Positions 1-49,271 of a stretch of 49,271 nt of DNA are shown piece after piece. Source of the stretch: Perkinsus olseni (Eukaryota). Made by a program: the position numbers and the translations under genes. The notes under the pieces were generated by a model that had not been told where the DNA came from, did no database searches, and was given only the letters and a program-made list of their open reading frames with translations. Position 1 is the stretch's first letter. Each line of letters opens with the position of its first letter. The DNA is taken from NCBI GenBank assembly GCA_013115125.1, contig JABANN010000037.1:62001-111271 (forward strand). The letters run 5' to 3'.

Positions 1-1744
1 GAACTCGACCTCACCGCCTACCTCCCTCTATACTTCGACTTGAGACCTTCAATGATCTCAGCCACCAGTTCAACACTGAAGGCACTGGCAGCCCCAGAAG
101 ACATCGATAGACCCCCAAAAGGGCTGTTGGTGGTGGGGTCACCCACACCCGCGACCATATGACCTGCAACAGGTAGCAAAGACAACTCCGCCGAAGAGTC
201 TGTGGGATCGCTGGTTCTCACCCGAGATGGCGAGCTCCTCGAGTGCTCTCAACAGCACAGACAACACTGGCAGCTGCTCGAAGACCGTCTCGTTCAGGTA
301 CTTCCGGAGCCTGGCGAAATGGGAACGGTACGAGAGCGTGCACTCACACCCTAGAAGATGTCACCTCAACAGATTGTCTACGCGGCACTGGGAGTCTAAT
401 GAGTACTGCTGACGGCAGACTGGGTCCATGAGGAGCTGATAGATAGATAACCACACTTGGCCCTAAATCGGTAGCAGCAGTCTCCTACAATGAAACGGGG
501 CACCGGGGTAGCATACCTGCGCCTTTGGCATTCTCACCGACGCAGATGCGTCGTTCATCGGCTTCCAAATATTGTCCTCGAACTTCTCCACCGCGCCACC
601 CGGAGTCTTTCTGATCCACGGAGCTACCTGTACCACAACGATGAACGATGAACGATGAACGATGAACGATGAAGACTTTAGATGGTAGAGACGTTACTAC
701 CTCTAGTAGAGGGACCAACGTCATGAGTATGTCGTGGGTTTCGAGTAGCCTGGTAGTAAGCGTTAGTGGGCAGTGGGCACGATGCTCACAGAGGAAGCGA
801 ACGATGGACAGGGCGCACATACACACCTGTAACAGCGGAGACACCATCAGACTTGCCCGGGGCCCACTTGGAACTCGATCTCGTCGTATTGGGAATCTAA
901 AACCTCCTCATCAGTCTGGGCGATGAGCCGTTGACGGCGATTCTCCGGGGTCTCTTCAGCCAGCCTCAGAGATCTGCAGCAGCAACCCCCAACACATCTT
1001 TTAACCCTCCAGGGCAGCTCACTGTTTAGCGCGCTTCGCGTGCAGCTCCAAGAACCCTGCCAGCTTCGAAGAACAGTAGTCAACCTGATGGGGGCATGAA
1101 GACCTTATTCCCGCTTGTTTGTTACTAGGTCAACCGTGGTGTCCCCAGCGGCCTCAACCCCATCCTGGTGGAAAAGGAAGACCTGAGCGTGGATGAGGGC
1201 ACAATGGCGGTCAGGGGGCGTTGACCTCAAGAAGGTTGATGACAGTCGCTTCATGGTACAACGGGACGTAGTTCCGTAGAGAGGACAGCTTGGCCAACTT
1301 GGAAGATATCAGAGGATACACCCGAGTTTTCCAGGTCCATACCAGAATCAATTCTCCTGAGAACACGACGAAAACCCTTAGCACAGCTCGCCTTATGGAA
1401 GCCGACGCTTCCCATTTTGATGAGAACCTCTCCTCAGTGAGAGTAAGACTTCACAGCATTTCCCACCTATGAGGTCCTTGATGCGATCCTCTCGCACGAA
1501 TAAGTCCTTAATGAACTCGTCAGTGCCATCCACAGCCTGGGAATGGGCTTCCTTATTCAACCTCTCTAGGACGGCATGGTTCTCCAACCACTCAGTTGTG
1601 CCTATCTCCTCCAAGGCCCATGACGATGGACCTGATTATCCCCTGCGAACTGCTAGGTACAGTGAGCCCCTTACCGAGCTTAAGGTGCGTGACTAGATGC
1701 TCCGCTTCACATTGTGAGAGCGGGAATTGACTCTCATCGATCAT
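1..1744 (-). CDS. ZMYND10: ZMYND10/BLU-like axonemal dynein assembly factor, multi-exon; 3' end runs off the window start
   Basis: Spliced peptides MIDESQFPLSQCEAEHLVTHLK, EEIGTTEWLENHAVLERLNKEAHSQAVDGTDEFIKDLF, VWTWKTRVYPLI, LYHEATVINLLEV, TRLLETHDILMTLVPL and KYLNETVFEQLPVL match the recalled ZMYND10 N-terminal domain. ATG at 1744; short GT-AG introns; MYND finger not in window. Confidence 0.85.
637..673. repeat. 7-bp tandem repeat (AACGATG)x5 inside a ZMYND10 intron
   Basis: Read directly from the sequence. Confidence 0.9.
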
Positions 1745-1919
1745 CAGCGCTGAGTCAGAGGTGAAGTTGCCAACTTCAGTTATCATTGCCACGGAAGCGA
1801 GATGGAATCCCTATGAGGACCTCGACATAAACGTGCGATGATATCCTAAGAGTTCCGCCGGCTTAGCAACACCCCGATAGGATGACAGCTCTCCGGTTAG
1901 AGCCATCTTGAAGATTCCA

Positions 1920-2381
1920 ATGGACTCAGTCTATCGGCATGATGGAGAACCGAAATCCAAGCGCAGTGCGAATCCACCAGATTTAGACCACCCACATCCC
2001 GGAATAGTAACGCAATCTTCCAACCCATGGTCGAGTTCACCTACGCATTGCTAGCTGTGTACCTACTTACGGACTCGACTATCGCCTATAGTAATGCCCA
2101 GTGGCTCTTGCGAATTTTCACTGCCACCCTGAGGCGCGCATTGCCGATGCCGTCTACAACCTATGGCCCCAGTGCCGTCTATAACATGACTCAGAACGCA
2201 AACCATCATGGTAATCGAGGAACTCAATGGAAGTATTTGTGACAAGAGCATTCGGACCGACACCAGCGTAGTGGTAATGCAAGATGGCACCAAACCCTTC
2301 GCAAGGCTGGGTGCCTTCGATGCTGCTGCTACTGCCATCATTGGTGGAGTCCGAGTCTGGGACAAGATACTTGAACGTTGA
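1920..2381 (+). CDS. possible small multi-exon hypothetical protein
   Basis: Open last-exon-like frame IMVIEELNGSICDKSIRTDTSVVVMQDGTKPFARLGAFDAAATAIIGGVRVWDKILER* ending at 2381. Upstream exons unresolved. Confidence 0.3.
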
Positions 2382-2646
2382 TAGCGTTGAAGTATGTTAT
2401 TTATTACAGAAAAAAGTACTCGTACGTCTTTAGTCGAGTACAGGAGACAAGTAGCGGTCAGAGGGACTCGTCAAGGGACAAGCCACAACCAGACCGCAGA
2501 ATAACAAGTCAAAAGAACCACAGCCGGCTCGACTCACCAGTGAAAACCCACTGTAAGCCGACCAGCTGGCAAAAGAACAATTTTGGTTCACTCACGAAGA
2601 TTCGACGGATGGCCCGCCATCGAAGAGGCAATATACGCACGAGCAG

Positions 2647-5133
2647 TTACGCACCAGTGTTCGCAGGCGCCTCAGGTTCGGCTTCTGAACTCTGAGAATC
2701 TCCCTGCTCAATCGAGCACTTGCTGGCCACTTCCTTCTCGCCGTACTTGATCTGCTTCCGTCTCTCCCATCCAAGCCAGCCGATAATAAGGGCTGCTATG
2801 AAGAATATGATCGCAATAGCGATGAGGCCACCCATAAGACCATTGAACATGCCAGGAGCTGCTTGCTCGACCTTCATCGTATCAAGCTGGAAGGGGAACG
2901 CCTTCTGATGCTTGTTCAGCCAAAAGGACGGTATGAGGCAGTCTTGGGTCATCTCGCCGGTCTTACCATTCGCCGTAGGAGGGAATCTAACATTCATCTG
3001 CAACTTCTCCTGTCCGTTGACAAAGGCACCCGATATTGGCTCAGTCCAGACGTTGATGCGGAAGTCGCGGTCGCCTTCACAGTTAGGATCGCCGCTGCAG
3101 GAGAGGATGTTCACACGATCACCGGGATAGTAGTTTTGGGACCTCGAGGATGATCCATTGACGATATCGAAATGAGGTAGAGAGGCATAGACCGGGACCA
3201 TGACAGAGGCCGGGTCGGGGGAGGCAAAGTATCCAAGGTTGAAGCTCAGGTAAGGCGAGTCACAGTCGATACCCTGGGAGTCGTGAGGATTCGAACCATC
3301 GCAATTTTCGTTGCGGAAGTCGATGTCGGACAAAGTCCACTTGTCTACCTTGGCACCATCCCAATCAGCATCCACCTCAATGTTCTTCAGAGTCGCTGCC
3401 GAGAAGATCTGCCCCACGAACAGCCTGGCCAGGGCGTCCTTTTTGTGATACTCGTCCGTCCCCTTGCCGTTCAGAGTACCGGGGAAGAACTTGGCATCCC
3501 AACCAGCAACGTAGTTAGGAGTGCAGACGTCGTTAGCAGTACAAGTACCATCCTTCTTGAAGGAGTCCTGGGCCATACAGTCACGATCAAAGGCACAGTT
3601 CTGAGTCTGACCATTATACATCTTGAAGTAATCCAAACCCTTCCAATCCGGAATCTTACTACTACGGTACTGCTCGGTAGGGGCACCATTGATCACGGGC
3701 TTAGCAACGCCCATGGACACCGCCTGGCCGCTGAACTTGTCCGTGAAAGCCTCGTTGTCCCAACCAAGAAGCTGAGCTACTGACATCTTTATGAACCTAG
3801 GATAGAATTCATAGTCAGCATCGTAGCTTTTGCTGGAGGGATCCGTGTAGGGGAAGAGAGTGTGGCGCATAGTGTCGTAGTTGGACAGACCATAGGAGCC
3901 GGCGTAGTTCAATTGGTCGTGCCAAGCCTCGATCTCAGAGGGCTTCAGAGTCATCTCCAACACCTTCATCGCAACTACAGCACCGGTAGTATCCGTGAAG
4001 TTGGTGTTCATCATGAAATTGAAGATTTTGTTCTTGGAAGTCTCCGAGAAAGTACCATTAATTTTCTTCTCAAGGTCCACATCGGCCTGGCTATCGGGGT
4101 TGAACTTGCAGCTGTGGTTGGCGTCTTGCTTGGCCACACAACCAAAGGCGTAGGCGAAGTAGTCGATGGCCATACTGGATGGTGGTAGCATGCTGGAAAC
4201 GTCCAAACCACCCGCCAAGGGGGCCAGTTTGGTGCCCAGAGCCTGCATATTTATCTCGCCATCATCGAGCATACGAGTTAGACCAGCATCGAAGTACTGT
4301 GACTGGATGGCCGCCTCTATACTACCGAACTGGGCTTTGATGAGGTTGGACACCATTGCAGGAGCCAACTTCATCATACCCGTTACAGTTTTGGCCAATT
4401 CCTGATAGGTTCCGCAGGTCCCGAGCATCTGCAGCATCTCCATGGTACTCACAGTATGACCCATTTCAGTGATCGTACTCAGAAGGGCCAGGTTGGGGAC
4501 GATGACCTTCTGCTGTAACAGGGCAGTCTCATCCTTATCGGCGAAGACAAAGGTGTTGGTCTCATTCCAGTGAGCAATACCCTCATTGTTCCACTTGTCA
4601 ACATCAACCGAAGCTTCGATACGCTCGGAAGTCTGAGCAGCGTGGACAGGACGCAGCTCCTGCACAACAGGCTTGGCGCCGTTCTTGAGGATCTCTGCTG
4701 GGTTGGTGACGTTGAAGGCGTAGAAATCGTACGGCATACCCCTCAGGCACATATCAGGCTTCACACATCCATCCTTGGAAGCGTCACACCAACCAGATGA
4801 AGCTGCCACTGCAGCATTCGAGGGTGAACTCGACGACAAACACGTTTCCCTGGCTTCAGTCGAGTTCATAAGCCAGGCCTGATAGGCCAGTCCAGGGCAA
4901 GTAGCATCACCCACGAACATGTTAGAGCAATCGGTCGTCTGATAGGTATTGTCGATGAAGCGCATGGCATCCACTCCATTAGTGTACTGATCCTCGTAAG
5001 TGGTCTTAACCAGAATGGCAAAGATGATGGCAACAATGCAGATGGCCGCGGAGATGGCGGTGAGGATCCAGTAGACCCAAGGGTTGCACTTTATCGGGCA
5101 ACGGCCATTGCAGTTGTACCAACGTGGCTTCAT
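2647..5133 (-). CDS. CD36 / scavenger receptor class B (LIMP-like) protein, intronless, 828 aa
   Basis: N- and C-terminal TM helices flank a large ectodomain. CD36 hallmarks: FYAFNVTNPAEILKNGAKPVVQE, VPVYASLPHF and TEPISGAFVNGQEKLQMNV. Confidence 0.85.
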   Translation of the reverse strand: MKPRWYNCNGRCPIKCNPWVYWILTAISAAICIVAIIFAILVKTTYEDQYTNGVDAMRFIDNTYQTTDCSNMFVGDATCPGLAYQAWLMNSTEARETCLSSSSPSNAAVAASSGWCDASKDGCVKPDMCLRGMPYDFYAFNVTNPAEILKNGAKPVVQELRPVHAAQTSERIEASVDVDKWNNEGIAHWNETNTFVFADKDETALLQQKVIVPNLALLSTITEMGHTVSTMEMLQMLGTCGTYQELAKTVTGMMKLAPAMVSNLIKAQFGSIEAAIQSQYFDAGLTRMLDDGEINMQALGTKLAPLAGGLDVSSMLPPSSMAIDYFAYAFGCVAKQDANHSCKFNPDSQADVDLEKKINGTFSETSKNKIFNFMMNTNFTDTTGAVVAMKVLEMTLKPSEIEAWHDQLNYAGSYGLSNYDTMRHTLFPYTDPSSKSYDADYEFYPRFIKMSVAQLLGWDNEAFTDKFSGQAVSMGVAKPVINGAPTEQYRSSKIPDWKGLDYFKMYNGQTQNCAFDRDCMAQDSFKKDGTCTANDVCTPNYVAGWDAKFFPGTLNGKGTDEYHKKDALARLFVGQIFSAATLKNIEVDADWDGAKVDKWTLSDIDFRNENCDGSNPHDSQGIDCDSPYLSFNLGYFASPDPASVMVPVYASLPHFDIVNGSSSRSQNYYPGDRVNILSCSGDPNCEGDRDFRINVWTEPISGAFVNGQEKLQMNVRFPPTANGKTGEMTQDCLIPSFWLNKHQKAFPFQLDTMKVEQAAPGMFNGLMGGLIAIAIIFFIAALIIGWLGWERRKQIKYGEKEVASKCSIEQGDSQSSEAEPEAPANTGA

Positions 5134-5804
5134 CTCGGGGATAATCCCACCAAAACTAGGAAAACTAACAAACGAGCAGTTACTCCCCAGACGAGATCTC
5201 TCTGCGACTCTTGTGCACTTCGCGGAGGACCCGGCTAGGGCCGAGGGAACACTAGCCTAGCTGCCACCATGGCATACCGCACCTGCTACTGATGGGAATT
5301 GTGGAACGCCACGGTAACGCGATTATGATCTAGCGCCCTTGGCCTTGCAGAGAGATATGCTAGGCAGGTTCGAATCAAAGTCGAAATTTTCTGTTTGCAA
5401 GGCCCTGGGATTGAACCCGCGTACGTAGGGGACAGACCCTGTTAGCTGACACAATGACCACCGCCTCCCGTTTAATATTACACTGTGCTCCCATGAAGGC
5501 ATCTAGAAGGAACCGTAGCAAGCATAGACCGCTGATGACATGGAATCGAGGCCGACAATGAATGAGGAAAGGCATGAGTATTTGCCTACTGTTGAACGCC
5601 ATAAACCAAGGCAAGACAGAGAGCCTTAGGGTAGACTGTGGACCACAGTCTGTGGGCGCGAAGGCCACCACAACGATTTCTACGACCCGCGTAGTGCACG
5701 ATATCGGCTGATAGGCGCGAGAACATCAGCAGCAAGCTAGTTTCGTATAACACCAGCATGATAACGAGCCAAGGCCAGCCCCTAGGATAGCCGAGATCGC
5801 GAGA

Positions 5805-5877
5805 GTTGGATAGGTTAAAAAGGTTGAACTTCGCTCTGTTATCCGCGAGGTTGTCGGTTCGAATCCATCATCCTGCA
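5805..5877 (+). pseudogene. degenerate tRNA-Asn(GTT)-like sequence
   Basis: 73-nt cloverleaf spacing. Acceptor GTTGGAT/ATCCTGC pairs 6/7; D-loop has GG; anticodon loop CT-GTT-AT; variable arm AGGTT; T-loop GGTTCGAATCC. Anticodon and T stems are mismatched and position 8 is A. Confidence 0.4.
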
Positions 5878-6406
5878 TCACGCCGTCGCATAACTATTAG
5901 TTGTACCGGTTTGGCATGTTGGTTCTGTAGTGTCGCGTGGAGGTTCAGTGACTATCCTCCTCTGTTGAACGATCCCGCCTCGCCATGTGACCCAAAATCC
6001 CCACTGAAGAACTCGATACATGTGACATCATTCGAAGAAAAAATCGGCCATTAAGACCAGGGGAGTGGGTTGATGAGTTCAAGACGCCAACTCATTTTAA
6101 CCTCGATACTGCGGTTGGAAAAATATGACGCCAAGTACACCGCGATGAGGTATCCCAAGCGATACTGGACCAAGTGACAATATTCCAATGCTTCAACAAC
6201 CAGTCCGACCAAATATACAAGGTGCATACTTAGCAAGAGGCAGCGGCTGTCCGACAGCCTCTTCTCTGAAACCCATCCTAAGCGAAAGCGGGCCCCGAGA
6301 GGTACGGTAAAAATATCTATCATAACGACTTACGCTAGGGGTAACATTATAGTTGACAGAAGACAATAGCTAGTCTCTGTCTACGTAATCGACTGGTAAC
6401 GACATT

Positions 6407-8827
6407 TTACTTGGCAACAGCAGCCGCTTCTACAGACGCCGCGAGAAGCGCTTTACGCCTTCTCCAACCGAGGAAAGCGAGTATGACAGCACAGATGACT
6501 AATACTACACCGACAGCGATCAAGATCCCCATAAGAACGTTGAATAGAGTTGATCCCGACTGAATCTTCTTTACACTATCCAGTTGAAACCCGAATGCCG
6601 TCTGATGCTTGTTCAACCAGAAGGCAGGCATGAGCAGCTCTTCAGTCATTCCACCGGTCTCACCGTTGGCAGTGGGAGGGAAGGCGATGTTCAGCTGCAG
6701 CCTCTGTTGACCATTAAGCAAAGCGCCAGATATGGGCTCAGTATAGATCTCGACTGTAAAGTCTCTGGTACCCTCGCACTCAGCGTCTCCAGTACATGAT
6801 ACGATAGACACACGATCCCCAGGATGATAGTTTTCACGGGAGGATGACCCAGCCACCAAGGTGAAGTGCGGCAGCGAGGCGTAAACCGGTACGCGAGTGG
6901 TGGTCGGGTCCGGTGACGAAAAATAACCAAGGTTGAAGGTCCCACGAGGGGAGTCACAATCGATGCCTGGTGAGCCGCTACCCTCAGAACCGTCGCAGTT
7001 CTCTGTGCGGAAGTCGATATCCGCCAACGTCCACCTGTCCACCTTAACACCCCGCCAGTCGAAGTCAATCTCGACATTTTTCAGGGTTGCCGCCGAGAAT
7101 ATCTGCCCGACGAACAACCTGGCTTCAGCATTGACCTTGTGGTACTCGTCCGTCCCCTTGCCGTTCAAGGTACCAGGAATGAACTTGGCGTCCCAACCAG
7201 CAGCGTAGTTGGGAGTGCAGGCTGCGTTCGCAGTACAGGTGCGGTCCGCCTTGAATGAGTCCTGGGCCATACAGTCACGATCAAAAGCACAGTTCTGAGT
7301 CTGACCATTATACATCTTGAAGTAGTCCAAACCCTTCCAGTCCGGAATTTTACTACTACGGTACTGCTCGGTAGGGGCACCATTGATCACCGGCTTAGCA
7401 AAACCAAGGGTAATTGGCAGACCCGTGAACCTGTCCCTAAAAGCCTGATTATCCCAGCCCAGCATCTGCCCAACCGTCATCTTGATGAACCTTGGATAAA
7501 ACTCGTAGTCAGGGTCGTACGCGGGACTACTCTTATTAGTATAAGGGAACAGCGTGTTCCTCATAGTGTCATAGTTGGCCAGACCGTAAGAGCCAGCATA
7601 GTTGAGTTGAGCGATCCAAGCAGCGGCCTCAGATGGCGACAAGGAGCCTTTCTGCAAGAGTATCAGTTGCGTAGCCGCACCGGTAGTATCCGAGAAATTA
7701 GTGTCCATGATGAAGTTGAAGATGAGATCTTTAGAAGTCTCCGAGAAAGTACCATTAATTTTCTTCTCAAGGTCCACATCGGCCTGGCTATCGGGGTTGA
7801 ACTTGCAGCTGTGGTTGGCGTCTTGCTTGGCCACACAACCAAAAGCGTAGGCGAAGTAATCGATGGCCATACTGGATGGCGGTAGCATCGAAAGGTCCAG
7901 CTCGGGGACGACAATCTTCAGTTGCGGTCCAATGGCTTCCACATTGATCTCTTGGTTCCCCAAAAACCTGGTCAATCCCGCATCGAAGTACTGAGCCTTC
8001 ATCGCTGATCTTGTATCACCGAAAGTGTTATTGATAATGCCTTCTATCGCCGGGGCGGTCTTGGCCAAAGTGATGACCAGGTTGGCCAACTGTTGGTAAG
8101 TCCCGCAAAGCCCCAGCATCTGGAGAGTCTCCATAGTGTTCAGCTGCTGACCGGCCTGTGTCACAGTACTGAGTAGACCAACGTGGGGCACGATGACCTT
8201 CTGCTGTAGCAGGTTGGTCTCATCCTTATCGGCGAAGACAAAGGTGTTGGTGTCATTCCAGTGAGCAATACCCTCATTGTTCCACTTGTCAACATCAACA
8301 GAGGCTTCGATACGCTGCTGAGTCTGAGCAGCATGGACAGGACGCAGCTCCTGCACAACAGGCTTGGCGCCGTTCTTGAGGACCTCTGCTGGGTTGGTGA
8401 CGTTGAAGGCGTAAAAATCATGGGGCACGCCCCTTAGGCAAACATCAGGCTTCACGCATCCATCCTTTGAAGTATCGCACCAACCAGAGGCCGATTCCAG
8501 CGGCTTCGTCGCCGGCGTACTCGAACTGAGGCAAATATCTCTGGCGTCAGTCGAGTTCACAAGCCAGGCCTGATAGGCCAGCCCAGAGCAGGTAGCATCA
8601 CCCACGAACATGTTAGAGCAGTCAGTGGTCTGGAAGGTGTTGTCGATGAAGCGTGCTTTGTTGACACCATCAATTAGCTGGGCTTCGAATAGGGTCTTGG
8701 ACAGAATGGCGAAGACGATTGCCACTATGGCGAAGACAAGGCATACTATTGCCAAGATGAAGTACACCCAAGGGTTGCACTGAGGGGGACAGCGGCCACC
8801 ACAGGTGTACCACGCTGCTTGTTTCAT
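6407..8827 (-). CDS. CD36 / scavenger receptor class B protein, tandem paralog, intronless, 806 aa
   Basis: Same two-TM topology and motifs (FYAFNVTNPAEVLKNGAKP, PVYASLPHF, TEPISGALLNGQQRLQLNI). Colinear with 2647-5133. Confidence 0.85.
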   Translation of the reverse strand: MKQAAWYTCGGRCPPQCNPWVYFILAIVCLVFAIVAIVFAILSKTLFEAQLIDGVNKARFIDNTFQTTDCSNMFVGDATCSGLAYQAWLVNSTDARDICLSSSTPATKPLESASGWCDTSKDGCVKPDVCLRGVPHDFYAFNVTNPAEVLKNGAKPVVQELRPVHAAQTQQRIEASVDVDKWNNEGIAHWNDTNTFVFADKDETNLLQQKVIVPHVGLLSTVTQAGQQLNTMETLQMLGLCGTYQQLANLVITLAKTAPAIEGIINNTFGDTRSAMKAQYFDAGLTRFLGNQEINVEAIGPQLKIVVPELDLSMLPPSSMAIDYFAYAFGCVAKQDANHSCKFNPDSQADVDLEKKINGTFSETSKDLIFNFIMDTNFSDTTGAATQLILLQKGSLSPSEAAAWIAQLNYAGSYGLANYDTMRNTLFPYTNKSSPAYDPDYEFYPRFIKMTVGQMLGWDNQAFRDRFTGLPITLGFAKPVINGAPTEQYRSSKIPDWKGLDYFKMYNGQTQNCAFDRDCMAQDSFKADRTCTANAACTPNYAAGWDAKFIPGTLNGKGTDEYHKVNAEARLFVGQIFSAATLKNVEIDFDWRGVKVDRWTLADIDFRTENCDGSEGSGSPGIDCDSPRGTFNLGYFSSPDPTTTRVPVYASLPHFTLVAGSSSRENYHPGDRVSIVSCTGDAECEGTRDFTVEIYTEPISGALLNGQQRLQLNIAFPPTANGETGGMTEELLMPAFWLNKHQTAFGFQLDSVKKIQSGSTLFNVLMGILIAVGVVLVICAVILAFLGWRRRKALLAASVEAAAVAK

Positions 8828-9503
8828 ATACGAATATCAACAACAACAACAACAACACGTCTGCGAGCCACTTGCCCACACGTGATATCGTGAAAGTGAT
8901 TTTTCGATCTACTTCTATCGCCACCGCGTCAGAAAAGAATGCCACGCTCGACAGCGCGGAAGACTGAGAGCTAAAACCTTTCCGGTGCGTGCTCCCTAAG
9001 AGTTAGCGCCCCAGTAGGTAATAGCTGACAGTGTCAGCCTGACACTCGAGCACGTCCGGACCGCAGGTATAATATGTTTTGCGCCGTTCTGAACTAACAA
9101 AATCCACTATTTCCCAATTCGTTGCTAACATACGATCGCTCCTCTCGCATGCTCCGGCCTGGCCGAGAGGCCTCATACCTCAATCACTCAGCATGTGCGT
9201 ACATGTGTGACGCGAGTGCATCGTCACCCTCGTCATTTCTGCTACGCCATTGCGATCGATTTGTATGCAAACAACCAGACGCGCAGTAGTGAAGCAAGGT
9301 CGGACTGCTAATGGGAGGAAACGTTGACAATTGAAGGGCTATTCACGAAGCTGCTGTATCAACGGATGGACGGACGCCCTCACAGAACTATTTGAAAAAA
9401 TCGGTCGAACTGGCAATGGCTGTGGTGTTTCGCCGTCGAAGAAAAGGCAAAAAATGGACTGGGCAGTTATTCTGTTTTCCTCCTCCTTCTTCTTACACGT
9501 ATA

Positions 9504-11476
9504 ATGAGTTCTGTCGAGGATTCCAATGAAGCCGCGATTGAGCAATGGAAGATCCGGAGGTTGATCAAAAGTTTGGAGGCGGCTCGAGGGAATGGTAGTT
9601 CCCCGCGACGAGTGGTCAGCAGGGCGAGGGAGCACACACTCCGCCAGGTACCTCGATGATCTCATTGATCATCCCTCCCAAGACGCAGGTTGCTCAGATG
9701 CAGAAGATGCTTGCGGAGGAGTATTATTATTACTTTCAGTACTCTACCATTATTCGCCCACTAACAGGTACGGTACGGCGTCCAATATCAAATCACGTGT
9801 AAACAGATTGTCTGTTCTTTCGGCTATTACGTCCACCCAGCAGCGCCTCAAATTGTAAGCTCCACCGCTCAGTCGTCGTAGTGCACTTCGCCTGCTGCCC
9901 TCGTCCTAGGTACAATAGAACCCCACCTAATGGTTTGGTACTCTACTGTGGTACTGTCCTTACTGATGATGGTAAGGAGAAGCAGGTAACCATCGACTTC
10001 GAGCCCTTCAAGCCGATCAATACCAAATTGTGAGCAAATCATCACCACCATCACCGTCGCATAGGGTGGGTTCAGGTATTTGTGTGATAACAAATTTCAC
10101 ACGGAAGATCTGAAGCAGCTGTTGGAGTCGGACGATAAGTTTGGATTCTTGGTCATGGATGGTAATGGAAGTCTCTTCGGTACTGTACAAGTAATAAAGA
10201 CGGGTCATGCTGTTCCCTTGCCCCGGGACTAGCGGCTGTCGCTCTCTTCAGGGGTCGAACCGAGAAGTACTCTACAAGTTCTCGGTGGATCTTCCCAAGA
10301 AGCACGGCAGAGGTGGTCAGTCATCCATGCGTTTCGCACGATTGAGGCTTGAAAAGCGACATAACTATCTCACCAAGGTAGACCCTCTCCACCACCACCG
10401 CCGTCCGACCCACCTCTCCTCCTCCCCATTAGGTTGCCGAGCTGTTAACCCAGCATTTTATCACCAACGATAGGCCTAACATCGCTGGACTGGTACGTAC
10501 CATTGGCGCCTTTCTCTTTACCACAACCATCCGTGTCATCAGGTCCTGGCAGGATCTGCTGAATTCAAGAACGATTTGGCCAACTCGCAGTTCTTCGATC
10601 CCCGTTTGGCAGCTATCCTCATCAAGGTTGTGGACGTCAGGTGATGCAGTCTAATAACCGTTTCGGGAGTTGAGAATTTCTTGGCAGTTATGGCGGAGAG
10701 AATGGCTTCAACCAGGCTATTGAGCTCGCCTCTGACACCTTGAAGAACGTTAAATTCATCCAGGAGAAGAAACTTATCACTAAGTAATACTCGCTTGGGC
10801 GTCCAGCAGACTCGATCAGCGAACGACTCAGGTACTTCGAGGAAGTTGCCCAGGATACCGGCAAGGTCTGCTTTGGTATTGACGATACACTTAAGGTGGG
10901 CACTCTGAACGATCTCCTCGATCACCGTGTCACCGTCCTTTTGCTCAGTGCTTGGATATGGGTGCCGTCGAGACCCTCATTGTGTTTGAGAATCTCGCCA
11001 TTAATCGTTATCATATCCGAAACCCTCATACGGACACTGAGGATGTTCTATACCTCACACCCGAACAGTAGGATAATCATCATGACCTTCACCAGCAGCA
11101 GCACAGCCTTATTGCTATCATTTAGGGAGGTGCAGGAAAGCTACTTCCGAGACCCCGATACTGGTGTAGAGCTCACAGTGGTGGAAAAGATGCCCATCAC
11201 TGAGTGGCTGGTCAACAACTACAAGAACTTCGGAGTCAGCCATATCATCTTTCCTTCCCTTTACCATGGGTGCTTTCCCTCAGGCCAAGTTGGATTTCGT
11301 AACGGACAAGAGTGAGGAGGGTGCCCAGTTCGTCCGCGGCTTCGGTGGCATCGGCGGCCTCTTGCGGTAGTAGACCCACGGCGGCCGCTAGCGTGATGGT
11401 GATTCTCATCAGTTACGCTGTTCAACTGGAAGCACTCGAGGAGTGGGATGGTGACTCCGATGATGACTTCATGTAA
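9504..11476 (+). CDS. eRF1: eukaryotic peptide chain release factor 1, about 14 exons
   Basis: Spliced protein [37 protein letters not shown]...TASNIKS...YLCDNKF...KKHGRGGQS...[10 protein letters not shown]...DDDFM*. Thirteen GT-AG introns restore the frame. Confidence 0.97.
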
Positions 11477-12145
11477 ATGCAGTCCCGAGCATCATCATGA
11501 TCATCATCCAGTTTACGGAATAACGAGCTCATGATGCTGCTGCGGCCAGTATCACTGGCGTTGGTATTCTTGGTTCATCATCATAGTCATCGACGACCCT
11601 CGACGACGACTGGACGACATAACTTCGAAAGTACTGTTGACTACTTGTCGTGCTTGTAAATTTGCGGGTTAATATTGATGGCTTCCGGTGGCGTCGTTGT
11701 CGGCTTGCGTAGCGAAAAGATCAGTTTGGTACTAAACGGAAACCGCTAACAACGATAACAATAACAATAACCGCTCGCAACGCCAACACCCATTGTCATC
11801 GGGCGGTACGATAAGACTGCAAACCATTATCGGCACAATTCTCTTGTAATCACCGAGACATGTTCCACTTCCCAACCTAGCCCCGCGAGCTGCCAGTCCT
11901 TGGGTGATAGTCATATTAACAACGCTACATTAGTACCATGTTACTAGCAGCTGCATCATGAGGTAGCTTCAGACAAGCAACAGAATTGATAACGGTATAA
12001 CCAAGAGACAGAACAGGCTTTTATTGTGGCAGCTACTGCTCACAGAACCGCGGAGGAAGTTCCCTCCGATATATATTCAACAAATAAAATATCCAGTCTT
12101 CGCTTTTCGGTACTCCAGCACGGACACCGAAACCGCTACGAAAAT

Positions 12146-14515
12146 CTATTCTTCCAACGATTTAAATAATTCGCCGTTGATGAAAGTGTCGTACATATGA
12201 AGGGTCTCGAGGGGCTTGTCCATTGGCGCCATGTGACCAGCTCCGAAAACGCGAAGGAATGCAAAGTTCTTAAAACCTTTATACAGTCCAACAGGAACCT
12301 TGACAACCTCCTCGTCCCGGCTGTTGCCTGAGACCGAGCAGTCCTTCCAGTACCACTCCTTCAATAAATCAGTAAGCTCCGTATCCATGTACGTGCGCTC
12401 CCGAGAAGCGGAAAGTCTATGCCGTAGTGTTCTATTCTATAGCATCCTCCCGAACGCGCCTCCACACACACTACCACCACAACTACTACTACCATTACTA
12501 CCGTCAGTTTCGCCAGCCTGCCTCGAGACGACCTTCTCAGCGTTCATCTCTATTATCGGTTGTTGTGCAAACTCTTGGCTGAATTCCCATTTGATCTTGT
12601 CAGTCCATGCCTTGTTGCCCAGCCAATTGCAGATGAAATCCTGGTCACCCGCATAAATCAGAACTTTCGCGCCCGATGCGAGCACAGTTTGAACGGCCGA
12701 AGTGTAGTCGGCCAGGAAATCTCGCGGCGCCAATGCCGACCACACCTGAAGAGTCGCTTTGCTCTACTCGCTACTCCCACCCTCACCTTATTGTTGTTTT
12801 CACTCCACGGCTTGATAACGGCACCGAGTTCAGCACGAACGTCGGGCCGATTTAAATACCGATCCAAATTAGACAAGTTGTACGGGTGACTGAGCCGCAT
12901 GTCATACCTACGACAACACGGCAAGAGCCTTCCGACACACTCTCGACCCCGCCATTATCTCACTCGTTAGCTCCCGACGCGAGGGCTTTGCCGAGAAGCT
13001 TCACATTGAATACGTAGTTCATCTCCATGCACGCTGTGGGCATTGGTAAATTCTAACCAAAATACCATCGCCTGCCGCAATGCCATTCCCAAACTACTAC
13101 CGCGTTGGTGACATGAGGATGCTTGTAGCACTTCTCGATGAGCTCAACAGTCTCGCTGGCCGCGGCCTCTAGTTCCTCGAAGGTGGTGTGGTTCACAATG
13201 GCCGGAGCCGACCCGGAGTTGTAGGCCTATCACAACGACCGATGAACTTCTCGACCCGCTGAATGAAGCAAGCTACCATTTTGGAGTACCATTTAACTTG
13301 CTCAGCTGGTACTGTTAAACCGTTGCCGACGGCCATACCCTTTACGTCAATATACACTGGACGGCCGTAGCTCCCCAGCAGGGAGGACGGTGCGTCTGCG
13401 AACAGCTCGCATACGACCGGAGAGGTGCTAGTGTCTACTCACTCAGGAGCTTCTTATTCTCAGTTATGATCTTAGCAGTGACAACGGGGACGTAATGGCC
13501 GCCGTAGGACTCTCCCGTGACGTGGAACTTCTTGTTATACTGCGGGAATCGGTGAAAGAAAGCTTGCAGGAAGTGATACATGTCGTCGGCGATCTCAACC
13601 TCAGAAGTGTCCAATTGTCCAGTCGAGAAACCCGTCCCTGAGAACGAAGCGACTTCGCCAAATTAACGAGATCCGAGAGCAGCACCAGGGGGTTGGTCGA
13701 CCCAGAGCATGTTGGTCTTCTGCGTCCAGCTGAACTCATTGTAAACGGTATCAGAACCATCCGCATTCACGCGACACGGTCCATTTTCCGCCAGCAACTG
13801 TGAGAGACGTTATCGTATTACTCGGGACGATGAGCCTACCGCGATCATCGAGCTGGAACCCGGGCCACCGGTGAGCCACATGGTCGTCGGAGAGGCCTCG
13901 TCAGGTTGCTGATTGCGCTTCTCGAAGAACCAAAAGAAGTACTTCTTGTCCAACTTGTCATCGATGGTGAAGTAGCCAGAGTACTGCTTCACGCCAGCAT
14001 CACACAGACTGGGCTGTCGTAGTAGAAGATGAGACGTCCGACCTCCCTTCAAGGGGAACTTCCGGTGCTCGAATTCAACAGAGGAGAAGTCATTATTGAG
14101 CAGGAACTCGGCGGCAGAGTCCAGCCTTAGCGTTTGAGATCCACCTGAAGGGAAAAAATGAGCAGCGTGCTAAACAGCTGTACTGACAATGCTATCACTA
14201 GGGGATGCTGTCACAATTACAGTACCAGTGCTATCAGCACTACTATTATGGAGGCTAGAGAAAGCGTGAGGTCCCGTGATGGTAAGCGAAGAGAATAGAC
14301 GCTCAGGGATGGTTACCGGTGCGAGTGAGGGCATAGTAGGTGTAGCAGAGGCCGAGTACAGTGAGGACGACGGCAGCCAAGATGGCCCCTTTTTTGAGAG
14401 GATGGCGACCAGCTTTGCCATCGCCGGCCGGGGGGCTGTGGGGCAGTACAGTGTATATAGTACTCCTCCGACCGAGGAGCGGCTGTGATAATGGAGGGAA
14501 GTCGAGGGTGCCCAT
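12146..14515 (-). CDS. serine carboxypeptidase, family S10 (carboxypeptidase Y / cathepsin A-like), multi-exon, with N-terminal membrane anchor
   Basis: Motifs [31 protein letters not shown] (Ser), GDQDFICN (Asp) and [11 protein letters not shown] (His). TM helix [20 protein letters not shown] in exon 1. Confidence 0.92.
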
Positions 14516-14676
14516 GCACTACCAACGTGAGAGGTGATGATTTGCGGAAGCTCGAATAAGATGCGCTCCTCTTGCTCACTAGCATTTCCTCAACGGAACC
14601 CGTGAGCTGCCCGACAGTAGCTCGAAACTTGGTTGTAGTAAAAGTCGTTGGTAGCTGGCTATTCTCTGCCCCTACT

Positions 14677-16649
14677 ATGGAGTCACAACAGCAGCAGCAG
14701 TCACAGCCTCCGCCAGAGGGGTCTTATCCCAGAGGGGAGAAACGGCCTGCCGCTGATGATGCCACCTACTGGGACAGTAAGGATGGCCATGGGGATGAAT
14801 CCTCACGTCCCGCTAAAATAAGTAACTGGGACGCCGCTCCCCCCTCCAACTCAAACACACCTACTGGAGATGATGAAGATGATGGCAAGTACGATGAAGG
14901 GAATCGGTCCTATTAACTCCTCTTACCTGCCTTGTTGAAACGCTATAGTATCGAATCCTCGGGCACTCGTCCACGCGAAAGCTATTACTAGATCTGATCA
15001 CGTTGATGACGCTACTACTACTACTACCTCCCTCAGATTCCATAAAGACGTCCCTCTGCCTTACTGGGCCGCTGGTAAGGTGATAGGAAAACAGGGTGAT
15101 ACCATAAAACGGATACAACGTCAAACTCATTGTGAAGTCAAGGTGATAACCATCTTACAATCATTTTGCTACTACTACAGCGACAACCTCGGCCCCCGTC
15201 CATTCGACATGATAACAATCGAATAGTGATTATCCTTCTCTTGTTAGTCCGATCACGGCGAACGTGATAGCGAAGGCAACAGAAGCCTTCACCTCGTTGG
15301 TGATACTCAAGAAGTCCTCAATGTAACCATACCACTCCTCCCCCTCCTCGTCACCTCATCACCCCTTAGGCATGCGAAGCGGCCATTGAAGAAATCATCT
15401 TTACTTGTCGTAAGCCCGTGGTAGGCCCAGGCGACTCGAAGAAAGAAGTTGTCATATCGAACGATATTGCGGCAAAGGTCAGCTCCCCTGTTCTTCCCTC
15501 TGCGTTGGAGAAGCTCGCACGGTCAGGTCATCGGCTACAGAGGATGCGTGATTGACGAGATAAAGCGACGATCACATACTCGTATTGAGGTGGTACCTAC
15601 AGAGAACGGCGGTCCCGGCGAGGAGAGAACGGTCGTGTTGGTGGGACCAGAGGAAAACTGCGAGGAAGGGGTAAATCGTTGCGGCCATGCCGAAGATATC
15701 TGGTTCGAACCTACGGACTACCATTTTGTAGGCACGTATAGTACGCGAGATCGTCAGCGGAGAGCTCGATATCTCTCCCATTATCGACGATTTCAAGCGG
15801 GAGCATCAGCTGGATGAGTACGACCCCTCGGGCGGCAAGGGTAGCGGCTACCACGGCAAGGGTGGGAAGGGTGGCTACGACTGGCGTGGTGGAGGAAGTA
15901 AAGGGGGATGGGGTAATGATTGGGGTAATGACAGTAGTCGGTACAGTAGTGGCAATGGTGATTGGTCTGGCGGTAAGGGCGGTGGCTGGTCTGGTGGCAA
16001 AGGAGGGTGGGGGAAGGGTAAAGGCAAGGGCAAGGGCGGTGGTGACTCCTATCAAGGTGGTAAGGGAAGTGATTTCTATCCCGGTGGTGGCAAAGGAGGC
16101 TTCGGCAAGGGAGGTGATGACTCCTCAGACTACTACGGTGGTGGCAAGGGGTATTCTTCCAGCCCTGCGCCCTATGGGGGCAAGGGTGGCGGACGCTACG
16201 ATTCCTATAGTGCCTCCCGTTACGGTGGTAAAGGTTATGATTCTTACAGCAGAGGAGGCGTAGGACCTTCGGACTCCTACGGAAGTGGTGCGAGTAGATA
16301 CGAGAAGGCTTCTGGTGGAGGGGGTGATTATTACGGTAAAGGCAGTTATGGTGGCGGTAAAGGCAGTAGTACTCCCGGCTATGCTTACGGCAAGGGGGGC
16401 TCCTATGGCGGCGGTAAGGGAGGTCCCACTTCCGCCGGTAGTGAACCTTATGAGAGTAGTTGGGGCAAGGGCAAGGGTAAAGGAGGCAGCTGGTCCGGTG
16501 GCTGGGACTCCAGTCCGGATGATTCTTCCCCTCCTCAAGGTGGCCCTTCATCGTACAGTAGTAGGCCATGGGGCAGTAGTGGTTTTCAGCCTTCCTCCTC
16601 GGGTGGCCAGTGGGGCGCCAAAGGAGGCAAGGGGGGCTATGGTTACTAA
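14677..16649 (+). CDS. KH-domain RNA-binding protein with a long Gly/Lys/Tyr/Ser-rich C-terminal low-complexity tail
   Basis: KH GxxG loops AGKVIGKQGDTIKRIQ and AAKVIGYRGCVIDEIKRRS. Last exon encodes about 280 aa of GGKGG/GKGKG/YGG repeats ending GGKGGYGY*. Confidence 0.85.
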
Positions 16650-16851
16650 ACGACAGTCATTGTTGTAGACGTCTCTTAGCGTAGAGTGGCGGCGGCGAGC
16701 AGATCGCTGTTGCTCTTGCTACATCTTATTTTCCTTCTAGCCCCGGCAAGTTGCGTTCCGGAGGGGACAGCCTTGGTCTTTTAGTGGCTTGGAATTTCTT
16801 AACTCTTCCTCGCCAATTGGAAGCATCCGGTGGCCAACTTAGAGCAACAAC

Positions 16852-18541
16852 ATGTCATCATCCTCATCGTACCATCAGTCAGCCCAACAGCAACAGATGA
16901 TGATGATGGCTGCTGCTGCGGCGGCGGCAGCTTCGGCCATGGGAGGAGGAAACAATAATGATGCTCCTGCTGCTGCTGCTCCAAGAAGTGCTTGGGCGAA
17001 TCATCATAATAATGCCGGATTTACTAGGGAGATGAGGATACCTCAGAAGGCTGTTGGTAAAGCGATTGGCCGAGGAGGGGAGACCATCAAGAGGCTGAAA
17101 GATGAGCTTAGCACGTTTGTTCAAGTGCGTATATCATGAAGCGGTTTTGTGAGGGGTAGGAGTTCAGTCTACTCTCAGGTTGACCAAACGACTTCCGAGC
17201 AAGGTTTTAGCACTTTTAAGATCAGAGGCGCCACCGACGAGTCCGTAGAAGTAGTACTTGCCTTTGCCGTAGGGCCATTTGTTCGCCACTCTGCCGCCTC
17301 AGGCCGCTGTCTCTTATTTGAAGGGAGTCGTCCTATCTTGTGAACCATGTGAGTGTTTATACCCTGATGACGTTGAAGATGAAGTCGAGGTTCCCGCTGA
17401 TAAGGTTGGGACTGTCATTGGACCTCAGGGGTAGGCCACGCCCCGAACACTCGAGTACCTTCTCGTTAGCATCCTTAATTCGTATGGTCTATTCAAGGTC
17501 ATCGATGAGGACTCGTACTCCCTTTCTATTGTACTGTTCTCAGATGTGTTCTGGATGAGATCCGTCGCCGTAGCGGTTGCAGAGTTCAACTTCAGCCCGT
17601 CGCTGTGGAGGATGGGAGCCCTCGTTCGGCCAAGGTCGTTGGGAATGCTGATGCGGTAGTAGTGGCTGCATTGCTCGCCATTCTCCCGCAGTGGTCTGTT
17701 GTAGGTTCGTGCCTGTGTGGACCTTCTCAATGATGTTATAAGTGGGGCGTTCGATGTTGGCCCCGTCATCAAGCGCCAGAAGGCTCATTATCAACGTATC
17801 CAAGCTGGCGTTTTGGGCGGTGGTGGTAAAGGGAAGGGTAAAGGAAAGGGTGGTGGTGGTGGTTATTGGAACACCAATAATGCTGCTGCCGGCGGAGGAG
17901 GTGGTATGGGTGGTGGTGGGCCCCCCCCTCATCCTCTCCCCGGTAATGCTGCTGGTGCTGGTGGTATGGGCCAGCAGCAGAATCCTAACTATACCGCAAG
18001 TATGGGCTTTGTCCCACAAGTGATGTACTCACCGCAGCAGATGTTCGCAGCTAATCAGGGTATGCTATCGCCACATGTGATGCCAGCTACTACTGCCAAC
18101 CCTGGGGGGCCCATACCCCCTTACCTCATTTCGATGTACGGGGGCTATCAGCAGCAGCAACAGCAGCCGCAGCGCTCTCCTAGTGGTGGGCCGGGTGTGT
18201 CGGCTGCTGAGGTTACCAGACAGCTACAACAACAGCAGCAGAGATCTGTCCCACAGCCCGCGGCGACGACTGCTTCCGCTGCTACCAACAATCAGTACGT
18301 CCAACAACAGCAAGGGCAACAACAGCCACTCAATGTGCCTATGTCGCCCCAGGGCCTCATAACACCCCAGCAAGTTATGGCCGTCCATCAAATCCTACGA
18401 CGTGAACATCATCATCAACAACAACAACAGAATCAACAAGCAGCCCCTCAGGAGCATGGTGGGGCGCCTGAGACGGCAGCTTCTGAAGCGAACCTCAACG
18501 GCGAATCTGCCGTGGAGGGAGGCCGGGAGGAGCCTTCGTAG
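16852..18541 (+). CDS. KH-domain RNA-binding protein with Q/P-rich tail, multi-exon
   Basis: KH motifs IPQKAVGKAIGRGGETIKRLK and VPADKVGTVIGPQG; GKGKGKGKGGGG motif; poly-Q C-terminus; stop at 18541. Confidence 0.82.
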
Positions 18542-18915
18542 AGGAGGACTCGTGCGGCGAGCAGTGGCATCATCATCATCATCGTCAAGAAGAAGATCTC
18601 GTGTATGTATGATGACCCAGGTGGTCTTACTTGTCATATTTGGTAGTCACGTGGCGGCCCTAGGCTGACGATGTACGGAATTCGGAGTTTAAGTTTACTC
18701 AATCATAGGGAGATGTTGTCAAAAGCAGCTGCAGCCCCAGCAGCCGCCGTCTGATAAAGAGTGAACCCCATCCGTAAAAGTCATTGAAGCTTGATGGAAG
18801 CTGAGGTTTTGTCTTTAAGGGCGTTTTGTTGTCACAGAAGGGATCTTCACGAAACTCACAACGCAACTTAAAGTAGGCAGTAAGAAATCATCACAGTGCG
18901 AGCAAACGGTACCGT

Positions 18916-20025
18916 TCAGTCGTCCTCTCGAAAGGCGTATACACCATTCGATCGAACCAACTGAAATGCTCCCTCGGGCAACTCACTCATCCCGTGGGCA
19001 ACCGCATTACCGGCGAGGTCGAAGATGTTCACAGTAACAGCATTTATGCTCTTCTCCCTCACGAGCGCTTCGAAAGGCATATCTTTGAGTCTTTCACGTG
19101 GCAAAGCTGCTACTACTCCTTCAAGGAAAGGCTTCAGGCTTTTGCCGAGTGCAATCAGGCGATCGAATACTGAGCCGTATAGCTTCGTTACTCCTGATAG
19201 TGTGAGGGAGAAGGTGAAGTAGTCGTAGTAAGCTCTGAATTCAACAGCATACTCAGGAAAATGGGGGAACTCCTCTCGGCAATTGATGATGATAGTCTGA
19301 GCCGCAGTGACGGGTATGACGATACAGTCCGGCGAGACTAGGTCGAAGTCAATGAGCTTTAAAGAACCGTCGTGTGGATCCCTCATGATGTTGTCCAACT
19401 TGAGATCATTATGAAAGGTCAACAGAGAAAGCTTTGATACCACTTCAAACAGTTCTTCCTCGTCCAACTGCATGATGCTCTCTACAGGGACCAGCTTCTC
19501 CTGGACAAGACACATGCTGCGGTCCCGACCACCCATATGCTGCCGACACCAACCGTAGCCATAAACTCGTCCAGTCACCCCAAGCTCATCTGCCTTCATC
19601 ATCATCTCAGGGAACCTCAGCTGCATCGCCTCGGTCTCCCTCGATGGCATCCTTCGCAGTGCGACGTAGTCATCGGCCACCACTTGGCAGTAGCTTCCTT
19701 CGCCCATCCGCTCGATGTGAGGGTTCAGCTCTACACCAGCCCTGAGGGTGGCGATTTTGTCGAAGTCAAAGGCCGTTATGAGAAGGTCCCTCAGCTCATC
19801 CGGGCCTCGGGGGAGGGGGGCAAGCCACTGCAGAGCCTCAAACGACAGCCAAACCCCCCGAACGAGGCCTTCACTCGTCCGTAGAGCCGCCGGCAGGGTA
19901 TACTCATCTCTGAGACTCCTAGGTCCGGGAGACGATGGCTCCGAGGGACTAGGAGCTCTCCTCCCCTTGCGTTTTTTCAAATATGACAACACTTTTGAAT
20001 GCAACTTCAAACAGGAGATCACCAT
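18916..20025 (-). CDS. atypical protein-kinase-fold protein, intronless
   Basis: Gly loop GEGSYCQV, VALR, catalytic loop HNDLKLDN and KLIDFD. First ATG at 20025. Confidence 0.75.
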   Translation of the reverse strand: MVISCLKLHSKVLSYLKKRKGRRAPSPSEPSSPGPRSLRDEYTLPAALRTSEGLVRGVWLSFEALQWLAPLPRGPDELRDLLITAFDFDKIATLRAGVELNPHIERMGEGSYCQVVADDYVALRRMPSRETEAMQLRFPEMMMKADELGVTGRVYGYGWCRQHMGGRDRSMCLVQEKLVPVESIMQLDEEELFEVVSKLSLLTFHNDLKLDNIMRDPHDGSLKLIDFDLVSPDCIVIPVTAAQTIIINCREEFPHFPEYAVEFRAYYDYFTFSLTLSGVTKLYGSVFDRLIALGKSLKPFLEGVVAALPRERLKDMPFEALVREKSINAVTVNIFDLAGNAVAHGMSELPEGAFQLVRSNGVYAFREDD

Positions 20026-20124
20026 CCAACTCTGCACTGCCCGTCAACTCAAAGCTCCTCGATGGTCCGCGACAGGAACAATGCAAATGCTGCTATTATG
20101 GATGGTACAGCATTGGTTGAATCA

Positions 20125-23065
20125 TCACCAAGGCTCTAGATCGACATGTACGTAGGAATACTTGTTAGCCGGCAGGCTGTCCCTGATGAGCCGCTCGAGA
20201 CGTTTGAGCTCTCTCGTCAAGGCCAATAGGAAGAGTGCGTCGTTCCGCATGAGCCAGTCCTCGGCACTTGAAGGGCCTCCCGAGGAGGCCTCCTTCATTG
20301 ACGCCGTGACGCAATCGACAGGGTCAGCCTGAAAGTGAGAGCTCCTGTAGGCTCAAGTACATTCAGCCACTCTTTACCGATGCCCGTCCGTAGGGCCACA
20401 GTGCTCGGTAGGTCGGGCCCGGACTTGTGACAGCTTCGTTGGCCTGGGCTATCTTCAATCGTCGCCTTGTGACGGCCTCCGCGTTGAACTCAACCTCAGC
20501 CTTGAAGCGAGCTGTGGTCTGATCGGAGTGACGCTGCTCGAGACGCATAGCGGCAGCAACGGTCGTACCGTGCCGACTAACTCCGTCTTGACGTCGTACA
20601 CTGCAACAACCACCGCGTCGGCCTCAAGCGAGCGGATCACTCTCTCGACCTCATCACTGGGCAGGGTTGCCCCGAGCAGAAGCTGTGTGCCTGAGGGAAG
20701 CGCCTCGGGCCCCATCATAAAGTGCAGCAGGTACTTCGTCTAAGGAGATATGCTCCTACACCACTAACTACTCCAGACATCAACAGCGATGCCATCATGT
20801 CGGGTATGGGGGAGCCGAGGCAGTAGGAGGCCACCTGAAGGAGCACCACCCATGGGCCGTCAAGGCAATAGTAGGGACGTACCACTCCTGCTATCCCTAT
20901 CGCAGCACCGAGGATGCCGCTGCCAGCCTCTAAGAATGTGGCAACCGGCATGATCTGATGATGATGACGATGGTGGTGGTGGTACAAGTTGGAGTGAGTG
21001 CTGCGGACCCTACGTCAGCTCCTGACCGAATCGCCGCTGACACGGCGACGTTCTGCTGACGAAGTTCTCGGTAGGCCTCGTTAAGAGCGAGTGCCTCTAG
21101 GGACGCTGATACGATGAACATGCCAACCTGGAGGGACGGTGTCAACACAGCCGCCGTCTTCCAGCAGATTCAGTCGGAAACAGACGATGTAGCCAGAGAG
21201 TGGAAAGAGGAGCTCACTGGCAAGCCCAAGCCAGAGCTGAGCCCCAGAACCGATCCGCTAAGGGCTGTTGTAGTCGCTGTGGCTGGCAGTGATGACACCA
21301 TCATGCCACTGCTGCAGTAGTGGGCGAACAGATCCCTCGTTGCCGTATACCTGCCGAGCTCGAATTCATACTCAGCTCATGAGGATCCTTACTTACATGG
21401 GTATCATCCCTCCGACTGCAGTGAGAATGAAGAACGACCTGTCAGCTGCAATGTTGCGTTGCCGACCGTAGCCGTACCTGACGGGGGCGAGGGAGGGACG
21501 AGCCACCACTCAGCCCTGCCCCCTCCTCACGGATGATGTATGTCCCGACCTTTGCCAAAGCTGGCGAGGAGGGAGCTGTACCGGTACCCGTAATTAGCGA
21601 CATCAGCGCCAGAATGCATCAAATCCGCGAAACTGAGAAGGAGAAAAGGAAAGTCGTTCCGCCCGTTCGCAACCGAGACAATTGTTCTCACACTGCGCTG
21701 CTGCCCGTGGAGATCCAGACCAAGAACTTCACACTGGCAATGCCGACGTTGGACAGGAGGCCTTGCCATACCTGGCAGGGACTACACCATCCCCGATCGA
21801 AAAAACTCTTTTTTCAGCTGATTTCCAAGGGCATGGAGAACGGAATTCTGTTTTTAAATTGACCGAAGATAAATTTTATTCGATCGGGAAATGGTGTAGA
21901 AGCTCAGGGGCGGTCGAAGAGGCAACTCACACTAGCGGCTCCACCGATGGCCTTGTCACTCGCTGACCATTTCCTCCAGATGGCCAGGGACGGGGTGGTA
22001 GTGTCGGGTTCCTCAGTCGAATCCTCCCACACCTAGGGATGCAGCCAAGTGCGAAGACTGGAGGCCTCATGAGCCGCTACCTCGTCCATCCCGTAAATAT
22101 TCAACCGATGCCGACTTTTGTGGGCCTCCGATTCTAGGTAGTGCTTGTAGCGAATCATGATGGTCTCCTCGGACTTGTACCTGATCAACAAGCATCCCCA
22201 AGTCGAAGTAGGGGTCCGTATAATCTCAGGAAAAGAGAGTTCGCGAGAACCTGCTGGAACAACAAGAACGCTCTCCCACCACTCAAAGGTCGGTGACGAT
22301 TGAAGACATTTCCCTCTGTCTTCTACTAGAACTATCTCTATCACGCAAGTATTATTCTCAGCGAGCGAACGGTAGTCAAGATATTTTTCCCAACTTACTT
22401 CTTCTTAGCACACTGTATGACATCTGGTAGCCGATAAAGCGTCCAGGACTGCTCATCCGATTCATAGGGGTTCTGCTTGTGAAATGATGCCAAATCGTAC
22501 AAGTCCCAGTCCGACAGCCCAAACTGTTTCCGTGCCTCTGGACGTCGTATCCAAACCTGAGCACTCAGTGTGCAGCACCTCACCCCCGTGGACCGGTGAT
22601 ACATGGTCGGGCTCTCTCAGTTGCCGCTGGAAGGCAGCCATGGCCTTCCTCACCCACTCCCTCTCCATGCCCTTATTCGACCGTTCGACGTTGCTAGTGC
22701 GATCTAAGGCAGCTGAATTGAATATGCTACCAGCACGACCACAACCCGTACACCCGGTCGTAGCGGTTGCTCCTGCCGACGCTAGCGTTGAGGTTGTGAG
22801 GCGAGCGTGCGATGATATCATTAAGGGCGGTAGCAGGCTTCGACCGCATACCACAGTCGACCCTCGGCCGCAATAGCAACTCTTGACGAGGATCTCTACC
22901 CCGAGCATAGGGAAGCATAAATGAAGAAAACTCTGGTTTCAACTCGGAATCAACATCGCTGATGGTCCCACTCACACTCCGCAGGTACCGCCGCTTCAGT
23001 TCCCAGTCGTCGCGAGTGGCGTAGCAGCATTCCCAGCTGTTGATTGAACCACACAAGAGCGGCAT
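20125..23065 (-). CDS. cation diffusion facilitator, ZnT9/SLC30A9-like zinc transporter, multi-exon (start approximate)
   Basis: Peptides ADLMHSGADVAN, YGYGRQRN, SLEALALNEAYRE, GSPIPDMMASLLMS, VYDVKTE, RFKAEVEFNAE and ELKRLERLIRD...VHVDLEPW*. N-terminal segment RPEARKQFGLSDWDL...NPYE...TLYRLPDV resembles the recalled SLC30A9 N-domain. Confidence 0.8.
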
Positions 23066-23100
23066 CCTGAGGGTCGATAAGGTTGGGCAGCAGGCACTGC

Positions 23101-23833
23101 TCAAAAACTCTTCTCACACACCACAGCAACAGCATTAAGGATCTCCCTCACAAATTTACACTGGGCATCTTGAGGGTACGCGGTGAAGGGCGGGAGGTGC
23201 AGAAACAAGGCCCGACCGTTGGTGTTGTCAAGAGAGTTGAAATAGATAAAGTTGCAGAGGTAGCGTCCGGCGTCATCAGAGACCTCCAGCCGGCACCTTT
23301 CCCTCTGGCAAGACTTAACCACAGCTTCGACACCTACCACCGTCTGCAGCGTATCAGGACGGCCGTGGATGATCTCTCGTCCGGTCAGCTGGGCGCCACG
23401 CACGTCCGGAACTCTGAAATCGGCCACGTTGTGGGCTGTACCTGAGACCACTGCCATGACGTAATGGAAGGCTCGGAACCTTCTCACGTTCAAGCTTGAA
23501 ATGGTCGCATGGCGGGTCAACTCCCATATGCAACAACAGCGTCTTTCCAGCTCGACTCCTGGCCTCCCCGGCCATCGCTTTCGACACTTGTTCGCACTCC
23601 CCAACCGATACCTCTACTGTAGAGCAGAAGATCTCGTAGTCGCTACTGTCGCCTGAAAGCAGCAGCATACACTGCAAAGGTTGAGGGGCTATCACTGCGT
23701 CACCTAAGTGTTTATCTTCCGTCTTGCCAAGGACCTCAGCCACAGCCTGAGTCGGGTTCTCCGGGACACCACTGAAGGGCCCGAAGCCTGTTATCAGTAT
23801 ATGCACTCCTTCTGTGCTCTTCTCTGTACTCAT
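23101..23833 (-). CDS. pyroglutamyl-peptidase I (C15 cysteine peptidase), 3 exons
   Basis: Motifs ILITGFGPFSGVPENPT, LHMGV, FKLER (Glu), SDDAGRYLCN (Cys) and LFLHLP (His). Confidence 0.92.
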
Positions 23834-24354
23834 TACTCAGATTACAAACCAAAAACTGCACTGGTCCATCCCGCAACTCCCTAATAGCGAGTCGCTATTC
23901 ATCTACAGTAAGTTAGTCAAGAGGGCTGTGGACCCTGATGACGGCTACAGGGACAGGTCAATGTACGCTTCTCCCTTCGCTCAGAGGACCCCTGCTTCTA
24001 ACCCTTCACCTTCCCATGAACCCTCGTCGAAAAAAACACATTCGAAGGGCCCGAGGCTGATAGGGTAACGACGACCCTACCAACGTGGAGATCAGCTCTG
24101 GCAGCTCAGACTAGCGTCGTCGCCGGCCCGGCGATGCCAAGGCACTGGAGATATTAGAATCAGCTCGGTGTTGAGTCATCAAGCTAGCGCCCGAAGGATG
24201 CCACGCTGAGGAGACGGAGCGCACCTGGCAGATCTCGCTCCAATAACGATATCTGGTCATGGACACTAACACAAGAGGGTGGCCGGGGGACACTTTACAG
24301 CATAATGTGGACTAGGGAAAGTTATCTCTGGTAGACAGTTGTTGTTGTTGCTCT

Positions 24355-25966
24355 TCATTCCTTGCTGCTCTGTACTTGCGCTTTGTACGGGTACTTCGCG
24401 TACCTGAGCATATCTTACGTCGAAGCACGGACAAGATGAGCACTCACATGTAGGTAGCAACAGCAGTAGGGGGTGCTGATAGAAGCAACTCCATCGTCAG
24501 CGGCTTGGACAGGATCACACTCCGCAAGAAGGCCGTGAAGATGATGCCCGCTATAATCGAAAAGCCTTTTTGAACCTGACCACGCTTTTACAGTAAAAGC
24601 AGACAGACCACGGCTTGTGAACTCACGCTGCCAGCATATTTAGTAACCTGACCAACGAAGATACCTCCCATGGCGGCGGTAACTATCGGTAATGAGAAGG
24701 GGTCGGATGAAGCGAAGTCCGGTGGTGGTGAGTACAGATTGGTATGAGCATGGTCCAGGTCTGTAGGGCTTGTCCAACAGCGGGTAGATGACCGTCCTTG
24801 AACAGCTCTCCAGTCGAGATGGCTATCACCGAGTACACTGCCAACTCCGCCGAGAAAAGAAAACTGAACACAAGTAGAGTCGACACGGCCGTTGCGGTGA
24901 GAAGCGTATCTTATCTTCACTCTAGGAAGATACGCAACAGCACGCGAAGCCTCGAAGCCGGCCAGGAGCTGAGAGACCCTCACCTATTCCGACTATACGT
25001 CTGCAGCGCAAGTTCAGATATCGACGCGCCCACTCCTGACAGCGCACTAGCCGCCAGGACCTAAGGGAGAGTATCAAGCAACAGCAGCAGCCACTGGACG
25101 GCCTACGCAGATGAGACCCAGTCTGGCGTTCCGCTCCCCTTCGGCTTCAGGAGGCTCAGATGCCTGACCTGCATACGAGTGAATCAACCGCAATGAATCG
25201 AACGCGACGCCCCTACCAACGCTGATCATAACAGCCGCTATGAACAGCATGCCGAGGGCTACCAGCTGCTGTCTGCTCTGTCGTTTGCCGAGGAAAAGGT
25301 ACGTCAGCAACTGCGGAGAGGTCGATGAGGAACGCAGAGGCCCCTACTGAGGTGACTACTACCGCAGTGGACAGGAGCTTGGTCTGGTTGACCAGATTGT
25401 AGACCAGCGGATCGAGGTTCTGGAATGCTATCTGGATACATATATTTTGAAGGGAGTAGCTCATGGCAGGAAGGGCAGCAGCAAGAAAACTCCCACGTAG
25501 GGTCCAACCCTGTAGAGCACTCGAGACCGAACCTGAGGATGGCGAGGGCTGGGGAGAAGGTGGGAAGCCGTACCGCACCTTCCGCAAACATAAGACCGAT
25601 CGCGAGGAAGAACTTGACAATCTCTGTTATAGTTACAATAGCCGACGATGGTATGCTCCTGATGAAGGGCCAAGTACTCCCTCCCTGCGGCGCTAACAAC
25701 TACTACTACCTCGGCGTGAAGGTAGTGGTGATAAGAGGCTGACTGCCGTACTGTAGGGCCAGCAGGGCCATGTAGAACAGGCCTCTAGGCGATATGGCTG
25801 TCCTACGCTGAGTCGAAGCTGCACCGTCAATCGACTTATCGTCTGGGGTAGATTGGCCACCATCCAGCTCGTAGGTGAGGTCCTTAGGTGTTTCCTCCTT
25901 GCCCCAGCGACGAGGCTGCAACTCTATCTCATCCTTGCGGACTGGTGAACCAAATGGCGACAACAT
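24355..25966 (-). CDS. nucleotide-sugar transporter, SLC35A (UDP-Gal/CMP-Sia transporter family), multi-exon
   Basis: Motifs LALQYGSQPL, TEIVKF, PAMSYSLQN, YNLVNQTKLLSTA, GGIFVGQVTKYAGS and KGFSII; about 10 TM helices; ends YAKYPYKAQVQSSKE*. Confidence 0.88.
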
Positions 25967-26223
25967 GGCAGCAGACAGTACCAAAACAGGAACTGCAAAG
26001 GTCAAGCTGCTAAGATACTTCTCGATAACGCAATTCGCCCAACTCACGGCGGCTGAGAAAGCTCCTTGAAGAGGCTCGGCAAATGTACTCAATAATGACA
26101 GCACTGCAACGATAATATAACAAGGTAAATAGAATACAACCGAGGGACCACTTGTGGTCGAATGTGGGGTACAATATTATGATGTCGGCGATTTATGGTA
26201 TCACATAAGAAAGACAATAGTTA

Positions 26224-28340
26224 CTAATAGCCATTATTGGCCCAGACTTCATTAGCTACTTTAACTGCAGTCGAGAGCTTGAACGGGCGAGGTAGAGGTG
26301 TATAGGGTTCCGATACTTCCATCATTACATCCGCCAAAGCTGACAAGATAAGGACACCCAGTGTGGTCGTACTAGATTCGGGAAAGCTTGATTGCACAAA
26401 AAGAATCATGACGGCCGCGAACACCCCATAAGAGCCCAATTTAGCACAATGCTAATACAGAAACGCGACAGTTCCAATATGGCAAAGAGTATCTTGACTG
26501 GAAGCGTGCTAGACAGCCAATGCCCTCCTATGCTAGACAAGTCGAGCACGTAAGAATGATCCCGGCGGCGTCCGTCCCATTATCACCATCCTTGTCTCGT
26601 GATCCCCACATAAACCATCCGCTGTCCTTATCCTCCTCTCCTCGCGACTCACGGCCTTCATCGCTCGATACGCTGTCCACTGGTCCTACCATACCGAAAG
26701 CTGCATCACAGATGGCAACCCCGACATCATCAGTGCTTCCGGATCCCGAAGAAACCTACCTTGTCGTCGGGAGTCTCCATACGTGAATCGAGAAGCCAAT
26801 GATATAAGTACAGTTGATTCGCCAGCACTCCGCGCATGCCCCGAGACCCAAAACGAGGCAGTCTGACGTTTCAATGCCCTACGGCGGGTGAGACTCGCTA
26901 CCCTTAATTTGCATAGTTCACTTCCAAACGCGAACGAGAGTGGCCAACAAACGGGCACTGGTTGGCTGGGTTGATCATAATCGCCTCAAAGAGAATACGC
27001 CGCGCCGCAAAGAGACCGCCCTCCCTCTTCCCTAGTACTACCCGATAGGCTCAGCAGGCAGCCTTCAAGCCACTTCTCTCGGCACTCCTGCCAATACTCA
27101 GCACCGTAGCGATCAGGCAGTGGGTTCACAGGCATGCTCCTCCGTGATTCAGCTAGTACTGCTGCCGCTGCCTGGGCTTCCTCCCAATCCGGCTTGTCCG
27201 AATAAAGGTCGAGCCCTACACGTATGGACTATAGCTACGGGCTCCTTCCACCCTTGATGACGGCGCCCCCTGCCGGTACCACCCTTGGTCAATTTCCCTC
27301 TGCCTCCTCCCTCATCCAATGATGATGATAACAAAACTTTAACAGCCCTGAGCTCCTCCCTCAGCGCCTTATCCTGCGGACACAACGCTATGGCCTTCCG
27401 TAAGTATCCCCTCGCCTCCAATAGAAGCTCTTCAGGATCGTTTCGACCATCACAATCTAAGACACAACAGTGGTAGCCTGTAGTCCGACTATCTCGAGCA
27501 TGTGCCCATGCCACACTACTTAGCATGCCGTTGGTCCCTGCACTTTGGTCCTCGTAAATATGGCGTAAACACAAGGCCTTCCTGACACAGCAACCCGTGG
27601 TCCATCCATGGGTAGCCAAGCCCTTCTGCTACTACCGGTAAAGGTATTTCGGATTGGCATCACAATCGTCCGCTCGACACGATGCTGATGCATCCTGCAG
27701 TACAGTAAGAGCTCCTATATAGTCGCCAAGTCGCTGCAGGCACAACGCCCAGTTGCAGCGCAGAGTCAGAATCCTGACGAAAGACGGAGCTATCATCACG
27801 TTATGTAGCAGAGCGACGCAAAAGAGGCGTTCATCGGAGGATCCCCTGGATGCGTCGTGTCCGCTGCAAGCGCTGCCCCATTTTAGTGGCCGTTGATCCA
27901 TCACAGATTATGGCCCTCTCTAAGGTCAGTACGGCCACCGCCCCATTTCAACGCTGCGACCCTTACGGTCTATTCGTCCTCTTATGGCTACTAACAAATA
28001 TAGCCCACATGATTCCCAAACGTAACAGAAGATTGTGATACCGAGTTCAAGGTAGTGAGAAGTACTCCAATGTCGGGGCGCTACAATACCACTCACTCCA
28101 CCACAAGCTAAGACACCAACACAGAACGAGGATAGAGCCACTGTTGGTGAAAGCACCGCTCCCCGCTATGCCCTAGTACATATTAGAATCCACTGCCAAC
28201 CGGCAGGCTCGTGTATAGACTTCTGCGGCCTTCTCGTACTCCCCTTGCTTGAAAAGGGTGTTGCCCTCTCGCTTGAGGTTCATCGCCTTAGTCCTAGGTG
28301 ACTCCCCAAGGGCAATCATGCGGCGCAGGAAAGCCTTCAT
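26224..28340 (-). CDS. TPR-repeat protein, multi-exon; 3' extent uncertain and may be two genes
   Basis: TPR helices AMNLKREGNTLFKQGEYEKAAEVYTRA, CNWALCLQRLGDYIGALTV, NPKYLYR-KAL and ARGYLRKAIALCPQDKALREEL. Downstream exon-like, partly hydrophobic segments continue to about 26.2 kb. Confidence 0.6.
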
Positions 28341-28631
28341 AAAGTGAAACAACTACTACCGCCACTTTCAGCTCCTACCAAACACTTCCATCGACCGTAA
28401 CAGGGCCCAACTTACCTGGAGGCCACCATACGACCCACTCACGAGTATACACTCCAACTGCTCCACCCCTCCCCGAAAGACGGGGTACCAACTCCGCACG
28501 GCAGGGAGAAGCAAGTGTTATGCAGAAACAATCAAAGGCAGATGAACGGTGTACAGAATGCGGCTGCCTTGTGAAGGTAGGATACTATACAGCAGCAGCA
28601 GCAGCACAGTGAAACAAACAGGCCCTCCACA

Positions 28632-29647
28632 CTACTCCCCGCGCCATCCACCGTAATAGTATGGCTGCTGTGGCGGCGGGGGTGAATACATCGGCGCCGC
28701 GGCTGGTGGTGCGTACGGCCCGGCAGGCTGTTGGGAGTACACAGGCTGATAGGGATTCATCGTCATCATGGGCTGGTAAGGGGGAGCGTATCCCATCGGC
28801 TGGGGCGGTGGTGGCGCCATCATCATAGGCTGTGGCTGTTGGGGTATCACTACATGACCCTGTACGATCGGTTGTGGGGGCACAATCTGAGCGATGGGAG
28901 AGGCTGTCAGTGGTGAGAATGCAGGATTAGTGTACGTACCGTAGCCTGCTGAGTAAGTATAGGCTTGGCCTCTGCTGCCATGATAGGCTGGGCCTGCACT
29001 ACAGGCTTATAGCCACCACTAGGAGTCATTTGTATCCTATTAACAACAACAACAACAACAACAACCATCATCGTTAGCGCAGCGTTTACGGAGAGATATT
29101 TGTACCACTACCACTACTGCTATCACCCTTGCGGTGGAGGGATCTACGGGTACGCCGCTATGAAGTAAAAAGGCCGTTCCTTAGCCAACAAACAAACTGC
29201 CACTTCCACTACTACCTCACATTAAGAGCTCCTGCCGGCTTATTTTTCTTTCGATAGAGCTGCAAGTCGCCCATCCAGTCGCCTCCCTTATCTGCTATTG
29301 CCGCCAGAGACACAACAGCCTCGCCGACGATGTCATCGGACGATATAGTGTCCTTATCGTACACAACAAACCGTATGACGCTCTCATTGTTATAGCGGAA
29401 GCTGAACAGCTGGTCCCATGTAGGGTACTTTCCAGCGTCCTTCTTGGTCACTGTCCGGTACCTGATTTTTCCCGATGAACCGATGCAAGTTGGGCAAGGT
29501 GTGGTATCAGTACTGTAAGGCCCCTAATATGACCAAACAATAAGGATCCATGGCTCCAAAGAGCTCAGTGTCATAGAGGTCCCTTGCATAATTCACATGA
29601 ACTGTGATAGTGGATCCAGGCCCATACTGGGATGTTGATGCTGACAT
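28632..29647 (-). CDS. C2-domain protein with Pro/Gln/Tyr-rich tail
   Basis: C2 signature ITVHVNYARDLYDTELFGAMDPYC, GKYPTWDQLFSF and VYDKDTISSDDIVGEA, with Ca-ligand Asp residues present. PPQPMGYAPPYQP tail. Confidence 0.9.
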
Positions 29648-29759
29648 GATAATATCAAAATCTAGACAACAGTAAAGCAGTGCGATGGAGTTTCGGGCGC
29701 GCGCTAATTTCCCGCGCACGTGAGCTCGCGTGCTGCGAGGGCAACACTGCCTGTCCCGT

Positions 29760-30886
29760 CTCATTACACTCCACTTCCTATCCTAGTGGCTGAAATATTC
29801 TGGTTATGCACAGAGGTCGAAGATACGTCTTCTCGACCGACTATCCCTGGAGGGGGCCAAATCCGAGTACAGGACGTGGTTGGCAGTAGTAACACCAGTG
29901 CGGTGTGACTTCATGCTCGTCCTACTTCAGAGCCGCGGATCCTACTAAATCGTCCATGCTGACGTATCCATCCTTGCTAGAGTCCTTCGCTATGCTAGCC
30001 CTGCTTCTCTTGGCTATACGCTTCGCGTTGCCCGTGTTCTCACACCTATTCAAAGTTCTCCGGCGAAGTCGCGAACCACATCCGTACGCCCCATTCGAGC
30101 TTGACGTCTGGCCGCATGACTTTCGGGCTGACGAGAGCAGGTAGGCCTCGGGGAGGAACAACTCTCGTACTGTAAGTAGACGCTATTCTGATCGCTCCCT
30201 TCAGCTGTTATTTCAAACAGTCCCGTGCTCCACCCAGGGAAGCGCTTCTCGTCGAATTTGGGTCTTGCGTGAAACTTCTCCTCCGACTCGTGGACTTCAC
30301 CTTCAGGTTCCTGATAGATAGAAGCACGTTCACTGATCACTACTCCCTTAACGCTGTTCAACTGGAGAGCCGAGGTACGCAGGCCGGGTACCTCTCCCCG
30401 GTGTCTGCATCATCATCCGAGTCCGACTTCATCAAAGTCTGAGGTCCTTTCTTATTGTTATTCAACTAATACCAACTCTAACATGATCTCTGTCAACTCA
30501 GGTGAGTGACCTTAGAAGATGGAGGTTTTGTGTTCAGTGGCGATGGTGTCCATTCTCTGATGAGCTCCCTTCGATTTGGGCTCCCGCATCTTTTCTCATA
30601 CCGCAACTGTTTGTATGTGGAGTTTATATCATCTCGGACCTCGGAGGGTCGAGGTACTATAAAATGTGCGGCGACGAGGTTCGACCTTCTCACCGTAGTA
30701 ATGTGATCGTCTTTCCCTAGTACGGCCAAGTGAGAAGGTATAACATCAGGGGTGTACGATACACCAAAACTTCCTGCACCGCTAAGATGCCAGTCTAATT
30801 CCAATTATCCGGGAACACGAACACATTCGCGGTGCCTCAGTCTGGAGGAGGTGTAGATGCAATAGTGGAAAAATAGCTGCTTTCAT
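29760..30886 (-). CDS. hypothetical multi-exon protein, possible signal peptide
   Basis: Possible start MKAAIFPLLHLHLLQTEA. Exon-like ORFs 30493-30804, 30050-30361 and 29922-30161 can be joined by short GT-AG introns. No recognised domain. Confidence 0.4.
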
Positions 30887-31032
30887 TGCTGCCGAAGACG
30901 CGCAGCATCAACTCTCCTTTCGGTTATCGCCCGCTTTGCGCTCGCCACACGGCGCATGGAGTGAAACGGTTACGAGTAAGAGAGAGGTCTAGCCCGAGGG
31001 GGAGGAATATCTTCTTGCCGTTGCAACCTGTC

Positions 31033-32859
31033 ATGACGTGGCCCGCCGACTGGAGTTCCTACCACCGTGATCGACTACAGCGATACTGCCATAACCGTGG
31101 CCGATGGGTGAACGGCCTGTGCGAGTGTTTCGACCAGTGGAAATCTCCGAGCATTTGGCACTGGCCGGATAGTATTTGGGTCAGTGCCCACTACCAAGCT
31201 CTACTGTGATACTACTCGTTCGAATACACTGCGCACCGAAGACCGTTGCTCATCCCTGTTTCAGACAATGCACGCATTGGGACGCCCCCTTACAATGGAA
31301 CGAAACGAGAAAGGAACATGTGTGGTCGGGAGGCGTATCTTACTGTAGCCATCAGGAGCCTGTGCTGCCCTTGATCATCCTGCCCTTCAGTTTGTTCTGA
31401 TATCATGAGAGGGGTGATTCCTGAGATGTCGAGAACCGCTGCGTAAGTTTGGGGAGGGCTACGCTGGTTGTTTGCGATTACCGTACTGACCGGTGCGTAT
31501 TCTTTCAAGGTGCTTCCCTGCCAACACGACACAGCACGAGTACGAGTGGTATCCATGTAGGGACGCACTGCTCTCCTCGCTGTGTGATCGTGAACACCCT
31601 CAGATCTGTTCGAGAACGTCTCCTGCCCCTACACTTGGAACCGTTTCATGCAACGTTGTGAGTGTCAAGAGGGAGCTGTATACGCCAAGCGAAACCATAT
31701 ATTCTCTACTATCCATCTTTCCCCCGATGAGTGGCACATGTACGTTCAGAATAACCCGTCTCCGTTGTGATGCCTCACCTGCCTGTTATCAGTCCCTGTC
31801 CTCGGCGGGGCACTCCCATGGCCCTACCAGAAAATGGTACGCACTGGCTCAACAGGACTGCACCACTCCCAGAGGGCTGGCCTCACACTGGTGAGTATCT
31901 CGCCATCGCCGACTTGAGTGAATATAAGGGCTCTTTCCCTCTTAGTTCCGAACTGCGCTGGTCGTGGCAACTGGTCGGAATCGCAGGGAACCTGTAATTG
32001 CGAAGAGGGTTGGATCACAGTGAGGCAGCCCGACGGAAGCTACCAGTAAGTCTGACATCAGTCGAAAGTTTCTGCGTCGTTCGGATCTGATGGTCGATGT
32101 CAGGTACTGCGCCGAGCGAGTCTCCAACTTTTCGACCACTGATAGCCCTGCGGTAGGGTCCCCGGGGATCGAGTCGTCTCTTTCGATGCCTCCGTTGTTA
32201 ATTGCTACATCATCACAGCACCTACAATGTGCTCGCTGCTCTCAGGCTTCGATACAGGGAAGTTTGGCTGAGCTCACTTCCGTTACTGAGTCGGCAAGCA
32301 GCAACGATACCCCGATGATCGTCGTGGCCATACCGTTCCTTGTCGTCATCGTCGGCCAACTCTTCGCTATACTGTGGCTGTGAGCTCCTTTCGTGGCTCT
32401 CACTCCCGACGTTCTGCACGGTCAGGGTCAAGGCACTGCGACGACAAGCCAAGGAGAATACGTCAACGGGGACTGCACAAGCGGTCCCGGGCGGAGGATC
32501 GCCAAGGTATCATTCAGGAATTCGCTGTTATTTTGGGACTCCTGCCAACCGTTTCATTGCTGTGCCGTCTCGGTTATGGAGTGCTCTCAGCCCCACCGGA
32601 GAGATCCATAACGCCTCTGCCTCCCCTCGCGGCCACCCAGCGCTCAAGTCGCCATGATGTCCTCGCTGGCATTCGCCAAGTCGCTGACGTCATCGTTCAA
32701 TTAGATGAATGCAGCACGCTAATGTTTCTCAAGATGCATCATGAAGTCCGTGTTATCTTAGCGACATGGATGCTCCGTTGCGTTGATAGTAGTGAGTATC
32801 ATAGACTATCGATCGAAGAGGAGAAGATCTCCTCGCTGTGGGTGAGCGTGCTCCTATGA
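31033..32859 (+). CDS. hypothetical Cys/Trp-rich membrane protein with an EGF-like motif, multi-exon
   Basis: EGF-like YCHNRGRWVNGLCEC; further Cys-rich exons; TM helix MIVVAIPFLVVIVGQLFAILWL followed by a basic stretch. Confidence 0.45.
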
Positions 32860-33102
32860 GGCGTAATGGCGCATCACGATCATGAGCCAAGAAAGAAAAT
32901 GACAACCGATCACATCAGATATACTCACAAGATGCAAATGTGAGGAATTAGTTGTGCTACGGGAGAACGTTAATAGCGTGCTAGGCAATACAGCAGATAC
33001 GGATGGAGATCTCGACTGTCGATCGAACTGCACCTACAAGCACACGTCCTTTCCAATTCATTCGTGTAACCACTAAGCAACTCGACTCGCATGCTCGTAA
33101 CT

Positions 33103-35588
33103 TTATGGAGGATTGGCTCTCATGCGGCAACCCAAGAATAGGTTTGTATCGGCAAAATCCCCCAGAACTTCCTGGAAAGGATTCGCTCGCATCAGCAAGT
33201 CTAGAGCGGCGCTCACCTCGATCGGACACAGGGACCTGGTTCCCGCCCCACCTCCCGACTGCGGGACCGGAATGGTGTGAGTCGCAACGACATCTCCAGA
33301 ATCTGCCCGCACCGCGAAGAGATCGCAGGTCACGTCCCGAGTGCTGCAGGAACCCGTCAGGCACAAGCCTATGTCGCCATCGGCGCTTATGGCGGCAGTG
33401 AAATAAAAGTCCTCGTCGAAGGCAGAGAACGTAGGGCTGGTCCGGAGCTCCTCACTGCAGAGTTCCTCTCGACGCATCGCCCAGAGGGCGGTCAGTGCAT
33501 CGTCACTCCTCGAGGTTGTGATCGTCCCGAAATACTCCGAGAATTCGCCCACTTGCTTCGCTGGAATCTCGTAGCGCATGGTTGTACGCTGCTGTTGATC
33601 GGCGCTCAAGCTGTCTTGTGAATCGTATCGTGGCATGTCCGACACCGAAACACCCTGCTCATCCACTCGCTCGTGGAACCGCCCCTCTGCCTCGCTTTCC
33701 ACATTGTCTCCGAACCTGGAATGATGTCTACAACTCAACTATAAAAGTACCGTTATCTTGCCTACATGGTTTCCCCATCACTTCCCCATTTATCAGACGT
33801 AGTCTTGGTACCATGATTCCTCGGTGCCTTCTGTAGAAATGCGACAGATCTTTCAATCTCATCTGATTGGGAAAAATGATGCCATGGCGACACTGTCCTC
33901 CGAGTGAAATCGTCACGAAGCATCCGGAAAATGGCTATGCTACGCCTTGGTTCTTACGAATCTTCGAGCGGATTTCTTTGACTTGCCCTTGAAGTTTCTC
34001 GACCTCCTGGGCCATAGACGACCTCCCGTCGGCGGCTTCCAGGCTCCTGTGTGGACTAGGCTGTGGTCGATCCTGGACTCCCTCGGCCAAGCTGTCATAT
34101 TTCTCGGACAGACTGACACAGGTGGCCGTCGTTCGCCGTGAAGCATTCACGTCATTATTATCGCGTCTTCACCTGGAGAACCTATCCCGTAAGTCCTTCA
34201 ACCCACGCAATTGGGAGCGTATGTCGAGACTCTCCTGGCGATGCTCACGAGTGAGCCGTTCGATCCTGTTCCGTAACTCTGCGCGTACGAGATCAACAGC
34301 TTCAGACGTGTCGCCTGGGCAAGTGAGCGGGAATCGGGGTGGAACGTTCATACGGCCCCTCCCGCCCCGACCAAATGATCAGGGATGAAGAAGAAAACGC
34401 TAGCCAACCAGCACTAAAACATAGAACTCACTGGGCTGCGTCTGCTTCTCTATGACGGCTCGGATCTCCCCTTTGAGGTATTCCAGCTCACTCTCGACCG
34501 TCGAGAGTTGTGACTAGCATGAACACCATACACGTGGCAGCGCTAGGCATCCAAGTTCCTGAGTCGAGGTAACGCTGGATGGAGAATATCTCACATCCCT
34601 GCGAGTCTGTAATATCTGGTTTTGTTGCCCCAGGTCAATCATCGTTTTGAAAGCTGCCGCGCGATGCCCTGAGCCTTCAATCAGCCCGTCTAAATCTCCT
34701 CGAACTTGCTTGAGGTCGGTCCGAAGGCCGCCGACCAGCTCGGCTGTTTCGCTAAACTGCAGGGGGTGTGATACTCCTTCGGAGAGCACTCCCCTACATG
34801 ACTGGTGAGCTTGGATTCAATGGCCGGCACCTTCGCTTTGGTCATCTCCTCTATCTCACCCTGGAGCTTCCTACATGCCTCGATGACAGGGCATGTGTCA
34901 CCGTCAGAAGAGCTGTCGCCGCAACAGCAGCAGGATCGCTCCACATGGCCTGATAAAAGCAAGTCCGTTGATAGTCAGCGGATGCTGTTACTCAATCTCG
35001 CGTTCAAGCTCTCAAACCGAGCCTCCGACTGCTGCACATCGTGCTCTCGACGCCGTGCGAGCTTAGTAGTAGTCTTTTTGATTATCTCCAGTCCTTCGAC
35101 CAGCGTGCCCATCTCAGGTAGCTGGAGAGTAACCTTACGATGATCGGATAACGGATGATTTGAAATTGAATCAATGAGATCGGCAATGTACCACTTCGCC
35201 TGCGGTTTCTGCGCTGACGGTTGTTTGGTTCCACGTAGCGAAATCGGACTCGAGTTCTGACAGCCTGTCCTTAACCTGGACAGGGGAGTAGTACGAAGTA
35301 CGATAAAATGTCAGCGGCGAGCTGACTGGAAATGAGTCACCTCCTCCGTTGCGTTTTCATGTGCTTGAAACTTGAGTTCAATATCATCGATGTATGTCCC
35401 TCGTTTATCACACTGATGTATCATCTCGAGTGCCTCGCTGAACCGTTCCTACTCATGAACTTCCCATCCAAACCTTGCTCGACCGCAGCCACCTGGAGCC
35501 AGTCAAGACGCTCCTGCTGCTCAACAACTAGTTCCTCTACGTCACGCAGGCGATCCTCCAAGGACTGCCCGCCAGAATGGCTTTGCAT
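33103..35588 (-). CDS. hypothetical coiled-coil protein with a globular C-terminal domain, multi-exon
   Basis: Heptad-rich exons MQSHSGGQSLEDRLRDVEELVVEQQERL, EACRKLQGEIEEM, LVRAELRNRIERLTREH and QEVEKLQGQVKEIRSKI; long last exon 33103-~33730. Confidence 0.55.
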
Positions 35589-35816
35589 TAAATCCTGCTG
35601 ACTCTAAATTGATTGAGTTTTTGCAATAACCAAACACCTTCGTCAAATGAATCGAAAAACGTAGCATGCCGGAAAAGTTGAGAACCGTTAACACAGTTGT
35701 GATAGACACAGCCACCATCAACTCGTCGGTCAGCAAACAGAGTTAGTAACATAGCAACATAGTCGACAGCCCGCTAAACAACTTAGAGGCAAACAAAACA
35801 TCAGACGCAGTGTACT

Positions 35817-36692
35817 TTAGCACTGGTCTTTGGACAGGCCGAGAGACATTAACCCTGCCAATGAAACATTGAGAGTATCGTTGGACTCGTCATAGGCAAT
35901 AGTCAGAGCCTGATCGAGCTGATCAGGAGTCATACCAAGTTCGTTAGCCATATCCACCATCTGGGGATCATTGTAATCAGGCTCGAAGTCCGTGCAGCCC
36001 TTCATAGTATAATCAACACCGTTGATGTTAACTAAGGGCCTCACAGTCAAGTCAAAGCTTCCATTGTCGATGGTGGCCGTACCCTTGAACATCATGTACT
36101 TTCCGCAGTACTTTCCACTAGGAGTAGCCGAACAGCTTCCACTACTGGAAGTAGTGGATGTAGAACTAGAGGGCACCGTAGTAGGAGTATCCGAAGATAC
36201 CGTAGACGGGCTCGCCGAAGGTAAGGTGGTGGATTCCGAGTACTTCCTTGTCGTCGTATCTGGAAGGGCCGTGCTAGTGGATCCATCCGAAGATCCCGTG
36301 CTTGAGCTGCTCGGAGCTAAGCTGGTAGGTAAAAAGTGTCTCCGTGTCGTCGTCTCAGAAGGGGCTGTAGTAGACTCTTCAGAAGATCCCGTAGTCGAGC
36401 TACCTGCAACTGAGGTTGTAGGGAAAAAGTGCCTCCTTGTCGTCGTAACCGAGGAAATCGTAGTGCTAGAGACGTCTGCAGGTCCAGTGGTTGTGCTCCC
36501 CATAACCGAAGCCGAAGTTGTGGACGCTTCAGTTGTAGATCCAACAGGAGATACAGTAGTGCCCTGAGCACCGGCCGTGGTAGCCACACTGGTAGAGGTG
36601 GTAGGAGCAATGGTAGTTGTCGTATCATTATCACTGCAACCAGTTAAGGACAGAGCGACGATGGCCGAAGCAATAACAGAGAAGAACTTCAT
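35817..36692 (-). CDS. secreted/surface protein: signal peptide ending LTGC, long Ser/Thr stalk, C-terminal Cys domain (family copy 1)
   Basis: MKFFSVIASAIVALSLTGC-SDND, about 165 aa mucin-like linker, then CSATPSGKYCG...C...FEPDY...SKDQC*. Intronless. Confidence 0.85.
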   Translation of the reverse strand: MKFFSVIASAIVALSLTGCSDNDTTTTIAPTTSTSVATTAGAQGTTVSPVGSTTEASTTSASVMGSTTTGPADVSSTTISSVTTTRRHFFPTTSVAGSSTTGSSEESTTAPSETTTRRHFLPTSLAPSSSSTGSSDGSTSTALPDTTTRKYSESTTLPSASPSTVSSDTPTTVPSSSTSTTSSSGSCSATPSGKYCGKYMMFKGTATIDNGSFDLTVRPLVNINGVDYTMKGCTDFEPDYNDPQMVDMANELGMTPDQLDQALTIAYDESNDTLNVSLAGLMSLGLSKDQC

Positions 36693-38509
36693 GATGATCG
36701 AATGGCGAGAGACTCGAGAAAACTAAAAGCAAAAAGATGCTGAACGGCGACTCGCTCAACGTCATATCATCTCAAGTTCAATAGGAAATTCTAAACTCCG
36801 GACTAATCGATCGTCACCTAAGGTAGGCTTCACACTTAGGCACTCACTAGCGAGCTACGCTAGAGCATAGCGCCCCACAGGTTGAGCTGGCTGGTGGTAT
36901 TCGATCTGATGAGCAATTGACGATACTTCCACTGATTTAAGAGCCTCTTAATAAGAGGTGAAGAGTAACTAGTTGACATGCTTGCTAGGACAAATTGCAC
37001 ATAGGAAGCACTACACCGTTCACCGCGCAAGTTCGTTGAGTGAGCAGGCGGTTTTTGAAACCAAGAGTAACAACGGAAACTCATGAAAAAACCCTCACGA
37101 CTCGCCTCTGCGAAGGCCTTGAGTTGCAGTGTCAAACTCAAGTGCGTATTGTCGATCTTGAATGCTCTATGTCATTCTCAAATCAAATATAGTCGATCTT
37201 GAATTGTACAAAAATAGTACTGGCAAAGTTGAGCTAGACAGTGTGAAACTTGAACCAGACGGGTTATGGGCGCGACATTGTTGAACTCTCATGGTCAAAC
37301 CTGCGTCCTCAAATATCACTTTCGAGTAGCAAAGGTGATGACCATCGCCTAATGATAAGCTGACCGAACGGGAAAAAACTAACTGGATGGGCGGACTTCT
37401 CGAGCCCTGGAGATGATGCTTGTTGTGGCACACCGGGGCGAGGCTTGTGTGACAGTCGTGGGCACAGCCCCCCGGAGGTGTAAGCGGATCCTGGAGGAGA
37501 GGAAGCTTCGCTGGTTGAATGTACCCCTGACGAAAGCTTCTTGACAATCTGTGTGATCGCACTGCACATCAACGCTACCGAGAGTCTCCAAGTGAGCACA
37601 TCTGCAAAAGTCTAACTAGGCCGGAGCCGGCGTTTGACTAAAAACTCACTCACACACTTTTACTTTTTTCAATTCTCAACGTTATTCTTGGTCACGGGTC
37701 AAGCTTTGTGGTGGAATCGTTGAGAAGGAGACAGCGTGACGTCGTGCGCAGTAGATGAAGTAGACAGATTAGCTATATTAGCCAGCGGCCCGCAATCGCG
37801 CCAAGCCAGCGCGCGGCCCCTCTTTACTTGGCCTCCCGACTCCCTATGTCGAGTTCCGAAGTTAGAACTGAGGAGAGACGACTACAAACTTGTACAGCAA
37901 ACGGTGTAGTTATGCAGCGAGTCGCTTGGATAGCAGTAGACGGACCAAACCACCCCGTTTCATTGTATTGGAGACAGCTTACACAATCGATCAATCTTGT
38001 TCCGACTCGGAACTTCCGAGGCAGTGTCCCTTGTCTAACATAGGCTAGCAGGACTACTTGGTCGATACCATTTCATCATCAATACTCAATCTTGTTGTGG
38101 TGTCTCAGATCCTTTATGCAAGTTATGCAAGACCCATGCAGAATCTGAACGGCCCACCGGGTCCACTGTGAGTCACAGTCTGCTTCACCTCAAGGATCGT
38201 CGCAACCCAAAAGGAGACAGCACCCATGTAGACGCGTGTGTCATGGGGACCGGGCGTGACCGAGGCTAGCACAATAAGTACCGCAGACGATATAGTAACT
38301 ACGAATGAGTGGGGCAGGTAAGGTTCCTGCTTCGTACCGGTATAAGTTATGCCGTATAAGCCGGCTACTCCCACGCGACGCGTACACGTGAGAACCCGTG
38401 TGGGGGGGGGCTAATTAAACTTGCTTCAAGGTCAGACCTTCATTTCGTGGAAACTGCCAACTGCGCTGCGCCTTAGAAGTGACCGACAGCGGGTGGATAT
38501 CCCTTCAGT

Positions 38510-40021
38510 ATGTCTATCTCACCCGGAGCCATGACCCCCAAAGAGCGCAGTAGAGTTACCGCTGATCTGACTCGAACTGCTACATTTCATATGCTGAAAC
38601 AGATCCCTCGCGAACTGCTCGAGCAAGACAATGAGGAGGGTCAGGCACTTAGGCAACAGTTGCTGCGTGGAGCGACTATTGCTGTGCTTTGTTCTGGCCC
38701 CAAGGACAAGAAGTCTATCTACCAGAGGGCCGCTGAGCTCGGTGTCAAGGTTGTTGTTATCGACTTCACGCACTCTTGGGGTGAGGAAATGGTTGCTGAG
38801 GGCATCATCGCCAAGTTCATTCCGATTGACTTCACCGCTGACAACGAGGTGCTCTTCCAGCAGGCTTTGGATGCTATCAAGTCGCTGGAGGAGGATCCTC
38901 TTGTTGGACCCGTCGACGGTATATGCACTTTCGTTGAGCTTGCCTTGTTCATGGCCGCCAGGCTGTGCAAGGGTCTAGGACTCCCCGGTCCCTCTGTCGA
39001 GTGCGTTGATATCGCTCGTGACAAGCACAAAACACGCGGAATAATGACGGCTAAGGGACTGCCATCCATTCGGAACTTCCTTATAACAGATCCGAATCAG
39101 CTCGAACAGGCGGCCCAACACGTCGGCTTCCCCGCTGTGCTCAAACCCATTGCTGGGGTGTCGTCACTCGGAGTACAAAAAGTATCCGACATGGACGACC
39201 TCAAACGCACATACGAAGGTCTCGTCCAGCTTCTGGCTGGTCTGAGGATGAAAGCTGGAAGGCTGGAACGGGTGGCTAAGGTTCGTACCGACTCTACCGT
39301 CTCTGAGGCGATCGAAGCTGATGGTATCAATGTTGAGCACGCCATTGCTGCCGACATGATGCTCGAGGAGTTTTTGGACGGCGACGAAGTGGATGTTGAG
39401 TGCATTTTTTGCGATGGCGAGTGCAGGTTCTGCTACGTTGTTGACAGCGGGCCAACCGTCGAACCGTACTTCACCGAAACCTGGGGTACCCTCCCTTCTC
39501 TTCTCCCCGAAGAAAAGGTTGCTGGTCTCAAGAAAATGGCTCAGGACGCTGTCGCTGCGATTGGTTTTACCCACGGAGTTTTTCATGTAGAGGGCAAGTT
39601 CACTAGCCGAGGGCCTCGCCTTATCGAGGTCAATGCCAGAATGGCAGGGGGTCTTTTCAGAACCATTTTCAGGCTCGTATATGGCGTCGACCTCGCTGTC
39701 GAGCAGCTCCTGATGACGGTTGGTATTCCCTCGAGGCCCCCAATAAAGTCGACTGGAATGTCTGCCGCCTTCGCTTCGGTTGGGGCTCCCAAATCTGGAG
39801 TCGTCGACAGCATCGAGTTTTTGGATAAGTTCCGTGACATCTCTGGGGTAGTGCAGTTGAGTGCTTACGTCAACGATGGTGAGGCCGTGATCGGCCCAGA
39901 GGATGGTATGCCGAGTTGGATTGCCAGGTTTGTCGTGTCCCTCAGTGACGTCCGTAAGGCCAAGGCTTTGGCTCAAAGACTCAGTGCGGAAATCGCTGCT
40001 GATTGTTCATATCGAATATGA
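38510..40021 (+). CDS. ATP-grasp domain ligase (carnosine synthase / L-amino acid ligase-like), intronless, 503 aa
   Basis: Motifs ARDKHKTR, GFPAVLKPIAGVSSLGV, LEEFLDGDEVDVE, GVFHVE and LIEVNARMAGG. Confidence 0.88.
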   Translation: MSISPGAMTPKERSRVTADLTRTATFHMLKQIPRELLEQDNEEGQALRQQLLRGATIAVLCSGPKDKKSIYQRAAELGVKVVVIDFTHSWGEEMVAEGIIAKFIPIDFTADNEVLFQQALDAIKSLEEDPLVGPVDGICTFVELALFMAARLCKGLGLPGPSVECVDIARDKHKTRGIMTAKGLPSIRNFLITDPNQLEQAAQHVGFPAVLKPIAGVSSLGVQKVSDMDDLKRTYEGLVQLLAGLRMKAGRLERVAKVRTDSTVSEAIEADGINVEHAIAADMMLEEFLDGDEVDVECIFCDGECRFCYVVDSGPTVEPYFTETWGTLPSLLPEEKVAGLKKMAQDAVAAIGFTHGVFHVEGKFTSRGPRLIEVNARMAGGLFRTIFRLVYGVDLAVEQLLMTVGIPSRPPIKSTGMSAAFASVGAPKSGVVDSIEFLDKFRDISGVVQLSAYVNDGEAVIGPEDGMPSWIARFVVSLSDVRKAKALAQRLSAEIAADCSYRI

Positions 40022-41400
40022 GTTTTTCTCTGCCTGACGGGCCAAGATGGCTGCGCAGCTTTTACGAACATCAAGCTTCAACAAACGTCATCTCAACGAT
40101 GGCTACATTCTCTCTTTTTTACTATTGAGAAGAGTACTTTACTATCACATTCACTTACTACTTTCTTCGGTGCGACTACAATCATTGAAGTTGCACTTAT
40201 TCCAAAAAGCTGTTGCCTTCATGTAGGTGAGTGGAGCTGCTAGTGGTGTAGTCCGGCCTAACTTCATTGTTCACCGGAGCATTGCCAAGATGACAGGTCA
40301 GCCACCATGTAAACACCCGAGCTAGGAAGGGGGCATTTTAGTGGAGGTCCTTGGCTTGCATATACCTCCCGAGAAAGCGGGCATGCTAGGAGATAAACAT
40401 CCTCTCTATATGGAACCCTCATAGAGAATGTCGACTGCTCCATCATTTGGGCAAGAGCCTCCATCTGAAGCCCTTTTGATGGGACGAGAAAATCATTCGC
40501 ACACAATAAAAACGTCCCCATAATCATCAAGAAAGCTCCCGTTTGATGCTCGTAGTGAGCCGAGCGTCCGCCTCTCATCGTGTAATCATCCAAAGGGAGT
40601 TGCCCGAACACCATTGTCCTAGGAGGATGTCATCTGTAACGGGCCTGCGGTGCTAGCTCACCTCTACGATGTGGTCATCAGGTTGGAGCGCCTCTGCTGG
40701 AAGGTCGTGATTGAAGACCCCGCTGAATGCACAAGTGACTCCTTCAACAAGTAGATAACTAGGGTAGTTATGATCGACGTCAACGCCCAGCCGCGATCCT
40801 GGCCAAGGGGGGCGGCGCATTCGGACCTCGCTGGAGCTATCCCGGCAATTTCGTCGTTCTCCTTCTACGCTAGCATGAATCCTGCAAACGATCTATTCAT
40901 AAGCACCCCAAGAACACCGTCTGAGCTGACCATGAACCATGCTCGTGCAGATAGTGCTGATCATATTGGTTTTCGTCCACCACACAGTGTGAACCAGTGG
41001 GCCATTCTTCCAGAAGACTACAACGTCAATGAGTCAACTCGGATATGGTTGACACGAGTTCCGGACACTTGCCATTAGCTATCTCAATAGAGCATCAAAA
41101 GTTCGTACTCAGCATAACGTGTAGCACTATAGGACCACCGCTGCCTCGCAAACTGTACTAGACTTTCCTATTGTCTGCAACTCCAGAACCCAGAGTAACA
41201 ACAAGGCCCCCAACGGATCTTGGTTCACGAGAATGGAGCTGTCGTCCCAACCGATACCTCTTCCACCCGCCCCTTCACAAACGCGAGACTTATGAAAGCA
41301 ATGGAAAACATATCCACGCAAACTCCCGGAGAACATACTCATCAACTACTCAACATCGTTTAGAGGTCAAAAAAACCAACACCTGTCCGGACTAAGTCCT

Positions 41401-41960
41401 TCAGCGCTGGCCCTTGGACAGGCCGAGAGACCTGAATCCTGCTGATGACATGATGAGAGTATCGCTGGACTCATCGTAGGTCATAGTCAGTCTGACTAAG
41501 TCAGACCCTGATCAATCAGGATAAGAGTCATACCAAGTTCGTTAGCCATGTCCGCCATCTGGGGATCATTGTAATCAGGCTCGAATTCCGTGCAGCCTTC
41601 ATAGTATAATCAACACCTTTTATGTTAACGAAGGGCATCACAGTCAGGTCGAAGCTTCCACTATCGATGGTGGCCTACACCCTCGAGCATGTGCTTCCCG
41701 CAACACTTTCCGCAAGGAGTAGCCGAACAGCTCCCACCGCTATTGTAAGTAGCAGATGTACTGTAGAACTAGCGGTAATCGTAGTGGAAGCACTCGCAGA
41801 TACCGTAGAAGAACTTGCCGAGGTTGAGTTAGTAGATACCAAGTAGAGTACTTGAAGTACTTCCTCTTCGTGGACCCATCCCGATCAAACCATCCAGAGA
41901 TCCCGTACTCGAGCTGCTCGGAGCTGAGATGCTAGGGAAAAGTGCCTCTTTGTGGCATGG
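41401..41960 (-). pseudogene. 5'-truncated, frameshifted copy of the LxGC surface-protein family (copy 2)
   Basis: High nucleotide similarity to 35817-36340 with indels (e.g. gtgcagccttc vs gtgcagcccttc). Terminal Cys codon changed to Arg. No signal-peptide region. Confidence 0.85.
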
Positions 41961-44730
41961 TCGAAGAGTATGAAGAAGAAGAGACGCCTCGACCTCCCGG
42001 TCTTGGATGGTTAAAAATGAGGTGTATTCTTGCGCCGCTGCGAGAAGACTTTCGGTTTCCAAGAGGCCTCAGGTCAGAGTATGGATAGGGATGCTTATCA
42101 AATCATGGCTCGATCAGTCTGTTCTCGTCAAATCCTTACGAAGAATAACGGATGAATGCAACCTCGTTACGAGGTCGTGGTATGATGACAGTTCCCCAAT
42201 CGAATGAAAGATGTACCAGTGACCGCAATTGCCGCACCAAATACGCTTCGTTGAACACGATGGGTATTACGTCCGGAAAGAGCATAGTTGACCAACCACC
42301 TTTGTAGTGGTAGCAGTAGCAGCTTTGTTGAGGTCCGAAGCACCTCGCTTGGAAGCTGAGGCTCAACGCGAGCTTCCCGATATCCACGGCCGTAAACGTA
42401 CCTACGCCGAGTGCATAGATTGGGTCTGTCGAGCCGCAATGGCCGTCGAGGGATACTGCACCTGCGACAAGCGGGAGAAGCAGGAGGCCGCTACGCTAAC
42501 CGACACTATTGAGAGGATTGACGCCCAGACCCAAACGTCACACGAGGACCATATCGGTGTTCAAGCGGCTGAGGGTTACTGAAACGGTATTTGTCTTCGA
42601 TCTACTTACTAAGTTTTTGATTCTGTGATGAAAACTATACGTAGTCCGCTGCCTAACGACTGTTTCTCGAATGGATAGTGCGTAGTGGATTACGATGAAG
42701 ATGATTATTATTATCATTATTATTATGGCATGATGAATCCTGTGGTTTCTTCTAGCATGAGGGTGGGTTGTCTTTAGAGTAAATACACAGTGTATTCGGG
42801 GGATTACACCTCGAAGTGACTTCGGGGAGCCGGATCGGAGTACACTTGCAATAGATTTACACAGCAAACTCGTGCACTGCATGCTAAACTACAGTGTAGT
42901 TACTACACTCTTTCAACTCGTACACCGTAATTTCGTACACCCTGCTAAAAAATTTTTTCTAAGTCGCGGAGCGTGATAGACGATACACCCTAGGCTAACA
43001 CCTTTAGGAAAATCTTCGGACAGAGACGCGAATTGGAATCACTAATTTACAGCTTGCGATCAGTGATAACGAGTCAGTGATGATGTTAGTTGGGCGCATT
43101 ATCCCATAATCTTCCAAGGTCATGCCTCTGCACGATCCCATAACAGACGCCACGGACGAAGAGCTGCGTAAGCGCTACCGGCTCTCTGCAGCCTCGTTGC
43201 GACAGCTGGCTAATATTCTGGAGTTGCGTGATTCTGGGAAACGCCACCATCCCATAACAAAGCTCTTGGTGGGCCTAAGATGCTTAGCGAGCGGGTGTTA
43301 TCAGCTAGGGGAGGCTGACACATTGGGGTGTTCCCAATAATACGTCTCCAGGAGTCTGGCAGAAGTGGTGGAGGCTATAGTTGTACACCGCAACTATTTC
43401 ATACGGTTTCCGAGCAACGCTACGATAGCCTCGGGGGATGCTGATGTGGATCCTCGTCTTCCAAATTGTATTGGTCTTCTTGACGGCACGCATGTATTGC
43501 TGAAGGATGTGGTGCCTAGCGCTGAAAGAGCTGACTACGTCGACTCGAAGCGCCACATATCCCTCAATGTGCAGGCATTGCTAGGAGCAGGCGGTAGATG
43601 GATATCCGTCAGTACCTCGAATGTTGGGTCGGCTCATGACGCGCGAGTTTATCAGTCTAGCCTTCTATCGAGGAGGGTGAGGACCATACCTCATGGGTAC
43701 TGGATTTGCGGTGATTCAGCGTATGGACTTGCTTCTACGCTCTACACCCCGTATGCGAACCCGCAGGCGAACTCTCCTGAGGCTGCTTTCAATGTAGCGC
43801 ACAAGAGCGTCCGTTCGGCGATCGAACGAAGGTTTCGGAAGCTCAAGCGCTCTTGGGCCATCTGCGATGGGAGGCTCCGCTTGAAACCGGTCGTGAAGTG
43901 CGCGAAGGCCGCTCTCGCTTGCTTCTGTCTTCATAACTTCCAATTGATGATGCAGGAGCCGGAGGAAGATGACGAAGAGGATGAAAGGGACAACGATGAA
44001 GACGCGGTTGGGGATAGAGGGGTGGATGTTGGAGCTGAGGCATTGCTAGGGTTGGAGAGTAGGGCTGCATATGTCGCGGCGCAATTCGCAGCGTAGTTCC
44101 ATCTTCAATATTTGATAGTGGAGTATTTTTCCTTTATGCTAGACCATGTTGAGTACCTGTTCAATTTGGTAAGGACATGCACAAGTCATCTGTTGCATGA
44201 TTAGACCCTCGGCGCGCGCTTTTGTACTTGCTCAGCCTGCGAACTCAGGTTCAGCGTGTTACACCCCTTGGGAAAAGCCCCGGTACCGGTTTTGCACGGT
44301 AAGTTGGTGTGATTCGTGGTGTGAGTTGCATTTTTGCTCAAGCTCAGAGTCCAACTCAAGACTAGACTCCCGACGTTCAGCGGCAGTGAGTTAGTAACTC
44401 AGAAATTGTCGATATTACTCATGAATCGCGAGCGTGACTCAATTGCGTGAGGTTTTACTCGATGTCGGCAGTGCTTACTCGGAGAAGGTGAGCTCGACTC
44501 AAGAGTTGAGCTCATGCAGTGAGTCGACTCGAGAGATCGAACTCTGGCTCACAACTCAGGCTATTTACTCGGTAACTCCAACTCAAGCTCCAATCTCATG
44601 CTTGAGACTCGTGAGTTCGTCCTCATACTCTCGCATTCGAACTCTGCGGCTGATTAGGCTCCAGAGGTAAACTCTTGAGGTGAGTTAACTCACGCGTGTG
44701 AGCCCGAACTCGCGATCCGCATACGGGCCC
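41961..44730 (+). mobile_element. PIF/Harbinger-type DNA transposon region (boundaries approximate)
   Basis: Contains a DDE_Tnp_4-type transposase and motif-rich flanks. The right boundary ...CCGCATACGGGCCC abuts the ATP-grasp remnant. No matching left TIR found. Confidence 0.6.
43122..44096 (+). pseudogene. Harbinger/PIF (HARBI1-like) DDE transposase with one in-frame stop
   Basis: HTH region DEELRKRYRLS...KLLVGLRCLASG, then CSQ*YVSR (TAA at 43338-43340). Continues CIGLLDGTHV, SLNVQA, GSAHDARVY, GDSAY and FNVAHKSVRSAIERRFRKLKRSW, with an acidic tail. Confidence 0.88.
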
Positions 44731-44838
44731 AGTTGGATTGCCGAGCTTCTCGTGTCCTTCAGTGACGTTCATAAGGCCAAGGCTTTGGCTCAAAAACTCA
44801 GCTCGGAAATCGCTGCTGATTGTTTATATCGAATATGA
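44731..44838 (+). pseudogene. 3' remnant (last ~35 codons) of a second ATP-grasp ligase copy
   Basis: SWIAELLVSFSDVHKAKALAQKLSSEIAADCLYRI* aligns with the end of 38510-40021, and the downstream flank is also homologous. Confidence 0.88.
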
Positions 44839-45320
44839 GAAGTTTCTGCCTACCTGATGAGCCGAAATGGCGCTTGCCTTTTGTAAACAGCAGGATTCAA
44901 CAAACGTCATCTTAACGATGGCCACATTTTCTCTTTTTTACTACTGCCGATGCGACCACCATCATTAAGGTTGCACCAATTTCAAAAAGCTGTTGCCTTC
45001 ATTCGGGTGAGTAGAGCTGGACTAGCTCAGCTAGTAGTGGTGTATTCCGCACTAAGTTCTCTATCCTGTTGACTCGAGCATCGCCAAGCAGATGACAGGT
45101 TGGACATCATCTAAACACCTAGCCAGGAGGCATTACAGTGGAGGTCATTGGCTTGGATATACCTCCCAAGCAAGCGGGCGAACTAGGAGATAAACCATCC
45201 TTTCAATATAGAACCCTCCTAGGGTATGTCTACACTGTTGACTACAGGTTCATCATCTGGGCCAAACGGCCATCAGGTTCGTCAGGGGCCATCATAGGGC
45301 CCCTAACGAACTTGCTTCAC

Positions 45321-45533
45321 GGGAATAGAACTGTCGTTCCAACCGATACCTCGTCCACCCCTCGGGAATAGAACTGACGTTCCAACCGATACCTCGTCCA
45401 CCCCTCGGGAATAGAACTGTCGTTCCAACCGATACCTCGTCCACCCCTCGGGAATAGAACTGACGTTCCAACCGATACCTCGTCCACCCCTCGGGAATAG
45501 AACTGTCGTTCCAACCGATACCTCGTCCACCCC
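45321..45533. repeat. 43-bp minisatellite, 5 copies
   Basis: Unit GGGAATAGAACTG[T/A]CGTTCCAACCGATACCTCGTCCACCCCTC starts at 45321, 45364, 45407, 45450 and 45493, with no spacers. Confidence 0.95.
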
Positions 45534-45719
45534 ACCCTTCACCAACGCGAGACTTTTGACTTAGTGCCAAATCTTTGTTGCAATTAGAACAGATTACCAA
45601 CGAATAACAGAAAGCAATAGAAAACATATTCACGCAAACTCATAGAAAACAACATACTCATAAACTACTTAACACCGTTTAGAGGTCAAAAAAGCCAACA
45701 CTCATTCAGACTACGCCCT

Positions 45720-46292
45720 TTAGCACTGGTCTTTAGAAAGGTCGAGAGAAACAACTCCCGCCATAGACATACTGAAGGTATCGTTCGACTCGTCGTAGGT
45801 AATTATCATAGCCTGTTCGAGCTGATCAGGAGTCATGCCTAGTTCTTTAGCCATATCCACCATCTGGGGATCATTGTAATCAGGCTCGAAGTCCGTGCAG
45901 CCTTTGATAGTATAATCAACACCGCTGATGTTAACTAAGGGCCTCACAGTCAAGTCGAAGCTTCCACTATCGATGGTGGCCGTACCCTTGAACATCATAT
46001 ACTTTCCGCAGTACTTCCCACTAGGAGTAGCCGAACAGCTTTCACCACTACTGGAAGTAGTAGTCGCAGAACCCGAAGACCCTGTAGTAGAATCGCCAGG
46101 AGCCGTAGTATCGGGGCGGAAAGGTCCCTCAGTTGTCGTTTCGAGAGGAGATACTGTGGTACCCTGGGCAGCACCCGTAGTGGCTACAGTAGTTGTCGTA
46201 GTAGGAGCAACAGTAGTCGTTGTATCATCATCACTGCAACCCGTCAAAGAGAGAGCGACAATAACAGAGGCAGCAATGGCGTAGAACTTCAT
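45720..46292 (-). CDS. LxGC surface-protein family copy 3 (short stalk)
   Basis: MKFYAIAASVIVALSLTGC-SDDD, Thr-rich stalk, CSATPSGKYCGKYMMFKG...SKDQC*. C-domain is nearly identical to copy 1. Confidence 0.87.
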   Translation of the reverse strand: MKFYAIAASVIVALSLTGCSDDDTTTTVAPTTTTTVATTGAAQGTTVSPLETTTEGPFRPDTTAPGDSTTGSSGSATTTSSSGESCSATPSGKYCGKYMMFKGTATIDSGSFDLTVRPLVNISGVDYTIKGCTDFEPDYNDPQMVDMAKELGMTPDQLEQAMIITYDESNDTFSMSMAGVVSLDLSKDQC

Positions 46293-47920
46293 TGTAAGGG
46301 AACACGAATTGAATTGAAAAACAGCACGTTTCAAACTGAATGTGATGAATATGAAATAGCAGACAGGCGACATGGTCCCTGCACAACCATTACATTCATC
46401 TAAAGGGAATCACACTAATTTCGTACTGGGCTCTTCAAGCGAACCCTAACCTGCGACTCACATATCTACCATGACTTCCTCTATGCTACACCATTTGTGC
46501 GTATGAGTTTACATCATGTGTAGCGCTGAGCAAGCTACGCTAGTAGCCTCCCCGTAGGACACAATAGGGGGACCCCTGGTTATCACAAGTGTGTGTCCTC
46601 GTGGTTCCCGCGCGTTTTGCTCGTTCGCCTCGATCTGAGTCAGGGGTTGCCTTGAAACTGTAGTAGAGGCTCAGTTACCGAGTCGCTATCAAGAATACTA
46701 GTGGTCCCACATCATCCGCCGATGAAGTCATGGGATCCTGTGTTTTATGAAGCTACCTTCAATTTTTAGTAGCACGGGCTGCAGCACACTACATGTATCT
46801 GAACGAGCTAGGGAGTGGAGTGGACAAGTCACTCGGCACAAATGGGCGATTGTGCGCTTCGCGAAGCATGCCACAATACGAAGTTAAATTGAAGTTGAAT
46901 TATTGAATGATGCCATTCGCGAGGTAACGTACTCTCACATCATTGTCGATCCATGCAGCGTTACTGGTGTTATCCATCCTTCACCACAAACGAGAATTAG
47001 TGTGTCTTCAGCCACTGGATCCGTCCTTTGCCGAAAAGAGGAGCTCCGCATGTGCGAGAGGTACCGTTAATGCTTGCTTGACCGATGAGAGGTTTCCCGA
47101 GACCTGGAGGGGTCTTTACAAGAGGAGCGCGAAACGCTTCTTCCTCGAGGAATTCTCTTACTGCGGAGGTCCACTGTTATGCTTGGCGAAGGATCAGGGG
47201 ACCCCTCGAGCTTCAAGAGCCGACCCTTGCGAAAAGCCCTAGGATGCGATGGCTGAAGTGAAGCTAACTAAGAGAGTCATCGCAAAGTGGCCAGTGTTTG
47301 ACGAAGGGAGAACGGGGGCGCCGAGGGCGGACTAATCAGGACTCACGAGCACAGTAAGCTGGGGGACCCGCACCCTACACACCTCCTTCTTCATCGTAGC
47401 TATTGGAGAAGACTCGAAACATTCGCACGGTCAGGCCATTTGCACGCGTACGCAGCTATGAAGGGCGAAGTGAGCAGACAAAGAATCATCCCTTGCCACT
47501 TAACGAGTGGTCACCAACCTCGAGTACGCCGTCAAGGGTAACCTCAACACAAGTTAGGAGTATATGTTTCTGGGTGACTAACTCGGTACCGCAGGGTTGG
47601 ATAGTTCGCCTCGCTTACGCGCTGAGGATGTAGCACAACGGACTGTCTCCCGCATGAGATCCAAGTTTGGGATTTCAATTGGCGAGGTGTTGGGTGTCCT
47701 CTGCACTGTGTCGTGTCAGGCGGTGAGTTATTTACGTTAGGGAAAATAGCACGTCGTAATCTTCCAAGCGTTGCCTTATTTGGAGCTCCTCGAATCGCGG
47801 TAGATACTCCGAGAGTGGATGCGGCTTGGTTGTCTGGACGGTAGGCTCATCTGGCCAGGATTCAGAGAGATCAATTCCTACGGGCATGCAAAGTCGGTAG
47901 GTTCCTTCTTTTATTCAACC

Positions 47921-48424
47921 ATGCTCTCGCCAGTAATCTTCTGCTGCGCAGTACTCGCATTATCGCTCTCCGGCTGCATCGACCAAGCAGCTATTGAGCA
48001 GGCGGCTCTGCAAGAGCAATTGTTTCTCGCACCAAACCGTGAGCACACGGATGGTTCATCCGTAGCTGGGCTCGACAGCAACTCGTCTTCGTCTCGTGAA
48101 GATACCTGTGGTCGTGAGCCGGTCGGAGTGTATTGCTTCAACTATGAAGGTCTCGTCGGGAGTGTCAACGTGAGGTCGAAGGCTTTCTCAATCAGCATAC
48201 CCTCTGGTGAGGTTATCAGCGACGTTGCCTACTACATCCACGATTGCTCCCTATTCGTGCCTGACTATAGTAACTTCCAACTCGTCGCTGCTGCCAAGAA
48301 GCTTGGCACGACCACTGCTGATTTGAATAAGGAACTCTCGATTACTTACTCAGTGCTGAATGATAGTTTCTCTGTGTCGTATCCCCCTACTACTTCTCTC
48401 AACCTCACTAGGGATCAGTGTTGA
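47921..48424 (+). CDS. LxGC surface-protein family copy 4 (divergent)
   Basis: MLSPVIFCCAVLALSLSGC-IDQ, short linker, CGREPVGVYC...C.LFVPDY...TRDQC*. Confidence 0.8.
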   Translation: MLSPVIFCCAVLALSLSGCIDQAAIEQAALQEQLFLAPNREHTDGSSVAGLDSNSSSSREDTCGREPVGVYCFNYEGLVGSVNVRSKAFSISIPSGEVISDVAYYIHDCSLFVPDYSNFQLVAAAKKLGTTTADLNKELSITYSVLNDSFSVSYPPTTSLNLTRDQC

Positions 48425-48970
48425 TTGAGGAGACAATCTTTCTTCTGGAGTAGCCTAACTGCCTACTCTCCAGAACTACTAGCCTGTGTATAATGTTCCT
48501 TCATCGAATACTTCGTTGCTACGCCACTCGATAGGCAAGCAGAAGCCAATCGTCTGTAAGGCAGTCTCCTCCAGATGCCGAATATGCTTCGCCCCTGCCT
48601 TGACAGTATCAAGAGTTGAAAGGCCCAATGTTTGAGTGAAGAGGGTTTCTGGTGTTTGGTTGATCTAGTTACTGGAATGTGAATCACACCGTGTGAACGT
48701 GATGAAGCAGGTCCTCATGGCCGAACAGGAGACATTTCACGTTGTCACAGTCTAGGAGTCTAATTGTGTCACGGAGAAGATGAAGAAAAACGTCACACTT
48801 GCTGTCGGCTGCAGTCGTATCCTAGAGTGCTAGTTCTCGCAGCGTGTCCCACTCGCGTTCATAGCGTTGATTGTAGGTATCGGGAGATTCACTTGAGTTT
48901 TCAATCGTACATCGGTACGACTGTATTGTAATGTAGTTGTTGTCGATTTTCTTTCTGATTAATTGTTCCA

Positions 48971-49271
48971 ATGTCCATGTTTTCATACACTGGACTCTTC
49001 GTCGCTCTGATCGCTCTATTCCTGGCGGGATGTTCTAGTGACAGCACCAGTACTGCTGCTCCGACCTCTGCTCCTGAGGTGGCCACGACCGGTAGCGGGA
49101 ATAATCACTTCATGGCCTCTACAACAGCTAGCGATTTTGATGACAACACCACCCCGTCGTCATACACGGAAGGGGGCGACGATTACTGCTCTGGCAAGCC
49201 CGCTGGTGAGTATTGTGGCAAGATTAATGGTGAAATGGCTCGAATCCTCATCGAGGAACACGTCTTCTATT
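48971..49271 (+). CDS. LxGC surface-protein family copy 5, partial (runs off the window end)
   Basis: Read directly: MSMFSYTGLFVALIALFLAGC-SSDSTSTAAPT...YCSGKPAGEYCGKING. Absent from the ORF track because there is no stop in the window. Confidence 0.82.
   Translation, partial: MSMFSYTGLFVALIALFLAGCSSDSTSTAAPTSAPEVATTGSGNNHFMASTTASDFDDNTTPSSYTEGGDDYCSGKPAGEYCGKINGEMARILIEEHVFY

Follow-up and report, generated by a model that had tools for sequence, protein, structure and literature searches.

A clustered Perkinsus gene family with a conserved Leu-x-Gly-Cys motif at the end of its signal peptides: candidates for tethered, stalked barrel proteins

What does a Leu-x-Gly-Cys motif, of the kind that marks bacterial lipoproteins, do at the end of the signal peptides of a eukaryotic protein family? 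Lipidation directed by a lipobox counts as a trait of prokaryotes. Our window, a 49,271-nt stretch of Perkinsus olseni genomic DNA (contig JABANN010000037.1) whose nearest named proteins also come from P. olseni, nevertheless carries five copies of a single Perkinsus-specific family whose leaders end in this way, four of them intact genes and one decayed. The reading that we favor, with a probability of roughly 0.5, is that the leader is cleaved in the endoplasmic reticulum (ER) between Gly and Cys, and that the Cys so exposed is unpaired and tethers the stalk of the mature protein through a lipid or a disulfide.

The first gene (c1; 35817..36692, minus strand) was recognized as an intact open reading frame (ORF) with a family match. 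Its 291 aa begin with a signal peptide and Cys19; a Ser/Thr-rich stalk of 167 residues, itself containing repeats, then leads to the C-terminal barrel domain. The second (c2; 45720..46292, minus strand) is an intact ORF of 190 aa whose product is identical to database protein P0001. This ORF extends 27 codons further 5', to an ATG at 46373; because the orthologues begin at MKF, we placed the start of c2 there and not at the upstream ATG. On the plus strand lie c3 (47921..48424), an intact 167-aa ORF of a divergent subfamily whose product is P0024, and c4 (48971..49271), an ORF of a fourth subfamily that the window end cuts after 100 codons. The relatives of c4 are P0027, a partial and near-identical P. 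olseni protein, and P0023, which is full-length. A further barrel-domain copy (c5; 41407..41762, minus strand), detected by tblastn in two frames and by three-frame translation, carries a frameshift and stops and is a pseudogene; three-frame translation revealed no recognizable N-terminus upstream of it.

At least two of these copies are transcribed. c2 lies within RNA-derived contigs of runs X13 (45956-46151) and X1 (depth 251), and c3 within an RNA-derived contig of X13; the depth of the c1 contig in X1 was low (~3). The raw-read RNA runs X21 and X23 had reads only at a low-complexity spot near 42.69 kb and are uninformative on the family. The X13 metatranscriptome contig over c3 starts at 47899 and has loose 5' letters, CTTGGCTCA; the 9 letters ahead of 47899 agree with the Perkinsus spliced leader at its 3' end, as given in PMC3101222. 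Contig, genome and leader sequence together place the spliced-leader AG acceptor of the c3 mRNA at 47899..47900 (plus strand). As the spliced leader joins at 47899, the codon at 47921 is the first AUG of this mRNA, and it stands directly ahead of the signal peptide. Spliceosomal introns adjoining the family genes are a further eukaryotic mRNA feature.

To describe the leaders we assembled 24 family N-termini from three species, 4 from the window and 20 from databases. The signal peptides are 18-20 residues long, with a hydrophobic core of ~14-16 residues that follows a 2-residue n-region and gives way to small residues. An earlier note on this DNA had reported that the four N-termini share an n-region, a hydrophobic core and a Cys at position 19-21, in LSLTGC, LSLTGC, LSLSGC and LFLAGC, and the ORFs bear this out. 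The signal peptides of c1 (36636..36692, minus strand), c2 (46236..46292, minus strand) and c3 (47921..47977, plus strand) occupy codons 1-19 and end at Cys19, with TTA ACT GGT TGC, TTG ACG GGT TGC and CTC TCC GGC TGC, respectively, as their last four codons; that of c4 (48971..49033, plus strand) occupies codons 1-21 and ends at Cys21 with CTG GCG GGA TGT. Of the 16 sequences in which position 2 was counted, 13 have K there and 1 has R. By inspection, all 24 N-termini have the short n-region, the core and, at -3 and -1, the small or neutral residues that characterize cleavable eukaryotic ER signal peptides. An uncut leader could act as a type II signal anchor, and it is the sole membrane-compatible segment of the protein, but a core of this length after so brief an n-region is typical of a cleaved signal peptide. 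Cores of ~14-16 residues are short for a membrane span, and we consider such an anchor very improbable.

Gly(-1) and Cys(+1) are present in 24/24 N-termini and Leu(-3) in 22; position -2 is shared among T (13), S (6), A (4) and N (1), and of the first 18 N-termini examined 17 have an A at -6. The motif is kept in the divergent copies, as the earlier note had claimed, and its proposal withstood the refuting condition on the Cys: this residue is conserved, at the amino-acid level, in each additional paralogue and orthologue with an N-terminus (24/24). The conserved stretch as a whole spans -6 to +4, more than the needs of a signal-peptidase site or of a lipobox would account for, and this width speaks against our reading.

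The Leu-x-Gly-Cys motif is clearly kept by selection at the amino-acid level. Of their first 27 codons, c1 and c2 share 11 and differ synonymously in 10 and non-synonymously in 6, and the L, G and C codons vary among the four window copies. Since the codons differ between copies, selection acts on the amino acids and not on the DNA; the synonymous differences rule out DNA-level conservation or recent gene conversion as the cause of the motif.

This pattern bears on the alternative that these are ordinary soluble secreted proteins without a tether, in which Leu-x-Gly-Cys is an ancestral signal-peptidase site and the Cys is either lost with the leader or plays a minor structural part. A signal-peptidase site may have A, S, G, C or T at -1 and any of several residues at -3, and the (-3,-1) rule allows cuts either before the Cys (L/G) or after it (T/S/A at -3, C at -1). 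No known type of anchor is present, and there are known multigene families whose leaders are strongly conserved while their mature parts vary. However, Gly and Cys are invariant although the barrels of different subfamilies share only about 30-38% identity and the hydrophobic cores of the leaders have diverged, and the synonymous turnover between copies indicates that there was time enough for change. We regard soluble secretion as rather unlikely.

Beyond the leader, the family shares a layout of a disordered, mostly Ser/Thr-rich stalk and a C-terminal eight-stranded beta-barrel of ~105 residues. AlphaFold2 modelled the 107-aa C-terminal domain of c2 (45723..46043, minus strand) at a mean pLDDT of 90.0 and a pTM of 0.77, with eight beta-strands, of which strands 5 and 6 are separated by a helix hairpin; in the full-length model of c3, residues 1-59 are disordered and residues 61-167 form the barrel. 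The domain alignment has four invariant Cys (C3, C12, C49 and C107), and the models agree with the small disulfide domain on a stalk that had been proposed. The description of the linker as mostly Ser/Thr-rich was right for c1 (55% Ser/Thr, with 4 Cys beyond Cys19) and wrong for c3, in which the linker begins Gln/Ala/Glu-rich and contains 21% Ser/Thr (19-21% in its subfamily). A stalk is no proof of anchoring, as mucin-like regions are common among soluble secreted proteins. The stalk also holds a conserved F-[LM]-x-P island, which resembles algal transit-peptide motifs; members with one island have it 16-39 residues past the Cys, and c1 has it at 70 and 101. We dropped the idea of a plastid-targeting leader because of these distances past the Cys and because, in c3, acidic residues stand between the two.

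Other means of attachment were sought along the family proteins. There is neither a membrane span after the leader (the top 19-residue Kyte-Doolittle mean is 1.03) nor, as the earlier note had stated, a GPI signal at the C-termini, which are polar (…KDQC and similar). The four domain Cys allow two disulfides; therefore, the N-terminal Cys is predicted to be unpaired in the subfamilies with four domain Cys. In subfamily B, which has 5 or 7 Cys beyond the N-terminal one, these counts would allow an intramolecular pairing of the N-terminal Cys.

From these features we infer the following course of events for cleavage and tethering. The products of these nuclear Perkinsus genes would enter the secretory pathway, directed into the ER by the signal peptide, and the ER signal peptidase complex would cut between the invariant Gly and Cys. 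Cleavage is placed here because Leu(-3) and Gly(-1) fit the signal-peptidase rule. The Cys would then be the first residue of the mature protein and dispensable for the barrel disulfides; a Cys exposed at the N-terminus would be as well suited to a disulfide as to a lipid. Through this Cys the base of the disordered, probably O-glycosylated stalk would be attached covalently to the cell surface or wall, so that the proteins would be surface-located with the barrel displayed at the stalk's distal end. For the attachment itself, we give an acyl or other lipid group and an intermolecular disulfide roughly equal odds.

Where might such a family have come from? In phmmer and word-indexed searches it was found only in P. 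olseni, P. marinus and P. chesapeaki. In both P. chesapeaki (FOL47_007818-007822) and P. marinus the subfamilies share a contig, and therefore the cluster is older than these species. Searching 1.84 billion representatives with phmmer returned 13 matches: 10 family members and 3 long repetitive proteins outside the family. When the first 45 residues were used as a query against longer proteins, in search of the same leader on other domains, only 3 family members were recovered. In the ESM Atlas the domain gave no informative cluster and the N-terminal 45 residues no usable match. No Pfam family reached its threshold in any member, and weak matches to 'New_glue' and 'Mucin' were compositional. 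Sequence matches in the PDB to polyubiquitin chains were weak and summed, with no single stretch passing, and were treated as spurious.

Foldseek found no match in the PDB at E ≤0.001. The best VIA-align match of the predicted barrel was an amine dehydrogenase domain (1pby, Z 8.0), and the many at 6-7 included the bacterial surface lipoproteins 3lhn (Z 6.9), TP0435 (Z 6.7) and fHbp (Z 6.7-6.9), although a Z below 8 may reflect merely a common arrangement and this band is usual for unrelated barrels. The fHbp C-terminal barrel (2w81, 9mrj), Shewanella 3lhn and Treponema TP0435 (4u3q) superpose over 82-89 residues at an rmsd of 3.1-3.4, but their sequence identity to the family is 11-13%, at a Z usual for unrelated barrels. 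Fatty-acid-binding proteins score similarly (Z 5.9-6.3).

If an ancestor of Perkinsus acquired the family from bacteria, as a gene for a barrel lipoprotein with its lipobox, this would accord with the bacterial-lipoprotein layout, with the barrel resemblance at Z 6-7 and with the coding regions, which are single ORFs. Yet neither phmmer over the 1.84 billion proteins nor the domain profile found a bacterial sequence relative, the sole bacterial matches being repetitive proteins that share one short strand motif. The G+C content of the family equals that of the adjoining DNA, and the barrel resemblance is possibly just the common arrangement seen at Z < 8. We judge this origin unlikely. A bacterial origin would be compatible with a tether, a lipobox, soluble secretion and a signal anchor alike.

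The lipobox itself deserves closer attention. The consensus [LVI][ASTVI][GAS]C, as quoted in PMC12462473, is matched at the leader end by 21 of the 24 N-termini; the misfits are P0015, a truncated model with M at -3, P0016, which has F at that position, and P0019, which has N at -2. A window-wide scan for ORFs that start with ATG, span 80 aa or more and have a hydrophobic N-terminus gave 10 entries, of which 5, all from the four genes, had a lipobox-like end and the other 5 had none. That Perkinsus reads Leu-x-Gly-Cys as a genuine lipobox, and lipidates the N-terminal Cys within the secretory pathway, strikes us as rather doubtful. The full pathway, in which the Cys thiol is lipidated first and a lipoprotein-type peptidase then cuts ahead of the Cys, we hold to be a minority possibility and decidedly unlikely; its enzymes would be laterally acquired Lgt/LspA or unrelated ones as in archaea.

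Several features speak for such a pathway. Besides the fit to the consensus and the invariant Gly-Cys, the conservation of Leu(-3) and of a small residue at -2 is stricter than signal peptidase I would demand, and the layout is that of a bacterial lipoprotein, with a short leader, a scant polar c-region, Ser at +2, a tether and an eight-stranded barrel. Several bacterial surface lipoproteins are also among the best fold matches, but they fall within the Z range common for unrelated barrels. Against the pathway, PMC9943842 states that LspA is absent from eukaryotes. The Pfam attachment-site model LPAM_1 (PF08139) matched 2 of 25 members at E up to 10, the best, the weak match of c4, with 13.3 bits against a cut-off of 20. 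Neither c3 nor c4 has a Lys or Arg in the n-region ahead of the hydrophobic core.

Bacterial lipoproteins (Lgt, LspA, Lnt) and the Perkinsus proteins are alike in their 18-20-residue leader ending in L-[TSA]-G-C with Ser/Thr at +2, and in the disordered tether that precedes a small globular domain without another anchor. They differ in that the Perkinsus family, known from sequence, consists of eukaryotic nuclear genes with spliced-leader mRNAs, shows no sequence homology to them and includes two subfamilies without a charged n-region. The archaeal AliA/AliB lipobox proteins of Haloferax volcanii offer a precedent for a lipobox without Lgt/LspA homologues (PMC12462473, PMC13631571), and their lipidation shows that Lgt-unrelated enzymes suffice, according to PMC12462473. 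It has been demonstrated experimentally in the archaeon, whereas in Perkinsus it is a hypothesis drawn by analogy. In the literature we found nothing that links Perkinsus with a lipobox and no mention of the P. marinus family locus tags; among the papers listed, those on lipoprotein enzymes did not mention Perkinsus, and those on wall proteins, the secretome, protists and Lgt, and the chloroplast contained nothing on the family. The alveolate papers listed did not use the word lipobox, and in the eukaryote-related papers examined it was applied only to bacteria.

Eukaryotic systems provide two further comparisons for a tethered stalk. In Hedgehog and Spitz, signal-peptidase cleavage in the ER exposes an N-terminal Cys, which the MBOAT enzymes HHAT and Rasp then palmitoylate in the lumen; to our knowledge, this route is the only well-known one to an N-terminal lipid on a secreted eukaryotic protein. 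It belongs, however, to a metazoan signalling system, and the residues after the Cys differ, being acidic or Ser-rich in Perkinsus. The mucin-like stalked surface glycoproteins of parasites are GPI-anchored. They resemble the Perkinsus proteins in a Thr-rich and probably O-glycosylated stalk, a multigene cluster and a conserved leader, but in Perkinsus the stalk is N-terminal and the C-terminus is polar, with no GPI signal.

Gal and GalNAc are exposed on the surface of the parasite, which is as far as PMC7053492 goes; speculatively, the family may be counted among the candidates for the glycosylated surface that host galectins recognize. If Leu-x-Gly-Cys does direct lipidation, these would be the first lipobox lipoproteins of any eukaryote, and would represent a third route of protist surface anchoring besides GPI and membrane spans. 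An expressed family without another anchor, in a parasite that can be cultured and transfected, makes the question of lipidation directly testable. If the Cys is not lipidated, the family would be a well-defined, genus-specific set of stalked barrel proteins; if it is, it may offer a handle on the surface of an important pathogen of molluscan shellfish.

ORF analysis of the right-hand 13.5 kb of the window, where the family genes cluster, recovered the four reading frames whose N-termini the earlier note had described: c1 (35817-36692, minus strand, 291 aa), c2 (45720-46292, minus strand, 190 aa), c3 (47921-48424, plus strand, 167 aa) and c4 (48971-49270, plus strand, cut by the window end). 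The c2 sequence is identical to one unnamed database protein. A fifth copy, c5 (41407-41762, minus strand), is by its sequence a decayed pseudogene: it matches the C-terminal domain of the family in two frames, with stops in it, and no N-terminus is recognisable. Within the cluster, c5 has as its neighbour part of a DDE_Tnp_4 (PIF/Harbinger-type) transposase ORF (43365-44096, plus strand, E 2.5e-27), and family copies also flank a gene for an ATP-grasp enzyme of 503 aa (38510-40021, plus strand) whose C-terminal domain is L-amino-acid-ligase-like. Elsewhere in the window, a tandem pair of paralogous ORFs (2647-5133, 828 aa, and 6407-8827, 806 aa; both minus strand) matches the CD36 family (E 4e-19 and 2e-22), each ORF with hydrophobic segments at its two ends.

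These family members are genuine genes of a eukaryote, and they are expressed. In a metatranscriptome run, X13, contigs covered all of c3 and parts of c2; in contigs of X1, a second RNA-derived run, from which introns had been removed, depth was ~250 for c2 and c3, ~9 for c4 and ~3 for c1. A relative of the ATP-grasp gene (38 differences in 384 bases) was very abundant in X1, at a contig depth of ~3100. The X13 contig for c3 begins at 47899, where the genome has an AG acceptor (47899-47900), and the nine letters in front of it are identical to the end of PmaSL1, a published spliced leader of Perkinsus (PMC3101222). The first AUG of the c3 mRNA is therefore at 47921. The raw ORF thereby loses 34 codons at its upstream end, and the protein begins directly with the signal peptide. 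In c2 there is a further in-frame ATG, 27 codons upstream; orthologues begin with MKF, and we infer the same start for c2. The head-to-head c2 and c3 are joined by one X1 contig that lacks three short introns of the spacer (47101-47803), one with minus-strand splice ends (47101-47160) and two with plus-strand ends (47353-47435 and 47584-47803); this suggests either upstream transcripts that overlap or long 5' leaders, on both strands.

We collected 25 family sequences from databases in addition to the four in the window. Five without a usual leader were set aside: P0008, P0013 and P0029 are partial, and the starts of P0012 and P0018 are different or truncated. (P0018, which is related to c4 and comes from P. 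olseni, has a Cys-rich module of ~45 residues, present twice, instead of the usual leader and stalk start; either its architecture differs or its gene model is wrong.) All 24 remaining N-termini have Gly at -1 and Cys at +1; several of them are alleles or close orthologues, so the independent evidence comes from some five subfamilies across three species. The observation of the earlier note is confirmed, and its proposal survived the one refuting check that was run, loss of the Cys in more paralogues; as to lipid anchoring itself the data are neutral. Leu occupied -3 in 22 of the 24 (M and F once each), position -2 was T in 13, S in 6, A in 4 and N in 1, and 21 fitted the canonical bacterial lipobox, in a tally that was not blind, sites being anchored by the expression [GAS]-C-[STI]-[SDN]; this expression always placed the site where the hydrophobic core ends. 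Conservation extends from position -6, which is Ala in 17 of the first 18 sequences, as far as about +4. Codons for L, G and C differ among the four window copies, and the first 27 codons of c1 and c2 show 10 synonymous and 6 non-synonymous differences; it is thus the peptide rather than the DNA that is constrained.

In form, the leader resembles a cleavable ER signal peptide. Under the classical (-3,-1) signal-peptidase rule, Leu at -3 and Gly at -1 are acceptable, and a cut in front of the Cys would therefore require no bacterial enzyme. Plain soluble secretion, with L-x-G-C merely an inherited cleavage site, would fit this, but is weakened by the invariance of the motif and seems doubtful: G-C and Leu(-3) are retained across diverged subfamilies more strictly than the rule demands. 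The simplest reading of these leaders is that the Cys must be the first mature residue, the cut falling between Gly and Cys. In favour of a genuine lipobox pathway in Perkinsus are the textbook form of the leader and the precedent of archaea, where the motif can be recognised by enzymes with no relation to Lgt (PMC12462473); against it, LspA is reported to be absent from eukaryotes (PMC9943842), as are lipobox proteins (PMC12462473), and we consider such a pathway improbable.

The Cys is followed by a stalk of 34-167 residues that is disordered in the AlphaFold2 model. Ser and Thr make up 37-56% of the stalk in most members; in the c3 subfamily the figure is 19-21%. In almost every member the stalk contains a single conserved hydrophobic island, F-[LM]-x-P-T or F-x-P-x-T, which falls in the same column of the family alignment A1 in all subfamilies (c3 48023-48037, plus strand; c2 46107-46121, minus strand). 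It was present in 15 of the 16 members listed, the exception being database protein P0004, which lacks the Phe; in most members it holds the only Phe of the stalk, and in c1 it occurs twice, within repeats. The island, which is not docked onto the barrel in the AlphaFold2 model, may serve for processing or for recognition.

For the C-terminal ~105 residues AlphaFold2 gives a confident fold (pLDDT 90) of eight strands, the fifth and sixth separated by a helix hairpin, and four Cys are invariant in the domain alignment. Foldseek gave no significant match to the predicted domain. The best VIA-align hit was the barrel domain of an amine dehydrogenase (Z 8.0), followed at Z 6-7, where values below 8 are common for unrelated folds, by a broad set including bacterial surface lipoprotein barrels (3lhn, TP0435, fHbp, LbpB, NHBA) and fatty-acid-binding proteins. 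As modelled, the domain is an eight-stranded barrel, nothing more. No membrane span or GPI-type tail was found downstream of the leader. The four domain Cys would form two probable disulfides, leaving the N-terminal Cys spare in most subfamilies. Because it is spare, sits at the stalk base and belongs to a protein with no other anchor, we put at about one in two the probability that the N-terminal Cys is a covalent tether, through lipid or disulfide.

An exhaustive phmmer search with the C-terminal domain against 1.84 billion representatives returned 13 matches, of which 10 were family members and three were long repetitive non-family proteins matched at one strand-like motif; a profile search with the domain found 20 proteins, all from Perkinsus. 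Named relatives, from P. olseni, P. marinus and P. chesapeaki, are all 'hypothetical' proteins. No Pfam family scored above its threshold for family members, and the PDB held no sequence relative. A bacterial origin of the family, a side question, has no sequence support. Five consecutive P. chesapeaki genes (FOL47_007818-007822) are family members of different subfamilies, and three members share a single P. marinus contig; the cluster is therefore older than these species. The literature searched did not mention these genes or any Perkinsus lipobox. The family thus comprises undescribed, genus-specific stalked barrel proteins with a lipobox-like and unusually conserved leader, and it merits a modest experimental test.
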